Below are positions 1 through 33,183 of a stretch of 33,183 bases of DNA, piece by piece; positions within the stretch are counted from its first letter, which is position 1; each line of letters begins with the position of its first letter. Below the pieces are notes generated by a model that worked only from the letters and a program-made list of their open reading frames with translations, was not told the DNA's origin and did not search any database. Origin of the DNA: a virus (taxonomy: Duplodnaviria; Caudoviricetes). The position numbers and the translations under genes are program-made. The stretch lies in IMG/VR virus record IMGVR_UViG_3300027798_000134, positions 1 to 33,183 of that record, one strand, 5' to 3'.

Positions 1-748
1 AAGGAGTTTCTCTGTAAAGTACAGTGTTAGTGGTTGAATAAGAAATCATTCTTTGCTCTAAGGCTCTTATGCAGCAGTAGATAGCACAAACGTCTGTGCA
101 ATCAACAAGGATTTCTTTAGATCCAGAAACCACATCAGAAACAACCATTCCGTCTGGGAATGCATAAGTTAATGTTGATTGGATTTTTGTGGTTTGTGTT
201 CCGTTATAAAAGGTTGAAGTTGTAAGAGTCTGAGTAACTCCAATAACAGGAGAAAATTCTCCAGCCGATCCAACAGGAAATTTTATAGTATGAACTCTAT
301 TAATAAATGGATCTGTTCCATTTACAGTGTAGTTTGTTGCATCAACAGATGTAAATAATGGAGAAATACAATCAACAGTTTGATTAATATCAACAACTGG
401 ACTTGTATAGTTTACGTTGTAAGTGTTAGTTACAGTAAAGAAATCTTCACCAATTAGTGTTGTATAAACAATTGTATATATACCTCTTTCAGGTTCTCCA
501 TCCAATCCTAACGGAATTAGAATAGTAGTTTGATTGAAGGGAGATACAACACGATCAATATCACAAAGAGCATCAGTAAAGTTTGTATTGTTATATACAA
601 TTACTCCGCTTGGAGATGTGATCTTAAAGCTCCCGTTAACATCGGCAAGAGGAATCGATTGTCCTGCGTAATTAGATGTGTCTGTAAATACAAAAACTTT
701 TGTTGAACCAGTAAGGTCCATTGAAGAAGTAAAGCTAATTATTGCCAT
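1..748 (-). CDS. Putative virion structural protein (partial, runs off the left edge)
   Basis: ATG at 748 (MAIISFTSSMDLTGSTKVFVFTDTSNY...). The frame is open to the window edge and is T/V/S/I-rich (beta-rich). It follows a Bacteroidota promoter and lies downstream of terL. Confidence 0.6.
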   Translation of the reverse strand, partial: MAIISFTSSMDLTGSTKVFVFTDTSNYAGQSIPLADVNGSFKITSPSGVIVYNNTNFTDALCDIDRVVSPFNQTTILIPLGLDGEPERGIYTIVYTTLIGEDFFTVTNTYNVNYTSPVVDINQTVDCISPLFTSVDATNYTVNGTDPFINRVHTIKFPVGSAGEFSPVIGVTQTLTTSTFYNGTQTTKIQSTLTYAFPDGMVVSDVVSGSKEILVDCTDVCAIYCCIRALEQRMISYSTTNTVLYRETP

Positions 749-764
749 GAGAATGTTTATTTTC

Positions 765-800
765 CCCAAATATAATCACTAATTAAGAATGATTACAAAT
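765..800 (-). promoter_or_regulatory. Bacteroidota sigma70-type promoter (TTTG-N21-TATATTTG) overlapped by a 19-bp imperfect palindrome
   Basis: Minus strand reads aTTTG taatcattcttaattagtgat TATATTTG. The palindrome ATTAAGAATGATTACAAAT is at 782-800. Confidence 0.7.
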
Positions 801-807
801 TAGAATG

Positions 808-2859
808 TCATTTTATCTCCCTACTCTCGCTTCCCCTGTTGTCGTATTTCTTGAATAAATTTATAGGAGCAAACTCTCTCTTTGGCACAACAACTGACTT
901 TGATCCAATCACAGCGTACATAGCAGAAACCGTTAAGTCATAGTCTGTCCAATCCTCAACATTAAACTTCGCCCAGTCATTTAGTGTGTCATCAAACAGA
1001 CAACACCCCATAACATTCGTTGTGCTATTCGTTCCAACATTTTGATACACATACGACTGCAAGTGTTCAACAAGCATCCTTCGAATACCACTCTCAATAG
1101 ATCCCGTATTAGGAATCCACTTTTCTTTTTGATTCTTCTCAGAATATTCAGAGTGAGTAAACGCTGGTCTATCCATCAAGTAATGACCATAACCTCTATT
1201 CCTAAAGTGATTCATACATCCAGGCTTGTTAGACTCACCCAAGATCTCCCATCCATAAAACACACACTGCATCAGCATGTCCTCGTAAAATATTGATGGA
1301 TCAGATGGTCGTGCCCAATACTGAGAAACAAATATGTTTGACATGTGACCATCAATAATACTAAGCTTCCTAAATCCATGAGACGCAGCCATAGACCGCT
1401 TATTAGAAGAGGTGTACTTATGGTCAATTGGATCGGTTGAGAACACTCCCTCGTGTGTGTTTGCTGGAGCCTTTTGTCCGTACTTCGTTGTAAACTTATT
1501 CCTGTCGTCCTGGTTAGGCATCCAATATACTAACCACCTTCCGTTTGAGTCTGGCTCAAACACAACCTCAGTATCCCTTACACCATCCTTCCATGTGAAG
1601 TTGCCCTTAACAAGCGGATTCTTTGCATTGAATGAATTGTGCTCAAGCTGTTGGTATATCTTATCGATGTCGAATGAGGTCTTGTCGTTTGCAGGATCCC
1701 GAAACATTTCATCCTCGGTAAATGGTCGCTGACGAATCTCTTCGAAGTAACCAACAACGTCACCAGACTGCTGAAGCTCTCGCCTAACGCTTTCGTAGTA
1801 AGGCTTTGCACCAACTGTAATTAACACACCATCAATCCCCATCACAGGAACCGCTGGAGTTTCTATGATAGACATTCCATACTCATCAATAAATCCCTCC
1901 ATGCCATCGTAGGCAGGAACAAAGTATTTCCACAGTCCACTTCTTGTTCTTCCAATCTCTGTCTTATCCTTTATACTTGACTTATCCCATATAGCCTTAA
2001 ACCCTGCACCACCTTTTTTAGCCTCATTAACAGTAGATCCAAAAAGCATCTTACCGACAATTCTCCTTCCAAGTGTAACGCATGTCTTTGCAATGTTGAA
2101 CCACTTCTCAACAGAAACCTCTTCCCACTTTCCAGTTTCATCAGCTGCCAATATCTTTAACTTAAATCCATCATAGGAGTTCTCCTTTGTGTTCTTCCAG
2201 TCAATTGTTGTGTGAAGACTTGTCTCCTTATTGGTAACCCTGTTCTTATATGTAACACGCTGCTGAGGTGTCTTAAACACCAACGACTTCTTAACATCTT
2301 CCGCAGACTGCACAAGTGGCTTGAAGAATGGAGGGTAATAAAGAAACCCATGTATAAGCTTCTTGAACATCTCCTCAGCATCACCACCCGTCTTAGAGAC
2401 AATCCCAAAATGAGAATTAAATGTTCTCCTTGCTTTATTCAGCATGATACTATCACCTCGGAATGAATATCCATCCCTTCGAAGCTTACCATAACACTGC
2501 CCAATACACTCAGGATCTGTGTCACATAAAAACCAATGATAGAACCACCTCTTGTCACGATCACGATAGTCTGGATAACCAGAGTCAATCTTAAACCAAT
2601 TCAGGTAGTGGTAGTGGTCTCCAGTAATGTATGTAGGGGTTCCGTTGTTAAAGAACCACATTCCGTCAGTACACTTCCTGTCCTCCTCAAATGCAAATGC
2701 ATCTTGAGCCTCAACAGACATCTCGTCCCAATTCTCAGGCAAAGGTGTTCTCGCCCACTTCTGATTCTTGCTAACAAGATTACCACCCAAAATCTGTGTC
2801 TTTGGTGGCATCTTAGGCAGCTTAAATATCAACCCCTCATATAGTTCAACTTCTTCCAT
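808..2859 (-). CDS. terL: Terminase large subunit
   Basis: 683 aa. Walker A-like GKLRRDGYS, Walker B ILAADETGKW, coupling motif GST, RNase H-like nuclease motifs (STDPID, ESNKPG, YDLTVS). Lies in the head module. Confidence 0.9.
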   Translation of the reverse strand: MEEVELYEGLIFKLPKMPPKTQILGGNLVSKNQKWARTPLPENWDEMSVEAQDAFAFEEDRKCTDGMWFFNNGTPTYITGDHYHYLNWFKIDSGYPDYRDRDKRWFYHWFLCDTDPECIGQCYGKLRRDGYSFRGDSIMLNKARRTFNSHFGIVSKTGGDAEEMFKKLIHGFLYYPPFFKPLVQSAEDVKKSLVFKTPQQRVTYKNRVTNKETSLHTTIDWKNTKENSYDGFKLKILAADETGKWEEVSVEKWFNIAKTCVTLGRRIVGKMLFGSTVNEAKKGGAGFKAIWDKSSIKDKTEIGRTRSGLWKYFVPAYDGMEGFIDEYGMSIIETPAVPVMGIDGVLITVGAKPYYESVRRELQQSGDVVGYFEEIRQRPFTEDEMFRDPANDKTSFDIDKIYQQLEHNSFNAKNPLVKGNFTWKDGVRDTEVVFEPDSNGRWLVYWMPNQDDRNKFTTKYGQKAPANTHEGVFSTDPIDHKYTSSNKRSMAASHGFRKLSIIDGHMSNIFVSQYWARPSDPSIFYEDMLMQCVFYGWEILGESNKPGCMNHFRNRGYGHYLMDRPAFTHSEYSEKNQKEKWIPNTGSIESGIRRMLVEHLQSYVYQNVGTNSTTNVMGCCLFDDTLNDWAKFNVEDWTDYDLTVSAMYAVIGSKSVVVPKREFAPINLFKKYDNRGSESREIK

Positions 2860-3271
2860 TTGCGTTCTTTAAAGCGATTTTTTCTGCTAAACCTAACGAT
2901 TGGTCCTTTAGTAATTTATCAGCCTTCTTTGCCTCCTCTGGAGTTAATAGTCTTCTCAACTCGTCAAGCTTCTTATTAAGGTCAACAGACTCTAACAGAT
3001 ACTTCCATGCACGATCAAACTCTTTCGAATCCTTGTCTGCAAACAGGTCAATCTTTCCAGGAGTTATCTCAACCTCCTCAAGGGCATCCTCTACAAATAT
3101 TTTTCTTTTTATTGGCTCCTTAATAGTTAGCTGATCATTGAAGCTGTCAATCTGATTCTTTATCGTGATGTATGTGCTGTAGTATGGACTGGAACTAATT
3201 GCACTTAACTGTGCCTCCAAGTCCTCGACATAAGCTATGATAGCCTTGTCCTTTATAGGTGGTCTCTCCAT
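2846..3271 (-). CDS. Hypothetical helical protein, possible terminase small subunit
   Basis: 141 aa, charged and helical. It overlaps the terL start. The terS guess is positional only. Confidence 0.45.
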   Translation of the reverse strand: MERPPIKDKAIIAYVEDLEAQLSAISSSPYYSTYITIKNQIDSFNDQLTIKEPIKRKIFVEDALEEVEITPGKIDLFADKDSKEFDRAWKYLLESVDLNKKLDELRRLLTPEEAKKADKLLKDQSLGLAEKIALKNANGRS

Positions 3272-3307
3272 TTTATTTAATTTAATTTAACTGTACTATA
3301 CTAAAAT

Positions 3308-3333
3308 AAAAGGGGACTTTTTACATCCCCTTT
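3308..3333 (-). terminator. Rho-independent terminator
   Basis: AAAGGGGA/TCCCCTTT stem followed by a U-tract on the minus strand, just after the 3370-3930 gene. Confidence 0.7.
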
Positions 3334-3369
3334 CATCAACCTAAAACCAAAAAAACTATAACTATGAAA

Positions 3370-3930
3370 TTACAGTGCGTTAATTAATGTTTGAACAGCA
3401 TTTGGAGACTGTGATGCAATAATGCTAAAGTTCTCTGTTCCCTTTGCATCATACATGATTTCTGATCCATCAGGATCTGCTGTTATTGCATTTACTAATA
3501 AGTTGTTGATGTATCGTGTTGCTCCAGTAGCTGCTACTGTTATTGGCAGTAAGTTTCCAGCAGCGGTACTAATTGCAGAACCACCAGTTAAAACTACCAA
3601 TGAATCTGGATATGCTTTCTTAGAGTCATAAGTAACAACAGTGTTTGCAGTGAAGTCATCAACAAAAATAATTTTATCACCATTGATATAAAGTAATCCT
3701 CCTGTAGACTCTAAAGTAACAGCAAAAGTACGAGCAGCAGCAGTATTAACTGTAGCAGCTGATTGAGTAACAAGTCTAACAATGACGTTATCTCTATTAT
3801 CAGTGTATGTAATTTCAAGAACACCAGCAGTGTTTGTCATGAAATAAATAATTTGATTTGCAGATAATTTAAAAGCTTCGCCAGTTTTATAGTCTGTTAG
3901 CGATATAGATTTTGATACTTGAATTGCCAT
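3370..3930 (-). CDS. Protein of three tandem ~60-aa repeats (FlbD-like pattern)
   Basis: 186 aa. The repeats align: SISLTDYKTGEAFKLSANQIIYF / TFAVTLESTGGLLYINGDKIIFV / LLPITVAATGATRYINNLLVNAI. A TAGATTTG promoter box lies near 3957-3964. Confidence 0.65.
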   Translation of the reverse strand: MAIQVSKSISLTDYKTGEAFKLSANQIIYFMTNTAGVLEITYTDNRDNVIVRLVTQSAATVNTAAARTFAVTLESTGGLLYINGDKIIFVDDFTANTVVTYDSKKAYPDSLVVLTGGSAISTAAGNLLPITVAATGATRYINNLLVNAITADPDGSEIMYDAKGTENFSIIASQSPNAVQTLINAL

Positions 3931-4001
3931 TTTTTTTATAATTTAGTTTATAGATACAAATCTATTGATAAAATTAACTTGATCATAAATAAAGTAAAAA
4001 A

Positions 4002-4027
4002 TAAAATGCCAAAATTAATTGGCACTT
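4002..4027 (-). terminator. Probable terminator after groEL
   Basis: TGCCAA-aattaa-TTGGCA hairpin followed by T-rich sequence on the minus strand. Confidence 0.5.
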
Positions 4028-4031
4028 TAAA

Positions 4032-5624
4032 TTACACCATTGGGCCTCTTTTGTGGATCTCAGCATCCAAACACTCACAAGTGATAATAACACCTGCAAT
4101 GCTGCATGCATTCTCCAAAGCAACCCGAACAACCTTAGCAGGATCAATAACCCCAGAGACAAATAAATCCTCGTGGTTCATTGTCTTTGCATTGTATCCT
4201 ATTGATCTTCCAGACTTAATCTCTTCAACGATAGAGTCAGCCTTGCTGTCAATACCACAGTTAGAAAGGATCTGTCTCAATGGAGCTTCCATAGCCTTCA
4301 AGATAACACCTCTTCCCAACATCTCATCTTCATTTAAAAACTCAGTAGCCTCTAAAACATTCATGCATGATAACAAGCAAGATGCTCCACCTGCAACAAT
4401 ACCTTCCTCAATGGCAGACCTTGTAGCTCTAACAGCATCGTCAACACGATCCTTCTTCTCATTCATTTCAATATCCGTAGACGCACCAACCGACATGATA
4501 GCAACACCACCAGACAATCTTGCCAATCTTCGCTTTAAACGATCAATGTCAAATTCTAACTTAGCGTTTGCTAACAACGCAGTCACCTCATCCTGGCGAA
4601 CCTTAATCGCTTCAGGAGAACCTTTACCATCAATAAATGATGTGGTCAACTCTGTTGAAACAATCTTACCACAGCTACCTAAGTGAGACATAGAAGCATT
4701 TTCAATCTTAATCCCAATAGACTCAGAGATAACAGTTGCACCCGTCAAGGTAGCGATGTCAGACAATGCCTCAGCTCTATATGCAGATGATGGTTTAATT
4801 GCAGATATTTTTAATCCTCCCTGTAACTTATTCATTGTGATGAAAGACAAACCCTCTTGAGTTAAGTCAGAACACACAATAAAGATAGGCTTGCCAGTTG
4901 GTATTGCCTTCTCTAAGATAGGAATAATTTCTTTCGATAGCGTGATGTCATGGTCAGTTACAATAACCAATGCATCCTCCATAACAACCTCCATCTTCTC
5001 TGGGTTAGTTACAAAATACTTGGAGATGTACCCCTTGTCAATTTGCATCCCATCAACAACACGAATTGTCGTTTCTGCTGTACTTGAGTCCTCGATGTCA
5101 ATAACACCTGTCTCACCAATTTTAGCGAAGGCAGAAGCGATTAAATCACCAATTTCTGAGTCATTGTTAGCGGAGATCGTTGCAACATTCTTAATCTTCT
5201 CAACATCTCCATCAATTTTCTTAGAGATAGACTTGATGTGGTTAACAACAATCGCAACAGACTTATCCATTCCTCGCTTAACATCCATTGGATTAGCGGT
5301 TCCTGAGATAGCCACAAGGCCTTCGTTGATCATACTCTGAGCCAACACAGTAGCTGTAGTTGTTCCATCACCAGCATCGTCAACAGTCTTTCTTGCAACA
5401 CCCTTGATAATTTGAGCACCAACATTTTCGATTGGATCCTCTAATTGAATTGATCTTGCAACAGACACACCATCCTTTGTTGCAGATGGCTCTGCTCCAT
5501 GATACTCACTAATAATTACGTTACGTCCCAATGGACCTAATGTCACCTTTACAGCATTTGCTACTGCATCCGAGCCAGCCTTAAGCCTCTCTCTTGCTTC
5601 CTTTCCGAAGATTATTCTTTTCAT
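4032..5624 (-). CDS. groEL: Chaperonin GroEL (Cpn60), phage-encoded
   Basis: 530 aa. AVKVTLGPLGRNV, TKDGVSVAR, AGDGTTTATVLA, RLARLSGGVA, EKKDRVDDA, EEGIVAGG, GVIDPAKV. No C-terminal GGM tail. Confidence 0.97.
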   Translation of the reverse strand: MKRIIFGKEARERLKAGSDAVANAVKVTLGPLGRNVIISEYHGAEPSATKDGVSVARSIQLEDPIENVGAQIIKGVARKTVDDAGDGTTTATVLAQSMINEGLVAISGTANPMDVKRGMDKSVAIVVNHIKSISKKIDGDVEKIKNVATISANNDSEIGDLIASAFAKIGETGVIDIEDSSTAETTIRVVDGMQIDKGYISKYFVTNPEKMEVVMEDALVIVTDHDITLSKEIIPILEKAIPTGKPIFIVCSDLTQEGLSFITMNKLQGGLKISAIKPSSAYRAEALSDIATLTGATVISESIGIKIENASMSHLGSCGKIVSTELTTSFIDGKGSPEAIKVRQDEVTALLANAKLEFDIDRLKRRLARLSGGVAIMSVGASTDIEMNEKKDRVDDAVRATRSAIEEGIVAGGASCLLSCMNVLEATEFLNEDEMLGRGVILKAMEAPLRQILSNCGIDSKADSIVEEIKSGRSIGYNAKTMNHEDLFVSGVIDPAKVVRVALENACSIAGVIITCECLDAEIHKRGPMV

Positions 5625-5642
5625 AGTTATTTATTTGTTTAA

Positions 5643-5900
5643 TTATTGAATTGCTAAAATGTCTTCCTGTTGCATAATCATATACTCCTTGCCATCAATA
5701 GATATGTCAGTTCCTCTATACTTTTGGTACAGAACAATGTCACCCACTTCTACAAGTGTTGCCTTGTCTCCCTTTGCAACGATCCTCCCAGAATATGGTT
5801 TCTCCTTTGCTGAATCAGGAAGGATTAATCCCCCTAAAGTTTTTCCTTGAGCATCATCCTGCTCAATCACTACACGATTTAATAATGGTTTTATTTTCAT
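5643..5900 (-). CDS. groES: Co-chaperonin GroES (Cpn10)
   Basis: 85 aa. MKIKPLLNRVVI, mobile loop TLGGLILPDSAKEKP, VGDIVLY, EDILAI. Confidence 0.95.
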   Translation of the reverse strand: MKIKPLLNRVVIEQDDAQGKTLGGLILPDSAKEKPYSGRIVAKGDKATLVEVGDIVLYQKYRGTDISIDGKEYMIMQQEDILAIQ

Positions 5901-6739
5901 AGAAATTTATAGTTTATATCTTCTGTTGTTAAAAATGAATACTTCTTTCCGCAATAATTTAATTCACTGGTAAGTCCATTGAAGTAGCTAACCTTTTCAC
6001 CGATAGCAACACCCTTAATATCCTCGCCAATATTGTAAACGATACCCACACGAACTCGTGGATTCTTTTGGTAATACAATCCCGATCTCACCTCAGCCTC
6101 TGTAATGTCAGCAACAAGCATCTTGTTTGTTAGGCAAGCCAGTTTCCCGTTTCTCTCAATGCCGATAATGTTTCTGAGCTGCATTCTGTAAAGGTCTGTA
6201 CCTAAAAGTTTAATGTCGTAGTCAGCATTGTTTGTAAAGAAAACAATGTCCCCCAACCTTAGTCCACTCTTCTTAGCCTGATTTGACAAGGCAAAAACTT
6301 TACCCACATTCTTTAGGTAAGCTCTCTCTGTTCTTAACAGTAGACCACTTTCTGTTCTCGTGTGCTCCTCTGGCTCAAGGACAGGCTCTACAAATATATA
6401 GTCTTCTAGTGGCTCTAACTTTGCGTTAACGATCTTAGCCCATATGTGATAGTATTCACACTTATAAAGATTTTCGTCATTATACTTTACCTCATTGTCT
6501 GGTTGGCAAACGAAGTGATGGAACACAACAACGTCTCCCGACTTAACAGGGTTATCGTTTCTGTATTCTGAATCAATTATTTGTGCATTAAACACAACCT
6601 CTCCAATTTGGGTTGCGTGATGATATTTATTAAAATCAGTATCAAGGTGTAGATTACCTCCACTGTGTCCAATAACTGAAGTGACTCTTTTAGAATCAAT
6701 ATCAGCTCGGATCAAGAATAAATCTTTGATTAGCTTCAC
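5897..6739 (-). CDS. Protein of three tandem GroES/Cpn10-like domains
   Basis: 280 aa with a GTG start, overlapping the groES start by 4 nt. Three units carry GroES hallmarks (GEVV..VKSGDVVVF; PLEDYIFV..TESGLLL..GKVFAL..LGDIVFF; RSGLYY..GIVYNIG..IGEKVSY..EDI). Confidence 0.75.
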   Translation of the reverse strand: MKLIKDLFLIRADIDSKRVTSVIGHSGGNLHLDTDFNKYHHATQIGEVVFNAQIIDSEYRNDNPVKSGDVVVFHHFVCQPDNEVKYNDENLYKCEYYHIWAKIVNAKLEPLEDYIFVEPVLEPEEHTRTESGLLLRTERAYLKNVGKVFALSNQAKKSGLRLGDIVFFTNNADYDIKLLGTDLYRMQLRNIIGIERNGKLACLTNKMLVADITEAEVRSGLYYQKNPRVRVGIVYNIGEDIKGVAIGEKVSYFNGLTSELNYCGKKYSFLTTEDINYKFL

Positions 6740-6776
6740 AACTGTTTAATTAAATTATACTATACTGTAATATTTT

Positions 6777-7049
6777 TTATACTATCGCCTCTGATTGAGA
6801 CAGGTCATACTCTATTGTAACAGGAACACCATCAAGGCTTTTCCACAACATATGCTCTCCTCTTCCGTTAATTTTAACGTATATCAAAAAACGAACTTTG
6901 CCAAAGATATGGAATTGATTAATATCTTCGACAATATCTGTAATTAATTTATCACCAAATTTATTTCCGACAACAAATGCCATTCCCTCATCCTTTGGAT
7001 TATGTCCAACAACGATCTTTCTAATTATTCCAGCAGGAGTTCTTTCCAT
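6777..7049 (-). CDS. Hypothetical phage protein
   Basis: 90-aa ORF with an A-rich leader, co-oriented with the chaperonin genes. Confidence 0.7.
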   Translation of the reverse strand: MERTPAGIIRKIVVGHNPKDEGMAFVVGNKFGDKLITDIVEDINQFHIFGKVRFLIYVKINGRGEHMLWKSLDGVPVTIEYDLSQSEAIV

Positions 7050-7096
7050 TATTTTTTAGCTTAAGTTTTTAGTTAAATAAATGATTACTAATCAAT

Positions 7097-7447
7097 TTAT
7101 TTGCCTAACATACCGCTTTTAAAATTCTTAGCACGTTCAACTGCTCTTCTATTTTTTGTTGCAGCCTCTTCATATACTTTTCCCTTAGCACGTTCCTCTT
7201 CAGTATATGAGGAGTTTTTTTCAGGTGAAGGGCGATAGTTACCAGAAGTACCAGAAAGGTCACGCATATTCATATTCGAACCTCCTTCAGGCTCTTCTAC
7301 CCTATAATCACGACCATCATTTTTTGACGTTTTTGATGTCATTGGTTTACGATCTCTTTTAGGAAGTTTCATTTTACTTTTAGAACACTTGTCAGTAACA
7401 GGATCACCAGTTGTTCCACAAGATTTAGATAAAGATAATGTTGCCAT
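7097..7447 (-). CDS. Hypothetical basic, low-complexity protein
   Basis: 116 aa, K/R/S-rich. A TATATTTG promoter box lies at 7462-7469 on the minus strand. Confidence 0.65.
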   Translation of the reverse strand: MATLSLSKSCGTTGDPVTDKCSKSKMKLPKRDRKPMTSKTSKNDGRDYRVEEPEGGSNMNMRDLSGTSGNYRPSPEKNSSYTEEERAKGKVYEEAATKNRRAVERAKNFKSGMLGK

Positions 7448-7476
7448 AATATTTTTTTTTACAAATATAGTGATTA

Positions 7477-7917
7477 TTATGGAAGTCTATAATAATCGCA
7501 CTTTATTTTTCCATAATACTCTTCAATCCAATCAGCTGAATAAAAATGTATTTTAACAACACTTTCGCTCAACTTGTTATTAGTGTTCTGTTCTGCTACA
7601 AAAAAGCCATCAGAAACAACCTTGTAAACAATACAAACATGCTTAATACGATGCTTTGTGCCGCCTGTCATTCTTAGAATATCACCAGGAGCAATGTCAA
7701 CAGAGTCAATAAGAATACCATATTTATCGTTACCCGAAACGGTTCCATCAAACTTTCTGTCGTATGTTCTGATTGCACCTTGAACTAATTCATAGCACAA
7801 ACCATCTCCAACCTTTTTACCAAGGTGCTTGTCCACATACTTAATAACTTGTTCTTGATGAGACTGACCAAACACGTTTAAGTTGATCAACAATAGCATT
7901 ACAATTAACTTTTTCAT
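7477..7917 (-). CDS. Secreted CHAP/NlpC-P60-like cysteine hydrolase (putative peptidoglycan hydrolase)
   Basis: N-terminal signal peptide MKKLIVMLLLINLNVFG. Catalytic-type motifs VGDGLCYELV (Cys), PGDIL, HVCIV (His), AEQN. Confidence 0.7.
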   Translation of the reverse strand: MKKLIVMLLLINLNVFGQSHQEQVIKYVDKHLGKKVGDGLCYELVQGAIRTYDRKFDGTVSGNDKYGILIDSVDIAPGDILRMTGGTKHRIKHVCIVYKVVSDGFFVAEQNTNNKLSESVVKIHFYSADWIEEYYGKIKCDYYRLP

Positions 7918-7946
7918 AGATTTAAGTTTTAATTGGTTTATAGTGA

Positions 7947-7976
7947 GTTAAACGCAGACAACTTAAAAAGGTTACA
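7947..7976 (-). promoter_or_regulatory. ECF-sigma-type promoter TGTAACC-N15-CGTTTAAC
   Basis: Same bipartite motif and spacing as the seven plus-strand copies, about 30 bp upstream of the CHAP gene. Confidence 0.65.
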
Positions 7977-8191
7977 AAAAAAGCAAATTATTTTACAACC
8001 TGCTGAATAACAGTAAATTAAAATGCCCACTATAAATAGCAGGCATCGTAATTGTAAAAATATTTATTTTATTCTTCTAAGATTGAATGGGGTTTAGTTA
8101 CAGGAATCTTTCTTAGTATTAGCTACTTTGTCTTCACCATAATCATACCTCTTATATTAATTCCTAGAAAAAAAACTTTTTTTAGGTGTTT

Positions 8192-8716
8192 CTACTTTAG
8201 TATTTCTATTATCTTGTTTGCTTGATCTTCAGCATAAGTAATTGCTTCTTCTTCTTTGTCTTTTATATTCCAGTTGTTTAATAAGATACTCATGTGCATA
8301 GTTTCGTGCATAATAGCTGTAGCTTTTTCTGTAATATTATATTTTCTTAATGTACCCATATTTAAAAACAAAAAAGGTTTGTATGGATCTTTAGCAGTTA
8401 ATTTTTTATCTGCGGGATCATAATTAGTTAACCCATACATGTATACACCATTACCTTGATCACCTTTTTTAGGAGTTGTCATATCTACTTCTTCAGCTTG
8501 GGCATCTTTTCTATTTAACCCATGCATCTCATCTACTTTATAATAGTCAAAGATTTCAGTAGCATCTTTACCAATGAGTAAAATATATTCACCCATGTTA
8601 ACTTTTTCCACTCCTTTTAGCTTTAGCTTCTTTTCCCTTTCTGCTTGTTGCTTTGTCTTTGCCATAGGATTGCTGTCTTTTTTACAGGGCTGACATAAGG
8701 ATAATTTTGATTTCAT
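8192..8716 (-). CDS. HEXXH zincin-like metalloprotease-domain protein
   Basis: 174 aa. IMHETMH followed by EEEAITY as a possible third zinc ligand. Confidence 0.6.
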   Translation of the reverse strand: MKSKLSLCQPCKKDSNPMAKTKQQAEREKKLKLKGVEKVNMGEYILLIGKDATEIFDYYKVDEMHGLNRKDAQAEEVDMTTPKKGDQGNGVYMYGLTNYDPADKKLTAKDPYKPFLFLNMGTLRKYNITEKATAIMHETMHMSILLNNWNIKDKEEEAITYAEDQANKIIEILK

Positions 8717-8726
8717 ATTTTTTATT

Positions 8727-8999
8727 TTAACAGTTCCATTTTTTTAAAGAAAGAGCCTTTCTTGTAGGTCTTCCCTTTTCATCTTTCATTGGCCCTTCAA
8801 CCCCAGACATCCTTGCACAAAAAGACTTTCTTCTCTTAGCATCTTTGCTGTCAGGATTAAGTTTAGATGGTTTAGTAGTAACAGCTAACTTAAGTTTACT
8901 GCCAGGATTAGCTGCTCTGTAAGAATCAATGCCTTTTTTATTTAGTCCGCCAGAAGGGTTCTTGCCTTCTTTCCTGGTCCAAGCTGGGGTATTTGCCAT
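8727..8999 (-). CDS. Small basic phage protein (resembles DUF6321, from recall)
   Basis: 90 aa. AWTRKEGKNPSGGLN...RRKSFCARM...KW pattern. A TATATTTG box lies at 9012-9019 on the minus strand. Confidence 0.65.
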   Translation of the reverse strand: MANTPAWTRKEGKNPSGGLNKKGIDSYRAANPGSKLKLAVTTKPSKLNPDSKDAKRRKSFCARMSGVEGPMKDEKGRPTRKALSLKKWNC

Positions 9000-9040
9000 A
9001 ATGTTTTTTTACAAATATAGTCATTATTATATATAAAATA

Positions 9041-9076
9041 AAAAATCCCCCTAAAATTAATTAGGAGGATTCTTTT
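9041..9076 (-). terminator. Rho-independent terminator
   Basis: The minus strand reads AATCCTCCTAA-loop-TTAGGGGGATT followed by a T-tract. Confidence 0.7.
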
Positions 9077-9088
9077 TAATTACAAAGC

Positions 9089-10231
9089 CTATTTGCTTAG
9101 TTCAGTTTTTAACTTAGCAAGCAAGATTGGATTAACTTTCAATTCTTGAGCCAAAGCTTTTCTTGAATAGTTTTTCCCGTCAATCTTATGCCATTGCGGC
9201 TTGGTAAATACAATTGCACCAGATTTAAGTCCTCTGTCAATAAAGTCAGAAACCTCCTCGTCAGAGATGTCTGCTATAATAACCTGTGGAATCACTGGCT
9301 TTACATCTATTTTAATCTGATTAAGATCAGCGTTAGATGGAACATTTTGAAGTTCTGTTGCAACCTTAGGAAGAGACGCTTCTGGTCTTAATATTCCCAT
9401 GATTGCACTCCAAACCTTTTCTCCGTTTGGACTAAATGAAGCATCAACAAAGTCGTCCACTAAATCCTTACCCATTGGAGCTTGAGTGATAGCACCGCCA
9501 TCCTTCCAATTGATAGTGTTTGTAGATGAGTTCTTAACGATGATACCCTCCTTAATTGCTTCCATAACGAAATACTTACGCTTCATCTTAGGACTTCTTA
9601 AGCCTTCCATGAATTGCTTAGGATCAAGAGTTGCCTTCATTCTTAATGAATAACGAATCTCACGAGAATCTCTATCCAAAGGAATACCTAACACCATTGC
9701 ATACGCTGCAACCTCGTCCCATTCTCCCTTGTAACAGAAGTGTTGTGCTTCTGCTAATAACTCATCGGAGTCCATTACCGACTTTAATCCTTCTCCTGGA
9801 TCTACAGTGAAGAAAGCAGGTCTTACAGACTTGTCTCTATTTGGATTGCTACCGTTTTTATTGGTAGTCATTAAATACTTGATTAATAATGTTTGACGAC
9901 CATCAACTAATTTATCACCATCAATAAATTCTAAATGAAAATTCTTTTTAGGGATCTTGTCGTCTGGGGTTTGTTCGTCTTGAAAGATTGACATCTCACC
10001 TGGGATGTATCTAATGTTTCTCATAACACCTGTAGAAGAGTCAAATACTTGATCTACCAACAGTAAACGATAAGAAGGAGGATAACTCACCCCTCTACCT
10101 CTGCCGCTTTTATAAGAAGGTGCCTGATTAATGTGGTTTAGAACAAAGATGAACTCTTTGCTAAAGAAATTACCTGATTTAAAATCAGAATAGGATCCCA
10201 ATTTTGTTTGGGACATTTGCATTGTTTCCAT
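9089..10231 (-). CDS. Hypothetical protein of the head module
   Basis: 380-aa ORF directly downstream of the capsid gene. No recognisable catalytic motif. Confidence 0.7.
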   Translation of the reverse strand: METMQMSQTKLGSYSDFKSGNFFSKEFIFVLNHINQAPSYKSGRGRGVSYPPSYRLLLVDQVFDSSTGVMRNIRYIPGEMSIFQDEQTPDDKIPKKNFHLEFIDGDKLVDGRQTLLIKYLMTTNKNGSNPNRDKSVRPAFFTVDPGEGLKSVMDSDELLAEAQHFCYKGEWDEVAAYAMVLGIPLDRDSREIRYSLRMKATLDPKQFMEGLRSPKMKRKYFVMEAIKEGIIVKNSSTNTINWKDGGAITQAPMGKDLVDDFVDASFSPNGEKVWSAIMGILRPEASLPKVATELQNVPSNADLNQIKIDVKPVIPQVIIADISDEEVSDFIDRGLKSGAIVFTKPQWHKIDGKNYSRKALAQELKVNPILLAKLKTELSK

Positions 10232-10273
10232 TTTTTTTAATTTAATTTAATTTAATTACTATAATATAAAATA

Positions 10274-10305
10274 AAGGAAGCGAGAGATATTCTTCTCGCT
10301 TCCTT
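10274..10305 (-). terminator. Rho-independent terminator after the major capsid gene
   Basis: AAGGAAGCGAGA / TCTCGCTTCCTT perfect stem with a T-tract on the minus strand. Confidence 0.8.
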
Positions 10306-10315
10306 CTTAATCATG

Positions 10316-11752
10316 TTATGCAGGAGTAACCCAAACAAAACGACCAGGAGCAAACCCTTCGAATCCGAAGTGAGATCTCCAGTTGATTTGTAAACTGTCT
10401 GACTCATTAGTGTAAACACCATTAGCACCACCAGTTGGCCACTCTTCCCAATCACGAGAATATGTTCCACCAGCCTTAGACTGAGAAACGTAGTTCATAC
10501 GGATAGATGGAACTGTTTCTTTTTTGTCATCTGGACCAAAAGAGTGAACTCCTTTATCCATTGGGATAACAACAGCTGATTGAACGTAAGTTTGACCAGC
10601 AGCACCTAACATATTTTTGTAGTTGAATACATCATATGTTTTCAAGTGGTAAGTGTAACCTTGAACCATGAAAGAATCAAAAGAGAAATTCACGAATTGA
10701 TCTTTTCCACCAGAGAAAGCACCATATTGAACACCACCGTTTTTCATTTCGATAGACACGAAGTTGTCAATACCAGTACGCAATTGAATACCTGAATAAA
10801 CAGCGTTTTCTTTTGCACCACGATACTTATCGATTTGATCAGTAGTCATTGTTTGCCAATCTGCCTTAGTAATACCAGTGATAGCATTGTACGTAGTTGT
10901 GTTACCATAGTTTTGAACGAAAGGAATCATACCTTCAGTCTTAGTTAAAGTAGGTTGAGCAGTAGCAAGAACTGTATTTGTAACTTTCTTACCAGTGATT
11001 AAAGCTACCTCACGTAAGTTACGAGAAGCTCTGTATGCATCATGTTGTCCCTTGTAGTAATACAAGTAACCCATTTGACCGTTTAATCCTTCAACCTCTA
11101 CCCAGATTTCTTCACCTAATGAAGTACCTGTAGACTTGTTGCTTTCCTTCAAGATCTGCATGTTATTAACGTAACGGTTAATTCTACGAGCTTGAGAAAG
11201 TGGTTGATCAGTTCCCTCTTGGTGAGCATTACCAGTGATAATTAATGTATCAGTAATAAGAACCGCAGGAATAGATTCACCTGAAACAACAGGAGTAACA
11301 GCGAATGTTGAACCAGAAACAGCAGTTACTTGAGCCTCAACACCGTTTGGAAACTTAATCGTATCCTGTAAACGAACTGGATTAGTTGTTCCACCCATTG
11401 TGGTTGGAGGTGTTGGAACTACTAAGTAAGGAGAAATTGCTCCAGCTGGCCATGTGTAAGTGTAACCAGCAGCAACAGTTAAAGTAACAGCTGCATCAGG
11501 AGCTCCACCTGCATTTGCATCACACTTAACTACTTCATGCAACCAATCTTCTTCAGAGTGCATGTACTCAATACCTGAGATAGGGTTCCATCCGCCAAGC
11601 TCATTCATTAAGCCTGTCATGTTTTGATCTCCTAGAGCCTTGTACAATTTAGAATCGTACTGTGGCTTCAATAGGTTGTATAATTGTGCAGAACCTACCC
11701 AGTTGTGGGATGTTACTGCTTGTACCATGCTTGGTACGCTTGATAATGCCAT
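10316..11752 (-). CDS. Major capsid protein
   Basis: 478 aa in the order portal-scaffold-MCP-strong terminator. Motifs typical of this capsid class (GNAHQEGT, NNMQILKES, TEGMIPFV, FGFEG near the C-terminus). Confidence 0.85.
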   Translation of the reverse strand: MALSSVPSMVQAVTSHNWVGSAQLYNLLKPQYDSKLYKALGDQNMTGLMNELGGWNPISGIEYMHSEEDWLHEVVKCDANAGGAPDAAVTLTVAAGYTYTWPAGAISPYLVVPTPPTTMGGTTNPVRLQDTIKFPNGVEAQVTAVSGSTFAVTPVVSGESIPAVLITDTLIITGNAHQEGTDQPLSQARRINRYVNNMQILKESNKSTGTSLGEEIWVEVEGLNGQMGYLYYYKGQHDAYRASRNLREVALITGKKVTNTVLATAQPTLTKTEGMIPFVQNYGNTTTYNAITGITKADWQTMTTDQIDKYRGAKENAVYSGIQLRTGIDNFVSIEMKNGGVQYGAFSGGKDQFVNFSFDSFMVQGYTYHLKTYDVFNYKNMLGAAGQTYVQSAVVIPMDKGVHSFGPDDKKETVPSIRMNYVSQSKAGGTYSRDWEEWPTGGANGVYTNESDSLQINWRSHFGFEGFAPGRFVWVTPA

Positions 11753-11774
11753 TGTTTTTTAAAATTAAAATTGT

Positions 11775-12884
11775 TTATAAATGTTTTTCTGCTTCCTGTA
11801 AGGCTTTCACTCTCCAGTCAACTTTCGTTGATGTAGTTGAAGCGTTTGGCTCAAACTGGACATTTTTAATCGACTTAACCTCGGACTCCTTGCCCTTAGC
11901 TAAAGCGTTTTGGTGTGCTATCTTAATAATGTTGTCCTTATTCTTGTGGAACAATATCATCTCGTACACAGCCTTTTGATTTACTTTTCCATCCTTATCC
12001 GCAAATTGATTCCAAAAAACCGAAATATCTTTCGTCATTGACTTCATCATGTCAGCAGCATATTTCTTATCCGCATCAGACACTTCGAAATCAACCGTAT
12101 CTTTGTCATCGATCCTTGTTGATAATTTTGAAGTTTTATTGGCAAGCTCCTCGTCAACAAATCTTTCCCAGTTGTCCTGTGCCTGTCTTTCTGACTCAGC
12201 CTTTTTCGACAATTGTGTTGGATCTGGTGTCTTAGAAAATGTTCTCTCATTTTTGTAATCAACTAACCACTCTCTATCCTTTAATGCATCACGCTTTAAA
12301 AGTTCGATGTTGTGCTGATCCTCATCAGTGAGATCCTCATCATCCTTGTCAACCCATTCGTCTAAGTTATATTTTTTATTCAACTCAAACTCTAAGCTTC
12401 TCGCAGATAATCCAGCGTAATCAGGGTGACGTTTCATCGCCTCTCTTCTGATTTCCAATGGATCGTCCATATTCTCAAAATCTTTTTCTTGTAATTCAAA
12501 GAACTCTTTGTCTAAATTGACACCCTTTTTTACAAGGTCATTCCAGTGTTTAACTTGCTCGCTTGCAAATTCTTCTTTCGGAGTCTTTACAATAGCTTCT
12601 ACGTCTTCCCACTTATTAAATTTACCTTCGGTTCTTTCGGCTAACTCCTCCTCAAATGACTTGTAGGTTTTCGCTGCTGCTGAGTCCGAACCTGTATCAA
12701 CAGGATCTGGTTTATTATCTTCTAAAGTATTTGCTGGTTCAGCTGGTGGAGTAGACTCTACTGGCTTTGTTTCAACAATTGACTCTTTAATTACATTCTC
12801 AAAGCCCATCCCCGTTGTGTCAACTGGTGAGCCTTTAAATGCTTGATTTAATCCTGCTTGAATTTCTTCTTGTAATGAATCCAT
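11775..12884 (-). CDS. Capsid scaffolding protein (putative)
   Basis: 369 aa, very acidic and helical with a disordered N-terminus. Lies between portal and MCP. Confidence 0.7.
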   Translation of the reverse strand: MDSLQEEIQAGLNQAFKGSPVDTTGMGFENVIKESIVETKPVESTPPAEPANTLEDNKPDPVDTGSDSAAAKTYKSFEEELAERTEGKFNKWEDVEAIVKTPKEEFASEQVKHWNDLVKKGVNLDKEFFELQEKDFENMDDPLEIRREAMKRHPDYAGLSARSLEFELNKKYNLDEWVDKDDEDLTDEDQHNIELLKRDALKDREWLVDYKNERTFSKTPDPTQLSKKAESERQAQDNWERFVDEELANKTSKLSTRIDDKDTVDFEVSDADKKYAADMMKSMTKDISVFWNQFADKDGKVNQKAVYEMILFHKNKDNIIKIAHQNALAKGKESEVKSIKNVQFEPNASTTSTKVDWRVKALQEAEKHL

Positions 12885-12921
12885 TTTGTTTTTTTTAATT
12901 AAATTTAACTACTAATAATTG

Positions 12922-12955
12922 CAAATATAAATTCTTATTTAAAATGATTATAAAT
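12922..12955 (-). promoter_or_regulatory. Promoter (TATATTTG) with a 19-bp imperfect palindrome, upstream of scaffold/MCP
   Basis: ATTTAAAATGATTATAAAT at 12937-12955, at the same distance from the -7 box as in the 782 and 15599 copies. Confidence 0.7.
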
Positions 12956-12966
12956 TAGAGCTTATT

Positions 12967-15564
12967 TTAAAGCATTGCGGGTGTTCCCATCGCACCACTC
13001 ATCTTTTCTTTTTCTAATTGATGGTTTTTACCTTGTTTGATTTCTTCACTAAGGTTAACTAAGTGACGATCTGCAACTTTACCTTCGTTGGCAACGTGCT
13101 GTGCAGCAACCTTACCTTGGTTAGCAGCATCTTGAACATCTTTTCTACCACCAGTATTAATGTAGGCAACAGTGTCTGCACCTTGATTTTTAAGTGATTG
13201 AAGTTGCATCTGTAGACTGTATTCAAACTCAAGTTTTCTCATATCAATCTCCGCTTGGGCATTGATGACAGCGATTTTATTTGCTGTTACAGCTTGATCT
13301 AATTGTGCCTGTGCTTGAGATGCAGCCTGTGCAGATTGCATCTGAACCTGACCATTGTTTTGTATGTCGGCAGTTTTAGCAGCCTGTGCATTCTTTCTGT
13401 TTCTCTCCTCAAACAACACCATTAGTTGAGCAGCTGACTTAACGTCCTCCTTCAACACCTGGCGAACACGAACAACATCAGATGGCATTAGTATACCCTG
13501 GTTAATACCAAGACCAATAAGGTTCTCAAGCTGAAGCTTCTCCTCCTCATCGGGTAGCAACTCAATGTTAATGGCAAACTGATTGTAAGCAATCTTTTTA
13601 CCGTATGTTATTGTATCAGTTGAATACGATCCGATTGCATCCATGAATGCCTTGTTGTTATAAACAATGCTATCCTGTATCATTAGAGCAATTCTTTTTG
13701 CTTGACGGACAATAAGGTTATTAGCGAACTGATAAAGCGGTCTCAATGCATTGTTTGATGCTTGAGCTGCCATCTTCTGTAAACCAACTAAAGCCTCTGA
13801 GTCAGGAGAACTCGCATCAACTGCTGAGTTATATCCGATAACGTCATTCATCTTCTGAAGCTCTTGATTGTATGCCTGGAATAAAACAGCAAAGTCTCTT
13901 CCGATTCCATTCTGCAATGGCTCGATTACACGACCATTGATAGGGTTACCATTCTTATCACGACTTCTAAATGTGTATGATCCTGTTTGCTCGTACATCT
14001 TAGTAATCTCAATACCATCCATCTTGGAGTTATTAGGGTTACCCATACCAGAAACAATTGCATCCATACCCTCTAAGTCGATAGCCACACCAGGAGGCTT
14101 CGCTTTAATTAATAGCTGCTGAGTCTTTAAGTTGATCAAGTTAATCTGATCCTCGTGAGGAATCATTCTCTCAACAAGTGACTTGTTCTCCATGTCATAG
14201 ATACCAGGAGCAACAATACATATTGGTAACTCCGCCTTTGGGCTATAGCTACCTGTTGCATTATCTCTCTCGATGTTTTCTGACATCTTATAGTTGAAGA
14301 GGTAAGATGTTCCAGGAACCCAAACCCCTTCGTATCTGTACTGATGTTGTTTTGAAATAACTTCAATTGCAGCAGATCTCTTGTCTGTCTTTAACTTTGC
14401 AAAGTATTTTCTTGCATCGTCAGATGTCTTTGCAACACCCTTTCCAACCTCAAGTTCTTCACCCTTAACCTTCCACATTGTGTCTGACTCAACAAGCACA
14501 ATAACGTCTGGGGAAACCTCGTTTGTATAGTTGTCTGCTTTTTTATCAAAGAAGAATCCACCCTTTGGGTTAACCTTCTTTGTGCTAACGTCTCTATTAA
14601 TTGTAAGGAAAAAGAATTCCATTACAGTAATGTTGAAGTTATAATAAGGACGAGATGCAGTTAATCCTGTGTTGTTGTAATAACCCTCATACGACAATGA
14701 CCAGCTCCACAATGGGTTGTTATTTTTTCCAGCTTGCGTTTTTGCGATTTCAAACAACTGCTCATCCGTAAATTTCGGATTCATTTGAGCCAGCTCGTTT
14801 ATAGTGTACTGCTTTAAAACACCTACATACTGAATGTTTTTAAAGTCTTCATATTTTGAATATGGAGTAATAACATCGACTGGATCTACATAGTCATATC
14901 TAATGTTTTTATTCTCATCGTAGTAACGGTATGTTGCTGCACGCTTGATTACAACCAAGTCACGCAGTATCTTTCTACGAATCTCCTCAGAGTCGTTGTT
15001 CTGGAAGACAAACTGTAAAGCCTTCTCCATTGCAATCGATGCAGCTGGCTTGTACTTTAACTTCAAGTCAAGCTCTGCCTCCTCATCCGTTTCTGGGATG
15101 TTTCTACTCTTATCAACCATAGAGATTCCTGTGGTCTGCTCCATTGACTCAGAAAACTCCTTTAGGAACATGTCAGCATAAAGCTTGTCTCTGTGCTTGT
15201 CAAATTCTGTCTTTGATTCTGGATCAATGGCATTACACTGAATCTTATAGTTTTGATTCATCATCCGTCCAACAATATTGTCAACGATTGTTGCAATTCT
15301 GTTAACTGGAGAGAAGTCAAGGTTTAAGTATGATGTGTCACCATTTAAGTCAAGGCGATCCTTGTACTTCTGTATGGATTCAAGTCCTTCAGCGTACTTC
15401 CTATTCATAATATCACGCTGTCTGCGTGTGTTAAATAGGGTACTATTCTTTGTATATTCCGACCAGATTGCTCTCGCATATCTTAATCCATATTCATCCT
15501 CAGCCTTCTCTTCTTTAGTTGCTAAGAATGATGGAAATGAAGAAATATTTTTGTCATCTGCCAT
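12967..15564 (-). CDS. Portal protein
   Basis: 865 aa with a Q/A-rich C-terminal coiled coil. Motifs GDTSYLNLDFSPV, SLVERMIPHEDQI and MYEQTGS. First gene of the head module. Confidence 0.8.
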   Translation of the reverse strand: MADDKNISSFPSFLATKEEKAEDEYGLRYARAIWSEYTKNSTLFNTRRQRDIMNRKYAEGLESIQKYKDRLDLNGDTSYLNLDFSPVNRIATIVDNIVGRMMNQNYKIQCNAIDPESKTEFDKHRDKLYADMFLKEFSESMEQTTGISMVDKSRNIPETDEEAELDLKLKYKPAASIAMEKALQFVFQNNDSEEIRRKILRDLVVIKRAATYRYYDENKNIRYDYVDPVDVITPYSKYEDFKNIQYVGVLKQYTINELAQMNPKFTDEQLFEIAKTQAGKNNNPLWSWSLSYEGYYNNTGLTASRPYYNFNITVMEFFFLTINRDVSTKKVNPKGGFFFDKKADNYTNEVSPDVIVLVESDTMWKVKGEELEVGKGVAKTSDDARKYFAKLKTDKRSAAIEVISKQHQYRYEGVWVPGTSYLFNYKMSENIERDNATGSYSPKAELPICIVAPGIYDMENKSLVERMIPHEDQINLINLKTQQLLIKAKPPGVAIDLEGMDAIVSGMGNPNNSKMDGIEITKMYEQTGSYTFRSRDKNGNPINGRVIEPLQNGIGRDFAVLFQAYNQELQKMNDVIGYNSAVDASSPDSEALVGLQKMAAQASNNALRPLYQFANNLIVRQAKRIALMIQDSIVYNNKAFMDAIGSYSTDTITYGKKIAYNQFAINIELLPDEEEKLQLENLIGLGINQGILMPSDVVRVRQVLKEDVKSAAQLMVLFEERNRKNAQAAKTADIQNNGQVQMQSAQAASQAQAQLDQAVTANKIAVINAQAEIDMRKLEFEYSLQMQLQSLKNQGADTVAYINTGGRKDVQDAANQGKVAAQHVANEGKVADRHLVNLSEEIKQGKNHQLEKEKMSGAMGTPAML

Positions 15565-15583
15565 TATAAGAGTAATTTAAAAA

Positions 15584-15617
15584 CAAATATATATTTTTAT
15601 TTAGAATGATTACAAAT
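15584..15617 (-). promoter_or_regulatory. Portal promoter TTTG-N21-TATATTTG with a 19-bp imperfect palindrome
   Basis: ATTTAGAATGATTACAAAT at 15599-15617; -7 box at 15584-15591. Confidence 0.7.
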
Positions 15618-15641
15618 AGCACTCAAATAAACCCTAACAAT

Positions 15642-15672
15642 TTTGTTATTAAAAAAACTTTATTTACATTTG
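15642..15672 (+). promoter_or_regulatory. Divergent Bacteroidota promoter TTTG-N19-TACATTTG
   Basis: Matches the consensus. The ATG follows only 4 nt later. Confidence 0.7.
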
Positions 15673-15676
15673 CATC

Positions 15677-15868
15677 ATGATATACAATCAAGAGCAAGCA
15701 CTACATGAAATCTTTTGGGAAAACACATCAGCTTTGTCCCCAAAGTATTATGTATACAAGTCAAGACTTATAAAGGGTAAACTTTCTCAGAAGAAAATAA
15801 ACGAGATACTTGCCGACAACAAGTTCGTACTTTCACAAGATGTTTTATATAAAAAAATTAAGAAGTAA
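15677..15868 (+). CDS. Small basic hypothetical protein
   Basis: 63 aa, translationally coupled (TAATG) to the next ORF. Confidence 0.6.
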   Translation: MIYNQEQALHEIFWENTSALSPKYYVYKSRLIKGKLSQKKINEILADNKFVLSQDVLYKKIKK

Positions 15869-16239
15869 TGTACAACTACATAAAGAAGGCGATCTATATA
15901 AAGGTTGAGACAGACAGCAAGGTTTTCAATAAAGCCTTTAAAAGAAAGCTTAATGAGATAAATGTTCCAAACGATGAGAGCTGGGCAGCTGTAATGAACA
16001 GAGAGAATGAGTTCATCCGAATCATTAACGATGGGGCATATATCGACTTCAAAATCCAAAAGATATTCCTTGATCGAGACTATGTGATACGACTCGGGGA
16101 CATCATCGACTTCGACAGACAAAAGACTCACACATACATAAACGTCAAAACAAATGTCACATGTGTGGCAACAACAATACAGGAGGCATCGAGCTTTTTA
16201 GGAGTAAACATAAGACACGTTAAAAAAGTAAAACTATGA
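15868..16239 (+). CDS. Hypothetical protein with a NUMOD1-like C-terminal HTH
   Basis: 123 aa. C-terminal TTIQEASSFLGV motif. ATGA overlap with the next gene. Confidence 0.55.
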   Translation: MYNYIKKAIYIKVETDSKVFNKAFKRKLNEINVPNDESWAAVMNRENEFIRIINDGAYIDFKIQKIFLDRDYVIRLGDIIDFDRQKTHTYINVKTNVTCVATTIQEASSFLGVNIRHVKKVKL

Positions 16240-17042
16240 TTCAAGGATTAGACAACTACGTTAAATTAGAGCCAGTGTCACACACATACAAGGACACTGA
16301 TGGGAATGATTATGAATCGGTATCGAAGTTTAGATCACCATTCAAGAAGGCATTCAACAAGGAGATGATCTCCAGTCAGGTTGCAAAGTCTGAGGGAAGA
16401 ACAAAGCAGTCTGTGCTTGACGAGTGGGAGAGTAGAACAGACGAAGGAACCCGAATACATAACGCAATTGAAAGGTTTAACAAGACAACAGAGGTTCTTC
16501 CAGAGGATGAAGACCTTCGGGAGGCAATCCTTGACATCGTGTCACAGTACACAGGATACTACAGGGTATACAACGAGGTTGTTGTTTATGATGAAGAGAA
16601 CAGGCTTGCTGGTACAATGGATCAACCAATGCAGGTAACATCAAGCAAGAAGTCTGTGATAGACCTCGTTGACTTCAAGACAAACTACCAGGGCATAAAG
16701 CAGAAGGAGATCGACAAGCATGGTAAGCTTAGAAATGATTACATGCTAGGATGCCTATCACACCTTCAGAACTCAAAGTACAATGACTATGCTATTCAGT
16801 TGTCTATCTACGCATACATGATGGAGAAGAAGACTGGGCTTAAGATTGGTCAGCTGTCAATACACTGGATAAACCCTGCAAATCCAATGCAGAACTTTCA
16901 GATACCTGTACCGTACATGAAGCACGAGGTGTTAGCGATGATACAGTGGAAGAAGGACAATGCAACACCGATAGTTCACCACGAGGTTGTAGCAACAAAG
17001 AAACAAGTGATAATAACTCAAGAAGAAAACTGGGACCTATGA
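16236..17042 (+). CDS. PD-(D/E)XK family exonuclease
   Basis: 268 aa. GTRIHNAIE, NEVVV, AGTMD, LVDFKT, YAIQLSIY motifs. Confidence 0.85.
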   Translation: MIQGLDNYVKLEPVSHTYKDTDGNDYESVSKFRSPFKKAFNKEMISSQVAKSEGRTKQSVLDEWESRTDEGTRIHNAIERFNKTTEVLPEDEDLREAILDIVSQYTGYYRVYNEVVVYDEENRLAGTMDQPMQVTSSKKSVIDLVDFKTNYQGIKQKEIDKHGKLRNDYMLGCLSHLQNSKYNDYAIQLSIYAYMMEKKTGLKIGQLSIHWINPANPMQNFQIPVPYMKHEVLAMIQWKKDNATPIVHHEVVATKKQVIITQEENWDL

Positions 17043-17446
17043 TAAGAAACTTTATAAAGATGAACATCGAATCGGCTCGGAAATTTCGACCTGATCCAAA
17101 ACCAGAAAAGGTTGTAAAGGAAAAGAAGAAGGGGCTATCCTACAAGCGTAAGGCTACAGGGGAAAAGGAGCTGTTCCTTGAGATATGGAACGAGAGACCT
17201 CACTACTCTCAAATATCATTTGAGCCACTGGGAGAGCCATCACCAATAAACTTCCTCCACGTTATCCCAAAGGGGATGAACAAGTACCCTAAGTTTAAGC
17301 TTAACAAGCAGAACATTGTACTCGGTACAGATGAGGAACACTACCTCTGGGACCACAACAGGAAGGCAATCGAGAACAATCCAGAGTGGAAGTGGATGTT
17401 TGAACTTGAGGCTTCCCTAAAGGAACAATATAAAAATTTAAAATAA
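17039..17446 (+). CDS. HNH-like (beta-beta-alpha-Me) nuclease
   Basis: Start reassigned to the ATGA overlap at 17039. FLHVIPKG...NIVL..EEH pattern. Confidence 0.6.
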   Translation: MIRNFIKMNIESARKFRPDPKPEKVVKEKKKGLSYKRKATGEKELFLEIWNERPHYSQISFEPLGEPSPINFLHVIPKGMNKYPKFKLNKQNIVLGTDEEHYLWDHNRKAIENNPEWKWMFELEASLKEQYKNLK

Positions 17447-17457
17447 TTCACTTTTTT

Positions 17458-17487
17458 TGTAACCTTTTTGAATTGCCTGCGTACAAC
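17458..17487 (+). promoter_or_regulatory. ECF-sigma-type promoter TGTAACC-N15-CGTACAAC
   Basis: Same motif as the small-ORF array copies, just upstream of the resolvase ATG. Confidence 0.7.
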
Positions 17488-17505
17488 TACCCAAAAACAA
17501 TAACT

Positions 17506-18180
17506 ATGGAAACAGCAATCGCATACATCAGAGTATCAACATCGGATCAGGAAGGCTCATTAGAGGTTCAAGAAAAACAAATCCGAGAGTACGCAAGGTT
17601 TAAGGGTATCACAATCTCTAAGTTCATCATTGACGAGGATGTCTCTGGGTTCACAGAACTTTACAAGAGAAAGGGTGGCTCGGAAATTAAGGCTGAACTC
17701 AACTCGGCAAACGCAATAATTGCAATCAAGCCAGACAGATTATTCAGAAATCTAAAGGATGCACTTATCACAGTTGACGAGTGGAACAGTAACGACATTG
17801 CACTGCACATCGTTGACATGGGTGGATCATCATTCACAACTAAGACAGCAATCGGTAGACTAATGTTCTCCACAATCATTTCATTTGCTGAGTTCGAGAG
17901 AAACATCACAGGAGAAAGAACTAAGGTTGTTCTTAAGAATAAGAAGGACACAAACAAGATCTACTCAAGACCAATGCTTGGCTTTGACAATGTTGATGGG
18001 AATCTTGTTCCAAACGAGTCAGAGCAAAAGATTATCAAGACGATAAAGGATCTGTCTGTAAACCACCGTCCAACAGGCATTGCAAACATCCTTAACGATG
18101 CTGGATATAGAACAAAGAACGGTAAAATGTTTTTACAGTCAACAGTTAACTACATCATTAAAAACGAAATCTATAAATAA
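17506..18180 (+). CDS. Serine recombinase (resolvase/invertase family) with a C-terminal DNA-binding domain
   Basis: AYIRVST (catalytic Ser), DEDVSG, PDRLFRN, FAEFERNITGERT. ATG at 17506. Confidence 0.9.
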   Translation: METAIAYIRVSTSDQEGSLEVQEKQIREYARFKGITISKFIIDEDVSGFTELYKRKGGSEIKAELNSANAIIAIKPDRLFRNLKDALITVDEWNSNDIALHIVDMGGSSFTTKTAIGRLMFSTIISFAEFERNITGERTKVVLKNKKDTNKIYSRPMLGFDNVDGNLVPNESEQKIIKTIKDLSVNHRPTGIANILNDAGYRTKNGKMFLQSTVNYIIKNEIYK

Positions 18181-18181
18181 C

Positions 18182-18760
18182 ATGAAGGTATTCAGATATA
18201 ACAGGGACACAGTTTCCTTTGAAAAATTAAAGACTCGATCATACATAAAGCTAACACTAATAATCGTAGCACTACTTGCACTTGCATATGTTTTGGGAAG
18301 AATGAGCGATCAGTACATTATAAGGAACTACACCCACAACACAAACGTGATAAAGAAGTCTGTGCTGCATGGTGAGCCATTCAGCGAAGATGCCCTGGTA
18401 GAGCTGCTTAAGAGCTGCAACATTAAGTACCCGCATATCGTTCTCGCTCAGGCAAAGATTGAGTCGGCAAACTTTACAAGCAACATCTTCAAGAAGAACA
18501 ATAACCTATTTGGGATGAAGCAGGCGAGAGTTCGTGTAACAACATCTCTTGGCACAAAGAATAATCACTCCTACTACAGGGACTGGATTGACTGCGTTTA
18601 TGACTACGCAATGTACCAAGCGAATGTAATGTGCAACATCGACACAGAGGATGAATACTTTGCAAAGCTTGGTGATAAGTACGCTGAGGACAGCACATAC
18701 GTCTCCACAGTAAAGAATGTAATAATCAAACAGAACCTAAAGAAAAACTTTGAAGAATAA
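18182..18760 (+). CDS. Membrane-anchored GH73 glucosaminidase (peptidoglycan hydrolase)
   Basis: N-terminal transmembrane helix LTLIIVALLALAYVLG. LAQAKIESAN, NNLFGMK and YAED..Y motifs. Confidence 0.8.
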   Translation: MKVFRYNRDTVSFEKLKTRSYIKLTLIIVALLALAYVLGRMSDQYIIRNYTHNTNVIKKSVLHGEPFSEDALVELLKSCNIKYPHIVLAQAKIESANFTSNIFKKNNNLFGMKQARVRVTTSLGTKNNHSYYRDWIDCVYDYAMYQANVMCNIDTEDEYFAKLGDKYAEDSTYVSTVKNVIIKQNLKKNFEE

Positions 18761-18761
18761 T

Positions 18762-19073
18762 ATGAAAACACAAGAAGAAATAGAAGCAATGGCAAATGAC
18801 TTTGTATCACTTGCTTTTAGCAAACAAGATTTGTATGATGGATTTATCAATGGCTATTTTCAATGTCAACAAGATATGGTTGAGAAATATACAGAGCAAG
18901 ATATGATTAAATTTGCATTTGATACTTACTACCAAGAAGATATGGCTAAGAAATACACAGAGGAAGATATGAGAGAATGTTGGAGGGCTTGTCTAAACTT
19001 TAATAAACCAGCTGGATTAGATAGCGGAATAAATTATTCTGATTTTATCAACTCACTAAACAAACAAGACTAA
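18762..19073 (+). CDS. Hypothetical protein with an internal KYTExDM repeat
   Basis: QQDMVEKYTEQDM / QEDMAKKYTEEDM duplication. Ends in LNKQD. Confidence 0.7.
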   Translation: MKTQEEIEAMANDFVSLAFSKQDLYDGFINGYFQCQQDMVEKYTEQDMIKFAFDTYYQEDMAKKYTEEDMRECWRACLNFNKPAGLDSGINYSDFINSLNKQD

Positions 19074-19387
19074 TGACAAAGAAAGAATTTAAGGAGATCA
19101 TCGACCTTATGATCGAATCCTATGCAACACAACAGAAGGCATACGACATCGGCATCGACACACTAGATTTTAACCCTTCGGATGAGATGATAATAAACAA
19201 GCTCTGGAAGTATGTTCTTACAAAAGAAGGTTGTGACTGGCTTAACTGGTATCTATACGACAAGGATGGAATAAGCGGAAAACCAAAGAAGCACATGGAG
19301 GCACACGATGATGGAAAAGAAATATGTCAGTCGGTAGGCAAGCTGTACGAGTACCTGGTTAAACAAAAATACTTTAGGGTATCATAA
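19073..19387 (+). CDS. Hypothetical phage protein
   Basis: 104 aa, TAATG-coupled. DWLNWYLYD and LYEYL motifs. Confidence 0.7.
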   Translation: MTKKEFKEIIDLMIESYATQQKAYDIGIDTLDFNPSDEMIINKLWKYVLTKEGCDWLNWYLYDKDGISGKPKKHMEAHDDGKEICQSVGKLYEYLVKQKYFRVS

Positions 19388-19411
19388 ATCTGTCCGAATT
19401 ATAGCATATAT

Positions 19412-19592
19412 TTGTGACGAACTATAGTGTCACAATTTTACAAATAATTGTGACAAATTATTGGCACTAAAACAAAAAAGTGCCGAAATATAGTTTTTAA
19501 ACAAGGTTATATCCTTACATTTTTTTAAAATAGAAAGGGTATAACCATTATAACTTAATTTTGCATTATAACAAAGGGTGTGTTACAATGCA
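19412..19592. repeat. Cluster of tightly packed, mostly unrelated inverted repeats
   Basis: TTGTGAC/GTCACAA; TGTCACAATT/AATTGTGACA; TTGGCACT/AGTGCCGA; GGTTATATCCTT/AAGGGTATAACC; TGCATTATAACA/TGTTACAATGCA. Confidence 0.8.
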
Positions 19593-19607
19593 TTCAAAAA
19601 AATTAAT

Positions 19608-19805
19608 ATGTTAGACATAACTACATGCAAAGGGCAAAATTGCCCAGTCAAAGACCAGTGCAAAAGATACACAGCTAAGGAATTATTGCTGCAATCTTAC
19701 TTTATGGAATCTCCTATTAAGGATGGTAAATGTGATATGTATTGGGGTGAGGGTGCTGAATCAATTTTTAATCAGTTAAAAGAAATACTAAACAAACAAG
19801 ACTAA
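19608..19805 (+). CDS. Small Cys-rich hypothetical protein
   Basis: MLDITTCKGQNCPVKDQCKRY...CDMYW, possibly metal-binding. ATG at 19608. Confidence 0.7.
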   Translation: MLDITTCKGQNCPVKDQCKRYTAKELLLQSYFMESPIKDGKCDMYWGEGAESIFNQLKEILNKQD

Positions 19806-20011
19806 TGAAAACAGCAGTAGAATGGTTATTATTTGAACTATCAAAAAATGGATTATTACCTGATGGAATCCCAAGTGATATACACAACAAAGCCAAAGAA
19901 ATGGAGAAAGAGCAGATAATTAGTGTTTACTGGGATGCATATAACGAAGGCAAATATAGCACAGATAAAACAGCAGAGGAATACTATAAAGAAATATTTA
20001 AAGAAGAGTAA
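19805..20011 (+). CDS. Small hypothetical phage protein (MKTAVEWL...AKEMEKEQI type)
   Basis: 68 aa, TAATG-coupled to the previous ORF. Confidence 0.75.
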   Translation: MKTAVEWLLFELSKNGLLPDGIPSDIHNKAKEMEKEQIISVYWDAYNEGKYSTDKTAEEYYKEIFKEE

Positions 20012-20053
20012 GTTACCCCAGTTCTATGTATAAAAAAACTAACATTAACCCCA

Positions 20054-20160
20054 ATTTTTAGCTATAATGTTGGCTATTACAAACATAAAGACGCATTTTT
20101 AGCTATAATGTTGGCTATTACAAACATAAAGACGCATTTTGTTTGTAATAGCCAACATTA
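20054..20160. repeat. 41-bp tandem duplication plus a 21-bp inverted repeat
   Basis: Copies at 20054-20094 and 20095-20135. Arm 20106-20126 is the exact reverse complement of 20140-20160. Confidence 0.9.
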
Positions 20161-20276
20161 AGTATATGCAAGAGCATACATTATAAATACACTAAATAGT
20201 GCCTCCTATTGCTCTTTCAATTGCTATTTCTAAAAATAATCGCACACTTACACACAAAAGAGCAGTATAGTGCACA

Positions 20277-20690
20277 CTACATCTTATTTAATTCTGAGTA
20301 GATGGTTCCAGTTAGATACGCAATGTGCTCGTTGTCACCTGTGGGATTGAACTCCAATCCATGGTGTGAGCATATGTTCTGCACCAGGTGATACGTCTCG
20401 TGTGACAGCGTGTTCACATGCTCCGACTTATACTCCTCACACATGTTCATAAACATAAAGTGAACGCTTCCGTACTTTGTCTTCTCCTTAGCAACAAAGC
20501 CATACGCATCCCTATACTCACTCGCATCATAGCTCTCGCAGTCAACATTAATTCCCTTCAGAAACTTTATTACCTGGTCGTATCCCTTACCATCATTAAA
20601 CCTCACAAAGCATATCTTGCTTGAGTATATCGGGAGGATGAACATCCTTAAATAAAAATTCTTTTTCTTGATCTCGAGTATAGTATCCAT
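20277..20690 (-). CDS. HEXXH zincin-like protein
   Basis: 137 aa. TLSHETYHLV...NEHIAYLTG. Confidence 0.7.
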   Translation of the reverse strand: MDTILEIKKKNFYLRMFILPIYSSKICFVRFNDGKGYDQVIKFLKGINVDCESYDASEYRDAYGFVAKEKTKYGSVHFMFMNMCEEYKSEHVNTLSHETYHLVQNICSHHGLEFNPTGDNEHIAYLTGTIYSELNKM

Positions 20691-20732
20691 ATCCTAAAGA
20701 TACGGAATAATCACCCTCGACTAAAAGCTAAA

Positions 20733-21788
20733 CTAAAATATATGTGTCAGCCTAGCTACCTGACCATACTTCGGGTGGTGAATGTATGCCTCTATAGCCT
20801 TTGGAGCACCCTCGTAGCCATTTCTGCTGTGCCATCCATCCGCACCACTCGCAGACCTTGAGCTCTCTATCGTTACCCCCTGGTAATCCTTCGCATTCTT
20901 ATGGTGTACATGGTGAGTATAAATATATCTGTGCTTTGCCTTACTCCACCCCTTGCACTCGTGTGCCATTAGCAACGGAAGATCAGCGTTCTTTGCCCCA
21001 TCACCATGTGTAGTCCCTATCAGATTGTCGTGGTAAACAAAATACTTCCTGTGCTTCATGTCCGTATCAAACGTAACATTCTTACTACCCTTGAACCATA
21101 CCCTCAGCGTCTCAGCCAAAAACCATCCAGTCATATAGTCGTGGTTACTAACATTGTGTATCACATGAACATCCGCATAGGGCATCAGCTTCTCTATAAT
21201 CTCCACATAAAGCTTCTCCGCCAACAGAAAGTTATCATACCACATCCCATCAGTATCCTGAGGTGTGCCACTCGTTGTCGTTCTCTTCGAATTGTCTGTG
21301 TGAAGTATATCATTACCTATAACCAAAACAATCTTATCAACATTAAACCCATTCGCCTTCTCCAGCAACCCATCAACACCCTCACGAACCCTCCTTACAG
21401 CTATACTATTATTATACCTATCGTTAACCTCATACTCACTGCCCAACTTACCTATATGTATGTCAGCAGGATCAATAACCAAACAGTGCATGTCCTTCGA
21501 CTTTACCCTCTTTATCACTGGGTACTTAGGACTGTGCCTATCCATATCCCTCAGCAGCTCACTCTTCAAGTCAACCAGCGACTTGGTGTTCGGCTTGGCA
21601 AACATACTGAAAACCTTACTCTTATACCAATAATGCTTTACCGTCATAGGATCTATCCCAGCTGTCTCACACTCCTCTTCCAACAACGACATCTGTACCC
21701 TATAATTCTTTATCAAGTCAACCTCGTCATCACTCAACCTAGGTCTGTTTAAACTGTCAGCCTCACCTAAATTTCTTTTGTTAGCCAT
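20733..21788 (-). CDS. Calcineurin-like metallophosphoesterase
   Basis: ADIHIG, GNDILH, SNHD, THGD and HHVHH motifs. Likely start ATG at 21788 (MANKRNL), downstream of a TAAGTTTG box. Confidence 0.85.
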   Translation of the reverse strand: MANKRNLGEADSLNRPRLSDDEVDLIKNYRVQMSLLEEECETAGIDPMTVKHYWYKSKVFSMFAKPNTKSLVDLKSELLRDMDRHSPKYPVIKRVKSKDMHCLVIDPADIHIGKLGSEYEVNDRYNNSIAVRRVREGVDGLLEKANGFNVDKIVLVIGNDILHTDNSKRTTTSGTPQDTDGMWYDNFLLAEKLYVEIIEKLMPYADVHVIHNVSNHDYMTGWFLAETLRVWFKGSKNVTFDTDMKHRKYFVYHDNLIGTTHGDGAKNADLPLLMAHECKGWSKAKHRYIYTHHVHHKNAKDYQGVTIESSRSASGADGWHSRNGYEGAPKAIEAYIHHPKYGQVARLTHIF

Positions 21789-22274
21789 GTGTAAGTTATT
21801 AGTTTCCGCAAACTTAAACATTATTATTCTAATATGCAAGATATATCCAAAATTCATCCCAAAGCCATACACATTCTATGAAAAATTCATGCAAAATATG
21901 CCAAAATTCTAAAAAAAGTTTGCCCTTAGACCAATGGCAGTGCACCATCCAGAAACACACCCTTAAAAAGGGTGGACACGATAGGGTGGATCGCTTTTAA
22001 GAATGAAAAACAGGGTGGATTCCTGGGGAAAAATGATTTACAGGAGTTAGGGACAGGGGTTAAACGTACCAAACGGGGGGGGGCTAGCCGTTCCGAAAGC
22101 AATTCTAACGCTATCGGGTGGGTATCGAATCGAGATTGAAAGCCTCGTTGAAACGAACCGAAACCGAATCGTAACAAGGGTTACAGAGCCGACTAACACA
22201 AACAAATGAGTTCTGTTTTGTTTTCTAAGCCGACATACCCTCTGATCAGTGCACTAACAAAGGAAACTAAATTA

Positions 22275-22306
22275 TTTGGAGAACTGTTTTTATAACTGTA
22301 TCTTTG
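22275..22306 (+). promoter_or_regulatory. Bacteroidota promoter TTTG-N20-TATCTTTG
   Basis: Consensus match upstream of the HTH gene. Confidence 0.65.
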
Positions 22307-22383
22307 TGCATGTGACTGAAGGATTTCCGTTTACCATCTTTCCTCACAGCACAGCAAATAACCGTAACTAAAACCGTATCACT

Positions 22384-22686
22384 ATGGCAATCTTATACAG
22401 AGCGCAAGAGAATAACCCTATCGTCTTCAGAGGGAAGAAAGCAGGACTATCGAGAACAGACATTGCAAGGGCTTTAAACGTCAGTAATTTAACTCTGAGA
22501 GAATGGATACACAACCCCTATTTAATCCGCCTAGGAGATCTTTTAACCTTAGCGGGACTGTTTGGGATGTCTGTTGAAGAGCTAGTGTATATCCTAGTTA
22601 GAAACAAGCCGAATGTTGATGCTAGACTATCTAAAGAAAAAGAAGGTAAATGGTATATAGAGAGTATTAGAGAAAAGAATAAGTAA
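22384..22686 (+). CDS. XRE/Cro-like helix-turn-helix regulator
   Basis: GLSRTDIARALNVSNLTLREWI...LAGLFGMSVEEL. Confidence 0.8.
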   Translation: MAILYRAQENNPIVFRGKKAGLSRTDIARALNVSNLTLREWIHNPYLIRLGDLLTLAGLFGMSVEELVYILVRNKPNVDARLSKEKEGKWYIESIREKNK

Positions 22687-23468
22687 GATCATTAGGATGT
22701 CCCTTCGGGCAACCCGCTTTTTGTTCCAATCTCTGCCAAAAAAGGGCAGAGGATTTCCACTACAATCGGGCATATCTGCGGAATGTTTTAAGCACATTTT
22801 ACATGAGATGCAAAAGGACGTTATCGGCAAAATTGAAAAACAAGAAAAAAGGGCTGTAACGTATAATCACAAAGGGCTGGATGCTATTTTCTCGATTTTT
22901 ACCCTCTCATCTGGTAAGCATGTTTTTGGTCATTTTTGGTATTTATTCTTGAACATGACATGCAAAAAAGTCTTTATTCTTTCACGTCTATTTTAGTCTT
23001 ATTTTTTACTGTTTATCTTGTATGTTTTTTTATAGCTTTAAAGAAAGAAAAGAAGTAAGAAACAACGAGTAAGAAACTGTTAAGAAAAGAAAGAAAAGTC
23101 CCCTAGGAAAAGTAATTTTCACGCTCTAAAATAGAGCATGTGTTCGGTCCAAAAATCATCTACAATTTAAGTTTAGGCAATAAGGAACAAAGGCCATACA
23201 TTCCATGAGAACATCTGCTATACCTTGAATTCATATCGTTTATTTTTATTCATCACCTATATATATAAAAAGTAAAAGCCCTTTCCAATTTCTCGGAAGG
23301 GCTATTAATGAAAGGGCTTTACTAACAGTATACTGTTATTTTTGATGTAATACTTTAAATGCTTTTATTATCCTTCCGAGATAACAGCACAAACATACAT
23401 AAAAACATAATACGAGCATAAAAAAAGCATCATTATTTTTAAAATAAGTCAAAAAATAGTCATTTCTT

Positions 23469-23487
23469 ATTTAGAATCATTCTAAAG
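23469..23487. promoter_or_regulatory. Palindromic operator-like box ATTTAGAATCATTCTAAAG
   Basis: TTTAGAAT-c-ATTCTAAA is a perfect dyad, related to the three late-promoter boxes. Confidence 0.6.
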
Positions 23488-23637
23488 TTAGCCTCTACAG
23501 ACCGCATAAACATTGTAAAAATGAAAATACTTTGCATTTTTATGCAATGTGTGTTTTAAAAATAAATATTTCTACATGCATTGATTTCATTATGTGTTCA
23601 GAGGTAGTGAAAAAGTGAAACCCTTTATCCATGCCGC

Positions 23638-23668
23638 TTGTGGGATTAGTATTGTCACCATATATTTG
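23638..23668 (+). promoter_or_regulatory. Bacteroidota promoter TTG-N20-TATATTTG at the head of the small-ORF array
   Basis: -7 box at 23661-23668, followed by an A-rich leader and the ATG at 23703. Confidence 0.65.
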
Positions 23669-23702
23669 TATCAGAAAAACAAACAACTAAAAAACTAAAA
23701 TT

Positions 23703-23981
23703 ATGAAAACTCAAGTAACAAAATTAGAAATGGAATTATTAAATTTAATAAAACTTTATACAGAGGAACAATTTAGTAGTGATACCCCAATGTGGTGTTA
23801 TACAAATGATATAGATACAGATATGGTTATTATGAGGGGAGTTATTAGTTCACTTATTAAAAAAGGAATTATAAATACTAAATCATACCAATCTACAAAT
23901 GATGCTTTAGAAGTTGATTCAAAATATTATGAAGTAGGTGAAGATTATATTGCAAAGTTTATAACATTAGAAGTAAAATAA
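23703..23981 (+). CDS. Small protein, possible winged helix
   Basis: 92 aa. MRGVISSLIKKGII motif. Confidence 0.7.
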   Translation: MKTQVTKLEMELLNLIKLYTEEQFSSDTPMWCYTNDIDTDMVIMRGVISSLIKKGIINTKSYQSTNDALEVDSKYYEVGEDYIAKFITLEVK

Positions 23982-24036
23982 ATAACAAAGGGGAGCAGTA
24001 TCCTATCAACTGCATTAACTTTAAACACTAGAAATC

Positions 24037-24126
24037 ATGTACACAAGAAAAGAAAAATTAGTTCTAAAATTAGCAATCCTTTATGTTATCACTGCTATCT
24101 GTTTACTGTTCATTTTACGATATTAA
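24037..24126 (+). CDS. 29-aa membrane peptide (not in the ORF track)
   Basis: MYTRKEKLVLKLAILYVITAICLLFILRY with an A-rich leader. Confidence 0.55.
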   Translation: MYTRKEKLVLKLAILYVITAICLLFILRY

Positions 24127-24133
24127 AAAAAAA

Positions 24134-24163
24134 TGTAACCTTTCAAAATTATCAGCGTATAAC
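24134..24163 (+). promoter_or_regulatory. ECF-type promoter TGTAACC-N15-CGTATAAC
   Basis: Repeated motif upstream of the 24192 ORF. Confidence 0.75.
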
Positions 24164-24191
24164 GAGTATAAACAATCTAAAAACTAAAATT

Positions 24192-24428
24192 ATGGAACTA
24201 ATTAAAAAATTCAAACCGTCTCAGAAATTAACAAAAATTCAAGTAGAAGAAGCAATGAAAGAGGGAGCAATACTTTCACTGACTCGCAGCCCTTATCCTC
24301 GCTGGATTTTAACTTTTGCGGATGATACCTGCCATGAATACATTAGAAAAGATGCTACGGTGGGATTAGAAAACATTGAATTGTTTCATGTAGATAAATT
24401 TGCAGATTCTTATAGACTAAAAAAATAA
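24192..24428 (+). CDS. Small hypothetical protein
   Basis: 78 aa with its own promoter and A-rich leader. Confidence 0.7.
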   Translation: MELIKKFKPSQKLTKIQVEEAMKEGAILSLTRSPYPRWILTFADDTCHEYIRKDATVGLENIELFHVDKFADSYRLKK

Positions 24429-24429
24429 A

Positions 24430-24459
24430 TGTAACCTTTCAAAATAACATCCGTATAAC
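24430..24459 (+). promoter_or_regulatory. ECF-type promoter TGTAACC-N15-CGTATAAC
   Basis: Repeated motif upstream of the 24488 ORF. Confidence 0.75.
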
Positions 24460-24487
24460 AAGTATAAACAACTAAAACCTAAACACT

Positions 24488-24673
24488 ATGAAAAATCTAA
24501 CAGCAAAGCAAAAAATCACTAGCAACAGTCACTCCTTGAGACTCCGTAACATGATGAGTGATGAACTAAAAAAAGCGATCAGAGAGAATTTAAGTCAAGA
24601 GGTGATCACTTATTATCAGAGAGAAATTGACGAAATAAACGAGCATCTAGACAGTCTAGGCTTCAGAGATTAA
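24488..24673 (+). CDS. Small hypothetical protein
   Basis: 61 aa with an AAACACTATG leader. Confidence 0.7.
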   Translation: MKNLTAKQKITSNSHSLRLRNMMSDELKKAIRENLSQEVITYYQREIDEINEHLDSLGFRD

Positions 24674-24675
24674 AA

Positions 24676-24731
24676 AGTTAACTGATGAGTCCTGAATGGA
24701 CGAAACGAGCAGAACATCGCTCGTCTTAACT
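24676..24731 (+). ncRNA. Hammerhead ribozyme, type I
   Basis: Stem I AGTTAA/TTAACT; core CTGATGA; stem II GTCC-tgaat-GGAC; GAAA; stem III CGAGC-agaacatc-GCTCG; GTC cleavage triplet (cut after 24725). Confidence 0.93.
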
Positions 24732-24746
24732 AAAAAAATAAACACT

Positions 24747-24884
24747 ATGAAAACTGACAAGCAATTACAATTTTTTTCTAAATGGAGAAACAAATGGATA
24801 GACTTCAAAAATCCTCCGACAGCAGAAGAGATGAAAAGTTATAGAGATCATAAATATGAGATCAGAGAAAAAAAATCAAAATAA
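24747..24884 (+). CDS. Small hypothetical protein (45 aa)
   Basis: MKTDKQLQFFSKW... after AAACACTATG. The ORF-track start at 24696 falls inside the ribozyme. Confidence 0.65.
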   Translation: MKTDKQLQFFSKWRNKWIDFKNPPTAEEMKSYRDHKYEIREKKSK

Positions 24885-24885
24885 A

Positions 24886-24915
24886 TGTAACCTTAATTAA
24901 AATCCAGCGTATAAC
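24886..24915 (+). promoter_or_regulatory. ECF-type promoter TGTAACC-N15-CGTATAAC
   Basis: Repeated motif upstream of the 24933 ORF. Confidence 0.75.
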
Positions 24916-24932
24916 TAATAAAAACAAACAAC

Positions 24933-25124
24933 ATGAACGAATATAAAATTATCACACTGAGAGATGACAGCGAAAAGATCATCAAAGGTAACGAGGGCAA
25001 ATTAAGACGATACATCTTCAATAATTACAGCGGAGACATTCAAAAAATACTCCGCCACACAGTGAAGGTGACAGTGAAAGAAGAGGGCGAAAGCGAATTT
25101 AAAGACTTCAAAACTGCATGGTAA
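24933..25124 (+). CDS. Small hypothetical protein
   Basis: 63 aa with its own promoter. Confidence 0.7.
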   Translation: MNEYKIITLRDDSEKIIKGNEGKLRRYIFNNYSGDIQKILRHTVKVTVKEEGESEFKDFKTAW

Positions 25125-25141
25125 AAAAAAATCAAAATAAA

Positions 25142-25171
25142 TGTAACCTTTAAAAAATCACCCCGTATAAC
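25142..25171 (+). promoter_or_regulatory. ECF-type promoter TGTAACC-N15-CGTATAAC
   Basis: Repeated motif upstream of the 25203 ORF. Confidence 0.75.
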
Positions 25172-25202
25172 AAGTAAATTAACCACTAAAACTATAAACA
25201 CT

Positions 25203-25388
25203 ATGAAAACTGAAGACACAACAAATCCAACATTTTCCGTTACATTGATTCGCCACGAATTTGAAAAAATAAAAATTGATGTTTATAACTATAAACTTTA
25301 TAGTGAAGCAGAAGAAATCGTCAAAATAATGTATTCAGACTTTTTTAATGCAGGATGGAAAATAAAAAAAATAAAAAAAGAAATGTAA
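25203..25388 (+). CDS. Small hypothetical protein
   Basis: 61 aa. Its stop TAA lies inside the next promoter's TGTAACC. Confidence 0.7.
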   Translation: MKTEDTTNPTFSVTLIRHEFEKIKIDVYNYKLYSEAEEIVKIMYSDFFNAGWKIKKIKKEM

Positions 25389-25413
25389 CCTTTCAAAAAA
25401 TCCAGCGTATAAC
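25384..25413 (+). promoter_or_regulatory. ECF-type promoter TGTAACC-N15-CGTATAAC
   Basis: Repeated motif. The downstream GAGTATAAACAATCTAAAAA is identical to the 24134 copy. Confidence 0.75.
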
Positions 25414-25442
25414 GAGTATAAACAATCTAAAAAATAAACACT

Positions 25443-25778
25443 ATGAAAACTACAAGAGAAAAAATCGAAGCATCAATCCTGAGACAACAATACAGTCAAC
25501 GAGGAGGCGGAGTCGAAATTGACCTATCAAAATTCGGCTTCAGAGAGGGAAGCAGAATGTCAGCCTATCAAAATTATTTAGGCGGTGGAATGTTGGGAAG
25601 CATTCAGACAAACCACAACATCTTCAGGACATCATTCACTACCACTGAAGCAAAAAAATTGGAAAGAATAGCTACGGAACTAGCAAAGTATTTCCACGAT
25701 CTAACTAATCACGAGGACGATGAATGGGAGTCCGCATCCTTCGAAGAAAATCAAAACAGACCTTCATCTGCATACTAA
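25443..25778 (+). CDS. Hypothetical protein
   Basis: 111 aa. AYQNYLGGGMLG motif and an acidic tail. Confidence 0.75.
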   Translation: MKTTREKIEASILRQQYSQRGGGVEIDLSKFGFREGSRMSAYQNYLGGGMLGSIQTNHNIFRTSFTTTEAKKLERIATELAKYFHDLTNHEDDEWESASFEENQNRPSSAY

Positions 25779-25798
25779 CTTTAAAAACTATAAAAATT

Positions 25799-26104
25799 AT
25801 GAAAACAAAAAATCAATATCAAGATGGGAATTATTCATTCGAAAACAAATACAGCTATGCTCGTAAAAATATAAAGAATGACCATGTAAAATTAAAGGAT
25901 GGTACATTAGTTCATGTAGATGAATTCGTTAAAAAAAATAACTTCAGCAGTTTTAAATTTGAATTAATAAACGAAAAAATTCAGAACATTGATGAAGCAT
26001 TAAAACAAGCCCTAGAAACGGTTGAAAGTCTGCCCGACCAACAGAAGCACCTTGACGCTAGGTATTGGTTATTAAAACGCATAAAAGAGGCAGAAAAAGG
26101 TTAA
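25799..26104 (+). CDS. Hypothetical protein
   Basis: ATG at 25799 after an A-rich leader. The stop TAA is part of hammerhead stem I. Confidence 0.7.
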   Translation: MKTKNQYQDGNYSFENKYSYARKNIKNDHVKLKDGTLVHVDEFVKKNNFSSFKFELINEKIQNIDEALKQALETVESLPDQQKHLDARYWLLKRIKEAEKG

Positions 26105-26148
26105 CTGAAGAGGATTCAATATCCGAAACGCTGTGAAGCGTCTTAACC
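26099..26148 (+). ncRNA. Hammerhead ribozyme, type I
   Basis: Stem I GGTTAA/TTAACC; core CTGAAGA; stem II GGAT-tcaat-ATCC; GAAA; stem III CGCT-gtga-AGCG; GTC triplet (cut after 26142). Confidence 0.92.
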
Positions 26149-26165
26149 AAATAAAAAAAAACACT

Positions 26166-26411
26166 ATGAAAAATTCAAATTTCAACAGAAGATTCACCGT
26201 TCAGATCAGTGAACAAGGTACTACATGTTCAGTAAAAAATGTAACAGTAGAAAGGCTGACAGAGAAAAGAGACAGCGAATACGAGTGGATTTATTCTATT
26301 CAATCTGATTATCTAGATCAAATTCTCGATCTGAAGGTAGGAGAAAACATTTTCTTTCAACCGAATAGAGATGACAGTAAAAGTAAAGGGATCATAACAA
26401 GAATCTCTTAG
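26166..26411 (+). CDS. Hypothetical protein
   Basis: MKNSNFNRRF... after AAACACTATG. The ORF-track start at 26133 falls inside the ribozyme. Confidence 0.7.
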   Translation: MKNSNFNRRFTVQISEQGTTCSVKNVTVERLTEKRDSEYEWIYSIQSDYLDQILDLKVGENIFFQPNRDDSKSKGIITRIS

Positions 26412-26452
26412 TAACTAATAAAGAACGACTAACTAACTTAAAAAAAAACACT

Positions 26453-26572
26453 ATGAAAAAGCTATTGAAACGTATCCAAAAAATGTTTGCATCTGACAAA
26501 CAAGCAACACAAACAAGCCTCGAAAAAGAGTATATGAAGTATGAACGGTTTGCAAGGGTGGTGTTTGTATAA
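26453..26572 (+). CDS. 39-aa hypothetical protein (not in the ORF track)
   Basis: MKKLLKRIQKMFASDK...VVFV, after the partial repeat and AAACACTATG. Confidence 0.6.
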   Translation: MKKLLKRIQKMFASDKQATQTSLEKEYMKYERFARVVFV

Positions 26573-26626
26573 ACACCCCCGACATTAACTGAGAACGACT
26601 AACTAACTTTAAAAAAAAATACTACC

Positions 26627-26926
26627 ATGAGCGAAGAAATTAAAAAATTATTGCAAGGAATTCTGAAGCAATACATTGTCCATAACAACATAAAATTGGA
26701 GGACGCATGCATACTAAATGTCCGCTACAAAGAAAAAGGTTTTGAATATTTACAAGCCATTCAGAACGTAGTTAAAAAAGATGTCGAAAGTGCATCCCTA
26801 GGACTAAACACAAAACGGATGACACAATTACAGCAGAGAGCATTTAATACATCCTTGACGCATGGTTTAACGAAGTTAGCGGAGTATATGGTGACGGGAA
26901 GAGAGACAATAAACGAAATTAAATAA
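26627..26926 (+). CDS. Hypothetical protein
   Basis: 99 aa after a 21-bp repeat. Confidence 0.7.
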   Translation: MSEEIKKLLQGILKQYIVHNNIKLEDACILNVRYKEKGFEYLQAIQNVVKKDVESASLGLNTKRMTQLQQRAFNTSLTHGLTKLAEYMVTGRETINEIK

Positions 26927-26945
26927 ACACTAAAAAATAAACACT

Positions 26946-27113
26946 ATGAAAACATACACATTTAATCTAGAAAGTAAATTAGGAACTATAGACTCAATTA
27001 CTTTGTCGGGACCAAATAGAAGGTCAGCAAAACAATTTGCTAAATTTCTTCTCTACAAAAGGTTTAAACATAACTTTCCATCGGGAAATATTAAGACAAC
27101 GTACATTGTTTAA
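26946..27113 (+). CDS. 55-aa hypothetical protein (not in the ORF track)
   Basis: MKTYTFNLESKLG...TTYIV with an AAACACTATG leader. Confidence 0.6.
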   Translation: MKTYTFNLESKLGTIDSITLSGPNRRSAKQFAKFLLYKRFKHNFPSGNIKTTYIV

Positions 27114-27173
27114 AAAAGCCAAGGTAAACGAACATTAACTGAGAACGACTAACTAACTTAAAAAAATACTACC

Positions 27174-27425
27174 ATGAAAACAGAAATTAATTTTAACAAC
27201 AAAAATTGCGGATTTACTTTTGACCTAGAGGCAAAGGAAATTAACGGTTGGGACTTTACAGACAAGTATAACGATGTGAAGTGTTACAATAAGACAAGCA
27301 GATCGATCAAAAAAGCCTTAGCTAATTTGCAAAAGGAATTTAACGATGACCTATCAATGTATCAAGTGATGGACATTATCAGAAATTCGGGAGTAAAAAT
27401 GCGTTCCTACTGCGGGATGGATTAA
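27174..27425 (+). CDS. Hypothetical protein
   Basis: 83 aa after a 21-bp repeat. Confidence 0.7.
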   Translation: MKTEINFNNKNCGFTFDLEAKEINGWDFTDKYNDVKCYNKTSRSIKKALANLQKEFNDDLSMYQVMDIIRNSGVKMRSYCGMD

Positions 27426-27481
27426 ACAGCCAAGGTAAACGAACACTAACTGAGAACGACTAACTAAAACTAAAAAAAACT

Positions 27482-27646
27482 ATGAAAACTTTCAAGACAA
27501 TAGAACAAGCAGTTTCTTACATCAAAAATCTAAAGGGAAAAACTGTGGGAGACATCCTCTCCATAAAGTCAGAACTAATTAAAAAGAAGCTAACTAAGGT
27601 AAAGGGAACGTATATTTTTATAGATGAGTTTGACCTCCTCGCATAA
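27482..27646 (+). CDS. 54-aa hypothetical protein (not in the ORF track)
   Basis: MKTFKTIEQAVSYIKNL...DLLA after a 21-bp repeat. Confidence 0.6.
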   Translation: MKTFKTIEQAVSYIKNLKGKTVGDILSIKSELIKKKLTKVKGTYIFIDEFDLLA

Positions 27647-27672
27647 AAAAAATAAAAATAAAACAAAAAAAA

Positions 27673-27702
27673 CGTAACCTTTTTGAAAAGTATACGTACA
27701 AG
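27673..27702 (+). promoter_or_regulatory. ECF-type promoter CGTAACC-N15-CGTACAAG
   Basis: Variant copy followed 5 nt later by the 21-bp repeat. Confidence 0.65.
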
Positions 27703-27741
27703 GACTATAACTGAGAACGACTAACTAAAAAAACTAAAATT

Positions 27742-28110
27742 ATGAACACAAAACAATCAATCACAAAGCTAGCAATTGAGAAAATTGCAAAAGAGAATCC
27801 AGCAGGATTTACCATCAACAAGAAGACCTTACAACCTATTTTGAAAGGATATGCTGTAGCTATTTTAGAGACGCAAGATAGTTTTGGGAGCGAGGGTTTA
27901 GATAAGGTAATGGAGTTTGCAAAGCCATCATTTGTGGATGCATACGGAGGGTGGCTGAACGAAAAAAACGGGGAGTATTACTACGATGCGGTGATGGTTC
28001 TTGATGACTTAAGGACTGCATTATTTTTAGGGTTCCGTAACAAACAAATAGCTATATTTGACCTTGAAAAAGGGAAGGAAATAAAATTGCTGAAGGAAGA
28101 TATTGTTTAA
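27742..28110 (+). CDS. Hypothetical phage protein
   Basis: 122 aa. GFT, GYAVA, GGWL..YYYD and QIAIFDL motifs. Confidence 0.75.
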   Translation: MNTKQSITKLAIEKIAKENPAGFTINKKTLQPILKGYAVAILETQDSFGSEGLDKVMEFAKPSFVDAYGGWLNEKNGEYYYDAVMVLDDLRTALFLGFRNKQIAIFDLEKGKEIKLLKEDIV

Positions 28111-28182
28111 AAAATTAGGGGCGGAGTTTAGTAGTGTTTTCTCCGTCCCCCCGAAAGGGCAAACAAAAATACACACAAATAT

Positions 28183-28416
28183 ATGGAACCAAAGATCGAA
28201 TACATTACAATAGACTTTATGCTGTTTAACAAGGTTTTCTCGGGAGAGAACATCTACCAAGATCAAGAGGTAGCAATACGAGAGGCAAAGTTACTGAAGG
28301 CGGAGTTTGAGGTGGCGGGACTATACCCTTCCATAAGCATAGTCTTCAGCTACGAGGATGGGGAAATAACAGCATGGGACTTGGATTTATTAACATACAT
28401 GAGGAACACTAACTAA
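28183..28416 (+). CDS. Small acidic hypothetical protein
   Basis: 77 aa with an A-rich leader. Confidence 0.65.
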   Translation: MEPKIEYITIDFMLFNKVFSGENIYQDQEVAIREAKLLKAEFEVAGLYPSISIVFSYEDGEITAWDLDLLTYMRNTN

Positions 28417-28434
28417 CACTAAAAAATAAACACT

Positions 28435-28659
28435 ATGAAAAACGCAAAAGAACGCTTTGAAGAGATTAAAAAATTAATTGACTGTGATATGATTCCCGAG
28501 GGATGCGAAATGCGTCTATGGATTAATAACTGCACAAGAAAAGAACTTCTTACCCTTGGTGCTGAACTAGAAATTCTTTGCGAGGAAAGAAGCGATAGCA
28601 ATCCAAAGATTCATCTCTATATTGAATACAAAGGTCACGACATTTATATGTGGGAATAA
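28435..28659 (+). CDS. Small hypothetical protein
   Basis: 74 aa with an AAACACTATG leader. Confidence 0.7.
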   Translation: MKNAKERFEEIKKLIDCDMIPEGCEMRLWINNCTRKELLTLGAELEILCEERSDSNPKIHLYIEYKGHDIYMWE

Positions 28660-28788
28660 AGATGCCTAGAAAAGTTTTAAAGGTTGATTGGGGAAAACTG
28701 CTCATGCGGAAGAGGAGGTTAAAAGCCGAAGTAATGCCAATCATAAAATCAGATGTCCACACACCCATCTTCTGCTTTCCTATTTTAT

Positions 28789-28877
28789 GACCAAATGGCG
28801 GAATGGTAGACGCATAATACTAAATGAGAGTGAGCTGATCCGATCTCTTATTGCAGGTTCGATTCCTGCTTTGGTCA
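28789..28877 (+). ncRNA. tRNA-like RNA lacking a pairable anticodon arm
   Basis: Acceptor GACCAAA/TTTGGTC plus A. Leu-type D arm TGGCGGAATGGTAGACGC. T arm GCAGG-TTCGATT-CCTGC. The middle segment has no anticodon stem but forms AATGAGAG/CTCTTATT. Confidence 0.8.
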
Positions 28878-28913
28878 CCGAACATTAACTGAGAACGACT
28901 AACTAAAGAAACT

Positions 28914-29066
28914 ATGAAGCTATTTAATTTAGAACTCGCAAGGGGAAAATTCTCCAAGGAGGTTGTTGCAAGGTGCGTCCCATACGCAATTGCAGTAAGT
29001 AAGAAGAAGCAACTAATTTCCAACGGAACTATTCCGAGGAACATTTGGATCGTTGCTGTAAAATAA
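28914..29066 (+). CDS. 50-aa hypothetical protein (not in the ORF track)
   Basis: MKLFNLELARGKF...VAVK after a 21-bp repeat. Confidence 0.55.
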   Translation: MKLFNLELARGKFSKEVVARCVPYAIAVSKKKQLISNGTIPRNIWIVAVK

Positions 29067-29068
29067 AG

Positions 29069-29099
29069 TTTGTATTTTAAAACAATTTAATTATATTTG
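29069..29099 (+). promoter_or_regulatory. Bacteroidota promoter TTTG-N19-TATATTTG
   Basis: Exact consensus at the head of the replication-side operon. Confidence 0.8.
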
Positions 29100-29121
29100 C
29101 AACCTAAACTAAAAAAAACCT

Positions 29122-29328
29122 ATGCTACAACACGAACAAGATGATCTAAGCAGATCAAAGGAAATGGTACTACTACAGAGGGTACTAACTGTGATAAAGG
29201 ATAACTTTTCCGATGCACACAACCAGATGAAGGGACGAACACAGTCAGACCAAACAATTATCGGAGGCACACTGACATCCCTTGAGATTGAGATCAAAAA
29301 AGAGATTAAACAATTAACAACTTACTAA
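29122..29328 (+). CDS. Small hypothetical protein
   Basis: 68 aa, first gene after the promoter. Confidence 0.65.
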   Translation: MLQHEQDDLSRSKEMVLLQRVLTVIKDNFSDAHNQMKGRTQSDQTIIGGTLTSLEIEIKKEIKQLTTY

Positions 29329-29347
29329 CCAAAAAAACCCTAAAACT

Positions 29348-29854
29348 ATGACAATCAGATTAAACACACTAAACAAGCACGTTGAGTACCTTAATGGAAT
29401 CAACGCACTGGCAATGGCTGACAGAATATATTATTCTGACATCACTAAGGCACGCTCAACATATGCGGTGGCTGGCTCCCTATTCACAACAGCAACAAAG
29501 TTAAACTACTTCACAAAGATTGACCGAGGAGTTTACAAGTCAAATGTTTCTCGATTTGAACCTAAGCATGCACGTGTTCTGATCGAGGCTGATGGCGAAT
29601 ACAAGAAGCTGTCTAGGGTATCCCCAACACGCAAGAAGAGATCAAGCAAGAAGAAGTACACTGGAGATGTGCTTAACGCTAAGGACTCTAAGGCAACATT
29701 TGAGTATATTTGGAAGAATCACCCCGAGGTGGAACGTAAGGCTCAGGACGTGTTTATCGGTGACGTTATCTCTCCATCTACAAAGGTGAAGCAGACAAGA
29801 AAGCGTAGAAAAGTTTTTAGTTTATTCTGGGGACTAGTTAAATTTAACTACTAA
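29348..29854 (+). CDS. Basic hypothetical protein
   Basis: 168 aa, K/R-rich, with a C-terminal FSLFWGLVKF motif. Confidence 0.7.
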   Translation: MTIRLNTLNKHVEYLNGINALAMADRIYYSDITKARSTYAVAGSLFTTATKLNYFTKIDRGVYKSNVSRFEPKHARVLIEADGEYKKLSRVSPTRKKRSSKKKYTGDVLNAKDSKATFEYIWKNHPEVERKAQDVFIGDVISPSTKVKQTRKRRKVFSLFWGLVKFNY

Positions 29855-30183
29855 TGAAGGAGACCGAATTTAACCCGCTTGAATCCACTGAGATAGTCGA
29901 TCAGGTAAAGCAAGAGAAACAGAATGTGCTTGTTAATAGACTACACCCTCAGCAGGGGCATAAATGCTTCCAATACAATGTGCTAACAGACGAACTCAGC
30001 TACGCTAAGTTTACAGAGTCAAGCATCGACTTTGAGTCAGCAATTAATGGAAACGTAACCCCAAGGAGACGTGTTGACATCCAAGACAACTGCATGTACG
30101 TTACAGCGTTAAACTTTAAGAACGCAGTCAAGCACTTGTCCCGAATAATAGAAAAGAAAATTGAACCAGTGATCGTCCATTAG
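29854..30183 (+). CDS. Hypothetical protein
   Basis: 109 aa, TAATG-coupled to the previous ORF. Confidence 0.7.
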   Translation: MKETEFNPLESTEIVDQVKQEKQNVLVNRLHPQQGHKCFQYNVLTDELSYAKFTESSIDFESAINGNVTPRRRVDIQDNCMYVTALNFKNAVKHLSRIIEKKIEPVIVH

Positions 30184-30207
30184 GGCGGTCACTTAATCTA
30201 CTTAACT

Positions 30208-30339
30208 ATGAAAAAGATTTTAATTGAAAGCACTGTGTGCCCTGTTAACCCTGCAAAAAATCAGAACGAATGGTTTAGATACATTGCAAAGGAGATGAGA
30301 AAAATTAAAAACATTAAGACAATAAAGCACACCGCATGA
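30208..30339 (+). CDS. 43-aa hypothetical protein (not in the ORF track)
   Basis: MKKILIESTVCPVNPAKNQNEWFRYI..., with an ATGA overlap into the next gene. Confidence 0.6.
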   Translation: MKKILIESTVCPVNPAKNQNEWFRYIAKEMRKIKNIKTIKHTA

Positions 30340-30599
30340 ACACACTTAAAGCCAGATTAATAATTGTATTTATAACAGCTGTGCTTTTGGATGCTAATAG
30401 TATAGCGAGTTTTAGGTTCTTGATGGACAAGAATTGGATCGGGATGTTCATGATGGTATTCATTAATCCCTTTCTGTGCCTGCCGATGAACCACTATAAC
30501 ATTGAGGCGAAGTCGCTCAGGGATCGGATATACATAGCGATGGCATTTGCATCGGGATTTGGATTCGGAGTGATAACGATTAGACCATTCTTTATATGA
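30336..30599 (+). CDS. Small membrane protein (about 3 TM helices)
   Basis: 87 aa with three hydrophobic segments. Confidence 0.7.
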   Translation: MNTLKARLIIVFITAVLLDANSIASFRFLMDKNWIGMFMMVFINPFLCLPMNHYNIEAKSLRDRIYIAMAFASGFGFGVITIRPFFI

Positions 30600-30802
30600 C
30601 CATTATACACGAGGTACAGCAGGTATTGTGGGTGACTACCCCGCATGGTGATGGACAGGTTCTGTTCCTTATGGACTACGGTATACACGAGAATACTATA
30701 TGGGTGGTGGCTTTGGAAGACACAAGCGAAGTCAAGCATTACAATAGCACACAGATAAAATTATGTTGGAACAATACATTAAACTTTAACCTAAAAAAAT
30801 AA
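30596..30802 (+). CDS. Small hypothetical protein
   Basis: 68 aa. WVTTPHGDGQVLFLMDYG motif. ATGA overlap with the previous gene. Confidence 0.7.
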   Translation: MTIIHEVQQVLWVTTPHGDGQVLFLMDYGIHENTIWVVALEDTSEVKHYNSTQIKLCWNNTLNFNLKK

Positions 30803-30803
30803 C

Positions 30804-31121
30804 ATGACAAAAATAACTGTAATAGGAGCAGATCCTAAGAAGAAAGTGTTAAAGCCAATACACTTTGTGAAATACTTAAACGTATTGTGTGACTATGAGG
30901 ATGTATACGATGTGAAAGATAATCCATGGGAAATGGAGATCATCGATGTTCACTTGGGAGCAACAACAAGGGAGATGGACACATTTGTTTGTGTCAGAAG
31001 GGATGGCACACGCTGTGTTATATTTGGACTCTTTAACGATGGTGTGGTTGGTGAGGAAGATAACCCTACAGTGATGGTCTCCCCCGACAGATACCCTCAG
31101 AAATCAACGTCCTTAGCATGA
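30804..31121 (+). CDS. Hypothetical protein
   Basis: 105 aa within the operon. Confidence 0.65.
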   Translation: MTKITVIGADPKKKVLKPIHFVKYLNVLCDYEDVYDVKDNPWEMEIIDVHLGATTREMDTFVCVRRDGTRCVIFGLFNDGVVGEEDNPTVMVSPDRYPQKSTSLA

Positions 31122-31216
31122 TAGCGTTCATCGTGTTGGTGAGTGTGGCAATAATTGTCGCATCACTTGTGTACTGGAGCTGTTACTACTTTAACAAAAA
31201 TAATCCCTTTAAGTAA
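31118..31216 (+). CDS. 32-aa membrane peptide (not in the ORF track)
   Basis: MIAFIVLVSVAIIVASLVYWSCYYFNKNNPFK, coupled on both sides (ATGA, TAATG). Confidence 0.6.
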   Translation: MIAFIVLVSVAIIVASLVYWSCYYFNKNNPFK

Positions 31217-31530
31217 TGATAAAATGTGTTTGTATTGACAGCGACAATAAGCCTAAGGAAATTCCTATGGGTAAGTGGATACAGAGGGGTTTCTTCTACC
31301 ACATAGATCACGTTTGGTATCATCCTGGGCAAGGCATTCAGGGTGTGTCACTGAAAGAGATCAGGTTAGGCAAGGAGTCTGCTCCATATGAATCGTTTAA
31401 GATGAGCCGATTTGCCATCCAAGAGAAGGATGTCGATCTGTTTATGGAACTAATGAAGTCCTGCTCGGAGCTTGATGACATTGACATCGAGGAGATAATG
31501 AAGCAGGGAGAAGTAAATGTTTTACAATAG
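31216..31530 (+). CDS. Hypothetical protein
   Basis: 104 aa. MIKCVCIDS...GVSLKEI...F..SRF pattern. Confidence 0.7.
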   Translation: MIKCVCIDSDNKPKEIPMGKWIQRGFFYHIDHVWYHPGQGIQGVSLKEIRLGKESAPYESFKMSRFAIQEKDVDLFMELMKSCSELDDIDIEEIMKQGEVNVLQ

Positions 31531-31542
31531 AATAATAAACAC

Positions 31543-31968
31543 ATGAAGGCAAAGCACGAGTTTAAGACAGAGAGTGACTACATGAACTACCTAACCATAT
31601 ACTTTTCCTCTAAGCTAATAAACAACAACAGCCCAGAGGAGGCGGTGTCAAAGGCTTTGGAGCTGGTTGCCGAGTTAAATTTTGCTATAAAGATGCACAG
31701 AGAGAAATCAGAGAGGAAGGAGGTTAAGCCGATCCTTGAGAGAAAGAAAGACTTTGCGGTGTCCATTCAGCCCTACCTTGACAAGTACGGGAAGAAGATG
31801 CTTAACGAGTTCTACGCATATTGGACAGAGGAGACGCAGGGTAAGGACAAGCTTCGTGTTGAACTTCAGAAGACATGGAACGTAGAGAGAAGGTTAAGCA
31901 CATGGAACGAAAACAATTCATCATTCACAAAGACAGCAACCACTAATAATCTACAGGGAACAATATGA
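31543..31968 (+). CDS. Putative replication initiator or helicase-associated protein
   Basis: C-terminal EFYAYWTE...ELQKTWNVERRLSTW domain. ATGA-coupled to the helicase. Confidence 0.55.
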   Translation: MKAKHEFKTESDYMNYLTIYFSSKLINNNSPEEAVSKALELVAELNFAIKMHREKSERKEVKPILERKKDFAVSIQPYLDKYGKKMLNEFYAYWTEETQGKDKLRVELQKTWNVERRLSTWNENNSSFTKTATTNNLQGTI

Positions 31969-32969
31969 GCAATCAATCGTATTTTAAAGTTACAGACGTT
32001 ATCCAAGAACTCGATGATCTTCGTGAGTCGGGTTTGGTTAAGGGTGATCTGTGCGGACTTCCTGCACTTGATGACATCTTTACGCTCAAGAAGGGATACC
32101 CACTATTCGTTGCTGGGGCTCCTTACAGCGGTAAGACAGAGTTTGTGTTGGAGCTACTTGTCAATACCTCCATCATGTACGGGTGGAAGCACTTCATCTA
32201 TGTTGGTGAGGGTGGTGACGTTCAGAACATATTTGCCGAGTTGATACACAAGTATTTGCAGAAGCCAGTGGCTATGACAAACCCCTACCACGCAGACTCC
32301 ACAGAGTATATGCACGCTCAGGTGTGGTGCTACAAGCACTTTGTTGTTGCTAACCATGAGAAGGAGTTCACTGTCGGAGAGTTTTATGCGTGTGTGATGC
32401 AGGCGGAGATGGAGTATAAGATGAAGTTCGACACCACACTATTTGATCCGTTTAATGACATCAAGGATGAGTCCGATTTATACGGAGGCAGAGAGGATAA
32501 ATACTTAGCAGCAGCCTTAAAAACTGTAAGGATAGACGCAAAGAGGAACAACAGAATAAATATATTGATTAACCACATTGCAGATGTAAGGGCGGTTGTT
32601 GATAAGGACACTGGCAATAGGTATATGCCTCCCGCACTACCGAATGAATGGGCAGGCGGAAGGACATGGTGGAGGAGAGCCTTCACAATGCTTCTGATCT
32701 ACAGACCACCTTTGTGGATGAACGATGCAAGCGGACAACCATTTGCAGATAATGAGAGCCACATATATGTGCAGAAGTCAAAGCCAAAGGGTATAGGCAA
32801 GACGGGGATGGCATCAATATTCTGGGACTGGAAGAAGAACAGATACTGGTGCTTTGACAAGGGAGGGCAGAAGGTCTACAGCTGTGAGACAAGAGAGACA
32901 CTCAAGCAGGACATGAGCACACTGAGGGATGCAAGTAAAGAATTTTTAGACACAATAGATCCATTTTAA
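31965..32969 (+). CDS. DnaB-like (SF4) replicative helicase, ATPase domain only
   Basis: 334 aa. Walker A GAPYSGKT, catalytic Glu (YVGE), Walker B TLFDPFN, INH motif, VQKSK arginine-finger region. Confidence 0.85.
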   Translation: MSNQSYFKVTDVIQELDDLRESGLVKGDLCGLPALDDIFTLKKGYPLFVAGAPYSGKTEFVLELLVNTSIMYGWKHFIYVGEGGDVQNIFAELIHKYLQKPVAMTNPYHADSTEYMHAQVWCYKHFVVANHEKEFTVGEFYACVMQAEMEYKMKFDTTLFDPFNDIKDESDLYGGREDKYLAAALKTVRIDAKRNNRINILINHIADVRAVVDKDTGNRYMPPALPNEWAGGRTWWRRAFTMLLIYRPPLWMNDASGQPFADNESHIYVQKSKPKGIGKTGMASIFWDWKKNRYWCFDKGGQKVYSCETRETLKQDMSTLRDASKEFLDTIDPF

Positions 32970-32994
32970 ACTAAAACCAATAAATAAAACCACT

Positions 32995-33183
32995 ATGAAA
33001 GATTTAACACTAAAGACAGCAGAGGCAACATTCCTTGCCCTACAGAAATCCTCTCAAGAATTAGCTGAGAGATGCGACCACCTAACGATTGTCGATGACA
33101 TCTCGCTTCAGATCGCAACACAAAACTATTCAATGCTTAAGGACAGCATCAAGCAGATCGAGGAGATCAGAGTTAAGGAGAAG
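32995..33183 (+). CDS. Coiled-coil protein (partial, runs off the right edge)
   Basis: MKDLTLKTAEATFLALQKSSQELAERC..., open to the window edge. Confidence 0.6.
   Translation, partial: MKDLTLKTAEATFLALQKSSQELAERCDHLTIVDDISLQIATQNYSMLKDSIKQIEEIRVKEK

Follow-up and report, generated by a model that had tools for sequence, protein, structure and literature searches.

A variable small-gene array in a phage genome, with alternating promoter motifs, predicted hammerhead ribozymes and other elements at its gene junctions

Two published systems come closest to the locus described here: the promoter-early stem-loop (PeSL) cassettes in the hyperplastic regions of the T4-type phages RB49 and phi1, as presented in the accessible part of their description (Arbiol et al. 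2010, PMC2839356), and the clustered hammerhead ribozymes of prophages, likewise drawn from the accessible part of the source (Perreault et al. 2011, PMC3088659). The reason for self-cleaving ribozymes between phage genes is an open question in the available text of another study (PMC6765202). A sequence-only reading of the present locus had recognized no described system in it, which overstates the case given that the accessible parts of the literature include hammerhead-flanked prophage genes (PMC3088659) and ORFan promoter cassettes (PMC2839356), although this combination of junction elements itself was not found described in the open-access literature.

The window is the whole stretch of DNA analysed, 33,183 nucleotides of a virus of the Caudoviricetes (IMG/VR record IMGVR_UViG_3300027798_000134) whose host is likely a member of the Bacteroidota. 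Between positions 23703 and 29066 it carries an array of 19 ATG-initiated ORFs of 29-122 aa, all on the + strand, where about 20 of the same size range had been claimed. The array is quite probably an accessory-gene variable region, a more elaborate form of a type already described from phages: the gaps are where genes come, go and change places, and the interchangeable signals they hold are predicted to restart transcription or to cut the RNA.

Starts 23703, 24037, 24192, 24488, 24747, 24933, 25203, 25443, 25799 and 26166, + strand: first ten of the 19 small ORFs
Starts 26453, 26627, 26946, 27174, 27482, 27742, 28183, 28435 and 28914, + strand: last nine of the 19 small ORFs

Junction DNA makes up 1182 of the 5364 bases of the array, and its 18 junctions hold a promoter alone (5), a promoter with a 21-mer (1), a hammerhead (2), a 21-mer (4, one of them partial), a structured RNA termed RNA X with a tRNA-like RNA and a 21-mer (1), a GC hairpin (1) or a bare leader (4). 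The recurring elements of the sequence-only reading (six promoter motifs, two hammerheads, five 21-mers plus one partial copy, and the tRNA-like RNA) were all recovered; its proposal that each cassette gets its own 5' end is not supported, four of the junctions being bare leaders.

ECF promoters combine a -35 box containing AAC with a -10 box containing CGT at a fixed spacing, a consensus matched by the motif GTAACC-N15-CGTAHAA, which occurs six times in the array and once more at 17459, against 0.02 occurrences expected by chance:

24135..24162, + strand: ECF-type promoter motif, copy 1
24431..24458, + strand: ECF-type promoter motif, copy 2
24887..24914, + strand: ECF-type promoter motif, copy 3
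25143..25170, + strand: ECF-type promoter motif, copy 4
25385..25412, + strand: ECF-type promoter motif, copy 5
27674..27701, + strand: ECF-type promoter motif, copy 6

Named Bacteroidota account for 59 of the 80 genome matches listed; 54 of these 59 lie outside open frames compared with 9 of the 21 others, and among the matches listed the motif precedes rpoD (16), queA (11) and porP-family genes (8), a conservation across Bacteroidota of possible interest to specialists. One host match (L233) precedes an ECF sigma gene. This intergenic conservation ahead of rpoD, queA and porP supports the claim of ECF-type promoters, and, as judged from sequence comparison, the motif is a real host-type signal, of which no description was found in the open-access literature. 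It is repeated up to 20 times within 11 kb of phage DNA and is absent from five records that have the helicase or individual array genes in common. The hammerhead core has no match at six further promoter-array loci that were inspected, so arrays of this sort can do without cleavage. The phage rather than its host could also encode the sigma factor, since the contig is a genome fragment and G002 carries two phage-encoded sigma factors. No terminator-like site was found on the + strand, and sigma70 matches are at chance level (21 versus 20.2). Housekeeping-type signals stand at both ends, the closing junction keeping its type in the relatives L221 and L223:

23661..23668, + strand: Bacteroidota housekeeping-type -7 box TAnnTTTG (consensus from the accessible part of PMC7366714) before the first array gene, a putative promoter
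29069..29099, + strand: housekeeping-type promoter at the end of the array, with TTTG followed by TAnnTTTG

Translation initiation in Bacteroidota, as set out in the accessible part of Baez et al. (2019, PMC6847099), features no SD, A at -3 and an unstructured leader, and the array leaders share all three. Of the 19 array genes, 18 have A at -3, as against 18 of the window's 31 other genes, which bears out the A-rich leaders claimed earlier; GGAG is found neither in array-gene leaders nor in those of the window's other genes. The A-rich leader with its ATG is an ordinary Bacteroidota translation start, with the difference that array leaders resemble one another more than the other window leaders do, in mean pairwise identity (0.61 versus 0.45) and in pairs at least 75% identical (29/171 versus 4/465). 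One junction carries a hairpin whose loop is kept in two relatives, with a different stem sequence in one and a U-run after the stem in L223 only:

28118..28150, + strand: GC hairpin with a 14-nt loop, from its fold and relatives

Two junctions contain type I hammerheads, recognized by the core CUGANGA, GAAA and UH, three stems and an open stem I:

24676..24731, + strand: HH1, a type I hammerhead predicted to cut after 24725, 21 nt upstream of the ATG at 24747
26099..26148, + strand: HH2, a type I hammerhead predicted to cut after 26142, 23 nt upstream of the ATG at 26166

HH1 scores 30.7 bits on Rfam Hammerhead_1 (RF00163), below the gathering score of 34, and a sister copy in a relative (L223:3811-3860) scores 34.3 bits. 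HH2, whose stem I contains the stop codon of the upstream ORF, does not appear among the Rfam matches at E<=1; its MFE fold is a hammerhead with the full core. All eight copies from the window and its relatives have the full core, stems I, II and III of 6, 4-5 and 5-7 bp, and an ATG 20-25 nt past the cut site, and three of the four stem II pairs have changed on both sides with 100% pairing. Both claimed hammerheads thus have a complete core and a covarying stem II, and HH1 and HH2 are, by sequence, complete type I hammerheads predicted to be self-cutting. No fast-cleavage tertiary contacts were identified in either.

The 21-mer, with a chance mean of 0.01, has five exact copies and one with three mismatches in the array:

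26416..26436, + strand: partial 21-mer, three mismatches
26586..26606, + strand: 21-mer copy 1
27136..27156, + strand: 21-mer copy 2
27447..27467, + strand: 21-mer copy 3
27708..27728, + strand: 21-mer copy 4, beginning 6 nt past promoter motif 6
28886..28906, + strand: 21-mer copy 5

Copy 4 would sit about where a transcript from promoter motif 6 begins. The element is lineage-restricted, and its 19 copies and variants in six genomes all point in the sense direction; in 17 cases an ATG follows at a distance of 28-41 nt, and the slots are the same as those of promoters and hammerheads. Such placement would suit a second promoter class, either ECF-like, with CGAC in the role of the -10 box, or dependent on a phage sigma factor, that would give nearly every cassette its own start, and about half of the copies carry A(A/C)C 16 nt before CGAC, the spacing of the promoter motif. 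This reading is possible but doubtful: CGAC becomes GTAC in two copies and is missing in one while TAACTGAGAA is kept, three copies immediately follow a complete promoter motif, which would make a further promoter redundant, and the spacer of the 21-mer is invariant, which is unusual for ECF promoters. The 21-mer, which may resemble T7-type promoters, is most likely a lineage-specific site, at or close to where transcripts begin, for the binding of a phage protein, a role that is putative. A ribozyme or hairpin was rejected for want of a stable fold (z -0.5 to +1.4), and in other viral contigs its 15-nt core has 11 single matches, which stand outside a leader context and look like chance.

One junction adds two structured RNAs to a 21-mer:

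28681..28781, + strand: RNA X, a 101-nt structured RNA, from an alignment with homologues
28789..28877, + strand: tRNA-like RNA, Rfam tRNA at 43 bits

RNA X, absent from the sequence-only reading, lies directly 5' of the tRNA-like RNA, and in other phages it usually lies directly 5' of a tRNA or tRNA-like RNA. It is covarying, with a three-way junction, a variable insert and a near-invariant 17-nt loop, a structure that rests on the alignment because the MFE fold of the window's copy departs from that of the family (z +1.7); this copy also holds the alignment's one broken pair. Apart from a chance match in a DnaB-like gene, the first search pattern retrieved nothing beyond the window's twin and two copies of one relative, and it was set aside; the second returned 28 matches, namely 20 homologues (14 distinct) and eight unrelated ones, which were dropped. 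Rfam searches of the window (E<=1) and of 28600-28800 (E<=10) brought up nothing relevant to RNA X, and this unclassified covarying RNA family adjoining phage tRNAs may interest specialists. A would-be twentieth ORF at 28662-28790 (42 aa) is doubtful because it overlaps the conserved RNA, which explains the stretch better; judging by the sequence it is probably no real gene. The tRNA mimic claimed earlier is indeed a tRNA-like RNA, one that lacks a canonical anticodon arm: its acceptor, D and T arms are intact and its loops conserved, the ARAGORN fold forms three of five anticodon-stem pairs, MFE places an 8-bp hairpin there, and the 5-bp stem and 7-nt loop of a decoding tRNA are absent. It is remodelled in L221, a remnant in L222, and absent at this junction in L223 and L218. 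Candidate tRNA-like RNAs are reported for phages in the accessible part of PMC10690425, and neither RNA X nor the 21-mer has a match in the six supplement files of that paper that were searched.

Comparison with relatives set aside 16 records near-identical to the window and not independent of it (L001, L002, L010, L011, L100, L193, L201, L212, L214-L217, L219, L220, L231 and L372). Gene content and order differ among five close relatives, so that order is not invariant and genes are gained or lost at junctions. In the window, L223 and L218, one and the same 40-aa C-terminal segment with its hammerhead stands ahead of three different genes. The element before a given gene also varies: ahead of ORF 25443 the window has a promoter and L223 a hammerhead; ORFs 27174 and 26627 are preceded in the window by a 21-mer but in L223 and L218 by a hammerhead; and where the window has a hammerhead ahead of ORF 24747, L226 has a 21-mer. 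That hammerhead and promoter motif replace each other before one gene among close relatives is evidence, of a comparative kind, that supplying a fresh 5' end is the role of both. The idea that elements always travel with the upstream gene was rejected, type being kept in 12 of 22 pairs sharing that gene (10 of 20 without two L221 rows) and in 9 of 19 sharing the downstream gene, the pairs not being independent.

Where the exchanges occur bears on what the elements are for. Eleven of the 14 homology-block ends between the window and L223 fall in junctions, eight at the leader/ATG and three in A-runs; of the remainder, one is at a gene fusion point and two are in diverged ORF tails. The proposal that cassettes are exchanged through shared junction sequences thus stands for gene gain and loss at junctions, but the crossovers lie mostly in the translation-start stretch or A-runs rather than in the named elements. 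Selection by itself would also place breakpoints at gene borders, so that their position is no proof of short-homology recombination. In one RNA run (7% of words, sparse contigs, blind to ends and strand) a depth-2 contig joins 26942 to 27171, a weak hint of the loss, leader to leader, of one gene and its 21-mer. That the junction elements are mainly PeSL-like recombination joints, kept for gene swapping with any RNA effect secondary, seems improbable. It would accommodate a 95-aa gene that lies between two promoter copies in L222 where the window has one copy, an apparent L223/L226 crossover inside the hammerhead, L218/L222 homology that begins at the 21-mer, and the heptamer TAACTGA common to hammerhead and 21-mer; yet most visible breakpoints are at the leader/ATG, elemo phages swap at bare leaders, and compensatory changes in stem II and a varied stem III keep hammerhead structure and not sequence identity, which indicates selection on RNA function. 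An integron-like exchange by the serine recombinase encoded at 17473-18180, acting at the 21-mer or the common heptamer, is highly improbable. Such a resolvase/recombinase gene is present in the window with the seventh promoter motif, and the 21-mer is oriented and nearly invariant, but it has no dyad symmetry, breakpoints fall at neither one fixed base nor one element, and genes without a flanking 21-mer on either side move too; the single fixed crossover in a symmetric site that marks integrons is not found in the array.

Position, small gene size and fast turnover are typical of anti-defence islands, and the sequence-only reading had assigned the array to host takeover or anti-defence. That its proteins block host immunity may be entertained, though we lean against it; this view concerns gene function only and is compatible with the variable region of interchangeable signals favoured here. 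Pfam returned zero matches for the 19 ORFs, PHROG four weak ones (E 0.003-0.009) and PADLOC one (E 0.009), none naming such a function, so that these searches do not support the assignment; predicted folds gave no firm match. Atlas clusters were unnamed or low-scoring, the PDB sequence search gave nothing below E 0.01, and none of the 19 ORFs has a named function. Two ORFs were followed further:

25443..25778, + strand: 111-aa ORF of a large unnamed family with 759 relatives
27742..28110, + strand: 122-aa ORF with a confident model (pLDDT 92.7)

The first, whose family also occurs in distant viral contigs without the array's junction elements, had no match among cultured phages. The second has a predicted fold common to uncharacterised phage proteins and no Foldseek match in the PDB at E<=0.001. 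Compared by fold with phage SAM lyases (T3 SAMH and Svi3-3), it gave weak structural rows (Z 3.5, rmsd 3.8, 81 aligned; and Z 2.7) that favour an anti-defence role, but these are level with unrelated rows (best Z 4.1, none >=5). An ardA gene among tandem hammerheads, noted in the accessible part of PMC3088659, points the same way. That the array proteins act on the host is a guess from position and turnover.

Taken as a variable region with interchangeable signals, the array would be read from left to right by host RNA polymerase, which would meet no intrinsic terminator and be reloaded six times through an alternative sigma factor conserved in Bacteroidota. The long RNA would be divided by the hammerheads, and probably by RNase P/Z at the tRNA-like RNA, leaving 20-25-nt unstructured leaders fit for SD-less initiation. 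Swaps may arise by recombination between short look-alike stretches, mainly leader and ATG but in some cases the junction elements, and selection would retain the products in which genes are whole. A bolder and rather unlikely reading makes the junctions a plug-and-play kit of mRNA 5'-end makers, comprising the hijacked, Bacteroidota-wide alternative-sigma promoter that also precedes rpoD, hammerheads whose folding is gated by a ribosome stopping on the 5' arm, the 21-mer as a start or processing signal specific to the phage, and RNA X with tRNA-like RNAs as a new processing or catalytic RNA class. If it were true, recombination at translation starts would re-deal genes together with their expression mode. 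Cultured elemo phages with two such hammerheads make the fresh-5'-end role bench-testable.

Unassigned stable RNAs are known from the tRNA clusters of phages such as T4 and T5, and in other viral contigs such clusters contain pieces similar to RNA X and the tRNA-like RNA, but here the two form a single unit inside a protein-gene array. Blastn of the array against cultured phages gave no match. The Elemovirus phages of Flavobacterium sp. BAL314 (e.g. NC_055854) share a related terminase (37%), GroEL/GroES, an array of about 22 small ORFs with two hammerheads, not found described in the open-access literature, and genes gained or lost between isolates at the leader/ATG, at places without a named element; they differ in that the promoter motif is absent in the 32 kb examined and one hammerhead is type III. 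The PeSL regions, in the accessible part of their description (PMC2839356), likewise place repeated host-type promoters before ORFans in a variable region, have genes between two element copies in one phage where a relative has one copy (one case here), and are proposed to cross over in an AT-rich stretch; the window's promoter, unlike theirs, is ECF-type rather than sigma70 and has neither terminator stem-loop nor SD, and its slots take at least four element types, ribozymes included. The clustered prophage hammerheads, as far as the accessible text describes them (PMC3088659), also flank variable single genes, several of them, and lie shortly before the start codon, with processing into gene-length mRNAs proposed, whereas the predicted ones of the window alternate with promoters, the 21-mer, the tRNA-like RNA and RNA X, and its relatives put a hammerhead in place of a promoter or 21-mer before the same gene.

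The small-gene array (23703-29066, + strand) was inventoried accurately in the sequence-only reading: it holds 19 small ORFs, six copies of the ECF-type promoter motif GTAACC-N15-CGTAHAA (chance mean 0.02), two hammerhead ribozymes (24676-24731 and 26099-26148), five exact copies and one partial copy of a 21-bp repeat (chance mean 0.01), and a tRNA-like RNA (28789-28877). An element is present in 14 of the 18 junctions between neighbouring genes, while four carry a bare leader, the A-rich stretch before the ATG. Such leaders with A at -3 are the normal Bacteroidota start signal according to the available text of PMC6847099, and those of the array resemble one another more than the window's other leaders do. 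No terminator-like site was found on the + strand, and the array is bracketed by housekeeping-type -7 boxes. A seventh promoter motif (17459) stands directly before the gene of a short serine recombinase (235 aa; motif and gene together at window 17459-18180). An eighth, less strict copy is found near 7975 on the - strand, ahead of an amidase-like gene.

A metagenome scan with the 21-bp repeat led to five independent relatives (L223 with L224/L225, L218, L221, L222 and L226). Alignment of relatives had been proposed as a check on gene order, and the order is not invariant: both gene content and order of the array vary among the window and these five. What lies ahead of a given gene also depends on the genome: for ORF 25443 (ORFs are named by start; 111 aa) it is either a promoter or a hammerhead, for ORFs 27174, 26627 and 24747 either the 21-bp repeat or a hammerhead, and for ORF 28435 either a promoter or just the leader. 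The element type is unchanged in 13/13 pairs in which both neighbour genes are kept. Crossovers within elements are seen too, one marked by a gene in L222 that sits between two promoter copies and a likely one inside a hammerhead between L223 and L226; such events may be undercounted, because homology partly hides them. No polarity rule for element travel held up across the window and its relatives. The 101-aa ORF at 25799-26104 is a fused form; its two parts stand apart in L218 as ORFs of 60 and 40 aa, each with its own leader.

The 14 ends of homology blocks between the window and L223, assigned by reading, fall at the leader or ATG (8), in A-runs (3), at a fusion point (1) and in diverged ORF tails (2). 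The suggestion that genes are gained or lost exactly at junction elements is upheld as far as the junctions go, which contain 11 of the 14 ends and make up 22% of the array, and needs correcting as to the elements, since the ends lie mostly at the leader/ATG or in A-runs. A similar small-gene array, with one type III and one type I hammerhead, is found in the elemo phages, cultured Elemovirus phages of Flavobacterium sp. BAL314, and is typified by elemoE (NC_055854):

L353:18097-18153, - strand: type III hammerhead, unannotated, in the elemoE small-gene array; Rfam 36.3 bits
about L353:16304-16361, - strand: type I hammerhead in the elemoE small-gene array

In the type I hammerhead, elemoB and elemoC have compensatory changes in stem II, and in elemoF this stem seems chimeric and broken. 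Differences among four elemo isolates fall mostly at leader/ATG positions bearing no special element, so swapping does not depend on junction elements. Recombination on short homology would be the likely driver of the swaps; the breakpoints do not prove it, because selection for intact genes also concentrates surviving breakpoints at gene borders. ORFs 25443 and 27742 (122 aa) occur in distant phages as well, there without junction elements, and the array genes are therefore drawn from a wide pool.

A strict hammerhead parser run over 1.24 million bases of loci returned nine candidates, eight of them in one lineage (two in the window, four in L223, one each in L218 and L226) and a weak one elsewhere. 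In each of the eight lineage hammerheads the core is complete, stem I has 6 bp and an ATG follows the predicted cut by 20-25 nt; three of the four stem II pairs are altered on both sides, and stem III has three different sequences, paired in each. By Rfam, the ribozyme at 24676-24731 scores below gathering, that at 26099-26148 is not listed, and one sister copy scores above gathering. The upstream stop codon lies within, or no more than three bases from, the ribozyme 5' arm or core in 8/8 hammerheads, a position that makes coupling of the predicted ribozymes to translation possible.

Across six genomes the 21-bp repeat has 19 copies or variants, every one in sense orientation and 17 of them 28-41 nt ahead of an ATG; it is without structure in fold prediction, and no occurrence in a comparable context was found beyond the lineage. 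Three copies start directly behind the promoter motif. The first choice among readings is a putative protein-binding box at or near transcript starts, with a second promoter class and an RNA leader signal as close rivals.

A strict version of the promoter motif was found in at least 120 stretches of bacterial genomes, and among the 80 matches listed (L233-L312), 59 are Bacteroidota by title. These lie outside open frames in 54 of 59 cases, against 9 of 21 for the others. Among the matches listed, the motif stands upstream of rpoD-type sigma genes (16), queA (11) and porP-family genes (8), as assigned by N-terminal motifs with examples confirmed, and once precedes an ECF sigma gene. Because of this intergenic position and the recurrence of rpoD, queA and porP-family genes downstream, the motif looks like a conserved Bacteroidota host promoter class. 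For B. thetaiotaomicron, the available text of PMC7366714 reports PM2 as a second promoter motif; nothing of the present motif was found in the accessible part of PMC7826278. Other viral contigs likewise carry the array's promoter motif many times over, with up to 20 copies in 11 kb, and no hammerhead cores were found in the six other promoter-array loci checked. Among these records, the 148-kb viral G002 has dozens of promoter copies, and its array includes genes for two ECF-size sigma factors (C1:107508-107714 and C1:110748-110942; L227, L228). In another phage array, an Rfam abiF RNA match above the gathering score (L039:5891-5926, - strand, 40.5 bits), possibly an antitoxin mimic, lies just upstream of a promoter motif and beside tRNA-like RNAs.

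Upstream of the tRNA-like RNA lies RNA X, a 101-nt structured RNA (28681-28781) with no Rfam match; window 28679-28786 shares 86% identity with a segment of L207 that precedes a tRNA-Cys. Of the 28 matches from a pattern scan, 20 are homologues; they comprise 14 distinct sequences, 73-158 nt long, and mostly lie immediately 5' of a tRNA or tRNA-like RNA, in some cases ahead of a leader and ATG. In the alignment, 99.6% of cells form the 18 pairs of a three-way junction. Four pairs are changed on both sides, a number that 3 of 500 shuffles reached, and slid controls showed no such pair; these counts are not probabilities, since the sequences are related. The window copy alone does not fold into the family structure. 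The tRNA-like RNA keeps its acceptor, D and T arms, with an anticodon stem that is not properly formed. In L221 its interior differs and its T stem is compensated; it is a remnant in L222, and at this junction it is absent from L223 and L218. Other promoter-array loci hold similar RNAs in which the anticodon region is enlarged. In those of L029:6100-6770 and L039:6000-6580 (both - strand) the D and T arms are intact and long inserts replace the anticodon arm; one begins just after a promoter motif. The unit of RNA X and tRNA-like RNA seems to derive from a phage tRNA cluster, and RNase P/Z may punctuate the transcript at the tRNA-like RNA.

The contig, a virus record of 33,183 bases, is a genome fragment, and its gene content is that of the fragment: terminase, portal, SU10-type capsid protein, GroEL/GroES, serine recombinase, HTH protein and a primase/helicase-like protein. 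Terminase matches in cultured phages are named Flavobacterium, Cellulophaga, Tenacibaculum or Maribacter phages in 86 of 87 records (best listed, 37% identity), and GGAG is absent from all window leaders. One further RNA was recognized:

22706-22777, - strand: Flavo-1 RNA with 52.4 bits in Rfam, shortly downstream of the gene for the HTH protein (22384-22686)

We infer a Bacteroidota host because of the Flavobacterium-type terminase kin, the Flavo-1 RNA and the lack of GGAG. GroEL with two GroES-domain genes (window 4032-6739) occurs as it does in the elemo phages. Ahead of structural genes, a motif of ~38 nt that contains a -7 box recurs on the - strand (window 767-807, 12922-12962 and 15584-15624) and is a candidate late promoter. 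Between convergent genes, 20065-20160 holds a direct repeat of ~41 nt and, after it, an inverted copy whose 24-nt arms are 96% complementary.

None of the 19 array ORFs has a Pfam family, and their PHROG and PADLOC matches are marginal. ORF 25443 has 759 relatives, and both it and ORF 27742 have confident predicted folds that match uncharacterised phage proteins only; likeness of ORF 27742 to phage SAM lyases (Z 3.5 and 2.7) is not above background. An anti-defence role, as first suggested for the array proteins, accordingly finds no support in these comparisons.

Several hammerheads flanking variable prophage genes are described, with RNA processing proposed, in the available text of PMC3088659, and the purpose of such hammerheads is still called open in that of PMC6765202. 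Promoter cassettes shuffling ORFans are described for T4-type phages in the accessible part of PMC2839356. The array does not belong with these promoter-early stem-loop (PeSL) cassettes, as it departs from their stem-loop, sigma70 and SD features. No description of the element mix, the promoter motif or the elemo hammerheads was found in open-access literature. The early view of the array as an undescribed system nevertheless goes too far, hammerhead-flanked genes and promoter cassettes being already in print. The array works like a blend of the hammerhead-flanked prophage genes of PMC3088659 and the PeSL-type promoter cassettes of PMC2839356, as far as the available texts of both describe them.

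Follow-up and report, generated by a model that had tools for sequence, protein, structure and literature searches.

A phage small-gene region with two hammerhead motifs

The window analysed here is an entire virus record of 33,183 nt (IMGVR_UViG_3300027798_000134; 54% complete). A PHROG search with 54 ORFs identified genes for terminase, portal, GroEL/GroES and primase-helicase. The terminase is 37% identical to the terminases of Flavobacterium Elemoviruses, and 86 of the 87 records that it matches are named as phages of Flavobacterium, Cellulophaga, Tenacibaculum or Maribacter. In 11 freshwater runs, six of which are possible sources of the window DNA, at least half of the words of the region were present. 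The terminase kinship, a Flavo-1 RNA scoring above its threshold and the freshwater runs together make Bacteroidota the likely host. The Flavo-1 RNA itself (22706-22777, minus strand; Rfam 52.4 bits, above the gathering score) sits in the phage record, and the chaperonin genes comprise GroEL and two GroES-like genes, one of 280 aa (4032-6739, minus strand).

Both hammerheads are surrounded by an AT-rich run of small ORFs, which is probably an early region, because a host-type −7 promoter box stands at its head and it lies ahead of the replication genes (Table 1). None of the small ORFs searched in 23703-29328 matched a family in PHROG (54 ORFs) or Pfam (17 ORFs), and a search of viral contigs for homologues of the flanking proteins returned only one near-identical contig for each of two proteins. 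The ORF that ends at 26104 is alternatively listed with an upstream start, ATG 25724. A tRNA-like gene (28789-28879; called as Ile(AAT) by ARAGORN, 43 bits with Rfam) has a poorly paired anticodon arm, a long variable arm and a D arm that we take to resemble that of tRNA-Leu; one relative from a DNA run, X13, lacks 28666-28863. An RNA run (X23; share 0.06) yielded seven contigs on 23600-29200, none of them over either ribozyme and none on 26040-26240, and says nothing on cleavage or circles.

Table 1. Features at and around the two hammerhead motifs (positions are those of the window)
Feature	Position	Strand	Remarks
Type I hammerhead, copy 2	26099..26148	+	sequence, descriptor scan, fold, family model R1
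Copy 2 stem I	26099-26104 / 26143-26148	+	GGTTAA / TTAACC
Copy 2 core	26105-26111; 26125-26128; 26141-26142	+	CTGAAGA; GAAA; TC
Copy 2 stem II	26112-26124	+	GGAT/ATCC, loop TCAAT
Copy 2 stem III	26129-26140	+	CGCT/AGCG, GTGA loop
A2.7, unpaired A ahead of stem I	26098	+	A in 191/192 members found without a stem I constraint
Loop II UCAAU	26116..26120	+	U26120, its last base, is predicted to dock with A26149
A1.7, first base 3' of stem I	26149	+	covaries with the final base of loop II
Type I hammerhead, copy 1	24676..24731	+	predicted cut after 24725, 21 nt before ATG 24747
ORF 5' of copy 1	24488..24673	+	61 aa; stop ends 2 nt before stem I
Upstream ORF	25799..26104	+	101 aa from ATG 25799; TAA within stem I; no PHROG/Pfam match
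Downstream ORF	26166..26411	+	81 aa; no PHROG/Pfam match; two contigs of relatives skip it
Stretch between the two cuts	24726..26142	+	1,417 nt; five small ORFs (24747, 24933, 25203, 25443, 25799), three promoter-like repeats
A-rich 23-nt leader, no Shine-Dalgarno	26143..26165	+	on predicted 3' product; unpaired in fold of 26143-26190
Five promoter-like repeats GTAACC-N17-TATAAC	24135, 24431, 24887, 25143, 25385 (span 24135..25413)	+	repeat families D1/D2
Host-type −7 promoter box TATATTTG	23661..23668	+	head of small-gene region; consensus TAHHTTTG, as given in the accessible text of PMC6847099

Reading of the sequence confirmed that copy 2 is a complete type I hammerhead motif. It matches the hammerhead core C3-U4-G5-A6-N7-G8-A9, G12-A13-A14 and A15-U16-H17, and the helices next to the core are 6, 4 and 5 bp long (I, II and III, respectively), II and III being closed by loops and I open. 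The GTC triplet places the predicted cut after C26142, between 26142 and 26143. A hammerhead descriptor gave two matches in the window and none in 200 locally shuffled windows, and the hammerhead is the minimum-energy fold of both copies (z −2.39 and −2.35). The stem I duplex is worth only −4.1 kcal/mol. The layout proposed for copy 2 in the initial annotation, with TAA 26102-26104 in stem I and a cut 23 nt before ATG 26166, agrees exactly with the sequence, and copy 1 and the interval of about 1.4 kb were also as described there. The two copies do have GTTAA/TTAAC in common, as that annotation held, but stem I has six pairs, not five, and the outermost is not the same in both (G-C vs A-U).

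Copy 2 is missed by Rfam. With RF00163, copy 1 scored 30.7 bits, under the gathering score of 34, and was aligned over all 45 model positions; copy 2 was not reported at E<=1. Topology and core are those of RF00163, from which both copies differ in their 5-nt loop II and stable stem III. RF03152 (RAGATH-1-hammerhead) models a motif with a single base pair in stem II and an additional 5' hairpin, whereas both copies here have a 4-bp stem II, and copy 1 scored 30.4 bits (E 0.25) against its gathering score of 56.3. Our own family model, R1, scored copy 2, which is in its training set, at 74 bits, and copy 1, which is outside it, at 62.8 bits.

A compact subfamily and its predicted loop II contact

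The initial annotation had taken the stem differences between the two copies as a sign of selection on structure. Two copies alone are insufficient for that conclusion, and it was borne out by a family alignment. A first set was collected with a pattern containing TTAA arms, which retrieved 135 stretches (about 550 estimated) and gave 144 distinct motifs, the two of the window included, or 132 after similar flanks were collapsed. From the 52 members with a 13-nt stem II region and a 12- or 14-nt stem III region, 50 were aligned. In this alignment the stems covary: 13 of the 16 named pairs have changed on both sides. The paired share, 98.9% of 800 cells, was not reached in any of 500 shuffles, and is inflated because sequences had to form the structure to be included.

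Two further scans left stem I free, with constraints on the core and loop II alone, and thus provide sets that are unbiased in stem I. The scan for loops ending in A retrieved 125 stretches (about 160 estimated) and 117 distinct matches, of which 84 were complete; collapsing left 78, and stem I was of 6 bp in 66. The scan for loops ending in U retrieved 133 stretches from IMG/VR (about 1,700 estimated) and 142 distinct matches, with 136 complete, 126 after collapsing and all 126 having a 6-bp stem I. On these sequence features, copy 2 is a member of a large and common compact phage subfamily whose stem I is of 6 bp and whose loop II reads U-N-A-N-U. A pattern scan of genome contigs gave 53 loci, 18 with the full motif (32 distinct copies) and 35 without the motif by descriptor, and BLASTN of copy 2 against INPHARED returned five weak partial matches only. 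In whole records the copies cluster within a few kb, at 1 to 9 per genome (9 in G001), and no locus carries copies on both strands. G001 and related contigs (L008, L009, L141, L146-L148 and L159), with up to nine hammerheads in about 4.3 kb, have been binned into MAGs.

In the first set, the last base of loop II (L2.5) and the first base 3' of stem I (1.7) covaried, being U-A in 96, G-A in 10, A-U in 8 and A-A in 2 of 116 members. The two scans with a free stem I served to test this covariation as a prediction. When loop II ended in U, 1.7 was A in 126 of 126 members; among the 66 members with a loop II ending in A, 50 had U at 1.7, 15 had A and one had G (Fisher P = 2e-32, without correction for relatedness). 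Many lineages must be involved, because stem I sequences vary widely in both scan sets. A multi-base pseudoknot was rejected as the form of the contact: of the 25 pairs with the strongest mutual information in the 116 members, a single one, between the final base of loop II and 1.7, links that loop to a flank. A third class of loop II ends in G with A1.7 (10 of 116), mostly with U before the G, and is perhaps a one-base shift of the same contact.

Schistosoma and sTRSV hammerheads dock by a Hoogsteen pair between a loop II A and U1.7 (O'Rourke et al., as described in the accessible parts of PMC11875169, PMC9217987 and PMC6155905). The covariation seen here involves the same two positions and fits that pair, with its order mostly reversed. 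The minority class, loops ending in A, has the known order (50 of 66), whereas the majority class would pair a loop II U with A1.7 (126 of 126) opposite a fixed A2.7. The subfamily also differs from the arrays of Perreault et al. (2011), in which about 40% of the hammerheads dock by a pseudoknot with several covarying loop–tail pairs and the docking of the others is left unexplained (accessible parts of PMC3088659). Those parts of that paper do not describe hammerheads that combine an L2.5–1.7 pair with a 6-bp stem I and a loop II of the U-N-A-N-U type. A string search of 11 of its supplements found no members of the subfamily, a result that alignment gaps would produce even if members were present, and its Figure S5 and Dataset S1 may hold some. 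A literature search, with most subscription papers outside its scope, found no description of the compact subfamily or of the reversed pair. What makes the subfamily of interest is that it is common, is missed by Rfam thresholds and is predicted to fit a docking pair of reversed order into about 50 nt.

The subfamily also extends to cultured phages. The R1 covariance model found a copy in NC_055854.1 (16301-16364, minus strand; E 3e-8) with the same loop II and A1.7 and with its cut 28 nt before the next ATG. The region is matched at >=90% by 68 Elemovirus records (Flavobacterium sp. BAL314), and the elemoA copy has a compensatory change in stem II. Two Elemovirus records that we examined annotate a hypothetical protein opposite the hammerhead (L188, 16289-16396; L452, 385-492); on the ribozyme strand there is an uncalled ORF of 21 codons, ending in a TAG that overlaps stem I. 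Cultured Elemoviruses with an unannotated hammerhead offer a test system, in which the RNA ends can be mapped in infected cells.

Stop codons, leaders and the probable role of the cut

Copy 2 fills the gap between the stop codon of one small gene and the ribosome-binding leader of the next. The leader has an A at −3 of the downstream start, as in the Bacteroidetes start regions described in PMC6847099. Across 139 members the distance from cut to ATG has a median of 23 nt (IQR 21-26). The sets found with stem I free gave medians of 25 and 26 nt (n=115 and n=60, respectively) with a wider spread, only 62/115 and 39/60 of the leaders being 18-28 nt long. Leaders are enriched in A at −3, −6 and −11 to −13, and 26 of 128 contain a Shine-Dalgarno-like word.

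The repeats GTAACC-N17-TATAAC are putative promoters and match neither the Bacteroidetes consensus nor a sigma-70 scan. If transcription starts 7 nt past the second hexamer, their leaders would be 22, 22, 11, 25 and 23 nt long, as against 21 and 23 nt at the two ribozymes. Four terminator-like sites were found in 23400-29400, all on the minus strand and none on the plus strand. Because three of the repeats lie between the ribozymes and no plus-strand terminator was found, the RNAs to be expected are nested, sharing an end at 26142 and reaching at most 1,417 nt. The excision of an RNA of about 1.4 kb, as first proposed, would hold for transcripts started upstream of copy 1 but not for others, given the three promoter-like repeats inside the interval.

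We think it probable that copy 2 cuts the early transcript after C26142 and leaves the next gene with a 23-nt A-rich leader bearing a predicted 5'-OH. The ribozyme would fold during transcription, loop II docking on the end of stem I through the U(L2.5)–A1.7 pair, and the cut would be nearly one-way because the short, AU-rich stem I would let the products part. The new leader would resemble those predicted for four of the five promoter-like repeats (22-25 nt), so that every small gene would start alike, regardless of the sequence before it, and copy 2 would produce mRNA 5' ends without a promoter, much as a natural counterpart of the RiboJ insulator. According to PMC6206723, RiboJ increases transcript levels about 2-fold and protein levels 2-10-fold. 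The likeness is functional only: both cuts remove upstream RNA and standardise the 5' end before a ribosome-binding site, but RiboJ is engineered and leaves a 5' hairpin, whereas the product here is predicted to be unstructured. There is a precedent in haloviruses: one hammerhead lies 13 nt before the start of an early gene, and a transcript 5' end lies within 3 nt of a hammerhead cut (PMC3088659).

A role at the 5' end is not universal, because a promoter-like box or no near start codon follows some of the ribozymes. There is no near start codon 3' of the cut in six genome copies (L140, L142, L145, L174, L182 and L187), all except L140 from Bacteroidota genome records (Pedobacter, Mucilaginibacter or Paraflavitalea). 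On contig IMGVR_UViG_3300049491_000350 (L066-L070), 17 nt separate the hammerhead 3' arm TTAACC from a downstream TATAAC; in comparison with GTAACC-N17-TATAAC, the arm would double there as the first promoter hexamer.

A different reading starts from the upstream gene. The initial annotation had proposed that the TAA inside stem I couples cleavage to translation, a terminating ribosome blocking the fold. The family does not bear this out for the stop codon itself: in the sets found with stem I free, the abutting stop triplet is the stop of the upstream gene in 24 of 69 cases, about the third expected by frame, and copy 1 does without it, its upstream stop (24671-24673) lying 2 nt ahead of stem I. 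In the first set (111 members; 21 of 132 were dropped for want of a clear upstream frame), the upstream gene used the stem I TAA in 35, the TGA of the core in 21 and a TAG that overlaps the outer pair in 15, and in 14 its stop immediately preceded the stem. From the chance-level use of the abutting triplet and these varied positions, the embedded TAA is one of several solutions, and we read it as tight packing, not a switch.

In a wider form, the idea is that ribosomes on the upstream gene set the rate of cleavage, by blocking the fold at termination or by masking competitor RNA. The upstream stop lies within −4 to +10 nt of the core in 100 of 111 members of the first set and in 131 of 161 members of the stem I-free sets (31 of 192 dropped). 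The footprint of a terminating ribosome would cover the hammerhead 5' arm and core at such stop positions. Upstream reading frames are non-random (52/44/15; P = 3.6e-5), and the depletion of the frame that reads through the core (15 of 111) hints that ribosome traffic over the core matters. Predicted folding points to competition as well, the median stem I probability falling from 0.97 to 0.40 when 60 nt of upstream RNA is added (189 members). For copy 1 it is at most 0.26 (<=0.26) once >=20 nt of upstream RNA is included. In copy 2, the competitor in some of the stretches folded is a 7-bp helix formed between 26065-26071 and 26144-26150. Since naked upstream RNA lowers predicted stem I formation, ribosomes could help as easily as block, and some effect of translation on the ribozyme, in either direction, is possible according to these models.

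Several observations weigh against translational gating as the purpose of the arrangement, beyond the chance share of the abutting stop. Real upstream RNA competes no more than shuffled RNA (stem I probability 0.40 vs 0.39, P = 0.09), and a selected anti-ribozyme helix in the upstream gene was accordingly rejected at the family level. The competition predicted for copy 2 depends on the stretch folded (stem I probability 0.02-0.98). Stops are also packed against the promoter-like repeats, those at 24428 and 24884 ending 2 nt before one and the TAA at 25386-25388 lying inside one, so that tight packing explains the stop positions. No selected switch is apparent from the sequences, and we consider gating by translation improbable, if the best placed of the alternatives to the 5'-end role.

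The cut might instead serve chiefly the upstream piece, by making its 3' end, which would determine how stable the upstream mRNA is or shield it from promoters located downstream. The predicted cyclic phosphate end would lie behind two hairpins, in the stretch (23400-29400) that lacks plus-strand terminators; the motif begins right at the stop codon in most members, and on 3300049491_000350 the 3' arm would itself be part of a promoter. The narrow distance from cut to ATG in most members points to the downstream gene instead, and a main role upstream seems to us very unlikely, even if the two roles are not exclusive.

A further repeat occupies the slot of the ribozymes, about 20 nt before start codons. 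Repeat D3 (26586, 27136, 27447, 27708 and 28886; partial at 26415 and 28395) resembles in its letters the hammerhead 5' arm, core junction and 3' arm minus both hairpins, and stem I cannot form. The copy at 27708 follows TTGAAA-N17-TATAAC, and a second promoter class is at least as likely as a collapsed hammerhead. An exact search for D3 found only one near-identical contig and a single occurrence in an unrelated contig.

Probable cassette borders and possible fates of the predicted excised RNA

Relatives in X13 (one DNA run, contig depth 4-11) show gene exchange at the borders of both motifs. Copy 1 is kept with a different gene before it, and copy 2 is kept while the gene after it is replaced or 291 or 412 nt after it are skipped (joints 26148->26440 and 26158->26571). 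One X13 contig can be aligned with copy 1 from 24674 onwards but not across its stem III, where it departs from that copy, and over 26124-26172 it agrees with copy 2 apart from two differences; with the stem III of copy 2 at the position of copy 1, we read it as a probable chimera of the two, its 5' half having been compared in part. Another has paired stem II changes at 26113/26123 and 26114/26122. Copy 2 thus likely marks a point of gene swapping between relatives. The arrangement itself is not new, hammerheads between phage genes having been known since 2011: as in the arrays of Perreault et al. (PMC3088659), where clustered hammerheads flank single or blocks of variable phage or prophage genes, the two copies lie between phage genes whose neighbours differ in relatives. 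The same source shows self-cleavage of clustered prophage hammerheads both in vitro and in E. coli, proposes that transcripts are processed into gene-length mRNAs, and considers circles. Type I hammerheads of phages are otherwise known, and their role in bacteria and phages has been called open (PMC6765202, PMC6155905 and PMC13725137, in their accessible parts).

Adjacent copies within a genome are matched in stem I. They are fully cross-compatible in 22 of 37 pairs, compared with 6.6% of random pairs, and their normalised identity is 0.64 in stem I, against 0.15 in stem II and 0.43 in stem III (P = 0.0009 and 0.011; 36 pairs). A crossover inside the motif would select for such matching, because hairpins II and III travel whole and stem I is split. 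If, as we suppose, the copies double as crossover points for swaps of gene cassettes, stem I would be kept alike among the copies of one genome because it alone spans the whole motif. RNA ligation would select for stem I matching too, and this is the one result that keeps a circular RNA alive as an explanation.

The circular alternative, raised in the initial annotation, holds that RNA cut at both ribozymes is joined into stable circular mRNAs, either by a host RtcB or by a hybrid hammerhead rebuilt from its own ends. The hybrid would combine the 5' arm and core of copy 2 with the 3' arm of copy 1, and these ends are compatible at 6 of 6 pairs, one of them G-U. Adjacent copies that stay compatible, with stem I kept more than II or III, would suit such joining, and a Bacteroidota host may have RtcB because B. 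thetaiotaomicron, our search control, does. Against it, 15 of 37 adjacent pairs are not fully compatible, and compatibility is symmetric (22 circle-type and 21 skip-type of 36), as recombination also predicts. The hybrid duplex is worth only −2.4 kcal/mol, and the Elemovirus elemoE has a single copy. No RtcB was found in the window record or in five other array-bearing phage records, three of the six being >=90% complete, and similar arrays gave no circular or spliced products in the accessible account of Perreault et al. (2011; PMC3088659). Shared stem I sequences would allow joining even without a ligase. We give little credence to circles of either origin. The general form of this idea, in which early phage hammerheads with genome-matched stem I let the RNA between cuts rebuild a hybrid hammerhead that closes it or joins fragments without a ligase, is a long shot to the same degree; if true, DNA phages would gain ribozyme-made circular or reshuffled mRNAs.

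That the motif is an inactive or passively spreading repeat of no benefit to the phage is hardly tenable: copy number does range from 1 to 9 per genome and self-cleavage here is predicted, but the core is invariant, all three stems and the tertiary pair have compensatory changes, and the 68 Elemovirus records carry a copy with a compensatory stem II change between the two compared.

Family statistics separate the hypotheses, the embedded stop being used at chance, leader length being constrained and stem I being matched within genomes. If the ribozyme cleaves fast at low magnesium, it would be a compact natural insulator and add to the rules of hammerhead docking. Arrays of the G001 type mix both docking classes in one genome and form a natural series for kinetics.
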